Positions 1 to 64,000 of a DNA stretch of 64,000 nucleotides are shown piece by piece (within the stretch, counting starts at the first letter, position 1; each line of letters opens with the position of its first letter). The notes under the pieces were generated by a model, which was given only the letters and a program-made list of their open reading frames with translations, searched no databases and had not been told where the DNA came from. This stretch comes from Eledone cirrhosa. Its lineage: Eukaryota. The DNA lies in the NCBI GenBank assembly GCA_964016885.1, contig OZ024742.1, positions 313,348,001 through 313,412,000 of the forward strand, in the 5' to 3' direction. A program made the translations under genes and the position numbers.

Positions 1-82
1 ACCCTTGTAGCAGTTAATGATGATGCTGCTACGCCAGTCCTTCGGAACAACCCCATTCTGTATGACTTGGTTTACTATCCGG
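1..82 (-). mobile_element. RTE LINE reverse transcriptase fragment
   Basis: Minus strand translates to RIVNQVIQNGVVPKDWRSSIIINCYKG. Confidence 0.75.
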
Positions 83-528
83 TGTATATGTATATAACAT
101 CATTATCATCATCATAATTGTTTAATGTCTATCTTCCATGCTAGCATGGGTTATATTATTATTTTATTTTTATCATTGTGGATTGGCAGTATCGGTAAAG
201 CGCCAGACGCCATGCTTTGCAGTAATAGAGTTATGGCCCTTTGCGTTCTGAGTTCAAATCCTGGCGAGGTTAACTTTGCCTTTCATCCTTATGGGGTCGA
301 TAAAATAAAGTACCAGTAATACACTGGGATAATTGCTGAAGCATTAAGAGCGGTATCAGTAGAGGGTCGGACGCCATGCTTTATTTATGGGGTTGATAAA
401 ATAAAGTACCAGTAATGCACTGGGACAATTGCTGGCCTTGTGCCAAAAGTAGAAACAATTATTATGATTATTATTATTCAACTTTTCCCTGCCCCCAGAA
501 TTGTTGGCCTTGTGCCTGAATAATAAAC

Positions 529-562
<34 letters not shown>

Positions 563-1089
563 GGTGGAGTAGGCAGTGGATTGGCAATATCGGTAGAGCA
601 TCAGACATCATGCTTCATAGCATTTACAGCCTGTTACGATCTGAGTTCAAATCATGCCGAGGTTAACTTTGTCTTTCATCCTTACGGGGTCGATAAAATA
701 AAGCCCCAGTAATGCACTGGGGTCAATTTAATTGAATTTCCCTTCCCCCAAATTGCTGGCCTTGTGCCTATAGTAGATATCATTATTATTATTATCAAGT
801 CCAGGCACCATTGCCTGTAACACAGAAGAACAGAAGATGTCAAAATTACAGGCATTGATTGACCAATTCCTTTTTGTGGCAGTTACCCTCGTGTCCTCCT
901 GTTGCTTCAGTTCCTGGATTGTCTGCCAAAATTGGGAGGAGGGCAACTTTCCTGAAGAAGGAGCACAGTAAAGGGCAATAACTAAAAGGAAATAACTAAT
1001 ACAGCAGACTTTTGCTAGCTGTTCTCTACGACAATGCTTTTGCCATCTTGTCCATGGATGCAATTGAGATATGTTGTCCAGCTAAGAGT

Positions 1090-1930
1090 GGAATACTTGA
1101 CATCTTCCCAATATCTCCCTTCATTTTACTTTTTTATTTTTTTTATTCAGTTTTATTTTTCATCACTATGATAATGTAGATATATTTTAAATATAGATTG
1201 TGATTGTTTTATACATGTCAAAAAAAGGATTCATATCCACCTTGGTAGCCACAACATAGACAACCTTATTACAACTCTTGTTAAAAGTTTTCTGCAAAAT
1301 GTGTGACTTTGAAATAGAATTACATGTCTTCAGTCCAAAATCTTAAAACAATCTAAACATAGTCGGAGTTTCCTCAACACAACTCTGGTACTGTAGATTT
1401 TGACGGAGGATGGAGGATGGAAACTCCACAACCGTGCTGTTAAAAAGGACTGCTCAGGTGGGTGTGGGGATATTCACAAGTCCTCAGCTGTTGGAATGTG
1501 TTATGGACTTGATCCCATTTGGAGAGAGGATTTACTTCTTCAAGCTTAAGCTGAAATAAAAGTCTCTGTGGATGGTGCAAGTTTATGCATCAAACAGGGA
1601 GTCTGAATACAGATTCTTCCTTGATGAAGTCACTGCAGTGTTAGATGTAGTTAAGACTGAATACTGCTTGATCTCCCCATTTTACCTCCTTTTTATTTTT
1701 TATTTAATTTTGTCATTATGATAATATAAATATATTTTAAATATAGATTGTTTTATACATGTACAAAAAGATAATTTTTTACACATTCGGAGCCACAACA
1801 CAAAGATTCTTATTACAACTCTTGTCCATAGTTTTCTGCAAACTGTGCAAACACACTATTCTTAATCTCTGTTGTCTTTGCAATGGAATTACACATCTTC
1901 ATTCAAAAATCTGAAAACAACAATGACATA
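1090..1930. repeat. Diverged direct duplication (~270 bp: 1090-1360 and 1670-1930)
   Basis: Shared ATATTTTAAATATAGATTG..ATTACAACTCTTG..GAATTACA blocks. Confidence 0.75.
1395..1668 (+). mobile_element. LINE APE-endonuclease fragment (RTE-like)
   Basis: Translates to DGGWKL..AQVGVGIFTSPQL..ERI..KLK..MVQVYASN..EY..FLDEV. Confidence 0.7.
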
Positions 1931-4900
1931 TTTAAACCCCCCCCCCCTCCCAAACACACACACACCTTTGGCTATAACTGACCATGTCCATGTGTCTGCA
2001 GTTGGTGTTAAATTTTTCTTCAAGGCACATGTCTGAACCATATTTTTTTTGTGGAAGATAAGAGTTGCCGATACATGTAAACAGGACTGGCCCTAAGAAC
2101 ACAAAAAAATTATGATGGCCTCCAACACCAGCCCTCACCCTATATTCAAAGTCTAAAAAGAATTTTTTTTTTATGACATATTCTTAGTTTGAATGAAATG
2201 ATGCCCCTCTTTCCTTGAAGCCCTAAGTATGTACTAATTTTGCTTAATGGTTAATCCAGCCCTGCATAAAAGTCTCTCGTCTTCACTTTACCAATTTTGA
2301 CCAAGGGAAAGATAAAAGCTGATTCAGCTTAGGCTCCAGTGATGTTACAAACATATACGGAAAGCAAAAGGAGATAAGAGACATGGCAAGACATCACACC
2401 TGATGCTCTAACAATTCAGCCAATCCACAACTCTCAACTGGTATTTTATTTATTGACAATGAAAGGATGAAAGGCAAAGTTGACCTTGGTGGGATATGAT
2501 CTTAGAGAACAGAGAACCGGAACAAATACTATAAATCATTTTAATCCAATGGTCGAATAACTCTGCCAATTCTCCACCAAGATATCCACATATAGAATTA
2601 TTGATCAAACCTTTATTTCAGCTGGTTGCCTTAGTGTCATAGATCTGTTCAAGTAGAACTGATTGGAGCAACTTTTACATCAACAACTTTTACATTAACT
2701 TAATATCAACAACATTTATAATCTAACCTGTCATCATCATCATCATCATCAGAATCATCATCCTTTTTACATCCTTTTTTTCATGCTTGCATGGGTTGGA
2801 CGAATCTTTTCCAGAACAGTTTGCATTCCTTTGTCATCTCCTGTGATGTTCACTGAATATTAAATGATTTCAGCATGAATTAAAAGAGCACACCATCACA
2901 TTTCTATCCAAACTACAAGACTACAACTGGCATCCATAAAACTTTAGAAACCAGTAATTCCAAAACTGTTTTGGTCTTTTGCATTGCTATTTTGGTTTAA
3001 CCACAATTCTTTAGTTTTCTTTACCTTGAAGTATTTACCCAAAGAATCGTTTTTCTCTACTCTTTTCATCACCTATGTTTTATCTACCCCATCCTTACAC
3101 TCTCTCAACACTCTGCACTAACCTCTATATCCAGTCCTTCCTGACAAGACCCCCCTCCCTGCCATGTCTTCCCTATAAGAGTCAACATGCATTAGTTTAA
3201 GTGGAAAATCAACAGCATCAGTTTCACCTGTCTTAGAGAGCCTAGAAAATACATAGGCATTGCCCCTTCTTACAGATATAGCAAACAAAAGAAAGTGGAA
3301 TGAGCAAGCAACATCACAAGTAACTAATAACTAATACAAATGTATCTCAGACATGGATAATAGAATAAATGTTTCTACTTTTGGCACAGGGCCAGCTAAT
3401 ACCCCAGTGCATTACTGGTGCTTATTTTATCGACCCTGTAAGGATGAAAGGCAAAGTTAACCTCAGCGGGATTTGAACTCAGAACGTAAAGAGCCATAAC
3501 TCTATGCTGCAAAGCATGGTGTCTGATACTCTACCGATACTGAGCAATCTACTACTATTTTTTTTAAATAAAAGGTTTGCTTTGAAATTTCAAGAATGTT
3601 ATTGAATATGAGAATCATCTAACAAAGAACAGAGGGACAACAGTTGAAATATTACTATAACAATCTAAATGATGACACTGGTCTGAAAAATATGAGTGTA
3701 GAACAATAGTTTCTGACCCTGGTTCTAATATACAAATCTGCCTGTTTTAAAGTATTCATACACATATTAAAAAGCTTCCATCATAATTTTACATAAAACC
3801 TTTTTGTTGAATTATGTTCCAAACTCCAACTTAATAATGGTTTCTGATTTAGGCACAAGGCCAACAATTTTGGGGAGGGGAAAGTTGATTAAATCAACCC
3901 CAGTGTCTTACCAGTACTTTATTTTATCAACCCTGTAAGGATGAAAGACAAAGCTAATCTCTGCAGGATTTGAACTCAAAACATAAAGGGAGGTTACTCT
4001 AGGCCACAAAGCATGCTGTTCAACATTCTAACAATACTGCCAATCCACTGCCCTAAACAAGTGTATAATGATGAGAATTCCTCATCCCAGAAATTCAAAA
4101 TTGTTTTTCTTTATTGATATTAAACTATGGTCAGCCTTGAATGGACCCACCTTTAGCACATGACTTCCTTGTACTTATCTCGGCCTTTACCTAGAATGGG
4201 TTGAAACAGCTCCAGCTGGTGAATCCACATCATAAAAAAACAGAGCCTCCCCTCCTCATTCCCAGTGATTACAGATGTCCAACATAGATATAGTGGATGT
4301 GCATGGACTAATGGTAAGGGTGTTAGACTTACGATCTTAATGTCTTGGGCTCAATTTCTAAGCTAGATTGCGTGTTGTGTTCTTGAGCAAAACATTTCAT
4401 TTCACGGTGCTCCAGTATACTCAGCTGTAAATGAGTACCAGCAATAGCTGGAGGTTTAACCCTGTGATGGACTGGCATCCTGTCCAGGGGGGAGTCTTGT
4501 ACTCTCAGTCGCTTCATGCCATGAAAGCAGGATAAGCACCGGCCTAACAAGCTTTCTGGCTTAAGACAGACTTTAGATCTTTAGAACATAGATATTGCCA
4601 GTGAGTCATGATTTCAATAGCAGACACCATATATGTGATTATCAGATATTAACTCATGATCTGATTTTCTCATGCTAATCTAGATTTCAGCTGCCCACTT
4701 TGCCATTCATGCCATCATGGGAAAGGCTCTGGCCCATCTGTATCATAGATGAGAATATTGTCTGGTCAATGGAAAGTGTGACCAAACCTTTTAAGTAGGA
4801 GTGACAATGAATTTCGGAAAATGACACAAAATACAACAAGCAAATATAAGTTGTCATGGTCTAAGACCAGAAAGGCTGTATTGATACATCTTGCACATTG

Positions 4901-5359
4901 CTTTCCATGTTTGGCATAGTTTCTAAGGCTGGATGCTCTCCCTTATGTCAATCTCCTTACAGAGTTTACTGGCTGTGCTTTTTGTAACACTTTCAAACTA
5001 TAGAATTTACTGGGCATACTTTTAGTCACACTTTAAAACTACAGAGTTTACTGGCTGTGCTTTTAGTATCACCAACACTGTCACATTAAAGCTATCAGAG
5101 AGGGCAGTAGTCAAACATTTCCATTTCTCTTATTGGCCACTATAAAGAAAAAGGATCGTGTGAACAAGTGCAAACATTTTGATGGTGAGAAATGCTTGCC
5201 ACTGGACACCAGCAGAATAACATATTTTCACCAATGAAATAGACTAGGGTACAATAGGTAGTCAATCAAATAATTAGATGTGATCCACTGAGTTATTGCT
5301 GCTAATATACTATACCCCTATCCAGAAGATGTTATATTTCCCTGGATAATTTCTAGAGT

Positions 5360-5775
5360 AGTTGTTTAGTTGGCTGGTTGTTTAGTTGGGGTTAGATGGT
5401 TGGTTGTTTAGTTGGCTGGTTGGCTGGTTGGTTATTTGGCTGGCTGGTTAGTTGGCTGGTTGGTTAGTTAACTGGTTGTTTGGCAAGCTGGCTAGCTGGT
5501 TCTTTAGTTGGCTAATTGGCTGGATAGTTAGTTAGCTGGTTGGATGGATGGTTGTTTAGTTGGCTGGATGGTTGTTTGGTTGGCTGTCTAGCTGGCTGGC
5601 TGGTTGTTTAGTTGGTTAGCTGGCTAGCTGGCTGGGTGTTTGGTTGGTTGGCTGGATGGTCAGTTGACTGGCTGGTTGGCTGATTGGCTGGCTGGTTGAT
5701 GGATGGTTAGTTGGATGGATGGTTGGCTGGTTGGCTGGTTGAAGGAAAGTTAGTTCGTTGGTTGGCTGGTTGAAT
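5360..5775. repeat. Degenerate (GGTT/GGCT)n tetranucleotide array
   Basis: Visible periodicity. Confidence 0.9.
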
Positions 5776-6596
5776 AGCCATTTACTTGTTAATACAACAT
5801 GTGTATGTATGTACATCCATACATGTATGCCTGTGTGTGCATACATATGTCTTTGTGTGTGTGTGAGTGTAGGTGTGCAAATATATGTACCTGTGTCTGT
5901 GTGTGTCAGTGTGCAGAGGTGTGCATATATGTGTGTGTATGTGGACATGTGATGATAAGTGTTAGAGACAGGCCACTGGCTTGCTGATAGGTGTTTACAT
6001 GGAAGTAAAGGATGGCTGGCTTGATTGGTTAGATGAGATAAGTAAATAGTAATATAAATGTACATCTAGACAGATAGATTAGTGAATACATACATGGTTA
6101 GTTAGATGGATAGATCAATATGGAATAATATATAATATGAGTATGTAAGAAGGATAGTCTTTTAGTCTTTTATTCTTTTACTGGTTTCAATCATTAGCAA
6201 CTATATTGGTGCACCGCGTTGAAAGAGTATTTAGCTTTGCATATTGACTCCAGTACATATTTCTTTCACGTCTGGTACATATTTTATTGATCCTTTTTGT
6301 CGAACTGCTAAGTTATAGAGCATAAACAAACAGGCTTAGGCATGGACAGTAAAAACTTATGATCAATGATATATAGAAAACTGATTAATATTATTAGGAT
6401 AATATCATTATAAACTGTGTATAAGATTTAATATTCAATATTGTTATAAATTGTGGGAGTTAATGTATTTGATGTCTAATACTGGGCAACTAAAACAAAA
6501 ATCTGGTCCCATGTAAGTTTTGCATCAGGATTACTTGGCCTTAGAACTCTCCTATACTTTCTAAAATCTCCAAGGATAGAAGCCATTTTTCTTATT

Positions 6597-6630
6597 ATGA
6601 CAGGCTGAATGAAACTTAAGTACCTGTATA
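6597..6630 (+). ncRNA. Decayed hammerhead ribozyme (stem II deleted), family of 23443-23500
   Basis: ACAGG-CTGA-AT-GAAA-CTTAAG-TA^CCTGT. Downstream sequence is homologous to 23491-23586. Confidence 0.55.
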
Positions 6631-6721
6631 TATCACTACTGTAACTGATTGTACTGAACTCATTCTATTGACTGAGTGCTCTAAACCCTTGATATTTATA
6701 CCAAGTTTGTATTTTTGTTCT

Positions 6722-6776
<55 letters not shown>

Positions 6777-7355
6777 TGCAAACTCTGCAAAGAGCATTGC
6801 AATCGCTTGTCAGATTACAGAAAATGGTGCACTTTTAGGCTACGGCCAGCCACACAAACCTGTAACAGATCCTGAACAAGCAATGCCTGTGCTTTGAAGC
6901 TTTTTTTAAGTGAGGAAAAGCCTTCCACTCGACCAATCCCACTCTCTGAACATCGAAAACACTACCCAAAAAGGAGAACTGGTCCACATCATCGGATGCT
7001 TCTGAAGACGCAGAGTTTTTTTCAGAGTTTCCCACGCTTAGCAAGATGTTGTGACAACAACTGGGGGCCTTTCACTCACAGGTGAAAAAAAACTATTTGG
7101 ATGGCCGTTGACTCTGTTGAGTTCCTCTGCCCTTTGCCAGGTTTTGTATTTCATCCTGCAAGGTGTCCAAATATCACCCTCCTCACCAAGCAAGCTTGGT
7201 GGGTTTGCTGGTTTAGTCACTGATGACCCGACCATGAGACAGGTTTTGTACTGGGTTACATGTTACCAGTAGCACTCGAGAACAACCTGACAAACATATA
7301 TATATATATATATATGTTTGTCAGGTCGCTTTCGAGTGCTACTGGTAACATATAT

Positions 7356-7444
<89 letters not shown>

Positions 7445-7678
7445 ATATATATATATAATATATATATATATATGTAGGAGGTGAGTAATGTTGTAGAACA
7501 ATAAAACTATACATATATCAGATAAGTAGCACTCAACAGTTGGTAGAACTGGAGTATATATAAAGAAGAAATTAAAAGATAGCTAAGGAACATACGTTAA
7601 CGGTTGAAGTTTTCTTTGGATAGTTCAACCGTTAAGGTATGTTCCATGGCTATGTCAAAATTTATAAAACACACTTTG

Positions 7679-7740
7679 TATTTTATCTGATGAAAGCGTA
7701 CCAAAGTTTTTGGTACCCTTGAAATATATATAATAGAATA
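7679..7740 (+). ncRNA. Type I hammerhead ribozyme (minimal, palindromic stem III)
   Basis: TATTTTAT-CTGATGA-[AAG/CTT, C.C, GTACCAAA/TTTGGTAC]-GAAA-TATATA-TA^ATAGAATA. All core nucleotides present, 8-bp stem I. Confidence 0.85.
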
Positions 7741-7918
7741 AATATGGTTTTATAAATATAGTTTCCATTTATTTAATATCATTGTATATTATACTCCATA
7801 AAACTTGTCGAGTGCTCTGAATCAGTTATAAACATTTATATTTGTTGAATTACCAACAAATTGAATATCCCTTCTGCGTATATATAATATATATATATAT
7901 TATATATATATATTATAT

Positions 7919-7950
<32 letters not shown>

Positions 7951-8057
7951 ATATATATATATTATATATATATATAATATATATATATATATAATGTATA
8001 TATATATAATATATATATATAATATATATATATTATATATATATATATATATATATG

Positions 8058-8109
8058 TAAGTATGTATGTATACGTACATACATATATGTATACAGACGT
8101 ACAGTAGTA

Positions 8110-8155
<46 letters not shown>

Positions 8156-8578
8156 CAGGTACACATATATATATGTACGTATCAGTTTAGCGGACGTTTA
8201 TTATAACGCCCGCTTTGTCCGTTTGTAAACAAACGGACAGCCTGATTTATGCCGTACGGTGTTAAGGCAACCACGTCACCTTTTTGTTCAACACTGACAC
8301 AGGAACGATGTACTAGTTTCAAGCTTCTTAGCTATCATCAGCACCGTATACCCTTCTGCCAGATGGTTGAACGTTCGAAAGTATATACTTTCCTTATGAA
8401 AATTAACGGCTGAGCAGCCTAATTTGCATATCGAGTGAGTTCAGTCGGCCAGGCGCACCGAAAACGATAAGTCGAAATAGAATGAAACGAAATTTCATTT
8501 CTCACTCTTAGTACGGCACTTACTTAAATGTATGTATGTATACGTACATACATATATGTATACAGACGTACAGTAGTA

Positions 8579-8624
<46 letters not shown>

Positions 8625-8765
8625 CAGATACACATATATATATGTACGTATCAGTTTAGCGGACGTTTATTATAACGCCCGCTTTGTCCGTTTGTAAACA
8701 AATGGACAGCCTGATTTATGCCGTACTAAGAGTGAGAAATGAAATTTCGTTTTATTCTATTTCAA

Positions 8766-8770
<5 letters not shown>
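8058..8770 (-). mobile_element. Non-coding Penelope-like pseudo-LTR unit (direct repeat plus inverted tail) carrying a hammerhead
   Basis: About 200-bp direct repeat (8060-8256 and 8530-8726). About 8467-8518 is an inverted copy of 8721-8770. Bounded by (TA)n. Confidence 0.7.
8305..8347 (-). ncRNA. Type I hammerhead ribozyme (minimal)
   Basis: Minus strand ACGGTG-CTGATGA-TAGCT aaga AGCTT-GAAA-CTAG-TA^CATCGT. 6-bp stem I. First stem II pair is U.U. Confidence 0.8.
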
Positions 8771-8838
<68 letters not shown>

Positions 8839-9072
8839 TATAATATATATATATATATATCATCATTATTTTACGTTTGCTTTTCCCTGCTTGCAAGGAT
8901 GGGACAGGAACTGATTCTGGGTTGATTTCTACAGCTGGATGCCCTTTCTAACACCAACCTCATTTACAGTGAGTGCTGGGTGCTTTTTTTCCATGGCGCC
9001 TACACGTCCACTTTACAGTGTGGGCTGGGTGCTTTTTTGCCGTGGCACCTCCACGACCACTTTGCAGTGAAA

Positions 9073-9133
<61 letters not shown>

Positions 9134-9361
9134 TTTCAACAATGTCAGTATTCCGTGTGTCATAATTCTCGATTATCATTGGTTCATAGGTTTCAAACGA
9201 CTCTGCCCACCTCAACGACGCCAAACTTAAATTAATATGCATAATGCCAATGAGGGAGTGAGAGGGGAGAGTAAGAAACAGAGAGGCAAAGTGAACGCTG
9301 TAACTATTACCATGTGTGCGTGTGTATGTACGTGCGCGTATGTTTATGTGTGTGAGCGTGC

Positions 9362-9616
9362 ATGCAGCGGTCCACAGAAAGTAAAAGAAATTCGACTTCA
9401 TCAAACAGTGAACTACAGCGGCGACGGCGTGCAGCCAGGAATGAAGAAAAACGGGCCGAACAGCGCCATCGGAACGCCGAACTTCAGAGGCGAAGACGTG
9501 CCGCCATGAATGAAGAGCAGCTGGTTCAACAACGCCAACGAAACACTGGAGCCAAGCAGCGCCGGCGTGCTGCGATGTTTGAAGACGAACTGGCTGAGCA
9601 TCATCTTTTATATTAA
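9362..9616 (+). mobile_element. Probable Helitron RepHel N-terminal repeat fragment
   Basis: Repeats of QRRRRAAxxEE resemble the charged repeats at the N-terminus of animal Helitron proteins. Directly abuts a Helitron-like element. Confidence 0.5.
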
Positions 9617-9619
9617 ATA

Positions 9620-9978
9620 TCTATATCTATATCTACATATAATATAAAAGATTGGAACTTCCATCATCCTTTTGAGAAACGTGGAACAACCACGTCTATG
9701 CAATGGTACACGTTTTACAGTCAGGCAGAAGATGAACCATCTCCTAGAGGTCACTATTCTAGATGGGAGCACCTAGAATTGTTCATATACTATGCACAAA
9801 CGGTACAACGAAGAATCTGGTATATCTGGAAGATACTTTTTACTGTTTTTTGTATCATACAGACACCATGGACTCGCCTTATTCTGTAATCAGACAAACA
9901 TCCAATACAGTCATTTTCTCTTTTACCTGTCTTCTCTTATCATCTGTTTACCCGGGCGAAGATGGGTACGTCAGCTAG
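9620..9978 (+). mobile_element. Non-autonomous Helitron
   Basis: A|TCTATATC... 5' end. Subterminal hairpin TACCC..GGGTA (9949-9968), then CTAG|T. No TSD. Confidence 0.75.
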
Positions 9979-10067
9979 TATATATAATATATATATATAT
10001 ATTGTAATAATAATAAATTTGACGACTAAAACCCAAAGAGAGTTCGATAAGAATAAATATATATCAA

Positions 10068-10936
10068 ATGCATTCTAGCCATCCTGCCAGCATAACCAAG
10101 AACCTGGTAAGAAACGTTTCTTTGGGGCTTTCCCGTCTATCTACAAACGAGCATATTTTCACCGACCATTCCACATATTACAATGAAGCTCTTGCTCGGA
10201 GTGGATTTGTCGATAAGGTAGCATATACAGAGTATGAGCATAGACCTAGGAAAAATAGATCCCGATGCATTATATGGTATAACCCACCATATAATATGGA
10301 GGTGGCCACACCATTAGCTAAGATCTTTCTCTCCCTTATTATGAAGCATTTCCTCCCAGCACATAAATATAATAAAATTTTTAATAGAAATACCATTAAA
10401 ATGTCTTACTCTACAACTCCTAACCTTGCACATAACATCACTGCTTCAAATTTAGCTAAATTACCTAGTCGTAGGAACACGTGCAACCATGTAGCTAGTA
10501 CTAACTGTAATTGTAGGAATCGGGTTGACTGTCCCCTATCTGGGAAATGCCTCTCTAGTAACATTGTCTACAAATGTAAGGTTGAAACACCCACGTCCCG
10601 TAGGGCCTACATAGGGTTAACTGCCAATAGATTCAAGCAGCGTCTTTACATGCATACCCATTCTTTTCTTAACCCTTTAAGAAGGAATATGACGTCACTT
10701 TCATCTGTCTAAAAGACAACCACACCCAATATAGGTTACACTGGGAGATCCTAGCTAAGACTAGATCATATAACGGAAATAAAAGACCATGTGACCTCTG
10801 CGCCGCTGAAGCCCTTGAAATACTCTACGCCAGTGATCACATCTTATACAAGAAATCTGAGGCAATTTCAACTTGTAAACATAAATTGCTCAAAAATTTC
10901 CTGCATTACAGCCCCACATTATACCTTAACGGATAG
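10068..10936 (+). mobile_element. Penelope-like retroelement (Naiad-type), 5'-truncated: RT thumb, Cys-rich linker and GIY-YIG endonuclease, frameshifted near 10708
   Basis: SSHP thumb motif, WYNPP, KIFNRNTIKMSYS, CNCRNRVDCPLSGKC (CxCx5C), NIVY..AYIGLT..FKQR..H. Continues in another frame as LKDNHTQYRLHWEIL..CDLC..E..CKHK to TAG at 10934-10936. Confidence 0.88.
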
Positions 10937-11844
10937 TACGAACTATACGCGGATAATTTATGTCTTGATGTGGTAGCTAAGTATATGTTATGTTTATACC
11001 ATTACTTATTTGTATAGGTTAGTATATATTACCTGTATGTTTTGTGAAGGTACGTATACTTTCTCGTACGTATATTTGCTTGTATTTGTTATAGGCGTAT
11101 ATATTATATTATATATACTGGTACATGTGTATATGGTTATGTGTATATGGTTATGTGTATACATGAGTTTTGCATGTGTGTGTATGCGGGTTTGCACGTA
11201 TGTGGGGTGTGTGTATATGTGTACTTTGTGTTTTGGTTGACGTACGTTTAGCGAACATATGTGTATTTAGATGTAGGTATGTGTGTGCGCGCGTTATATG
11301 CGTATTTATGTGTGTATATTTATATACGTTTATATAATTGTATGTATATGCGCACACACACACACACACACGCATATATATATATATGTTTTATGTGTAT
11401 TTGGTGTATACGTTCGTATGTGTGCGGGTACAGGCGTTGCGTGGGTTTTTGTATGTGTGCGCATGTTTATGTGCACGTGCTTGTATTTGCATAACCATGG
11501 CGGATGTTTTCGAGTATGCACGTTTACGGATGCGTGCATGTATATATTTAATTATTGTTGATTTCAATAACCTCTGTAATTTATGTACATTATTCTTAAC
11601 TCTGAAGCCGAGAATCATTCGGTTTCCTAAATAGAATTTTAGTCTACGACTTCAGTTATACCATAAACGTAGTTTTGTATTTGCGTGTAATTGTTCTCAC
11701 CGCCCTAAATAATGACGTATTATCTTCGTTTTTTCCGTTCTTTGCCAGGGAACGTCTCCACGAACCAAAGTATCGTCTTCCTGTCTTCCTTCGGTTGCAA
11801 CGTTTTTCGAAATTTTACTTCTGCGTTCACAGATTGTTTTTTTT

Positions 11845-11895
11845 AGTTTCAGAAGATCGCGTTAAGGGTGAAAGTAGCGATTCTTTGCTTAAACT
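11845..11895 (+). ncRNA. Possible decayed hammerhead at the 3' end (pseudo-LTR) of the Penelope-like element
   Basis: AGTTT-CAGAAGA-TCGCGTTAAGGGT-GAAA-GTAG..TTGC-TT^AAACT. Core has U-to-A and stem II is weak. Confidence 0.4.
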
Positions 11896-12075
11896 TTAAT
11901 CTGTTATTTTAATAAATATATATATATATAACCAAAGATTAATATGGTTCGTTGATTACTCAATGAATATAATTTTACAATAGATTAAAAGCACTCAACA
12001 TAAAAAAAGTTTTCCTGGAGTTTTTAATATTATTCAAAATATTAACAAATGAAAGATAGTCACATAATCAAAATA

Positions 12076-12148
12076 TATGCTTTATTATATATATTTCAGA
12101 GGTACTGTGTTGTTTTTTTTTCAGTACGTCTTCATCAGATAAAATATA
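12076..12148 (-). ncRNA. Type I hammerhead ribozyme, same family as 7679-7740
   Basis: Minus strand TATATTTTAT-CTGATGA-[AGA/TCT, C.C, GTACTG/CAGTAC]-GAAA-TATATA-TA^ATAAAGCATA. Confidence 0.85.
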
Positions 12149-12427
12149 TGATTTGATATATGACATACCGCTACGGTCTTGATTATTCAATTCCAGTATT
12201 GGCAGTGATTTATTTCATCAAATCTCAATGTTTATATACCACAAATAATATGATAAACTTAAAGAAGAAAAGGACGTAGAGCAAATTAGAAATATGAAAG
12301 AGGATGTAAATAGGAGGAAAGGCAAGAAAAAATAAATAAATACATATATAAATACATACATAAATAGATAAAAGAATGAATGAGTAAAAGAAATATATAA
12401 AAAAGAAAAGAGGAATAACGACAAAAG

Positions 12428-14093
12428 ATCATCATCGTCTATCTTCCATGCTAGCATGGGTTTAGACGGCAATTGTCCCACTTGAGGCAAGATTGGTTGG
12501 GTGACCATGTCTCGCTTGTATAGGACTGTCTGGCAGGTTTTCTACGGCTGGATGCTGGGCTGGGATTGGAGGGGGGGAGTAGGGGTATTGGGATGGGGTG
12601 TATATTTGGTTAAGAGGTGCCTACTGACTGTAGGTTTCGCTTTGTACATAGGCAAGGCGGGTCTTCTGTATTACTGCGTAGCGCCAAAGATCTCGGTCCA
12701 GTGACATTGTCTTAGAGACATGTAAGTTTGTAAGGTCGGAATTTATCAAATCGTCCCAGGTTTTTCTGGGTCTACCTACTCCGTAACTTGCATCAATATT
12801 GATCGCCCTGCACTTTTTTATACAACTGTCATCTTTCATGCGCATCACGTGACCATACCAATGTAGTCTTCTCTCGAATAAACCGCATCTGATCCCTCTT
12901 ATTTCTAATTTTTCCCTTAGTTCATTTATGCTTTGCCATTCACATATATTACTATTACACATCCAACGGAGCATGCATGCTTCATTCCTCTCCAGTCTGT
13001 GCAGGTCCACTGCACACAATGCCCATGTGTCACTGCCATGTAACATTGTTGTTCGTATGCAGGCATCATACAGCCTGCCTTTCATTTTTAGACAGAAACT
13101 TTTAGTGGCCAATAGTGGTATAAGCTCTCTGAACTTTTTCCCTCCCGTTCTGACTCTAGCTACTGTACTTTCAGAGCACCCTCCACCACTGCTGATTTTG
13201 TCACCCAGGTAACGGAAGGTGTCCACTAATTCTATAGAAAGAGCTAGTATCCTGTGGGCACTTGCTACTTATTGCACCTGAGCATCGGCCACATATAAAA
13301 TCTACGTTCTTAGATAGCTTACCTGTGATCCCACTACATCTTTTATGTACCCATAGTTTGCATTTGGGACATAAAATGGAGTTTCTGCCTACTCCTTTCC
13401 TACACACTGAGCATGGCCATTACCCAGAGGGTACTTGTGCCCTATTTTCCTTTCTACATACTAGAACTTTAGTCTTAGACAAGTTAACTTTAAGGCCTTT
13501 TGATTCTAGGCCATGCTTCCATGTTTGGAATTTCTTCTCTAGTTCAGCCATCGATTCAGCTATGAGAGTTAGATCATCTGCATAGAGAAGTTCCCATAGG
13601 CAGTCGGTCTTGAACTCCTCTGTTATAGCCTGAAGGGCAATAATAAATAGGAGGGGGCTAAGGACAGAGCCTTGATGAACACCAGCTTTTACGCTAAATT
13701 CTTCACTATATTCATTGTTAATTCTAACCTTGCTGACTGTTTCTTCATACATGGCTTGTATAGCTCTCACCAGCCATTCATCAACACCTAGTTTTCTAAG
13801 AGCCCACCAGATAATGGAGCGGGGGACTCTGTCAAAGGCTTTCTCCAGGTCAACAAAAGCTAAGTATAGGGGTTTACTTTTAGCTAGGTACTTCTCCTGT
13901 AGTTGTCATACAAGGAAAAGAGCGTCTGTGGTACTTTTACTTGACACAAACCCAAACTGCATTTCATCTAGATCAATTCGCTCTCTGATTAGTTGCGCTA
14001 TAACTCTTTCTGTGACCTTCATGACCTGGTCAACTAATTTAATGACTCTATAGTTTCCTCTATATAGGGCATCTCCTTTACCCTTGTAGCAAT
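12428..14093 (-). mobile_element. RTE-clade LINE, 5'-truncated, degenerate reverse transcriptase and 3' UTR with (GAT)n tail
   Basis: ORF fragments YKGKGDA..GNYR, QFGF...STTDA, GVHQGSVLSPLLF, LLYADDL, FRYLG, RLHWYGHVMRM, GRPRKTW, with stops and frameshifts. Confidence 0.93.
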
Positions 14094-14118
14094 ATAATAT
14101 ATATAAAATCATATAGCA

Positions 14119-14212
14119 AGCATATCTGACGATCTTTTGATTATAGAATCAGGTTCGATCTATAGTAGGTCTTTCCTTGAGCTGACCAATAGTGAAATAT
14201 ATGTAATATGTT
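14119..14212 (+). ncRNA. Type I hammerhead ribozyme with expanded 61-nt stem II domain
   Basis: AGCATAT-CTGACGA-[61 nt]-GAAA-TATATG-TA^ATATGTT, 7-bp stem I. Confidence 0.75.
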
Positions 14213-15734
14213 ATTTAATATGCTATGATGCAACACTGTTCCTTTATCCTTATAGTATTATACTCTGCTCTATGTGAGCATCGAGTGCTCAACTAGCATA
14301 CCGCCTACGGATGCAATTTTCTTGCAACCATACAACTATATATATGTGTGTGTGTATTCATAGAAAATGTAGGAATCTCAGATGGAGAAAATACCTGTAA
14401 ACACAGTCAGTTGTGATAAATAATAGCTTAGAAAATCAAAAAATCAGGTAAAATACCCCTATGGATGGAAAACAAAAGTGGCCAGAGGATGAAGGGGAAC
14501 TTTCTAATTGCAAATCCCATGGTCAAATATGTGTCTTATATACATACAGACAGACATATATATGCAAGTGTGGAACAACAAATGTAGTAAAATTATGATA
14601 TATATGTATGTATATATTATATATATTAATATGACAGCCTTTCACACAGTTTCTGTCTAAGTTTCACTCTGACAAGACATTGGTCAACTCTAGACTATAT
14701 TAGAAGGCAAACACCATCAGCATACAGCCATGTTTGTAATAATAGAAAACGAAATAGAAAATGAAGGAGATGGAAAGTGATACAGTGAAACATATATTGA
14801 CATATATAGTTATATATAGTGCTAGATAGATAGAGAGAGGTAAACAGGGAGGTAGATATATAGGTGACTAGATAAATAGATAGATGGACAGGCAGGTACA
14901 CAGACAGATAAATAGATATATTAATAAGACAGATAGATAGACAGAGAGGCCGAAAGACAGACAGACGGGCAGACAGATAGATAGATAGAAAGATAGATAG
15001 ATAGATAAATGTAAGAATGAAAGGTTCAATGTATGAACAAACCATTGAATGACTGGACAATTGGAAAGATAGATCAATTCATTGATTTACCGGTTGCTTA
15101 GTAACGACATTGTAAAATGCAATAAAATAAAGAAATATATAATCAAACAGTAAATAAAAGAAAAAGGAACTTTCTGGATTAATAGACGAAAGAAGAGAAG
15201 CTGGTTGTTGGTGGACAGTGGGTGTAGTTAAAGTAGACATCAGTCATATAACAGATATAACACATTAATGTGAATACTATATATGACAATGACAAGCGTT
15301 TTTAAAGCCATTCACCCTGCTAAAGCAGAGGTTAGCCTTGCAAGCATCATGACAAGCTTCTCCATTTTATCTTATTCTCTATATCCTCCCTCAACAATCA
15401 TCTGACTTTCATTTCTTCCTCAATTATTTTTAGATAAGTCTTTCTTGGCTTTTCCTTTCTTCTATTTTCTTCTGCATTAATTTCCATCACTCATCTCAAC
15501 CACCAACTGTCATCCTTCCCCAACACATGTCCCAGCCATTTCATTCCATTTACCTTCTCAATATTTATCACTGGCTTTATTCCCATCATCTTCAGCAATT
15601 CATTATCTGTCTTCTTCTCACTCAGTAATACTTTGTTCAACCACTGGAGCCATTCTCATTTCTGTTCTTTTCAACCTCCTCTACTCCATATAAATATTTA
15701 GAACGCCATATTGTGATACTGATATTTATATAGA

Positions 15735-16135
15735 CAACTGTGGAAGATATGCGACAGCTGGAGAGAAATGAAGCAAGCATGCTCCATTGAATGTGCAATG
15801 TCAATGTGCGTGAATGACCAAGCATAGACAAGTTGAGAGAGAAACTGTGTATAAGAGGGATAGGCTGTAGTGTGCAGGAGAGAAGACTGCGTTGGTATAG
15901 ACATGTGATGCGCATGGAGGATGACTGCTGGGTAAAGAAGTGCCAAGAAATCCTCGTAGAAGGAAGACCATGAAAAACATGAGCGGAGGTGGTGAGAGCA
16001 GACCTCAGATCGCTGAAGCTCATGGAGATGACGAAGAACCGTGACGAATGGAGAGATGCCGTACTTAATAAGATCCATCCCACCCTTGCAAGCAGGGAAA
16101 AGTGGACGTAAAATGATGTTGATGATGATGATGAC
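15735..16135 (+). mobile_element. RTE LINE 3' fragment with (GAT)n tail
   Basis: Degenerate LERNEASML..CNV..LREKL.IRGI..QERRLRWY.HVMRMEDD coding relic plus shared RTE 3' terminus. Confidence 0.8.
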
Positions 16136-17759
16136 AACTGACACTAAGACACTAGTCACATGACATAGATGTAGCACATTAACCCTTTTGATACCAAAAC
16201 TGTCTCAAACTGCTCTGGATATATGATAGAAAACTACTTGTTTTAAATGTATATCCATATAGTAAAGCCTCCCATCATCATTTTATTTTAGACATTTTTG
16301 TTAAGTGATGTTCTAAATTTAATTTACTAATGAAAAACGTATTTCATTACTTTCGTACAATTTTTTGTTATTTTCAAAATTTATTGAATCATGGTAGAAA
16401 GGGCAGAGAGAAGAAGAGAAAATATTTTTCATACCTAAAATTATTGTGTTTCTGCAAACATTTTATATTCATCGTTGTGCAGTTAAAACTTTAACAACCA
16501 GAAAGGGAAAATTCTTGGGAAGTTAAGATGGAGTGGGAACATAAAGAATCATGTGAGGGACAAATGATTGGTATTGGATTTAGAAAGTAAAGCTAAGTAC
16601 TGAAGAAGAAGTAGAAAATACTACATCATGGATATAACAGATACATTTAAAAGAAACACCAATGCTGAAATCATTTTTCATGGCACCACCACTACCACCT
16701 TACAGGATGGACAGGGTTATTATTGTCATGGCACCAGCACAACCACTTCAAAAAGGTGGACTGAGTGCATTTTATTGTGGTACCAGTCCTACCACTGTAC
16801 AGAGTAAACTGGATGACTTTTTTCATAGCACCAGCACTGTGGAAGAACAAGTGGCTTGTCCTGGGGGTGGCCATGAAGAGAGATAGTTGTGCATAGCAGT
16901 ATATTGGGGTGTGTGTCCAGTTTTCCAAGTATGCATGGGTTGGACAGGAGTGGTGTATCAATGAGTAGGGCGAGCACATCATCAACATCATTAAATACTT
17001 ATTTTCCATGCCTGGGTCAGACAGGTTTTCACATGCTGAAACTAGGCCAGATAGGAGACCACATCTACTTCATATGTTCCATTTTGTTATGGCATCTCCT
17101 CCATGGCTGGATGTTCTTCTCAACCCCATCCAAACATTTTATTATTGTTCAAAGTAGGGTGTGCTCAGCTTTCCATGTTGGCATGGGTTAGATATAGAAG
17201 GAGGTTCATATTTCAGTATTAGTGTGGGCTAGGCTGGGCTAGGAGGTGGGATAAAAAGGAGGTTATCTTATTATATCATCATCATCATCATCATCACCGT
17301 TTTACGTCCGTTCTTCCACGCTAGCATGGGTTAGACGGGTTGTCCTGTTGTGGGCAGTGTCCGGTCGGCTGACCTTGTGTTGTTCATATGGGAACTGATT
17401 CTGGCTTGATTTCTAGAGCTGGATGCCCTTCTTAACACCAACCTCATTTACAGTGAGTGATGGGTGCTTTTTATCCGTGGCACCTCCACGACCACTTTAG
17501 AGTGGAATGATAGGGACCCCAGTCCTATCATCTCATTTCTACAGCTGAGTAAACTGGAGCAATGTGAAATAAAGTGTCTTGCTTAAGGAAACAACACATC
17601 ACCCGGTCCGAGAATTGAATTCACAACCTTTCGATTGCAAGCCCAATGCTCTAACCACTAAGCCATGTGGCTTCACTATATATATATACATACATGATGG
17701 CTGTCAACTTATTAGATGAGCATGACCATCTAATAAGTAGCTGACAGGTTGATTTATAG

Positions 17760-18025
17760 CTGATTGTTTTTTCGAACATGAGAACAACAATGACTTTTGA
17801 AAGCCAGCAAGAGACGTATAATATTTGCCACAACAACTGCAAACTAAATCTATGTTTTTGACCTGACAGTTAGGCCTCTCAAGTGGAAGATCAATATAGG
17901 TTTTCAAATGTCTCATAAGTCTGGAGCAGCTCTTGCAGACTTTGCCACATACATCACAAGTAAGTGAGACTGCAATAATGAATTGAGCATAAGTTGGTGA
18001 GTTGTTTATGTGACTTCTGATGTGG
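17760..18025 (-). mobile_element. LINE C-terminal C2H2 zinc-finger relic
   Basis: Minus strand CDVCGKVCKSCSRLMRHLK and CSCCGK..SLAGFQK. Confidence 0.45.
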
Positions 18026-18039
18026 CTTCAGAGTCCTGT

Positions 18040-18552
18040 GTTTGACAAGCATAATAGACCACACTCATGTTCACAAAGAATTTTTACCTCCAGGACAGAC
18101 AGTGAATTGCACCTTCTACAAAGATGTCTTGGAACAACTTCAAAACAGTGCCCAGTGACACATTGCAGTAAATTGAGTGCTGCACCACGATAACATGCTT
18201 GCTCACACAGCACTTTCAATTAGAGAATTTCTGGTGAAGATAAAGGTTCCCGTTCTTTCACATCCTCTCTTCAGCCCAGATCTAGTATTGTGTGGTTTAT
18301 ACCTCTTCCCTAAGTTGAAATCAAAGCTGAAGGGTCATCATTTTAGTAAATATACAAAAAATAGTAACCGATGAGTTAAGGACATTCACAGAAAATGACT
18401 TCCAGTAGCTTCAATCAATGGAAAAGAACATTTGATTCACTGTGTTACTTCCCAAGGGTCGTATTTTGAAGCAGATAACTTGTAAATTCATGTACATCTA
18501 ATATATATTTAAATAAAACATCAGTACCCTTACTTTTGGGACAAGCCTCGTA
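18040..18552 (+). mobile_element. Mariner transposon remnant (C-terminal transposase and right TIR)
   Basis: HKEFLPPGQTVN..FY..VL, LHHDN..AH, HP.FSPDL..C.LYLFPKLK..LKG..F. Ends CTTACTTTTGGGACAAGCCTCG-TA. Confidence 0.88.
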
Positions 18553-19760
18553 CATGCATACATACATACACACACACATACATACATATACATACATACA
18601 CATATACATACATACATTCATACATACAAACATACGTACATACAAACCTACATACATACATACAAACATACATACATGCATACATACATAGACACACAAA
18701 CATACATACATACAAACAAACATACATACATACATTGACACATGTATACATATGTATATATGCTCAATTACATATACACTCATACAGTCATATAGATTCA
18801 TGAATTGACAAACTTATACATTTTTTCCCCTACATGTTCACAAAGCCAGCAATGCATTATTAATGTCAATAACGTTGTGTGAATGTAGATTTTTAATTGG
18901 TTGAGAATGTCACCTGAATTTTTCCTTGCTATAGGTGGCCATTGCTGTCTCTAACGTTTTGACAGATTCATCAAATACAAAGATATTACTATTGATGTAT
19001 TTCTACACACATCACATACTGCTTGTGTTATTGTCATGTCTTTATATATTCTCTTCCAGTTCATTTCAAGATATGCATACAATGATGGATAGGTTATAGA
19101 AAGATCAATCAATAAATATGTATGTATATATGTATATATTGATGTATGTATGTATGTGTATGTATTCATGTATGTATGTATGTATGTATGTATGTATGTA
19201 TGTATGTATGTATGTATGTATGTATGTATGTATGTGTATGTATTTATGTATTTATGTATCTATGTAAGTATGTATGCATGTATTTATGTATGTGTATGTA
19301 TGTATATGTGTATGTATGTATATGTGTATATATGTATATATGTATGCATGTATATGTGTATATATGTATATATGTATGCATGTATGTGTGCATATATGTA
19401 TGTATATGTGTATGTATGTATGTATGTGTGTGTGCATATATGTATATATGTATTTCTGTATGTATGCATGTATGTATTTATGTAAGTATGTATGTATGTT
19501 TTTATGTAAGTATGTATGCATGTATTTACGTATGTGTGTGTATGTATATGTGTGTATATATGTATGTATGCATGTATGTATGTGTGCATATATGTATGTA
19601 TTTATGCATGTATGCATGTATGCATGTATGTATGTGTGCATGTGAGTATTTATGTATTTATGTATGTATATATCTATATATGTGTGTATATGTATATATA
19701 TATATATGCATGCATGTATGTATATATCTATATATGTGTGTATGTGTATGTATGTACTAC
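18552..19760. repeat. (TACA)n then (TGTA)n arrays in opposite orientation
   Basis: 18552-18790 is CATA-rich and 19118-19760 is TATG-rich. Confidence 0.9.
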
Positions 19761-20259
19761 AATAAGTGTTACAATGATTTAGCTTTATACTAACTATATG
19801 TGAGTGCACATTTCTATATATATTTGTGTGTAGATATATCTGTTATAATGCCTGAAGCTGTAGCAAATGCTTATGATTGCACACATACACAAATAGGAAT
19901 ATAGACACACATATATATATATAGTCTAAGACTTGCTAGAAGGGAAAGTGAATGATAAATTATTATGATGATATATCTATCTATCTATCTTTCCCTCTCT
20001 CTCTCTATATATATATATATATACACATACAAATCATCATCATCCTCATTTAACATCCATCTTCCACGCTAGCATCGGTTAGACGGTTTTGTTCCATTTG
20101 ATGCGGGAATGGTCGGGAGACCATGTCTCGCTTGCATGGAAGCGTTCTGGCAGGATTTTTTTACAGCTGAATGCCCTTCCCAACACCAACCACATTTACT
20201 GTGTGGACTGGGAGCCTTTTCACCGCGCCTCCTACGCGGCTACCTTACAGTGTGGACTG

Positions 20260-21296
20260 TTGTGTCATCGATACAGTGGACGGAACAGGAGAGGGAGGGT
20301 GGGGTAGGATGTGGCGGTGGGGTGTACATTGAGTTAAGAGGTGCCTACTGACTGTAGGTTTGTATGCAATCGTAGTCGAGTCTTCTGTACAACTGCATGG
20401 TGCCAAAGGTCTCAATCCAGTGTCATTGTCTTAGAGAGGTGTAGGTGGGCAAGGTCAGTTTTTATCACCACGTCCCAGGTTTTTCTTGGTCTACCCACTC
20501 CGCAGCTTCCATCAATTTTCATTGCCCTGCACTTTTTTATACAGCTGTCATCCTTCATACGCATCACATGTCCATACCAACGCAATCTCCTCTCCAGAAC
20601 ACAACATTTGAGGCCTCTTATGCTTAGTCTCCCTCTTAGTTTGTTTATGCTTTGCCTTTTGCGCACGTTACTATTACACATCCATATAATAATAATAATA
20701 ATGATAATAATAATTGTTTCTACTTTAGGCACAAGGCCAGCAATTACCCAGTGCATTACTGGTACTTTATTACGGGGTCGATAAAATAAAGTACCAGTAA
20801 TGCACTGGGTAATTGCTGGCCTTGTGCCTAAAGTAGAAACAATTATTATTATCATTATTATTATTATTATATGGATGTGTAATAGTAACGTGCGCAAAAG
20901 GCAAAGCATAAACAAACTAAGAGGGAGACTAAGCATAAGAGGCCTCAAATGTTGTGTTCTGGAGAGGAGATTGCGTTGGTATGGACATGTGATGCGTATG
21001 AAGGATGACAGCTGTATAAAAAAGTGCAGGGCAATGAAAATTGATGGAAGCTGCGGAGTGGGTAGACCAAGAAAAACCTGGGACGTGGTGATAAAAACTG
21101 ACCTTGCCCACCTACACCTCTCTAAGACAATGACACTGGATTGAGACCTTTGGCACCATGCAGTTGTACAGAAGACCCGACTACGATTGCATACAAACCT
21201 ACAGTCAGTAGGCACCTCTTAACTCAATGTACACCCCACCGCCACACCCTACCCCACCCTCCCTCTCCTGTTCCGTCCACTGTATCGATGACACAA
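20260..21296. repeat. Near-perfect 512-bp-arm inverted repeat (RTE 3' fragment plus SINE tail) with 13-nt spacer
   Basis: Arms 20260-20771 and 20785-21296. Mirror-image ORFs appear in the track. Two mismatches seen by eye. Confidence 0.95.
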
Positions 21297-21572
21297 ATAA
21301 TAATAATTGTTTCTACTTTTGGCACAGGACCAGCAATTACTCAAGTGCATTACTGGTGCTTTATTTTATTGACCCTGTAAGGAAGAAAGGCAAAATTAAC
21401 TTCGGCGGAATTTGAACTCAGAATGGCAAGGGCTATAACTCCATGCGTTAAAGCTTGGTGTCCGACCCTCTAATGATACTGCCAATCCCCCCCTCCTCCC
21501 CTAAGGGACGTAATAATAATAATAAATAATTGGGGAACAAAGAATCAGTGTTGTATCATATACATATTTAAT

Positions 21573-21665
21573 CACATATTACATATGTTTCACTGCCGAT
21601 CAGCTCGAGGAACGATCGATTATGTTCATTCCTAACTCTTGAATTGAAAGCTCCTCAGATATGTG
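21573..21665 (-). ncRNA. Type I hammerhead ribozyme with expanded 60-nt stem II domain
   Basis: Minus strand CACATAT-CTGAGGA-[60 nt]-GAAA-CATATG-TA^ATATGTG. Perfect 7-bp stem I and palindromic stem III. Confidence 0.8.
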
Positions 21666-21794
21666 CTTTCATATGTAGACTCACATCCAAACACTGATTC
21701 TTTGTTCCTTAATTATTATTGATACTCTGCTCCTCAATAGCATTGAATGTTCATCTTAGCATACTGCCGGCAAAAGCAATCCAATTACATTCAT

Positions 21795-21859
<65 letters not shown>

Positions 21860-21919
21860 AGTAGGCAGACCCAGAGTAGGCAGACCCAGAAAGGCAGACC
21901 CAGAGTAGGCAGACCCAGA

Positions 21920-21968
<49 letters not shown>

Positions 21969-21996
21969 AGTAGGCAGACCCAGAGTATATACCAGA

Positions 21997-22033
<37 letters not shown>

Positions 22034-22466
22034 GTGATAAAAGCCGACCTTACCCAACTACACCTCTCAAAGTCAATGACACACGACCGTGACTTCTGGC
22101 GTCACGCAGTAATACAGGGTACCCGACCTCCCATGGGTACATGCTGAAGCATATAAACAATATGCCCCCCCCCCCCCCACCGCAAGGTGGTCGTGGAGGT
22201 GCCACGGCAAAAAAGCACCCAGCCCACACTGTAAAGTGGACGTGTAGGCGCCACGAAAAAGCACCCAGCACTCACTGTAAATGAGGTTGGTGTTAGGAAG
22301 GGCATCCAGCTGTAGAAATCAAGCCAGATCAGTTCCTGTATGAGCAAGGCATGGTCAGCCGACCAGACACTGCCCACAACAGGACAACCCGTCTAACCCA
22401 TGCTAGCGTGGAAGAACGGACGTAAAACGGTGATGATGATGATGATGATGATGATATATATATATA

Positions 22467-23260
22467 GGAGTAGGCAGACCCAGAGTAGGCAGACCCAGAG
22501 TAGGCAGACCCAGAGTAGGCAGACCCGGAGTAGGCAGACCCAGAAAAACATGGGACGAGCTGATAAATTCCGACCTCACACGCTTACACCTCTCCAAGAC
22601 AATGTCACTGGACCGAGACCTTTGGCGGTACTCAGTAATAGAGAAGACCCGCCTTACCTAAATACAAAGTAAAAACCTACTACAGTCAGTAGGCACCTCT
22701 ATCAAAACACACCCCCGTCCCACCACCTCCACACCGCCCCTTTCAATGTAAAGTTATGTTGGTCCCACAACATCCAGGCCGAAACAAATGAGATCGTGTA
22801 GGTGTCACGACAAAAAACACACAGTCCACGCTGTAAATGTGGCAGTGTAGGCAACACAGTAAAAACCTCCCAGCCCCACACTGTAAATGTGGTTGGTGTT
22901 AGGAAGGGCATCCAGCTGTAGAAAACCCGCCAGACAGTCCACGCTGTAATGTGGCCGTGTAGGCAACACGGTAAAAACCTCCCAGCCGCACACTGTAAAT
23001 GTGGTTGGTGTTAGGAAGGGCATCCAGCTGTAGAAAACCCGCCAGACAGTCCACGCTGTAATGTGGCCGTGTAGGCAACACGGTAAAAACCTCCCAGCCC
23101 CACACTGTAAATGTGGTTGGTGTTAGGAAGGGCATCCAACTGTAGAAAACCCGCCAGACAGTCCTATGCGAGCAAGACAACCACTCTTGCCTCAAGTGGG
23201 AAAACCCCCGTCCAAACCCATGCAAGCGTGGAACACGGACGCTAAACCTGATGATGATGA
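22467..23260 (+). mobile_element. RTE 3'-end element with 15-bp 5' stutter and triplicated ~112-bp 3' UTR unit
   Basis: (GAGTAGGCAGACCCA)n, then GRPRKTW coding relic. Units start at about 22822, 22935 and 23047. (GAT)n tail. Confidence 0.85.
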
Positions 23261-23275
23261 TATATATATATATAT

Positions 23276-23586
23276 ACTGAAGTAAAAGTTAAGTGGAAAT
23301 ATCCAAGAGTAAGAGGACTCAGTCCTTAGGACAAGTTTAGTATAAATAATTACAACAGTGACATAAACAGGTACTCAAGTTTCGTTGGGTTCTGGACCCC
23401 AATTTCTGTAATGAAAAATGAAAAATGCTTTTCATTTTTCTCATGACAAGCTGAAGAAATTGGAGCCCAGACCCCAACAAAACTTGAGTACCTGTTTATG
23501 TCACTGTTGTAATTATTTATACTAAACTTGTCCTAAGGACTGAGTCCTCTTACTCTTGGATATTTCCACTTAACTTTTACTTCAGT
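23276..23586. repeat. Fold-back element (~130-bp arms) between (TA)n tracts; pseudo-LTR with inverted partial copy
   Basis: 23276-23407 is the reverse complement of 23455-23586. Contains a decayed hammerhead. Confidence 0.88.
23443..23500 (+). ncRNA. Decayed hammerhead ribozyme (GAAA mutated to AAAA)
   Basis: ACAAG-CTGAAGA-AATTGG..CCAAC-AAAA-CTTGAG-TA^CCTGT. The inverted copy near 23365-23406 retains GAAA. Confidence 0.6.
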
Positions 23587-23660
23587 GTATATATATATAT
23601 ATATATATAGTAATGAAATGACAGGAGGCTGGATTTGTGTAAATCCTTGAAAGGTTTATT

Positions 23661-23718
23661 ATACTATGATCATTTCAATGACCGGGTTCCGTATGAATCC
23701 GGTGATATCATCAGGTAT
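23661..23718 (-). ncRNA. Type I hammerhead ribozyme
   Basis: Minus strand ATAC-CTGATGA-[TAT C ACCGG ATTC atacg GAAC CCGGT C ATT]-GAAA-TGATCA-TA^GTAT. Palindromic stem III. Confidence 0.75.
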
Positions 23719-23932
23719 TCGAAATATAATACGTGAATGTAATAGATAAAATCCATGGGGCTGAAAATCGAGGACCCGAGGGCGACCGTTATTCTGTTCC
23801 TTCAACTTCAGCCGGTCGCCCTGGAGTGACGTGGCTAAAGTTTATAGTATGCTACTACCGCTCAGATAAACGAAAACAGAAAGGGATGGGAACATAAGTT
23901 AACGTCGATCTCATGACACAAGGTAAAAGAAA

Positions 23933-23985
<53 letters not shown>

Positions 23986-23986
23986 C

Positions 23987-24146
<160 letters not shown>

Positions 24147-24159
24147 AAGTAAAAGTTAA

Positions 24160-24488
24160 GGCACATGGCTTAGTGGTTAGTGGTTAGAGCATTAGGCTTG
24201 CAATCGAAAGGTTGTGAGTTCAATTCTCAGACCGGGTGATGTGTTGTTTACTTGAGCAAGACACTTTATTTCACATTACTCAGCTGTAGAAATGAGATGA
24301 TAGGAACTGGGGTGCATATCATTCCACTGCAAAGTGGTCGTTAAAAAAAGCACCCAGCACTCACTGTAAATGAGGTTGGTGTTAGGAAGGGCATCCAGCT
24401 GTAGAAATCAAGCCAGAATCAGTTACCGTCCCACCCTTGCAAGCAGGGAAAAGCAGACGTAAAATGAAATGATGATGATGATGATGAT
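24160..24488 (+). mobile_element. tRNA-derived SINE with RTE-type 3' tail (further copies near 8860-9070, 17280-17672, 22190-22452, 49455-49793)
   Basis: A box TGGCTTAGTGG, B box GAGTTCAATTC, RTE-like terminus and (GAT)n tail. Confidence 0.8.
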
Positions 24489-24492
24489 ATAT

Positions 24493-25040
24493 ATCATCAT
24501 CATCATCATCATCATCATCGTTTAACGTCCATGTTCGACGCTTGCATGGGTTTGGACGGGAGTTTTCCCACTTGAGGCAAGAGTAGTTGTCTTGCTCGCA
24601 TAGGACTGTCTGGCGGGTTTTCTACAGCTGGATGCCCTTCCTAACACCAACCACATTTACAGTGTGGGACTGGGAGGTTTTTACCGTGTTACCTACACGG
24701 CCACATTACAGCGTGGACTGTGTGTTTTTTTGTCGTGACACCTACACGATCTCATTTGTTTCGGCCTGGATGTTGTGGCACCAACATAACTTTACATTGA
24801 AAGGGGTGGTGGGACGGGAGTGTGTTTTGTTAGAGATGCCTACTGACTGTAGTAGGTTTTACTTTGTATTCAGGTAAGGCGGGTCTTCTCTATTACTGAG
24901 TACCGCCAAAGATCTCGGTCCAGTGACATTGTCTTGGAGAGGTGTAAGTGTGTGAGGTCAGAATTTATCAGGTCGTGCCAGGTTTTTCTGGGTTTGCCTA
25001 CTCCGTGGCTACCATCTATCTTTATTGCCCTGCACTTTTT
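24493..25040 (-). mobile_element. RTE LINE 3' fragment (also 48918-49452 on +)
   Basis: Near-identical to the 22545-23260 element but with a single 3' UTR unit. Confidence 0.85.
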
Positions 25041-25257
25041 TATACCCCTGCACTTTTTTATACATATATATATATATGTGTGTGTGTGTGTATAATAAGT
25101 GGTTCAGTAGATTCGTGGTTTACTGAGGAGGGTACCAAAATCAGCACTCTAATGTAAGGCAGAGTGTATAAATTAAAAACAAGACAAGGTTTCACATTAA
25201 GGTCTTTATTGATTACACACAGTTATTACTGTTTCACAGATGGGTGGCTCAGGAAGG

Positions 25258-25700
25258 TTTCAGCAGTTGAGTGACTATCTCTGATGGACTAGCAGCTTTA
25301 CCATTCTTCATCTCCTTGATCATTTTTTTTTACCTTATAGCTGTCAATTTCTATAGCTGGTCCTCCTGTTGGGTCAGCTGGAAATAGTCTCTCATTAATC
25401 AGCCATTCATAGTAGCATTTCCAGCCCCTTTTTTTTAGTATTCATTTTGAATACACTTTTTCCCTACAACATCCTGGTTCACACAGACAGTTTTTTATGA
25501 TGTAGAACACCTCATGTCACTGGTCCTTATATTGCAAGACATTAGCAAGCCTCCTCCTTTCAGCTTCTTAGTCTGCTATGTATGCCTGTCATCTAGCTTG
25601 TTTTTTCTCTACTTGGTATTGTTCTTTTTCCAGTCTTTCCATGCCTGTCTCTTGGATGTAAGAACTCTATCCACAGTGCTGTACCATCAGCAGTTCACTC
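25258..25700 (-). mobile_element. RTE LINE fragment (region between endonuclease and RT)
   Basis: KRQAWKDWK..NQDVVGKKCI..WKCYYEWLINE..IKEMKNGKAASPSEIV..LLK with stops. Confidence 0.75.
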
Positions 25701-25916
25701 TGTCTGGCTGGTGATTTTGCTCAGCCCCTTCCACCGACACCAGAGCTACTTAAGGCCACCCATTAATGTAGGTGACGAAATGCAGGAGCACAAAAGCACA
25801 ATCTTTGGTAAGTCTGATGTTGTGTCTCCACCCACATCAATGCATTAGAACAGCATGAAATTCGATGGGTATGGTGTTATAACTCTGAGAGAGACTTCTT
25901 CATCTACCTCAATGTG

Positions 25917-26245
25917 TCAGGCACGCCATTCATCTTCTCTTTTGAGCCAAATATAGTAACTCACTTTCTCAGTTGCCTCCGATAATTCCCTAGAAATGTA
26001 TTTCCTTTCATTTGCTGCCCGTCTAAGGCCCCTGAGGAATGAGTCAGCCCTGGTTCTAACAAATCCTCTGATTTCTACCTCCTCAGGGAAACAGCATACC
26101 TCTCATCTGTAGGTTTCACAGAGTTCAACCAGCTCACTGTACTTCTTGTTGAATACATCATTGATGTTTGCCTCCCAAGATATCATAAGCTCTACTATCT
26201 TCACCACCTGTCCTTGCACCACAAGTCAAGGTCGGGTCTCTTAGT
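25917..26245 (-). mobile_element. HERO-like non-LTR retrotransposon, C-terminal restriction-like endonuclease relic
   Basis: RPDL..KIVELMISWEANI..KKYSELVELC..CFPEEVEIRGF..EATEKVSYYIWLKREDEW-stop; PD-(D/E)xK pattern. Confidence 0.75.
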
Positions 26246-26675
26246 AATAATTGTTTCTACTTTTTGGCACAAGGCCAGCAATTATTCCAGTGCATTACTG
26301 GTACTTTATTTTATCCACCCCCATGAGGATGAAAGGCAAAGTTAACCTTGGCGGGATTTGAACTCAGACCATAAAGGGACGTAACTCTATGCTGCTAAGC
26401 ATGTCGTCCGATCCTCTACCAATACTGCCAATCCGTATTTGCCATTATTGATCCATTCCTTTCTTACAGTGGCTGGCTTCTAATGTTCCCCTTCTTTACA
26501 AAACTTGATCCTGCTTTTCTCCACTACTTCTGGTCTCTTGTAGATCATCCTCTTCACCCTCTCTTCCACTGTATTGGCCAGTACTCTTACCACCTTATAT
26601 ATATATATATACAGTATATATATATTATATGTATATTCATGTGTGTATATGTAGATGTGTGCTTACATATATATA

Positions 26676-26751
26676 TAGTGCCCCCCAAAAATGTATACAC
26701 ACTTCAACAGCATTCTAATAAAAGTGTGTATACATTTTGGGGGGACACCCT
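26676..26751. mobile_element. Tc1/mariner-type MITE (also about 43121-43198 and 43371-43467)
   Basis: CAGGGTGTCCCC-like TIRs with TA flanks, around 80-100 bp. Confidence 0.65.
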
Positions 26752-27394
26752 GTATATATGCCTCTATGTGTGCATATACTTGGAGTTGGTTGATTCTTTA
26801 GTTATAAATAGTAATTAAATATGCATACACATGTATCTATTTAGGCACATGTGTATACATGTGACAACACTTCTTTGTGTAAAATATGTAACCACACACA
26901 AATGTAACTTAGTATGTGTAGATGTACAATGCACAGAAAATATCTTCATAATGTTTGCTTAATATTACAAAGATACTAAGTGTGAATGAGAAAGAAAGAT
27001 TTTTTACTCCATTCTAGAGAGTTCTACATTGACGTCAGCATTGCTGACAAGAAACCAAAATGGCTATCACAATTGCTAAGTACATAATTAACTATATTTG
27101 TTTATGATACACACATACTTACAAGCAGACATTATATGTATGTATTTAGGGCTGTCGATTGGCAGTATCAGTAGAGGGTTGGTCGCCATGCTTTGACGTA
27201 TAGAGTTACAGCCCTTGCTATTCTGAGTTCAAATCCCGCCGAGGTTAACTTTGCCTTTCATCCTTACGGGGTCGATAAAATAAAGTACGAGTAATGCACT
27301 GGGTAATTGCTGGCCTTGTTCCAAAAGTAGAAACAATTATATGTATGTATGTGTATATATATATATATAATATATATATAAATTATAACTATCA

Positions 27395-27770
27395 TCATTT
27401 TTACGTCTGCTTTTCTACATTTGCATGGGTTGGATGAGTCCTTTTCAGCACAGCTTTTCACAGATGGTGTTACTTCTGTGAGTCTCAGTAATTTGAGATC
27501 AGCTCTCATTAGCTCTGCCTAGGTCTTCCTTGGTCTATCTCTACTGTGACTTCCATCCACTGGCATTTCCTCATCCAGCATCATTATCCATGCACATCAC
27601 ATGTCCATACCAACAGTCTTCTCTCTTGCACATTACTTCTAATTCTGCTTAAATCCAGTTTCTCTCTCAGTTTATCCAAGCTCTATCTTTCTTTCACATT
27701 TACATGGCTCATTCAACCAAGTATGGTTGCTTCATTTCTCTCCAGTCTACACATGTCCTCTGCAGAAAAT
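27395..27770 (-). mobile_element. Degenerate RTE LINE 3' fragment
   Basis: Homologous to 15735-16135. Confidence 0.7.
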
Positions 27771-29737
27771 ACCTATACACAGGTTTGTTGATTCAAATGT
27801 TTATAATGTCTTTACTAGCTGTCAGGTCTTTGTGAAAATTTGCAGAAAACTAAAGTAATTTTTAGTGTGATGCAGTCATAATACTGTTCTGTACTTTTCA
27901 GAAATTAGTTTCTAATGCGTTTTCATGTGGTACAAGACATTAAGAGTTAATAGAGTTTCAGTAAAATCTGTAATGTCCAAAATATTGATTTCTCCCTTAT
28001 ATATGATGTTGATTTTAACTCGAAAGACTAGTCATGGCCTTGAGATAGAACAACAATCGGAAAACTAAATGACTCACGGATCAATTAGTCAATGTTTTAT
28101 CTTCAAAGTTGCAGATTCAAGGAACAATTTTATAAAATCATTAAGTTCTATTAAATCCTTGCTCATTATCACTGTCATCCTCATTAAAGTTCTTCAATGC
28201 CATCATCATTCTTAGCTTTTAATGGCCCAATTCACATAGTCTTTAGTTGTTGTTTAGCCTCAAATCAACATTAATCAAGCATTCCAGCTATAATCCTTCC
28301 ATCATTTTAGGGATATGTGGGACTACATAGGTGTAAGGCTTATGGGTTAGGGAGTTTGGTTCATGATAATTAGGTTGGGGGTTCCATCTCTGGACTAGGC
28401 AGTGCAATGTTCCATACACTCAGTTGAATGGAAATGAACTCCAACAGCAGCAGGAGGTTAACTCTCTGATGGACTGGCATCCTATCCAGAAGGGAGTTGC
28501 TTAATGCCAAGGAAATCTGGATAAGCTCTGGTTTGATGAGCTGAGCATGTAGATTTGGGACAGACTTTAACTTAACTAAAACTCATGTGATTTTTGCTTA
28601 TTTTTAAGATAGAGTCAGTTGTAATTTGGTTGCTATTTCTAATAGGGGTAATGACCATGTTGTCTCCCTTGTTGGCTTGTATAACCTTTAATAGGGACAA
28701 AATATAATTGATCACTATAAGAAACAGCAGCACTATGGAATTGAAGAATATTTAGTTGGCTTGCAGCATAATATTCAATATCTTCTACAAAAGAAATTAT
28801 TCATAAGAGATGACACTGTTTTATCCTGGAGATTTATCTCATATCCTTTAACACTATGATTACCAATTTCTTGTTGTAGATATATTGATTGTTCTAAATC
28901 TTTTAACTGACTACCTCCATGCTAGAGGCATGTTTAACTCTTTTGTGACCATGTACGTATTTATTGGAATATGCTACCTGTTTGTTTCCGTTAATTTTGA
29001 AAAATAATTAAAAAAATTAGTATGTTTTGAAACAGCTAGCAAGTTTAAAAATAGAAACAGAAGCTTTTGCCGTATTTTTTACTAAAGAAATTTTTGCTTG
29101 ATAATGGGGTTTAGAACCTTTTAAGAAATGGAAACAATGCTCATCTTTTTCCATTTCTTAGAGAGTTCTAAACTCCACTATCAGGCTAAAATTTCAAAAA
29201 TACAGCAAAAGCTATTTCTGTAATAAAAATATTGTGTTCTTTTTTATGTTTTGTTCAGGAGGTGAGGCAGTCTCTATGACTCTTTTAAGAGAATTTCAGG
29301 ACTGGTGGAATGAAAGAAGAATGGTATCTTTAAACTGTAAATCTGACCCAAATGTTTGAAAAGAGCAAAGTTCACTAAAAGGTGGGAGCAGTTGGTACTG
29401 GATGGTATTACCTCCTCTTGCTTTTCAATGGTGCACCCTCAGATATAGAAAATAAAGTTTCTAAAAAAACTGTCCTGAAATATGTTCTTTGAAATCTTGA
29501 CTTTACTAACTTTTCTTCTCAAAACAAAAATGAAGAACAAAAATAAAACTAACAAACAAACAAACAGTACAAACCAAAATATTAAATACAACTACTTTAG
29601 TTGATAACATATTTCTATATAGAATTCCACACAAACTAACATAATTATAAAAGCTCTAATAATATCAGAAAATAAACCAAAAATTAACATTTAGATACAG
29701 CATACTTGAAATACATTATAATAAAGGCCATGCCAAT

Positions 29738-29963
29738 TTAACCGTTTAACATTTAAACTGGCTGTATCTGGCCAGAATTCTCTCACCTCTTTCTGTTTAA
29801 ACCAGCTGTAACTGGCTGCTCATACTGATGTTAATGTATTGTTCTCAAAATAAACAATATCAAAATTTCATAGATTCGATATATGAGATAATTATGTGAG
29901 GTGAAGCCTGAACTGTGAAAATGTAATAGTAAATATAGAGTAATGTAAATGCTAAAGGGTTAA
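29738..29963 (+). mobile_element. piggyBac-type MITE (also 30185-30413, about 30835-31280 split by a SINE, 38854-39050 inverted)
   Basis: TTAA flanks, CCCTTTAGCATTTA-like TIRs and shared internal sequence. Confidence 0.8.
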
Positions 29964-31839
29964 AGAATGCCACAGTGCTGGAATATGCAAATGACATCAA
30001 GCTGTACCTTAAGATAAAAAAGACAATTCGTGTACACTATAGATCTTTCCTGTAATCAGACCTGGACACAATACAGCTGGTGAAAGAATTCTCTATGGAA
30101 TTAGAATACCCACTCAGAATATTGTGACACCCCTACCTCCCAAACACCCAAGGAGAAAGTGGTGGTGTTACACTGAGTAATAGGTAAACCCTTTAGCATT
30201 TAAACCGGCCATATCCAGCCAGAATTCTCTCACCTCTTTCTGTTCAAACCAACCATAACCAGCCGCTCATACTTATGTTAAGGTATTCTTCTCAAACTAA
30301 ATAATATCAAAATCTCACAGATTTGATATTATGTGAGATAATTATGTAAGATAAAGCCTTTGCCATGAAAATACAATACTTTATATACAGTAATGTAAAT
30401 GCTAAAGGGTTAAGTCTAATAAGTAACTTTTACATCGATTTCTGTAACAAGGTGTTTAGGACATACTATATCAAGCAGTTCTTACATTCAGTTATGATGG
30501 AAGGTTCTATTTTAGATATGAATACTTTCAAAGGAACCATTTTGTATCAAAGTATTAAGTGCAATCTGGATAAGTTGGTATCAAAAAGGTTAGCCAGTTT
30601 AGTTAAAAAGTGAAGGCCAACAACAATGATCTATTATTTTTTTCAGGGTTTCAGAGACTAGCAAGGGGAAAGGAGGTGGTAGTTATCCTCAGAATGTAGA
30701 CTTGGCCAGAGTGAACAGAGTGGACTCCACTAAAGGCACTCAAGATTAAATTTGATATATTTAAAAAAAAAAAAACAATTTATTACAAGATTAAATTTGA
30801 TATATTTAAAAAAAAAAATAAAAAAATTTATTACTAACATTTAAACCAGCCATATCCAGCTAGAATTCTCTCACCTCTGTCTTTTCAAACCGGCTGTAAT
30901 CAGCTGCTCATACTGATGTTACGGTATTGTTCTCAAAATAAATAATATCAAAATCTCATAGATTTGATGTTGTGAGGTAAAGCCTTTATCATGAAAATAC
31001 AATGGTATATATAGAATAATTGTTTCTACTTTTGGCACAAGGCCAGCAATTATCCCAGTGTATTACTGGTACTTTATTTTATCGACCACGTAAGGATGAA
31101 AGGCAAAGTTAACCTCGGTGGAATTTGAACTCAGACCATAAAGGTCTGTAACTCTTTGCTGCAAAGCATGGCGTCAGTCCCTCTACTGATACTGCCAATC
31201 CACCACCCTATATAGTATAGTATATACAATATAGTATAGTATATATAATATAGTATATATAGAATAATGTAAATGCTTGTAATAATTTAACTTGTAATAA
31301 TTTAACCAAAAATAGATAATTTAAATGTTTATAGTATTATTATGAATGGACAGATCATTGTGAAAGTTTTCAATAAATTAAAAGAACTTTAATTCTAAAT
31401 GTGATGCAGTAATAGTGCTGTTTTGTACATTTCAAGAAGGTCTGGCTTATGTGGTTTCATGCAGTACAGGTTGTTAAGTTAGTTAAAGTCTACTCCAAGC
31501 CAACAGGCTCATCAGGCCAGTGCTTATCCCTTATTTCATTTTCCATCAGCATTAAGCACCTGATTGTACAACGTTCCCCCTGGATAGAATGCCAGTCCAT
31601 CACAGAATTTACCTCTACCTAGTGCCTGTACTGGAACAATATGAAAAAAAGTGTTTTGCCAAGAAAACAAACCACGCACCACATGGTTCAGGAATCAAAA
31701 CAATGGTATTATGATTGTAAGTGTTAAAATTTATATTTAAACTGACCAGGATATTAATTAGGTGTGTATTTTTAACCATTCTTAGTCTATTGATGTGTGG
31801 TTAATTAGACCAACAGATTTCAAGTAGGAGAGCAGGAGT

Positions 31840-32109
31840 TGTAACATTTTTAGTGAATTGGTCACAGGGTTATTTACTTTGGTAAACGCCACTGCAGGCC
31901 AACTACTAATTTAATTCGATACAGATATAATAAGGTTAACTCGCTCGTGAGTGAACTGTCCAAGAGCCGGTCGCCAAATAAGCCAAGATGTCTCTTTTCT
32001 CCCTCTTTTATAATGCCTAGACCGGAAGTTCAAGGAATCTTCTAGAATTCAATGGGAAGTAACTCCAATTAGTTTTTTCTCCCCGGGCAAGGTGGCGCTA
32101 GTCACTACA
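31840..32109 (-). mobile_element. Possible solo LTR
   Basis: TGTAG...TTACA termini on minus strand and internal TATAAAG. No matching TSD found. Confidence 0.4.
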
Positions 32110-32940
32110 CATTTATTAAGACCATTGCCAATATATTGAAACAGCTGCTACAAAATCATTGAAAACTGCTGCTGCTGCTGTTACTAGTAACTTAACTCTA
32201 TTCCATGGTGATCAGCTTTCTAAACAAAAGAACATCTAAGTGGTTGCTTGATCTTCTTGAAATAACAGCAAAATTTAACTCAAATCATACCACATTCTCT
32301 TAACCCTTTTATTACTCTATATCTAATGCAAGATACTGCCTATAATTTTCAAATAGTTTTGAAAATAATCTAGAATTTGGAAGGATTTAGGCATATAATT
32401 AACTTTCTCATTATTTATCTATTGTTTGAGATCATCATCATCATCATCATCCCCGTTTAACGTCCATTTTTCCTCGCTAGCATGGGTTAGACAAGTTGCC
32501 CTATTGTGAGAAATGCTGGGTGAGGTGACCATGTCTTGCTCATACAGAACTGATTTTGGCTTGGTTTCTACAGCCTGCTTTTCTCAGTTACTATTTATAG
32601 TCATTTGTGTTGGGATGACTACATTTCAAGACAGACCAGTTAGATAAATAGACACACAGACAGACAGATCAGATAGATAGACACATTGACAGACAGGCCA
32701 GATAGGCAGACAGACAGACCAGATATACACAGACAGACTGACAGACTGACAGACAGACACAGACAGATATAGATAGAGAAAGATAATCAAGTATGGATGG
32801 ATGGATACATGTAAACAGAGGGATTATAGGTTTGTTAAAGCCAAAGTAGAATATTGTTTGTAGTGCCAAGGTGATAGTGGTGGGGGTATTGGTGAGGATA
32901 ACTAGTAACATTAGTGGGAATGGTAGTGATGATGTTGGTC

Positions 32941-32976
<36 letters not shown>

Positions 32977-33684
32977 GATGGTAGTGGTTGTAGTAGAGGT
33001 AGTAGTGGTGGTGGTGGTAGTAGTAGTAGTGATGGTAGTGGTTGTGGTAATCGTAGAAGTGGTAGTAGTGGTGGCGCTGGTAGTGGTTGTAGTAGTAGTG
33101 CCACTGTGACCAATGAATTCAGCATTGGTCTCCAAATCTATGCATTGCAGATTCAAGTCGTCAGATCTATGATTAGGTTTAGTTTATGAGTGCAGACATG
33201 GATGGCTGAATGGTTAGGAAGTTTGCTTCACAATCATGTGATCCAGGGTTCAATCCCACTGTTTGACATTTTGGGCAAGTGTTTTAACAGAGCTTTGGTC
33301 CAACTCAGGGCCTCTGAGTGAAATTAGGGAGGTAGAAACTGTGTGAGAGCTCACTTAATGAATTTTACCCATATCTTGATTGTCTGGCCTTGTAAAATAT
33401 TGCGTTATGTTGATTCTGCCTGAAAATTACATTAAAAGTACACGTGTCTTTGGAATAGTCAATCAGTCACATACTAATTCAGTTCTCCCTGTAAGGTGGT
33501 CAATTCGGTGCCATGATAAATAGCACCCAATCCACACTGTAGAAAACTAGCCAAAATACAGATCTGTATGAACAAGATGTGGTCTCCAGACCTGACTTGT
33601 CTCATAACGTGACAACCTGTCTAACTCATGCAAACATAGAAAATTGACGTTAAACAATGTTGATGATGAGTTGAATGTTTAGTT

Positions 33685-33868
33685 TAGCCATGTTAAACAT
33701 GCGGCTCACGGGCCACATGTGACCCTTTACAAGCACACCTGCGGCCCGCACAAAGGTTTTTACAGCATGAGCATGTTTTATCTTCGTAATATAAAATAAA
33801 ATTTGTTGCAATGTGCACAATTAGTTGTCGTGTGTGGCCCTCGGGGTGCACTCAGTTTGACATGCCTG
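33685..33868. mobile_element. hAT-type MITE
   Basis: CAGGCATGTCAAAC-like TIRs and exact 8-bp TSD GTTTAGTT (33677-33684 and 33869-33876). Confidence 0.85.
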
Positions 33869-35788
33869 GTTTAGTTGATTGATCAACTGAATACTCATAG
33901 AAACTGACGGAGGATGCTGCATCATTATCAACATTAACATTATTATGGCAGTATTGGTAGAGTATCAGACAACATGCTTTGCAGCATATATTTATGGCAG
34001 AATCAGTAGAGTGTCAAACAAAGTTATCATTTAATCAGTGATGTTTAAAGTCACACCATCATTGATTTTTCTTAGTATTTATTTGGGTACATATGTGTGT
34101 GTGTGTGGCTAGAGAATTGGATTCACAATCGTGAGGTTGTGAGTTTGATTCTGGAGCAGGCGATGTGTTATGTCCTCGAACAAGACACTTTATTTCACAT
34201 AGCTCTTATGCCTAGATATGCAACCGACAGATAGTATTAGCAATTGGAAAGACCAATGGAAACATTGTTTCCTTGGTTTAGTTTGACGAGCTCCACCCCA
34301 CTTGTTAAGCGAGTGAGGTCTGGGATCTTGTTGATTGACTGTCGATATATGTGTGTGAATATATGCATATAGTTTACATTGTGTGTTCAAATCCGACCAC
34401 GGTTAGCTTTGCCTTTCATCCTTATGGGGTCGATAAAATGAAGTACCAGCAATACACTGGAGTTGATTTAATTGATGTTCCCCCCTGCCAGAATTATTGA
34501 CCTCTTGCCTAAATCAGAAATCATTATTAATAGTAGTACAGTGGATTGGCAGTATCGGTAGAGGGTCGGACGCCATGCTTTCCAGCATAGTTACGTCCCT
34601 TAACGATCTGAGTTCAAATTCCGCCGAGGTTAACTTTGCCTTTCATCCTTACGGGGTCGATAAAATAAAGTACCAGTAATGTACTGGGTAATTGCTGGCC
34701 TTGTGCCAAAAAGTAAAAACAATTATTAATCGTAGTACTGATGATGGTGGTGGTGATATAGTAGTAGTAGTAGTAGTGAGAAAGAGTGCAAAGGGGCTAT
34801 AGTGTGATGGTTAAGGCATCCAAAGAAATTGAATAGACGGATTAGGGAGAGAAAGGAAAATGTTGTCAACTGTGTGAATTGCCACCTGAAGGAGAGGGAG
34901 ATGAGGGAGGAGGTGTGGAGATATAGAAACTAGAGGAAAAGAAGGAAGAAATAGGGAACTATGTGGATTGAGAAGACGGAGGTGGTGGGGTGAAAGACAG
35001 TGGAAAGAAGAGATAGAAAGTTAGTCTGTACAGGTGTGTGAGAGGGAGGATGTAACTGCTAGGTGTGTGTGTGTTGATGAAAAAGAGAGAGAGGATAATA
35101 TAAGGAATTTTAGAATGAGAGAGTGAATGTGTAGATAAAAGGAGAGAGAGATAAACAAGAGGAAAGAGTGAGCATTTAGTCTGTAGAAGTGAGGGTGAGG
35201 ATAAAATGAGAAATTTGCGTGTGTGTAATAAAGACTATATCTTGAGAAAGAGAAAGAACATATGTAGTGAGGCGTAAGAGAGTGTCAACAGTGTTCAGAG
35301 ATCTTATATTGGAAAATATAGTTCATACTAGACATATTCTTTAGGTTCTTCTTGTCGTGTCCACAAGAGTGTCAGTTACAAAGCCTGGCTAGATGTGGTT
35401 CCACCACAGTTGAACACATTGCTGTCCTTTTTCATTAAATTCTGCCAAGTCCAATGCTATGCAGAGGTGTTCCAGCATGGGGCATATCAGGAGGTGCTGT
35501 GTAGTCTGTGGTTCTTTAGCTGAGTAACATAGAAACAATCTTATTTTCAGTATTTAAAGAAATCAAGCCCTGCAATATCTGCATGATTCTGATGAACCAA
35601 AGAAGTCCTCTTCATGGTTGTGTAAACTACTAGAAAAAAATGAAAGAAGCCAACTATCAGATCAGATCAAGGAAACTATGTTTCCATTGCTGATATTATC
35701 TGAGTCACAACTCCTGACAGAAAAAAGGAGCCAGCCATCAGATCAGATCAAGGAAACTATGTTTCTATTGGTCTCTCCATTACTGATA

Positions 35789-36268
35789 CTAGCAGAAAAA
35801 CCACCCTTAGGGTGGTTTTCTGCTAGCATGTGTAGTGTGCATATTGATATTATACGCAAGTATATATGTATGTTGTTATGATACATCAAATAAAATCGTA
35901 ATTGACAATATACACGGAAATTGAACAAAGACTGCATTACACTCTCTTATGTAATCAGTAACGTAATTCATGATACATTATACAAAGATATTATATATAA
36001 ACTGCATGAGGAGAAAATTAGTGACAGAAATATATGAATATTTATTTAAGCGATCACTAAACGGAAGTGTTGACATTTGAAAATTTTAAAAAAGTGAATC
36101 TTTAAATAAGGAATAAAATATATTTAATCAACAGTTACGAAATTTAGTAGATAAATTATGTAATATTCATTCATTATTTATTTAAAATAATCCAACTTAT
36201 TTTACTAACTGGATTAAAAGAAATAAACTGTACGCAGACCCGCACTCCTTACTTTATTATAGTTTAGA
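35789..36268 (-). mobile_element. Non-autonomous Helitron inserted in a tandem repeat
   Basis: Minus strand A|TCTAAACTATAATAAAG 5' end. 3' palindrome AGCAGAAAACCACCCTAAGGGTGGTTTTTCTGCT ending CTAG|T. The neighbouring repeat unit shows the empty site GATA^TTATCTG. Confidence 0.85.
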
Positions 36269-39176
36269 TTATCTGTCAGTCACAACTCCTGACAAATGCA
36301 AGGAGTCAATCATCAGATCAGATCAAGGAAACTATGTTTCTATTGGTTTTTCCATTGTTGATACTATCTGCAAGTTCTGGCAGAAGTATCAGTTTTTTTA
36401 CAGTGACAGGGAGAATGATTTGAACTCAGAATGCAAAAAGAGCAGGAAAGTTGATTAAATCAACGGCAGTGCATTACTGGTGCTTTATCTTATTGACCCT
36501 GTAAGGATGAACAGCAAATCTAACGTCGGTGGGATTTGAACTCATAACATAAAGGGCCACAACTCTATTATGCAAAACATGTTGTCCGACGCTCTACAGA
36601 TACTGCCAATCCACTGTCCTAATGTAACAAAATAATGTAGAGTGTTAAGTCTGACAGAAAGCAACAAATTGTGATGGAGAAGGGTGGGTGGATTTGATTT
36701 GATCAACCCTAACAATTTATATTTATTTTTTCAACTCTTGAAGAACGAAAATCCAAGGCAAATTTGGCAGGATTTGTAATGGGCCATAGTAAAATACTGT
36801 GTGGTATTTTGTACAATGTTACAGTTTCTGCAATTCAACATCAGTTATTTAATCTGGACTCTCACCCAGGATTAGGTAATGAAGTCCCTTTTCCACACTT
36901 CTTTATCCATCATTGCCATCTTCAGTTTTAGGTTCCTGAATAGGTAATCAATGTATGCGACATGATGTCCACCACACTTTCCCACTCTGTGCTGTGGCAG
37001 CCACAAGACCAGCTTTGACACTTCCTCATCTGGATTTCATGAACAATGTTCTGATAACCAGAGTTGACATTCTCTGATCTTTTCACAGGTATTCATTTGT
37101 TATGCTGCTACCACCTCACATCAAAAGCCTCAGATAGCATTCTTATGTAGTAACTATCAAAACTCTTTCCTCTTTGTTTAATGTGTCCATGTCCTGTTGC
37201 TATACAATTCAACAGTAGCTATGAATAACCTATCTTTGATCCTTTTGATTTCAAGATTTTCTTCAGTTTATGGCATTCTGTCCATGTTCAAACTTTCCTA
37301 TATCAGGAGCTGCTCACCCTATCTCCTAGGTACCCAATATCTTCAACTAAATTCAGCTTTCTCCTACTCATTGGTTTAAACTCAGTATTAACATTCTGGT
37401 TGAAAGTCATGTGCTCAGTTTTCTTTACATCTGTGTGCAGCTCAAATCTCCATTTGTTTAGCTCTTAATATCCTATATTGATTTAGTAGAAAAATATCTA
37501 TAAAAAAAGAAAACAGGCTTGCTCATTCAAATGTTTATAAGTATCTTTATCAGTGGACACATTGTAAACATTTGAAATTCTTAATATGATGCAGTTAGAG
37601 TAGTTTTATATTTCTCAAGAGTATTTTGTTGATACAATTTCATGTGGTACAACTCAAGTGCTTGCTGAATTTCAATGGATATCTGTACTATGTCATCAGT
37701 GAAGTAAAGATTGATGATAGTGACAGCAGTTATTTGCCACAATCTCTACCTATGGTGAATCTTAGGTTTTCCTCTGTTGTCTAATGCTTTATGCATCACA
37801 GAGTCCAGAACTATTGGCAAACAGATAAGATGCAAGAGTATCTCCTTACATACTTCAGTGAGCATCGAGAAAAATTCAGTTTCTTTGTCCACAGAAAGTA
37901 AATGAAACACAGCAGGTAATCTTGGTCATCTTCTTCACTGCTCTACAAATGTTGCCATTATTTTCTGCGTTTGACATATTTCAAGTTAAGAAAACCTAGC
38001 AATTTAGAGGAGAGGTATTTTTTGTTTGAACTGATCCAAGTATATTACCAAGTATTTCACTGACTGTGGTATGCTGAAAAGCAATGTCAAATCCATCAGT
38101 AAGATTTGAAGTCAGAATTGTAAATTTAAAAAGGTCTAAGTAAATGCTGCAAGGTACACTACCCATTTCTGTCATTAACTGGGAGCAATGGATGGCACAA
38201 TAGTAAGAATGACATTTAAAAAAAAAAAGTTACATGAAACAAAAAAAAAAGAGGGGAAACATTTTTTTCCTTTTATTTCTTTGAAGGCGGTGGGGCATAA
38301 TACGTATGGAGTATGAAAACAAAAAACAAAAATAAACTTTTGAAACTTTGAACAAGAAAAAAAATTTGATCTTGTACTTGAAGCATGGTTATTTAAATAT
38401 AATTTTAAAAAATTAAACAAAAGCCACCTCCCCACAAAATGTGGGATAAATAGAGAGAGAAAAAAAAATGAATCAATTCATTCATTCATATGTTACAAGT
38501 AATAATCAATCAATCATTTAAATTGGTATGTTCAATAAATTTGTTATCTCTTATATTTATCATTGCGGTGGCTTTCATCACACTTTCTTATTAATTGTTA
38601 ACATTTATGTACTTGAAATTAACCCCTTTAAAGTCCATATCTGCTGGCAACACACATTTCACCAATTGTAGATAACTGCTTGAGTACAGCCATAGTTTAA
38701 GTCCCACCAACAAAGTTAAATAAATAGTAGTAATGGAACTAACAGGCTGTAATTGTAGTATTAGTGGTGGTAGTAGAGGTAAAGGTGGTGGTGGTTGAAA
38801 AATGAGTGTTAGTGAATTGGCACAGACAGCAGAATGTGATTAGATAGATCTGTTTAACCCTTTAGCATTTACATTACTCTATATATACTATATTTTCATG
38901 GTAAAGGCTTTACCTTAAATATTGAATCTATGAGATTTTGATATTTATTTTGAGAACAATACCTTAATATAAGTATGAGTGGCCGGTTACAGCCAGTTTG
39001 AACAGAAAGAGGTGAGAGAAATCTGGTCAGTTTAAATGTTAAAGGGTTAAGTTAGGTGTTCTAATCCCACAAGGGGTTACTTGTTTCTGTTCAGTCAAAT
39101 TGATTACACTATTCCCATATAATTTATGGCCACATGCCAAAGTTAGTAGTTATCATAATCATTATTATTGATAACA

Positions 39177-39372
39177 AGGGCGGTGGATTGGCAGTATCGG
39201 TAGAGGGTCGGACGCCATGCTTTGATGCATAGAGTTACGTCCCTTGCCAGTCTGAGTTCAAATCTCGCCGAGGTTAACTTTGCCTTTCATCCTTACGGGG
39301 TCGATGAAATAAAGTACCAGTAATATACTGGGTATTTGCTGGCCTTGTGCCAAAAGTAGAAACAATTATTAT
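39177..39372 (+). mobile_element. tRNA-derived SINE with (ATT)n tail; most abundant family, more than 15 copies (e.g. 176-790, 3369-3551, 3840-4053, 21297-21490, 26245-26433, 27149-27340, 31015-31208, 34540-34728, 62280-62469, 63425-63911)
   Basis: TGGCAGTATCGG A box, GAGTTCAAATC B box, central CTTTGCCTTTCATCCTTACGGGGTCGAT motif. Confidence 0.9.
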
Positions 39373-40363
39373 TGATAACAACAGTGGTAGGTGTTGGCAA
39401 CATTAGTACATAGGAGTTCTTGTCAGGAACAAACATGATCAGTTAACACATTGAACACCAGATTTTGAAGAAAGTCCACACAGGTAGAACTAAAAACACC
39501 TGTGGGGTCAGACATTATATGGTCAACTCTCATGAGATTGAAGAAGTTCAATTCATAGACAAGGTGATTTTTACATATCTCACAACTGTTAATATAATAA
39601 ACAACTGTAAGATCTGTCAGCATTTAACCCTTTAAACACCAACCTGCACAAAACCACCCATATTAAAGTGTTCACATTTAAATTCAAACCTTGGACAGAA
39701 ATCTCATTATTATATAACAAATAATATTAGATTTCAGTAGTTAAATATTCATCGTTTATTAAGCTGAAACTTAGTTATTTCACTCAATTTTTCATAGTTC
39801 TTGATTATTTTGACAATTAAAACACAAAGGCAGTATATTCTTGTTAGAAGTATGGTCACAAAAGAATTTTTAAAAGAAGTTTTAACTGTAGGACAAGAGG
39901 AATTTACAATTAGCACGGCTTTATAAAAGCAATATCCAGTTTAACAATTGACAATGGAAGTACATAGACTTGAAAGGATTAAGTTATTGACTAAAAGTTC
40001 TCCAGTTAAATGGCTGCAATAGATAACTAGCAAAGCCATTACATATTCTGGCAAGAACATTTAGACATGTAAAGGTTAACTCAATAACTAGATACCCAGT
40101 TTGAATAGGTTACAAGTCAATTGCCACCAACTGTAGCCACAGACAATATCTGTAAGCTTTTAGCTGTTACAAGATTCTACTAATAGTAGTTGTGCACTTC
40201 AAAGAGTAGAATCAGGGACAATGGTTAATTTACAATATGTTGGCAATAGTTGATGGTTGTTGGAGATGGTGTTAAGTAGTAGTGGTGGTGATGGTGTTAG
40301 TAGTAGTAGTAGTGTTAGTAGTAGAAGTAGTGGTGTTTAGGAAGTGCTGCCCTTACTGACGAA

Positions 40364-40407
<44 letters not shown>

Positions 40408-40787
40408 ATCTATATATATATATATAGTTCAAATGTTCAAAATCACACAAGAATGTCTTGTTTAGGTACATATGCCACACCATAAACCCTTAACTCTTTG
40501 TGGAGTCATGAGGGTGTCATCATGACATCTGGCATGTCTTGAGCACTTAAACCTGATGAAGCCAATTCTTTTCTTTATCTGAACCCAGGGGAGGGAGAGA
40601 GAGAGAGAGAGGAAGCATGTGTGAGGGAGAAAGTGGGAGAGGAAGAATCCAGTACTGGACTGGTTATTAATCACGAAGGATGAAAAGTAAAGCTGATCAT
40701 GTTAGGATTTGAATTCAGGGTGCAAAGAGCTGGAACAAATACTACAAAGCATTCTATGCCATGCCTTAATGACTCTGCCAATTAGTC

Positions 40788-41015
40788 ATGTATATATAAA
40801 CACATATATATACATATATACATACACATATATATATACACATATACACACATATATATATATATTTATATATATATACACACACACATATTTATATATA
40901 TGTATATATATACATATATATATATATATACACACACACACATATATATGTATATATACATATATACACACATACATATATATATATGTATATATATACA
41001 TATATATACACACAC

Positions 41016-41046
<31 letters not shown>

Positions 41047-41153
41047 TGTATATATATACACACACACATATATATATATATACGCACATATATATATACA
41101 CACATATATATATATATATATACACACATATATATATACACACATATATATAT

Positions 41154-41194
<41 letters not shown>

Positions 41195-41393
41195 TACATA
41201 TATGTACACATATATATACATATATGTACACATATATATACATATATACTCACATATATATATACATATATGTACACACATATATATATACACATATATA
41301 CACACACACACATATATATATATACATACAAATATATATATACATATATATATATACACATATATATATCTATATACACACATATATATATAT

Positions 41394-41434
<41 letters not shown>

Positions 41435-41787
41435 ATACATATATATATATGTTTGACACAAGAACAAAAAACAACAAAAGATGAATAAATAAAATCAAAG
41501 AAATATGTAAATAAGAGAAACAAGCATTTAGGAATAAATTTAGATGAGAGCTGATGATTGATTTGTTCTCACACAAAATAAACCCCCAAATCTGGTTCTA
41601 TTTAGGTTGAACTGAAATATGGATGAAATAAAGGGTGGGCTGGGTGGAAATTGTGCGCGAGTAGATATCATATATACATATATATACACACATACATACA
41701 TACATATACGTATATATATATATAAACACATATATACATACATATATATATAAACACATATATACATACATATATATATAAACACAC

Positions 41788-41834
<47 letters not shown>

Positions 41835-42176
41835 CACACACACACACACATGCATATATAAATATATATATATATTTACACACACATATATATATATACA
41901 AACATACATACAAACACATACATATACACATACACGTATTATATAAAAATAACAAAAATGTCATGTATGCACATACATATATATTTACACACATATAGAC
42001 ACACACGGATATATGCACATACATACACTTTTGATTAAAATAGACAAAACTATAAAAAATTTATAATATAGAAATACTTTTCGAATAATCTGCAAAAAAC
42101 AATAGCCATTCAAATCCCTCTCTTTAATTTCATTTGTTTTCATTGTAAATCTTTTTGTATGTAATTATGAGTATGG

Positions 42177-42237
<61 letters not shown>

Positions 42238-42348
42238 TATATATATATATATTTATTTACACACATGTATGCACATACATACTAGCCTGTATACAGACAT
42301 TCATATAGATAGAGTTCATTTCAACCATAATACAACAATGAATATATT

Positions 42349-42382
<34 letters not shown>

Positions 42383-42405
42383 CATACATACATACATATA
42401 TATAT

Positions 42406-42438
<33 letters not shown>

Positions 42439-42505
42439 CAAAGATATAAACATATTCAGAGTAGTATGTATGTGTGTGTTGTATGTTTGTGCTTCGTTTC
42501 AGCCA

Positions 42506-42596
<91 letters not shown>

Positions 42597-42705
42597 TTAG
42601 AAATAGAAGCTTTTGCTGCATTTTGCCCTAAGAAAATTAGCTTTTGAGTCAAAATGTGGCGAAAGCTATTTCTAACTCAATTTCAAACTTTGCTTGCGTT
42701 TGCTT

Positions 42706-42762
<57 letters not shown>

Positions 42763-42790
42763 TATATATACACACACATACATACATGTA
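40788..42790. repeat. Compound (TA)n/(CA)n microsatellite field
   Basis: Visible periodicity; source of the Y/I/H ORFs. Confidence 0.92.
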
Positions 42791-44294
42791 CACATATATA
42801 GTTATTTATAGCCAACAATAATTTATGAAATTAAAATTGACAAAAATAAAACAAATAAAAAAAAAACACTAATAAAGGACACACACACCAAACCTGGAGT
42901 AATCATTTGTCTGATTATTTATCAATTATTTTTCTTCTTTCATATATATTTTTTTCTGAATGGTTTATTGATTAAAATGAAATAAACTCACTCAAAACAT
43001 TTTACGGTTGAAGGTGTACTAAACAGTGATGATTGGTGGTACATACACTGTTGGTGGTGATGACGATGATGATGATGATGATCAGAATGAAATAAGGTTT
43101 TGATACATGGATCACATATTCAGGGTGTCACCAAAATATGCTAATAGACATTTATTAGAATGCTGTTGAAGTGTGTATACATTTTTGGGGACATCCTGTA
43201 CATATATACACACATACCAATCAACAAGAAGGGATTAATGAATGCCTTGATTCCATTTCTTGTTAATTATGTTAAATTATCAACTGAGATTCAACCAAAA
43301 AAGGTAAATAAAAAAATATACAGATATGGAACACACATACACACATTTACATCATATATGAATATATATACAGGTTGCCCCCAAAAATGTATATACACTG
43401 ATTACCTGTGCAGACAATATTTATTAGAATGCTGTTGAAGTGTGTATACATCGTTTGGGACACCCTGTATGCATATACACACGCCTAAACACAGATATAC
43501 ATATATGTATGTATGTATATATTATAAGTGAATTTGTGTGCATTTTTGTTACTGTGTGTGAATGTTTGTATGTCTACAAATATATATATATAGATTATAT
43601 ATATATATATATATATACATAGGTTATATATATTTTCTGTAAATATTTGAGTGTGTACATATATATTGGTTTCTGATCTAGTGATCTTTGTAGTACATAA
43701 ATACTCCGATGAATCTTAGCAAACATGCTTTGTTGAAATACCATAGCTATGTTGTAAGAAAATGAGTAAATCAAACACACCCACATAATTAAGTATACTT
43801 ATTTATATATATATATATAGACACACATACATACAGAGTGAGTCACTTAACCTTTAGCATGCTAAATTTTTTATGAATTGCTTCCCTTGACACTGCATTA
43901 TGTATTAAGGGGAGATTACTCTATTGGGGACATAAGTCGCCAAGAGCATGCTGAAGGTTAAACATCCAACATTCACAACACAAACATTAACAAGCAATAT
44001 CTATATTTAAACCACCACTGCTACCAGTCATAAAGTCAACCATCTTATGATTTAGTCAACAGATACATTTAAAAACACTCACAGATGCACCACATATTTA
44101 GATATTAAATAGGAATACACAAATAAATAATTAAAACAATAAACCAACAGTATGAGCTGAGTGTATATATATATATTTACATAAATAAATAGTAAAGTGC
44201 ATGCATTTTATACATATATATATATATATATATAATATACTGCATTCTGTACAACCATCTGAATATATACATAGCTGTTGATTTATACATTCTT

Positions 44295-44373
<79 letters not shown>

Positions 44374-44837
44374 TACACATATATGCATACATACAATCAT
44401 ACATACATAGTATTAATAATTCAAATATATTTATTCACCCGGAAACATGATGCATACACACTCACATACATATCTACTTGTGCACGCATAAGATAGATGT
44501 ATGTTACTTAAAGTTTTAAAATTCCCACTGAGACAAAGTACAAATGTGTGGGCTGTCAGCTTTACCAAGAACCACATATTCCCGTTGTCTGGCAGGTAGA
44601 TGCAATGAAAGAAGGGGGGGAAAATGTCCCTCAATAGAACTAGCACTCATCATCCTTAACATAATAATAATCAACATTACCACCACCACCATCATCAACA
44701 TTACCACCACCACCACCACCACCACCACCACCACCACCATCATCATCACAACCGCCACTACCAGTTGCTCGGTGTGCCACATAGTAGATCCATTACCAGA
44801 ACAGAGAGAGTCAAATAACTATTGTTTTAAGCCGGCA

Positions 44838-45007
44838 TCAATCGAACTTGCGTTGCAATTTGCGTTTCAGTAGAACTGGCAATAACGAAAGACAGGCAAA
44901 GACGGTTAAGATTATTATGGAAGTCCATGACACTGTATCTGATGATGATGTTAGCTCATGTAAGGTAGTACCAGCCTGGATTGCTACAAATGATGGAGGC
45001 CCAACAC
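44838..45007 (-). CDS. TMEM41B: TMEM41B last coding exon, (G)VGPPSFVAIQAGTTL...KRKLQRKFD-stop
   Basis: Acceptor ttatctctag. Phase 1 completes the Gly codon. C-terminus resembles the TMEM41B basic tail. TGA at 44838-44840. Confidence 0.95.
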
Positions 45008-45137
45008 CTAGAGATAAGAACAAGACAGAGAAAAAGAAATTAGGACGTAATAATAATAAAAATAATAAATAGAATAAAAATGACATTCTTTCACAACAAA
45101 ACAACTTAATAATGAGAAAGTTAGTTATATTACTAAA

Positions 45138-45542
45138 TGGTGGTGGTGGTGGTGAATACGATGATGGTGATGAATATGACGATGATGACGACAGCAATGA
45201 TGATGACAACAATGATGATGACGACAGCAATGATGATGACAGCAATGATGATGACGACAGCAATGGTGATGACGACAGCAATGATGATGACAGCAATGGT
45301 GATGACATCAGCAATGATGATGACAGCAATGATGGTGACATCAGCAATGATGATGACATCAGCAATGATGATGACAGCAATGATGATGACGACAGCAATG
45401 GTGATGACATCAGCAATGATGATGACAGCAATGATGGTGACATCAGCAATGATGATGACAACAATGATGGTGACGATTGTCATGGTGACAATGGTCATGG
45501 TGGCGACAGTGACAAGTGATGATGATGGTGATGATGATGATA
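45138..45542. repeat. (GAT/GAC/AGC/AAT) cryptic trinucleotide array next to the last TMEM41B acceptor
   Basis: 15-18-bp AGCAATGATGATGAC(GAC) units. Confidence 0.9.
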
Positions 45543-46217
45543 TCAAAACAACAGAAGTCATGTGTAGAACATCTGTAGGATGATGGCAACACATGCAGGT
45601 CATGTGTAGAATGTCAGTAACAACTACAACAGTAGTAAGAGCAACATTTACCCTTCCCCAGTTCATATACGTGTGGGTGGCTGGATAGAGAAAGGAATCG
45701 TTTATCAGACACACCCATATCTTTATGTCTGATGTAATGGGAAGTGTGTGAGTGTGCTCTGGCCGTTTCGACAGCTAGATCTAGCTGTCGAAATGGCAGG
45801 AGCTCAGCCGTCGGGGTCCTGAATCTTTTCATATTACCCACTCTACACCCAAGTATCGAGTACTCTGGTGGGTTATGGTCCACCTGGTTTTTTACCACAC
45901 CCTTTCTGATATATATATATATATACTCACACACATATGCTAGCAGGGAAAATGGACATAAAATGATTATATATATATATATACATCATCATCACAGTTT
46001 AACATCCATTTTACCACACTAGCATGGGTGTGTGTGTGTATATATATAAATATATATATATATATACGAGAAACAATTGTCAGCAATGAGATTAAAAACC
46101 TTTTTTGTATAGCAAACCGTGTCACTCTTCTTTCCTGATTTATATATATATATATATAGGAACGAGTAGGACCCCGACGGCTGAGCTCAAGCCGTTTTGA
46201 CGGCTAATTCTGGACTG

Positions 46218-48625
<2,408 letters not shown>

Positions 48626-48626
<1 letters not shown>

Positions 48627-48890
48627 TGTCAGTGTTGAACAAACGAGCAACGATGGTTGCTGGACACTACGGCTTAATACGGGATGTTTGTTTACAAACA
48701 CACCGAGCATTATAATAAATGTTCGGTGAATCCATACGTACATATATATATGTGTTCATGTATGTATATATATATATACATACTACTGTACGTCTGTATA
48801 CATATATGTATGTACGTGTACATACTTATATTTAAGTAACAGCCGTACTAAGAGTGGGAAATGAAATTTTGTTTCATTTTTTCCGTTTAA
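48626..48890 (+). mobile_element. Diverged copy of the 8058-8770 pseudo-LTR family, lacking the ribozyme core
   Basis: Homologous to the reverse complement of about 8060-8300 and to the GCCGTACTAAGAGTG tail. Bounded by (TA)n. Confidence 0.65.
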
Positions 48891-49794
48891 TATATATATA
48901 AATATATATATATATACACGGAATAGGCAGACCTAGAAAAACCTGGGACGAGCTGATAAACTCCGACATCACACACTTACACCTCTCCAAGACAATGTCA
49001 CTGGACCGAGACCTTTGGCGGTACTCAGTAACAGAGAAGACCCGCCTTACCTAAATATATAGTAAAACCTACTCCAGCCAGTAGGCATCTCTAACAAAAT
49101 ACACCCCGTCCCACCACCACCACCCCCACCCCATCCACACCACCCCGTTCTATGTAAAGTTATGTTGGTGCCGCGCCATCGAGGCCGAAACAAATGAGAT
49201 CGTGTAGGTGTCACAACAAAAAAACACACAGTCCACGCTGTAATGTGGCCGTGTAGGCAACACGGTAAAAACCTCCCAGACCCACACTGTAAATGTGGTT
49301 GGTGTTAGGAAGGGCATCCAACTGTAGAAAACCTGCCAGACAGTCCTATGCGAGCAAGACAATCACTCTTGCCTCAAGTGGGACTACCCCCGTCCAAACC
49401 CATGCAAGCGTGGAACACGGACGTTAAACGTTGATGATGATGATGATGATGATCATCATCATCATCATTTCATTTTACGTCTACTTTTCCCTGCTTGCAG
49501 GGGTGGGACAGGAACTGATTCTGGCTTGATTTCTACAGCTGGATGCCCTTCCTAACACCAACATCATTTACAGTGAGTGATGGGTGCTTTTTTGCCGTGT
49601 CACCTCCACGACCACTTTGCAGTGGAATGATAGGGACCGCAGTCCCTATCATCTCATTTCTACAGCTGAGTAAACTGGAGCAATGTGAAATAAAGTGTCT
49701 TGCTCAAGGAAACAACACATCACCCGGTCTGAGAATTGAACTCACAACCTTTCGATTGCAAGGCCAATGCTCTAACCACTAAGCCATGTGCCTC

Positions 49795-49841
<47 letters not shown>

Positions 49842-50357
49842 AAGAGGGACAGTGTGTTTGTGTGTATGTACACAAGACAGAGACACCATATGTATACATA
49901 CACATATATAGGTAAGAGGGAGAGAGAGTGAGTGTGTGTGTATGTGTGTGTGTATGTGTGTGTGTGAAAGAAGGAAGAATGTGTATGTGTGTGAAAGAAG
50001 GAAGAATGTGTATGATGGACATATGAATGAGAGAGAATGTAGATTACATAGAAATGTATAGTGTGAGTGGATTACAAGGTGTGAACAACTGTGTTTATAT
50101 ACTAGAGGGTGAGATAGATGGGCAGATACATGGAGAGGGTAGTGGGAGAGTGAGATAGAGAGGGGAGGGGAGTGAGAGAGAGGGGAGAGGGGGGGTGAGA
50201 TAGAGGGGAGAGAGATAGAGAGAGGGAGTGAGATAGAGAGAGGAGTGAGATAGAGAGAGAGAGGTGAGTGAGATAGAGAGAGGTGATTGAGATAGACAGA
50301 GAGAGAGGTGAGTGAGATAGAGAGAATGAGGATGGGGATAGTGAAAGAGAGAGGAGT

Positions 50358-50436
<79 letters not shown>

Positions 50437-50776
50437 ATAAAGAGAGGGGGGGGATAAAGAGAGAGCGAGAGGGGGGGGATAAAGAGAGTGAGATAGAGGA
50501 AAGAAAATAAGTATTTTTCACGCTCCGTCAGGCAGTAAAATAACAGGCAAGCCTGATTGATTATCACCGTTGTTCACACGTGTCTGTGCAGCAGAGAGAT
50601 AATGCTAAGAATTGAAACCAAGAGAAAGCAGGGAATGGATAGTAAGACAGGGGTAGGATGGAACGGAGGTGAATGGAAGGAGGGTTATCTTCATGCCTTC
50701 CTCCCTCAATTTGGCACCTCTTTCTTAACACAAAATTAATAAAAAAAAGATTGATAGTGTACTCAAAACTCAACTG

Positions 50777-52190
50777 CATCACCATAACCATCACCATCAC
50801 CATCACCATAACCATCACTATCACCATCACCATCACTATACCCATGACCATCACTATCACCATAGCCATCACTATCACCACAGCATCACTATCACCATAA
50901 CCATTGCTATCATCATAACCATCACTATCACCATAACCATCACTATCACCATAACCATCACTATCACCATAACCATCACCATCACTATACCCATGACCAT
51001 CACTATCACCATAGCCATCACTATCACCATAGCCATCACTATCACCATAGCCATCACTATCACCATAACCATCGCTATCATCATAACCATCACCATCACC
51101 ATCACTATCACCACAGCATCACTATCACCATAACCATTGCTATCATCATAACCATCACTATCACCATAACCATCACCATAACCATCACCATAACCATAAC
51201 TATCATCATAACCATTACTATCACCATAACCATCACCATCACCATAACCATCACTATCACCATCACCATAACCATCACTATCATCATAACCATCACTATC
51301 ACCATAACCATCACTATCACCATAACCATCACTATCACCATAACCATCACCATCACTATACCCATGACCATCACTATCATCATAGCCATCACTATCACCA
51401 TAGCCATCGCTATCATCATAACCATCACCATCACCATAACCATCACTATCACCATCACCATCACTATAACCATCACTATCACCACAGCATCACTATCACC
51501 ATAAACATTGCTATCATCATAACCATCACCATCACCATAACCATAACTATCATCATAACCATCACCATCACCGTAACCAGAACCATCACCATCACCATAA
51601 CCAGAACCATCACTATCACCATAACCATCACCATCACCATAACCATAACCATCACTATCATCATAACCATCACTATCACCATAACCATAACCATCATCAC
51701 TATCACCATAACCACCACCACCATAACCATCACCCTAACCATCACTATAACTATCATGATCATAACCATCACTATAAATATCATCATCACCATCACCCTA
51801 ACCATCACTATAACCATCACCAACACTATAACCATAACCATCACCCTAACCATCATGATCATAACCATTACCATCGCTATAAACATCATCATCACTATCA
51901 ACATAACCATCACTATCACCCTAACCATCACCATCAGCCTAACCATCACCATACCCATCACTATAGCCACAACATCACTATCACCATCACCATTACTTTC
52001 ACCATAACCAGAACAGTCACCTTAACCATCACCATTACCCTAACCCTAACCCTAACCATCACTATAACCATAACAATCCATCACTATCACCATAACAATT
52101 ACTATCATTATAACCATAACGATCACCTTAACCATCACCTTCGCTATCACCCTAACCATTATCATCACCATCACTATCTCCATCATAACT
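50777..52190. repeat. 1.4-kb degenerate (ACC/ATC/ACT/ATA) triplet array with higher-order repeats
   Basis: Marker CCACAGCATCACTATCACCATAA recurs near 50878, 51111 and 51482. Confidence 0.92.
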
Positions 52191-52497
52191 GCTGCCAGTT
52201 TTAAACACACTCTCTTGTTATATAATGTTATTACACCTACTTCTGGCTTATTTACTCCCCACTTCCACTGACCAGCAGTACTAAATTTCCAACACCCAAG
52301 GAACCTCCTTGTGGTCGCACTACCTGCTAGAAATAGCAGCCAAATTGCCTTAAAAAAACACCCTACTTAAATGGTTTAGTATTGTGTTCATTGCACGTAA
52401 GGAAAAAGGATGGACATGGCTGGAAAGCCTTTAATCACAGGTTGTTTCAATTAGAGTTTACCTGAGGCCAAACAATAACAACATCTAACTCAAGATC

Positions 52498-52711
52498 CAA
52501 TCAGGCCCACCACTTATGTAGTTCCTCACCAGCATCAAAACAATCAGACACACCACTTGCTTAGTCCCTCACTAACATCAAAACAATTAGACCCACTACT
52601 AACTGAGCCCCTCACCGACATCAAAACAATTAGACCCACCACTAACTGACTCCCTCACCAGCATCAAAACAATCAGACCCACCACTTACTTAGCCCCTCA
52701 CCAGTATCAAC
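52498..52711. repeat. ~43-bp minisatellite, about 5 copies
   Basis: CCTCACCAGCATCAAAACAATCAGACCCACCACT-like units. Confidence 0.8.
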
Positions 52712-52969
52712 ACTAAACAGTGTACCACACAACTCTTCAACTCCACCTCAATACTTTACACACCTACTCGGGTCTGAGACAATGAAGGACTTCTACATGG
52801 CCATTTGAAATGTTAAAAATAGCAGCCACATCTCCCTAATTTTAAACACTTTTCCTAAACCAAATCAGCATGAGACAGTATGTGACAAGGCTGGGTCTTT
52901 GAATTACAGATACAATCCACCCATCCCCATCTACCCTAATTCCACTCACAATGCTTGTTAGCCAGAGTC

Positions 52970-53235
52970 TAAGTCTGTCTTAAGCTAGAAATCTCATTAG
53001 GCCAGTGCTTATCCTGGTTTCATGGTGTGAAGCAACTAAGAGTACAAGATTTGCCCCTGGACAGGATGCCAGTCCATTGCAGGGTTAAACCCCACCTATT
53101 GCTGGTACTCATTTTCAGCTGAGTATACTGGAGCAACGTGAAATGAAGTGTTTTGTTCAAGAACACAACACGCAACCCAGTCCAGGAATTGAACCCACGA
53201 CATTATGATCGTTAATCAAACACCCTTACCACTAG
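52970..53235 (-). mobile_element. Second tRNA-derived SINE family (also about 4300-4580, 28330-28570, 31500-31720)
   Basis: Shared GGACTGGCATCCTGTCCAGGGG core and tRNA-like head. Confidence 0.75.
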
Positions 53236-54205
53236 AGGCTATGGTAAAAACACTTGCTTCAGTTGCAATGCAATAAGATTGAACCAAGGCCCACATGATT
53301 GCAAAGCAAACTTCTTAATCACTCAGCCATGTCTGCATCCATGGCATCAAGCCTACACCACATGACAGCTGTGAACCAGACTCCCACACAGACACCAAAC
53401 ACACCTATACCTCCATTAACACCTACACCCATCAGTACTACCACTGCCATCACTGCTGCAGCATCACCTACACACCATCACCATCACTCCAATCCATGGA
53501 TCATGACAGTATTTTGAGCTGTCACCAGACACACATACACACAACTTCATAGACATACGTGTGTGTGGGTGTACATTCAGACGCACACAGCTGCATAAAC
53601 ATACTAAAACACATACGCACATAAATACGGATGTGAACACAGACAGACACACCAAAACAGCAAAGACACACCACTAAAAAAAACATACAACTGCATATAT
53701 ACACATACATGTAACTGTAGAGATATACAGTAACACACACAACAGCACGAACAATGTGCGTGAATGTGTAAGTCACAATTACATAGATATACAAACTAAC
53801 ACATTTATACACAGATATACACACTAACACACAACTACTTACATAGACACACACATACAAACCTGCAGTATCAAGTAAGAACCTACACACACACACACAC
53901 ACAAGTAACAAGATGACATCCTCTGTGGACCAGAGGGTGGATAGTAAGGTAGAGTGGACAGCACTAAAATGGGAGTGTATGGGAGGGAGGGAGAATAGAA
54001 AGGATCTTATATATATATATATATGAGGGGGAGAGAGAGAGAGAGAAGATATATGAGAGGGTTAGTGAAAATTACCATTTGGGGAGATAGACTAATTATA
54101 TATTCATTCATATATCATCATCATTGGCATCATTTATATTCATATATATATTCATACACACCCACACACACATATATATATATATATTCATACACACCCA
54201 CACAC

Positions 54206-54272
<67 letters not shown>

Positions 54273-54977
54273 AGGGGGAAACGAAGGTGTGGAGAGGCAG
54301 GAAGTAGTGGCTAAATCCATCAATATGTTAAAAGAGAGAGAGGGAGGGAGGGAGGGCGAGAGAGATGGTCAGTTTGTGGTGAAGGTGTGAGAGTACTGAG
54401 GCTGTTTCCTTCAGTGCTTTTACTATTGGACTGAAGTAGAGAGAGGCAGAGAGAGAAGGAAAGAAGAAAGGATGTAAGTGGTGGTGGGGGAGGTATGTAA
54501 AACAACAAGAGCAGTAGGTACAACAAACAGCCTGTGCACACACACATACAAATTACATGTGTATCTTATATATATGTATGTGTATATATATGTGTGTGTG
54601 TGTGTCAGACACACAATATATATATCTATATATATAATTAGAGAGAGCAAGAGAGAGTATGTGTGAGAGAGAGATGGATCAGTAGTGTGAATATTGATAG
54701 AATGAGACAGACATTAATAGAAAGATAGACACGTTGAGAGAGGGGAGGAGAAGGAGAAGAGAGAGGGAGATAAAAGGAGGACATGAGTGCTGGGAGGTGG
54801 AGGTGGAGAAAGAGAAAAAGAGGGGGTTAGATTTACAGAGGCCTATTAGCTAAGTGGAGGTTGGGACTACACATTGGGAGTGGGATGAGGAGGGGTCCTG
54901 ATGTTTTTCCTTGCTTGTTAGTGTCCACACATATATTGATCATTTACCAGGGAGATGTGACAATGTCCTTTCACAAT

Positions 54978-55020
<43 letters not shown>

Positions 55021-55209
55021 GAAACATGGGATTAACATCAGAGAACCAATAGACACACACACACACACACACATACATACATAAACACACACATATCGAT
55101 TGACTAGAATCTGGTAGTGAGATTGTGTGTATGTGTGTGTGTGTCTACATACACATGTCTAAAGGGAAAGGGAGGTGAGATAAAACTTGATAGTGATTAT
55201 ACATAGAGA

Positions 55210-55241
<32 letters not shown>

Positions 55242-55311
55242 ATAAACATATATATTTATATATATATATATATACATATATATTTATATATATATATATA
55301 TATATACATAC

Positions 55312-55344
<33 letters not shown>

Positions 55345-55349
55345 CATAC

Positions 55350-55383
<34 letters not shown>

Positions 55384-55401
55384 ATATACATACATACATA
55401 C

Positions 55402-55433
<32 letters not shown>

Positions 55434-55435
55434 AT

Positions 55436-55484
<49 letters not shown>

Positions 55485-55519
55485 CATAAACATATATATT
55501 TATATATATATATATACAC

Positions 55520-55570
<51 letters not shown>

Positions 55571-55609
55571 CATAAACATATATATTTATATATATATATA
55601 TACACATAT

Positions 55610-55666
<57 letters not shown>

Positions 55667-55905
55667 TATACATATACTCATACATATATATGCAAACATA
55701 TATATATATATACATATATATGCAAACATATATATATATACATATATATGCAAACATATATATATATACATATATATATATACACATATATATATATATA
55801 TAAATATATACACATATATATATATATATAAATATATACACATATATATATATATATACATATATATACACATATATATATACATACACACATATATATA
55901 TACAT

Positions 55906-55948
<43 letters not shown>

Positions 55949-56180
55949 CACATATATACATATATATATACATAAACATATATACATATATATATACATA
56001 AACATATATATATAATACAAACATACATAAACATACATATATAGACATACATATATATATACATACATATATTACATATATATATATATATATACATACA
56101 TATATAACATATATATACATACATATATATATATATATATACATACATATATATATATATATACATACATATATATATAT

Positions 56181-56211
<31 letters not shown>

Positions 56212-56319
56212 CATACATATATATATATATACATACATATATATATATATACATACATATATATATATATATACATACATATATATATATATACATACAT
56301 ATATATATATATACATACA

Positions 56320-56399
<80 letters not shown>

Positions 56400-56608
56400 C
56401 ATACATATATACATACATATATATATATATACATACATATATATATATATACATACATATATATATATACATACATATATATATATACATACATTCATAG
56501 ATATATATATATATACATACATACATACATACATAACATATATACATACACATATATATATACATATATACATACATACATACATATATATATAACATAT
56601 ATACATAC

Positions 56609-56639
<31 letters not shown>

Positions 56640-57140
56640 CATACATATATATATATATACATACATATATATATATATACATACATATATATATATACAT
56701 ACATACATATATATATATACCTACATACATATATATATACCTACATACATACACACATATATATATATACATATATACATATATACATACATACATACAT
56801 ATATACATACATACATACATACACATACATACATATATACATACATATATACACGCATACATATATATACGCATACATACATATACATATATACATGCAT
56901 ACATATATACATACATATACGCATACATATATATATATATATACACATACATATATATATATATACACATACATATATATATATATACACATACATATAT
57001 ATATATATACACATACATACATATATATATATATACACATACATACATACATATATATATATACACATACATACATACATATATATATATACACATACAT
57101 ACATACATATATATATACATACATACATATACACATACAT

Positions 57141-57204
<64 letters not shown>

Positions 57205-57327
57205 ACATACATACATATATATATATACATACAATATACACATACATACATACATATATATATATATACACATACATACATATATATACACATACATACA
57301 TACACATAGAGAGAGAGAGAGAGAGAA
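55210..57327. repeat. 2.1-kb (TA)n/(TACA)n array
   Basis: Visible periodicity; source of the longest spurious ORFs. Confidence 0.94.
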
Positions 57328-57605
57328 GGGGGGATAAAGCACGAGGGAGTTGGAGTAGTCAACCCATCTGATTGGTGTGTTTTATGTTGCAGCAGAAACA
57401 TTGAAGAGGGGGTGGGGTGGAATAGAGGGTGCTAGTGGCTGCAGAGGTGAGTGTCGAGGTGACAGAGGTGTGCCGGTCAGAACCACCCTCTCCATATACA
57501 CCACATGTACATGACAGAGACTATCTTTCATTCATAATTTTTTTTAAGCCCTTCAATATGTAGCTGCCACCCCCTCCTTTCTTCTCTCTTTCTCACACAC
57601 ACACG

Positions 57606-57636
<31 letters not shown>

Positions 57637-59299
57637 CAAACACTGAGGAATATGATAGCAATGACAATGACCAGCATCATTATTTTGTTTGCTTTGCTTT
57701 CCATGCTGGCATGAGCTGAATGGATTATTACAGTCCAAGTTCTTGTTTAGAGTTACTGTCATTGCAGACAAACCAGAAGACCAGGTCTTGCTCACGTACA
57801 TTCCATTCTTGGCATGGTTGCTAGAGCTGGATGTCCTTTCTAACAGCAAACACTTTACATTGAAACAAACATGTAGAAGACACTAGTCTGCACCAATATC
57901 ATGCCCTTTACCCCTCCAATATCCCAATACTTCCCATTCACCCTCACCAGCTAAATAACCCACACACTTCACCCATGTCAAACCTGCATACTTGTTCTGC
58001 CTCCACAACCCTCAGTCATGACCCCTGATACACCTTTCCTGACAAACCATGAAAAAAAAATGCCTGTAAGACGCTTGTGTTGGTGACACAAAAAAGTACC
58101 TAGTCCACCCTGTAAGGTGGTCGTGCTGGTGACACAATGAAAAGGGAAGAAAACAAGCCGAAATACAGATCCATATGAGCAAGACATGGTCACCTGACAT
58201 GAATTGTCTCATAACATGATAACCCGTTTAACGCATGCAAGCGTGGAAATATAGATGTTAAATATAGATGTTAAATGATGATGATAATGTGACACTAGTA
58301 CTACCACGATAGTTAAATCCTCAACATAACTGAAGAGCCCTCTCTATCATATGTTATCTCCAATCAATTGCTACTTCACATATGGTGCTGCTGGGTGCAT
58401 TTTATCATGGCACCAACACAAGGCAAATGTGATTAAGTGTGCAATTAGATGGGAAAGGATGGTCAAGTGTTAAAAGAGACGAGAGTATGATCATGCGAGG
58501 AGGAGGGCAGTGATCAGATAGATAATGGGGAAGGGTAATGGACAGTAATACAATATCGTTTGTAGTGGATAGCAGGTTGAATAGAAAACAGCATTAGCAA
58601 GGTGATGGGATAGCAATAGAGATGTGTCGATGTAGGAGAGATAGAACAACAGAGAAATGGGATGGTAAGTTAGAGTGATGGATGTTAACTAAAACAAGTC
58701 TCATGGGGATAGAGGAAGAATGGCAGTTAGTAGTAAAAAGTGGTAGTATTCAATATGGACATAAGTGAAATACTAACAAAGTGTCTCATGGAGGGAGAAC
58801 AAGAAAGTGAGACTGATGTGGATATAGACAGATATAACGTGGAGGTATAAGAGTGAAGGTGAGAGAAAGAGAGGGGTAGAGTGTTAATAATCATTTCTAA
58901 TTTAGGCACAAGGCCATCAATTTGTGGTATGGAGCAAGTTGATTTTTTGAACCTCAATACTTATCAGGTGCTTTATTTTATCGAGCCTGAAAAGATGAAA
59001 GGCAAAGTTGACTTTAGTGGAATTTGAATTCAGCAGGTAAAGAGCCATAAGCAAATACCACAAAGTATTTTGTCCGGTGTTAAGGGTTTTGGTTGCACAA
59101 GTAGTAGGAAATACAACTCCACGTGTACTCAAAGTTGATTATATCAACTCCAGTACTTGACTGGTACCTTATTTTATAAACCACGAAAGGATGAAAGGCA
59201 AAGTTGACCTCAGTAGATTCAAATGCAGAATGTAAAAGGTAACTATATAACTGCAAAGTATGTTGTCTGACATTACCAATACTGCCAACATAAATCTTC

Positions 59300-60060
59300 A
59301 CTCAAGGTCGATGGTTAGAATTGTACTTTGTACACAAGCATCATACAATCCCCCTTTCACTCTAGGAAAGAAACCCATTGCTGCCAGCAAAAGTAATAAC
59401 ACCCCGGACTCTACCTCCTGTTTTTACTCTGGCTACCATCTCCTTTGTCAATTAAGTCATCTAGGTAACAAAAGCTATCAATTACATCTAGATAGCCTTC
59501 TGAGAATTTAACATATTTCACATGTATTCTTACTGTTAACTATTCTAATTAATCTCCTACATATGGAATCTTTTTTTCTCTGCCAGCTTGACTGTGGTCC
59601 CACTGCACTTCTACATCTGTAGTTTATATTGGTTACACCATGTGTAATTCCTACCAACTGCTTTTCTCCATACCAAGCAGGGCCGCTTTCTAGATGGGAG
59701 CAAAGTCCTAATTTCCCCCTAACCCTGCTAACTAAAACTTTTGTCTTTGCAAGGTTTTGCATGTGTGTGTGTGTGTGTGTGTGTGTGCATGTATGTGCGT
59801 GCGTGCATGTATGTGTATTCATTTTTATCACACCTCTCACCCAGTCATTTTCATCCTCTTTCAACACATGATCCAACTCTCTCATTCCATTTCTCTTCAC
59901 CACATTTATCACTGGCTCTATTTCCATCATCCTCTACAATTTATCATCTTCCCTCTCTCTGAGTAATACCAAACCATTTCTATTAATATTTCACCATTTC
60001 CACTCTTTCCAACCTTCTCTGCTGCTCCACATTCACTACTATAAATCATGACATTTCTCA
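59300..60060 (-). mobile_element. Highly degenerate RTE LINE fragments (intronic)
   Basis: NLAKTKVLVS..SRK..CLV..K.VG.N relic and adjacent 3' ORF relic. Confidence 0.55.
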
Positions 60061-60370
60061 CACATGAAAATTTACACCTTTCCCTTCAGTTTAGCCAAAC
60101 TAAAAGCATATTCTGAAATCAAATCTTATGAAGGTGCACTTTTTACTTTTCATGTCTCATACCATTGATAAAATAAGTACCAGTAATATACTGATTTGAT
60201 TCTTACAGTTCTGTATGAGCCAGGCACTGTCATCTGACCCAACTTGCCTCAAACAGGACAACCCGTCTAACCCATGTTAGCATGGTAAAATGGACATTAA
60301 ATGATGATGATGATGATGTCTAATTTCCTTTACCTAGGTCCTCATAGTAAAATAAGAAATCAATATTTAC

Positions 60371-60509
60371 CAATAAATGTTCCGAGAAAAAATAACTTCA
60401 AAGGAACATTGATCACAGGTGCAGCAATATTGATAAACCAGTTAGGTAGGAATGGTGTAATTCGTAGGAAAATGATATAATTTAGCAAGTGTTCACGGTA
60501 AGATGCCAC
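60371..60509 (-). CDS. TMEM41B: TMEM41B coding exon (139 bp), VASYREHLLNYIIFLRITPFLPNWFINIAAPVINVPLKLFFLGTFIG
   Basis: FLRITPFLPNWFIN signature of the VTT domain. Acceptor tttcag, donor gtaaat. Confidence 0.96.
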
Positions 60510-60758
60510 CTGAAACAAATATAAATAGAGATTATATAAATACATGTGGTTGTTTAGTTAAGGAGTTCACCTTCCACTCACATGGTGTTGGGTTCAGTCC
60601 CAATGCATGGCACCTTTGGTAAATCTACCACAGCTTCAGACTGACCAACGACTTCTGAGAGACTGTGTGAAAGCCAGTTGTGTGTATGTGTGTGTGTGTG
60701 TGTATATATACATATACATATATTTTTCCAATTCCACCCCTCCCATCCCTTCATTCTT

Positions 60759-60787
60759 TCTTCTGATGAACATCCGAAACGTTAAGA
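60759..60787 (+). ncRNA. Decayed minimal hammerhead ribozyme
   Basis: TCTT-CTGATGA-ACATCC-GAAA-CG-TT^AAGA. Stem II cannot pair. Unit is bounded by microsatellites. Confidence 0.45.
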
Positions 60788-60868
60788 CCCTCTTCCTGCT
60801 ATTTCAAGCGTTAACCTAATATATTCCTTCCATATACTGTACCGATTGTGTTGTTATTTCTGTTTACC

Positions 60869-60924
<56 letters not shown>

Positions 60925-61020
60925 TGGTGTTGGCACCAAAGCAAGCACTCTATGTACAGGCAAGGCGTGTATATTAGAAAAAAAACAAGGGAGTTTTGTT
61001 TATTTTTTTTTTTTTGTCAC

Positions 61021-61119
61021 ATTGCCAGTCTGAAGAGCATATCTATAGTGGAGTCGGGTCCATAACTCCTATGGGTTACCTTGAGCCTATACTCTGTGAA
61101 ACGTGCGTAATAGGTCAAT
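61021..61119 (+). ncRNA. Type I hammerhead ribozyme with expanded 61-nt stem II domain (intronic, antisense to TMEM41B)
   Basis: ATTGCCAGT-CTGAAGA-[61 nt]-GAAA-CGTGCG-TA^ATAGGTCAAT. Flanked by an inverted repeat (about 60974-61002 and 61148-61174). Confidence 0.72.
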
Positions 61120-61632
61120 AAACAATAAATATCATATCATATACATGTAAACAAAACTTCCTTGTTTTTTTCTAAAATAAATATAAATATACCCCATCTA
61201 ACCCATGCTAGCGTGGAAGATGGACGTTAAACGAAGATGATGATTATGATATACATATATATTGTCGGTTCTACATATGATGCCTCTGGGATCATTGACC
61301 TAAGATAGCCCTAGTCTCATTGAACAAGAGCAAGAAGACAACATATATAAATATATATATACATATATATATATAAACACACACATACATGTGTGTGTGT
61401 GTCCATGCTGTTTGTTTATGTTCTGTAACTTAGCAATTCAACAAATAGAGATCAATAAAAACAGGTGCTGTAGTCATGATCAGCTAAAACTCTTCAAGGC
61501 AGCACTCCTGCATAGCCTCAGTTCAATGAGTGAAACCAAGAAAAGAATAAGATTATATGTATTTAACCCTTTAGCATTTAAACTGGCTGCATCCAGCCAG
61601 AATTCTCCTTGTTTGCTGATCTGGTGCCACAA

Positions 61633-61860
61633 CAAAAGCACCCAGTCCACGCTGTAATGTGGTCATGGTGGTGACATGACAAAAAACACCCAGTCCACAC
61701 AGTAAGATGGTTGTGTTGATGACAAGACAAAAAGCACCTAGTCCACATTGTAAGGTAGTCATGGTGGTGACAAGACAAAAAGCACTCAGTCCATGCTGTA
61801 AGGTGGTCATGGTGGTGACAAGACAAAAAGCACCCGGTCCACACTGTAAGGTGGTCGTGT
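61633..61860. repeat. ~47-bp tandem repeat derived from RTE/SINE 3' UTR
   Basis: AAAAGCACCCAGTCCACACTGTAAGGTGGTCATGGTGGTGACAAGAC-like units, about 5 copies. Confidence 0.75.
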
Positions 61861-62019
61861 CGAGAGAGAGAGGAGGTTGGTATCAAGAAGAGCCTAAAGC
61901 CATGGAATATTGCATCCAAAGTAAAAAAAAAAAAACTCATTCAACCCATGTCATCCTAGATAAGCAGACATAAAAATGACAATGATGTAGGATGAAGACA
62001 CAAACTTGTGGTTACTTGC

Positions 62020-62124
62020 CTGTGCTTGCCAGTCAGCCACTCTGGCTGGCCAGTACTTCTCTACAAGACGATGACCAACAAAATCAGCAATCAAATAACA
62101 AAATGAAGCACCAGTTGCAGAACA
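62020..62124 (-). CDS. TMEM41B: TMEM41B coding exon (105 bp), CSATGASFCYLIADFVGHRLVEKYWPARVADWQAQ
   Basis: Not in the ORF track; translated by hand. Acceptor ttaatag, donor CAG|gcaagt. Matches the CS..GASFCY.....VG..V.KY segment of TMEM41B. Phase 0 on both sides. Confidence 0.92.
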
Positions 62125-63074
62125 CTATTAATGAAAAGAACATAATATGAATAATAATAATGATTTCTGATTTATGGTTTCTGATTTAAGCACAAAGCCA
62201 ACAATTTTGGGAGAGGGGAAAGTAGATTAAATTTTACCACAGTACATCACTTTATTTTATCAACCCTATAAGGATGAACAATAATTGTTTCTACTTTAGG
62301 CACAAGGCCAGCAATTACCAGTGCATTACTGGTACTTTATTTTATCGACCCCGTAAGGATGAAAGGCAAAGTCAACCTCGGCGGGATTTGAACTCAGATG
62401 GTAAAGGGACGTAACTATGCTGGAAAGCATGGCGTCCGACCCTCTACCGATACTGCCAATCCACCGCCCTAGGATGAACAATAATAATGATTTCTTTATT
62501 AACCACAAGAGCTTGTACATACATAATAAATATCACAATCATAGAGGTTACAATCATAGAGGTTACATGGAGCTGGGCAAAGTTAGTATGAAAACAAATT
62601 AAAATTTGATAAAACATGAAATAAGTATAAAAGAATATAAAACATAGCAGAAAATATAATATAAAATATGACAAACATTTTGGGGTTGTAAACTTAATTG
62701 GCTGTACAGTTTAAAATGCCATCTGTTCCACTGTGTTATTTGAACCAAGCCCCCAGTTTGACAATACTTCCTTTGCACCCTCCCACCAAACTTGGAGGCT
62801 CCAAAAGTGCTCATGAGCACAGCCCTTTCCTATCTAACCCCTTCAATCTCTCAACACCAAAAGTGGTCACTGCCCTTCCCCATCTTACTAAACAGTAAGA
62901 AATAATTTAAAAAAATAAAATAAAAACTTATAGACAGTATCAAGAAACTTGTGTGCACATGTGTGTGTGTGTGTGTGCGAGCACGTGTCTGAGTATGAAT
63001 TTTTATGTATTTGTGTGAGTACATAGGACTGCGCATATGTGTGCATAAATAAAGTAGCGGAGTAATGCACTTAC

Positions 63075-63168
63075 CAGACAAACCAAAAATAAGGCCAACG
63101 GGAATGAGAAGAGGAAGCCAGAAAGAATACTAAGGAAGATGGACCCTGGAATGGCAAATGACTGTAAA
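63075..63168 (-). CDS. TMEM41B: TMEM41B coding exon (94 bp), LQSFAIPGSIFLSILSGFLFSFPLALFLVCL
   Basis: VTT/DedA (SNARE_assoc) domain motif FAIPGS. Acceptor ...catcag, donor gtaagt. Confidence 0.95.
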
Positions 63169-63965
63169 CTGATGCAGTTAAGGTAAATACAACTTAATAG
63201 AATAATTACACAGAGGAACAAAAGGAGAGAAAAAAAACAAAAGAGAAAAAAAAATATCAAAGCATTAAAGAATGTTGCGAGTCATAATTTCTAATTTAGG
63301 CACATCATCATCATCGTTTTACATTTGTTTTTCCATGCTTGCATTAGCTGGATGGGTCTTTTCCAACACAGCATCTCTCTACTCATCGCAGCCCTTTGTC
63401 AATTCAACTGTGAGCTTCAGCACAACCCCAGTACTTGACTGGTACTTTATGCTGTCAACCCTGGAAGGAGGAGCTTCAGCATAACCCCAGTACTTGACTG
63501 GTACTTTATGTTATCAACCCTGGAAGAATGAGCTTCAGCACAGCCCCCGTACTTGACTGGTACTTTATTTTATTGACCCTGGAAAGACGAAAGGCAAAGT
63601 TCACCTTGGTGGGATTTGAACTCAGAATGTAAAGAGCCAGAACAAATGCCACAATGGTCCTATATCTGATTCTCTACCAATTCTGCCAAATATTTATTAA
63701 TTTAGGTACAAGGCCAGCAGTTTTGGCAGAAAGTCAAAGTTATTAAATCAGCGTCAGTACTAGAATGGTACTTTATTTTATTGACCCTGGAAGGATGAAA
63801 GGTAAAGTTAACCCCAGCGACATTTGAACTCAGAGAACAGACAGAGTCAGAATAAATGACATGAGGCATTTTTTTTTGTCTGACACACACTCACAACCCT
63901 GCCAATCCACGACCCTGACAAACACCTCAGATAATAAAGAACGATAAAGTTACTGCAAAGGATAC
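63169..63965 (-). promoter_or_regulatory. TMEM41B: U12-type (minor spliceosome) GT-AG intron, 797 bp
   Basis: 5' splice site GTATCCTTT (63957-63965). Branch point CCTTAAC (63177-63183) about 10 nt from the AG. No polypyrimidine tract. Confidence 0.93.
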
Positions 63966-64000
63966 AAAATATAGACGAGAAAATACCCAGCAAGAACTTG
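63966..64000 (-). CDS. TMEM41B: TMEM41B/Stasimon coding exon (5' part outside window), QVLAGYFLVYIF
   Basis: Minus strand reads CAA GTT CTT GCT GGG TAT TTT CTC GTC TAT ATT TT|GTATCCTTT. This matches the QVL.AYF..YIF segment preceding LQ.FAIPGS in TMEM41B. Phase 2 joins the single T opening the next exon. Confidence 0.9.

What the first reader, a model, noticed from the sequence alone, without database searches (positions are those of the whole stretch)
14119..14212. Hammerhead ribozyme variant whose stem II is replaced by a conserved ~60-nt two-hairpin domain (three dispersed copies plus one half copy)
Seen: copies at 14119-14212 (+), 21573-21665 (-) and 61021-61119 (+) each have a complete core (CUGANGA ... 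GAAA ... GUA), a pairing stem I and a 6-nt near-palindromic stem III (TATATG, CATATG, CGTGCG). They carry 61, 60 and 61 nt between CUGANGA and GAAA, against about 14-34 nt in the other copies here. The inserts differ in sequence but each folds by eye into a short basal helix and two hairpins. The second hairpin shows compensatory closing helices (GGTC/GACC, GATC/GATC, TATGGGTT/AGCCTATA) around a shared CCTYGAGC motif. A truncated relative at about 25215-25257 (-) reads TTCCTGAGC..TGTGAAA. Established: minimal type I hammerheads with palindromic stem III mark Penelope-like pseudo-LTRs and retrozymes. Inference: conserved length, covariation and a conserved apex point to a selected branched stem II, such as a tertiary docking, protein-binding or regulatory module. 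Length-limited motif searches would miss it. I cannot confirm from here that it is undescribed.
Basis: partly seen in the sequence, partly recalled or inferred. Interest (0 to 1): 0.88.

Follow-up and report, generated by a model that had tools for sequence, protein, structure and literature searches.

The report
Long rod-armed hammerhead in jumping genes
These are worn end-pieces of Penelope-like jumping genes, present in thousands of copies in this animal genome, whose hammerhead ribozyme motif has an arm about three times the usual length that is predicted to fold as one long rod (not two hairpins) around a small, strongly conserved loop that likely binds a protein.

Summary
The three hammerheads and the half copy are real. 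They are 3' ends of Hydra-clade Penelope-like retroelements: the class has 5,197 exact pattern matches in the genome against 2 controls, and one subfamily runs on into a Hydra-type GIY-YIG endonuclease through a 1.8-kb 3' UTR. The two-hairpin reading fails. All 7 multi-copy subfamily majorities fold as one unbranched rod; rod pairs hold in 88% of cells with 8 of 13 changed on both sides, the proposed second hairpin in 64% or 32%. CCTYGAGC is not an apex but one strand of an internal loop, GAGUC opposite GAGC, identical in all 7 subfamilies and recurring in 78-90-nt arms of another Hydra clade. Arm length is not fixed (about 12-90 nt). A tree-aware covariation test found no significant pair; cleavage is untested and 0 of 30 copies begin at the cut site. 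Likely role: protein-binding site. Long-armed Penelope hammerheads were noted earlier by this scan on other DNA. New variant of a known kind.

The parts
14106..14345 (+). Copy 1: 5'-truncated pseudo-LTR fragment (subfamily A2) with hammerhead, 3' end and optional tail, ending in (TA)n
   Evidence: BLAST to subfamily copies; sequence
14119..14212 (+). Hammerhead 1: stem I 14119-14125/14206-14212, CUGACGA 14126-14132, 61-nt domain II 14133-14193, GAAA 14194-14197, palindromic stem III, GUA 14203-14205
14146..14182 (+). Conserved internal loop of copy 1: left strand 14146-14150 (decayed to GAAUC) opposite GAGC 14179-14182
21510..21687 (-). Copy 2 (subfamily A1): core starts 21658, 60-nt domain II 21651-21592, loop strands 21638-21634 and 21606-21603, GUA 21582-21580
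21690..21780 (+). Inverted partial 3' end and tail joined to the 5' side of copy 2, the usual inverted arrangement of Penelope-like insertions
   Evidence: arrangement described in PMC8557442 section 6
61012..61174 (+). Copy 3 (subfamily B): core 61030-61036, 61-nt domain II 61037-61097, loop strands 61051-61055 and 61083-61086, GUA 61107-61109
60921..61002 (-). Inverted tail fragment at the 5' side of copy 3
25131..25254 (-). Half copy (subfamily C): truncated inside domain II; keeps GAGC 25250-25247, GAAA 25235-25232, a shortened stem III, the 3' end and part of the tail; cannot form a hammerhead

Best explanation
These are type I hammerhead motifs at the 3' end (pseudo-LTR) of Hydra-clade Penelope-like retroelements, whose stem II is predicted to be one long unbranched rod carrying a conserved small internal loop (GAGUC opposite GAGC) that likely serves as a binding site for the element's own reverse transcriptase-endonuclease protein or a host protein. 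Shown by the sequence: the cores, thousands of copies, the link of one subfamily to a Hydra-type endonuclease, the two alternative 3' ends, (TA)n targets, inverted 5' copies, and invariance of the loop across subfamilies. Predicted: the rod fold. Inferred from known Penelope biology: the short palindromic stem III makes a lone ribozyme weak, so cutting would need a dimer or protein help; reverse transcription starts downstream of the ribozyme on uncut RNA and stops early, leaving short solo copies like the three here, which then decay. Untested: any cleavage, and the identity of what binds the loop.
For: Rod: 7 of 7 multi-copy subfamily majorities give one hairpin, with pairing probability 0.62-0.99 to the left arm and 0.00 to the rival hairpin; the best two-hairpin fold is 4.4-5.9 kcal worse or absent within 6; 86 of 97 single copies and 39 of 42 copies fetched afterwards prefer the rod pairing; 88.4% of cells paired, 8 of 13 pairs changed on both sides, slid controls 23-52%. 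Loop: 9 of 9 loop columns against 5 of 53 other domain II columns are identical in all 7 subfamilies; the same G(A)GU/AGC geometry occurs in 5 of 10 clusters of 78-90 nt that have unalignable arms, 0 of 40 shuffles each. Element: 4 of 30 loci join the 63-nt subfamily to a CxCX5C + GIY-YIG endonuclease 1,760-1,871 nt upstream; L091 is hammerhead-ORF-hammerhead with period 2,986; homologues in Apostichopus and Hydra. Uncut template: 0 of 30 copies picked by their downstream part begin at the cut site, 28 reach 17 nt or more upstream of it, as for the Anolis element whose hammerhead cut only with protein present (PMC11167929).
Against: A tree-aware covariation test on 97 copies (effective number 32) gave no pair under E 0.05; the compensatory changes come from few subfamily splits. 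RNAalifold on the first raw alignment predicted no structure. The 26 rows were my pick from the 97, leaning to copies near their subfamily majority; on all 97 the rod scores 83.5% and one rival register 72.1%, because GAUC is repeated in the largest subfamilies. 5 of 13 singleton clusters fold into 2-3 hairpins. The loop is absent from all 36-49-nt arms and from 5 of 10 long clusters under the strict definition, and a locus grouping with the 63-nt family has a 49-nt arm without it (L279), so it is not needed by all Hydra elements. The tree does not join the two loop-bearing clades. No protein binding or cleavage was measured.
Confidence: 0.55

Rival explanations
1. The arm grew long by fold-back duplication during reverse transcription and the loop is only a leftover of common descent; pairing is kept because the core needs a closed stem II, and neither length nor loop has a function.
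For: These elements often make inverted duplications; arm length ranges freely from about 12 to 90 nt across families; many families lack the loop; inserted copies decay almost evenly (6.0% loop, 8.4% rest of arm, 10.8% downstream).
Against: Loop columns are invariant while neighbouring pairs swap on both sides, and the loop persists in arms with no alignable sequence and endonucleases about 35% identical.
Confidence: 0.22
2. The internal loop is an RNA tertiary contact that docks on stem I, on the A-rich stretch after it, or on a second ribozyme in a dimer, replacing the usual loop I-loop II contact.
For: Natural hammerheads need a stem I-stem II contact (PMC3088659); stem I here is only 5-7 bp with no canonical partner bulge seen; an A(A/U)UAAA follows the cut site in 61 of 100 copies.
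Against: All 5 stem I pairs vary on both sides, so no conserved partner there; the loop lies 14 nt from the core in one class and 27-33 nt in the other; A(A/U)UAAA is as common in families without the loop (60 of 98).
Confidence: 0.13
3. One reading: a selected branched domain II with two hairpins and CCUYGAGC at the apex of the second, perhaps as an alternative state of a switch.
For: Copy 1 alone folds this way; in the largest subfamilies a repeated GAUC allows a 4-bp rival helix (72.1% of cells on 97 copies).
Against: Probability 0.00 in all 7 subfamily majorities; 63.5% and 31.6% paired in the two registers, neither clearly above shuffles (31 and 260 of 500); registers and loop sizes differ between subfamilies.
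Confidence: 0.05
4. The conserved bases act at the DNA level, as part of the pseudo-LTR promoter or a single-stranded cDNA hairpin used in integration, and the ribozyme is dead.
For: Pseudo-LTRs hold the promoter (PMC6765202); 11 of 30 5' ends fall within 103-113 nt upstream of the cut site; no copy starts at the cut site.
Against: G-U pairs are tolerated along the rod and in stems I and III, and the catalytic core is kept in every family; the two conserved strands face each other in the RNA fold.
Confidence: 0.05

Closest known systems
Hammerheads of Hydra-clade Penelope-like elements (Craig et al. 2021, PMC8557442, section 11 and File S2)
   Same: Type I, 3' pseudo-LTR position, short palindromic stem III, often no G10.1-C11.1 pair, (TA)n targets, C-terminal GIY-YIG with CxCX5C linker and no CCHH, optional tail, inverted 5' copies.
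   Different: The 26 Hydra rows of File S2 have about 12-26 nt between CUGANGA and GAAA (my count); here 56-63 and 78-90 nt with a conserved internal loop; 3' UTR of about 1.8 kb in the 63-nt family.
PLE-X1_sMoe and PLE-X1_sTam hammerheads of spike mosses (same File S2, marked as deviating)
   Same: Penelope-like element hammerheads with a long domain II (about 54 and 48 nt by my count), so long arms have a precedent in print.
   Different: Other clade and kingdom, single families, no conserved loop described, and no GAGUC/GAGC motif in the listed sequences.
Minimal hammerheads of metazoan Penelope-like elements (Cervera and de la Pena 2014, PMC4209133) and the Anolis PAc hammerhead (Frangione et al. 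2024, PMC11167929)
   Same: Mostly solo truncated copies, opposite-strand pairs, palindromic stem III, helix II longer than canonical; uncut RNA used as template; two reverse-transcription starts give the optional tail.
   Different: Published helix II is 6-8 bp; here about 22-35 bp by prediction. PAc cleavage was shown to need protein; nothing was assayed here.
Non-LTR retrozymes of animals (PMC7229834; bioRxiv 10.64898/2026.07.22.740005)
   Same: Type I hammerhead in a multi-copy animal repeat related to Penelope-like elements.
   Different: Retrozymes are short head-to-tail tandem repeats without an ORF; these copies are dispersed, 5'-truncated, and at least one subfamily has an ORF.

Membership tests
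Type I hammerhead ribozyme | CUGANGA, GAAA and NUH core in type I order | tested here: met
   core columns invariant (partly by selection of the pattern)
Type I hammerhead ribozyme | Stems I, II and III can form, with covariation | tested here: met
   stems I and III 82.7% paired, 6 of 8 pairs changed on both sides; stem II; tree-aware test not significant
Type I hammerhead ribozyme | Self-cleavage after NUH | not testable with these tools
   needs a cleavage assay; 0 of 30 genomic copies start at the site
Rfam hammerhead families | Score at the gathering threshold | tested here: not met
   0 matches in 8 loci; no hammerhead among the 150 of 234 rows shown for the window
Hydra-clade Penelope-like elements | C-terminal GIY-YIG with CxCX5C linker and no CCHH | tested here: met
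   63-nt family and L091; for the window's own subfamilies A1, A2, B, C the ORF was not reached and membership is inferred from about 80% identity of A to the 63-nt family and shared layout
Hydra-clade Penelope-like elements | DKT and RWK-type motifs in the N-terminal region | tested here: inconclusive
   present (DKT, RWR) in the 90-nt family L091; the four 63-nt copies are 5'-truncated before this region
Hydra-clade Penelope-like elements | Pseudo-LTR with hammerhead on both sides of the ORF, tail, (TA)n target, inverted 5' copies | tested here: met
   L091; tails and (TA)n; inverted copies; a 5' pseudo-LTR was not seen for the 56-63-nt class
Naiad elements | N-terminal endonuclease, no canonical hammerhead | tested here: not met
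   endonuclease is C-terminal and next to the 3' UTR; five of six family motifs had no match in the Craig supplement and the sixth was in an unrelated ORF
Non-LTR retrozymes | Short head-to-tail tandem repeats without coding capacity | tested here: not met
   dispersed truncated copies, inverted pairs, ORF link
Branched (multi-hairpin) domain II, as proposed | Two hairpins with a covarying second helix around CCUYGAGC | tested here: not met

The most novel reading that the evidence does not exclude
The G(A)GU/AGC loop is the docking site for the Penelope-like reverse transcriptase on its own RNA, built into stem II so that protein binding both gates the ribozyme and positions the nearby start of reverse transcription; it would be the first defined protein-recognition element in a retroelement hammerhead, for an enzyme family that is sister to telomerase.
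Probability: 0.25. Interest if true: 0.72.

Novelty: new variant of a known kind. Interest (0 to 1): 0.42.

Why it matters
What hammerheads do in Penelope-like elements is unresolved (PMC8557442; PMC11167929). Here over ten thousand pattern matches belong to long-armed forms that Rfam and short-spacer descriptors miss, so animal ribozyme counts are likely too low. A nine-base loop kept across diverged families gives one precise place to mutate when testing whether the element's protein binds and activates its ribozyme. The exotic branched architecture that drove the first score is not supported, and long arms have a precedent in a published table and in earlier notes of this scan.

Tried and rejected
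Two-hairpin model: rejected. Coding constraint on the insert (one frame is often open): rejected, subfamily lengths 57-63 break the frame. Non-autonomous element: my working idea after upstream walks of subfamilies A2 and A1 (about 750-800 nt) and 20 more loci found no ORF; withdrawn when the 63-nt family showed a 1.8-kb 3' UTR. Searches for a tail running on into an ORF: 0 and 4 matches, all (TA)-flanked. Link to the Hydra-like ORF at window 10023-10712 or to a neighbouring Neptune-like ORF: rejected, they end in other sequences. Naiad link: rejected. Tree-aware covariation: no significant pair. RNAalifold on raw copies: no structure. Relatives outside the genome: 7 viral and 95 metagenome pattern hits (flanks held for 80), none with both stem I and a palindromic stem III; no viral-contig relative of the ORF. 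No RNA holder listed; the one contig run laid says nothing on expression. NCBIfam and Pfam did not name the Hydra ORFs. Lunse et al. 2017 (PMC5785218) is not held. Six paper searches listed no description of this arm or loop; supplementary figures of Cervera 2014, Arkhipova 2017 and Repbase were not seen and could bear on novelty.

Full report
Observation. Four ordinary ones in the window have 14-34 nt. A model built from 26 copies elsewhere in the genome scores the three at 75-76 bits. The half copy near 25250 lacks the first half of the core. The window lies in a 3.0-Gb animal genome; I did not determine the species.

Copy number and length. A pattern with a 58-64-nt arm gives 1,579 matches against 65 controls. 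One that also asks for GAGT and GAGC gives 5,197 against 2. Arms of 63-92 nt give 5,187 against 20, arms of 20-49 nt 1,809 against 569. So about 60 nt is one class on a range; length is a family trait.

Fold. I collected 100 copies of 57-64 nt, 99 distinct, and dropped 2 as unrelated. Of 13 singleton clusters 8 give one hairpin and 5 give two or three. Of 97 single copies 86 prefer the rod pairing, and 39 of 42 fetched later, including new 56-58-nt subfamilies. On 26 hand-picked representatives 13 rod pairs hold in 88.4% of cells, 8 with changes on both sides, slid controls 23-52%. On all 97 the figures are 83.5%, 72.1% and 35.7%; the middle one is raised by a repeated GAUC in the largest subfamilies. 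Against: a tree-aware test found no pair under E 0.05 and RNAalifold on raw copies found nothing; the covariation rests on few splits.

The conserved part. CCTYGAGC is the 3' strand of a helix and internal loop whose partner is GAGUCRGG. All 9 loop columns, but 5 of 53 others, are identical across the 7 subfamilies (Fisher p about 1e-7, overstated because columns and subfamilies are not independent). The same G(A)GU/AGC geometry appears in the 78-, 79-, 82- and 90-nt families (closing pair probability 0.94-1.00) and the 85-nt family (0.29), with 0 of 40 shuffles each; it is missing by the strict rule from 5 other long clusters and all 36-49-nt ones. It lies 14 nt from the core in one class and 27-33 nt in the other.

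The element. Copies are short, end about 55-65 nt after the cut site or about 80-100 nt later (the tail), sit in (TA)n, and often carry an inverted copy at the 5' side. The 79-, 85- and 90-nt hammerheads lie 406-572 nt after a GIY-YIG endonuclease; L091 has two hammerheads 2,986 nt apart around an ORF with DKT, RWR and CxCX5C motifs, split over two frames, with homologues in Apostichopus and Hydra. These match the Hydra clade (PMC8557442 section 11). For the class in the window, walks of about 800 nt found no ORF, but 4 of 30 loci of the related 63-nt subfamily share 2.4-2.9 kb at 86-91% identity from a Hydra-type endonuclease to the hammerhead, 1,760-1,871 nt apart. The two loop-bearing groups each form a supported clade, but the tree leaves their relation open, and one 49-nt-armed locus without the loop groups with the 63-nt family (short rows, window-family rows thinned).

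Mechanism. Of 30 copies chosen only by sequence after the cut site, none starts at it; 28 reach 17 nt or more upstream. Reverse transcription therefore ran on uncut RNA, as shown in vitro for the Anolis element, whose hammerhead cut only when the element's protein was present and whose tail marks two priming sites (PMC11167929). Published Penelope hammerheads with palindromic stem III cut poorly alone (PMC4209133). I infer a weak, dimer- or protein-assisted ribozyme whose lengthened stem II presents a conserved loop, most likely to a protein (about 0.55 for the whole statement; the rod alone about 0.9). Stem I varies at all 5 pairs and the loop's distance from the core is not fixed, which argues against docking on stem I. 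Neutral elongation remains a real rival.

Comparison and novelty. The 26 Hydra rows in Craig's File S2 have about 12-26 nt in domain II; two spike-moss elements there have about 48-54 nt and are marked as deviating (my counts). Rfam gives nothing at threshold in 8 loci. Six paper searches listed no account of this arm or loop. Seen: PMC4209133 parts 1-2 of 4 and passages; PMC8557442 passages, sections 6 and 11, supplement parts 1-2 of 59 and searches; PMC11167929 passages and half of section 3; passages of PMC6765202, PMC10085705, PMC3088659, PMC7229834; part 1 of 5 of bioRxiv 10.64898/2026.07.22.740005. Lunse 2017 was not available. Earlier unchecked notes of this scan already report long-armed Penelope hammerheads in this and other genomes.

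Verdict. A real, abundant, new variant of a known kind: Hydra-clade hammerheads with a long rod-like stem II and a conserved internal loop. The branched domain is not supported. Interest 0.42.

Noticed in passing
L353-L382 (subfamily A2), 103-113 nt upstream of the cut site: 11 of 30 unbiased copies have their 5' end in this 11-nt stretch; other subfamilies also often start 10-40 nt before the core. Could be a transcription start in the pseudo-LTR, a reverse-transcription stop, or microhomology with (CA)n.
   Followed up: partly
3-30 nt after the cut site, all families: A(A/T)TAAA in 61 of 100, 39 of 49 and 60 of 98 copies of the three length classes, against 1, 0 and 1 in the next 27 nt: a likely poly(A) signal right behind stem I.
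   Followed up: partly
window 10023-11900 (+): 5'-truncated Hydra-type element of a high-copy family (150 scored hits at 85-93% identity) with a microsatellite-rich 3' UTR; its family's 3' end has a CAGAAGA variant core and a short arm. Not linked to the long-armed class.
   Followed up: partly
window 7687 (+), 8341 (-), 12138 (-), 23714 (-): Four short-armed type I hammerheads (27, 14, 34, 31 nt) of other families.
   Followed up: no
window 12621-13905 (-): Broken LINE-type reverse transcriptase fragments (Pfam RVT_1) next to copy 1.
   Followed up: no
L007, L019, L028, L103, L148: Another hammerhead family with a 36-47-nt arm and an 8-nt palindromic stem III, in places repeated at about 515-nt spacing; possibly a retrozyme.
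   Followed up: no
L009 near 86 (+), 84-nt arm: One two-copy cluster whose arm is predicted to hold three hairpins; a branched arm may exist in a different family.
   Followed up: no
L414 3158-4280 (+): A 62-nt-class hammerhead joined at its 5' side to the endonuclease-coding part of a different, short-armed Hydra family through about 4-5 nt of exact microhomology, (TA)n at the 3' end: possible template switch, one case.
   Followed up: partly
78-90-nt families (L061-L099): A second recurring element nearer the core, UGUA opposite UAGAC, seen by eye in several long families.
   Followed up: no
L275, L276, L289, L294, L297; L423, L428, L434, L436: The long 3' UTRs carry passengers: a SINE-like repeat inside subfamily A1 and a 52-nt tandem repeat expanded in the 63-nt family.
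   Followed up: no
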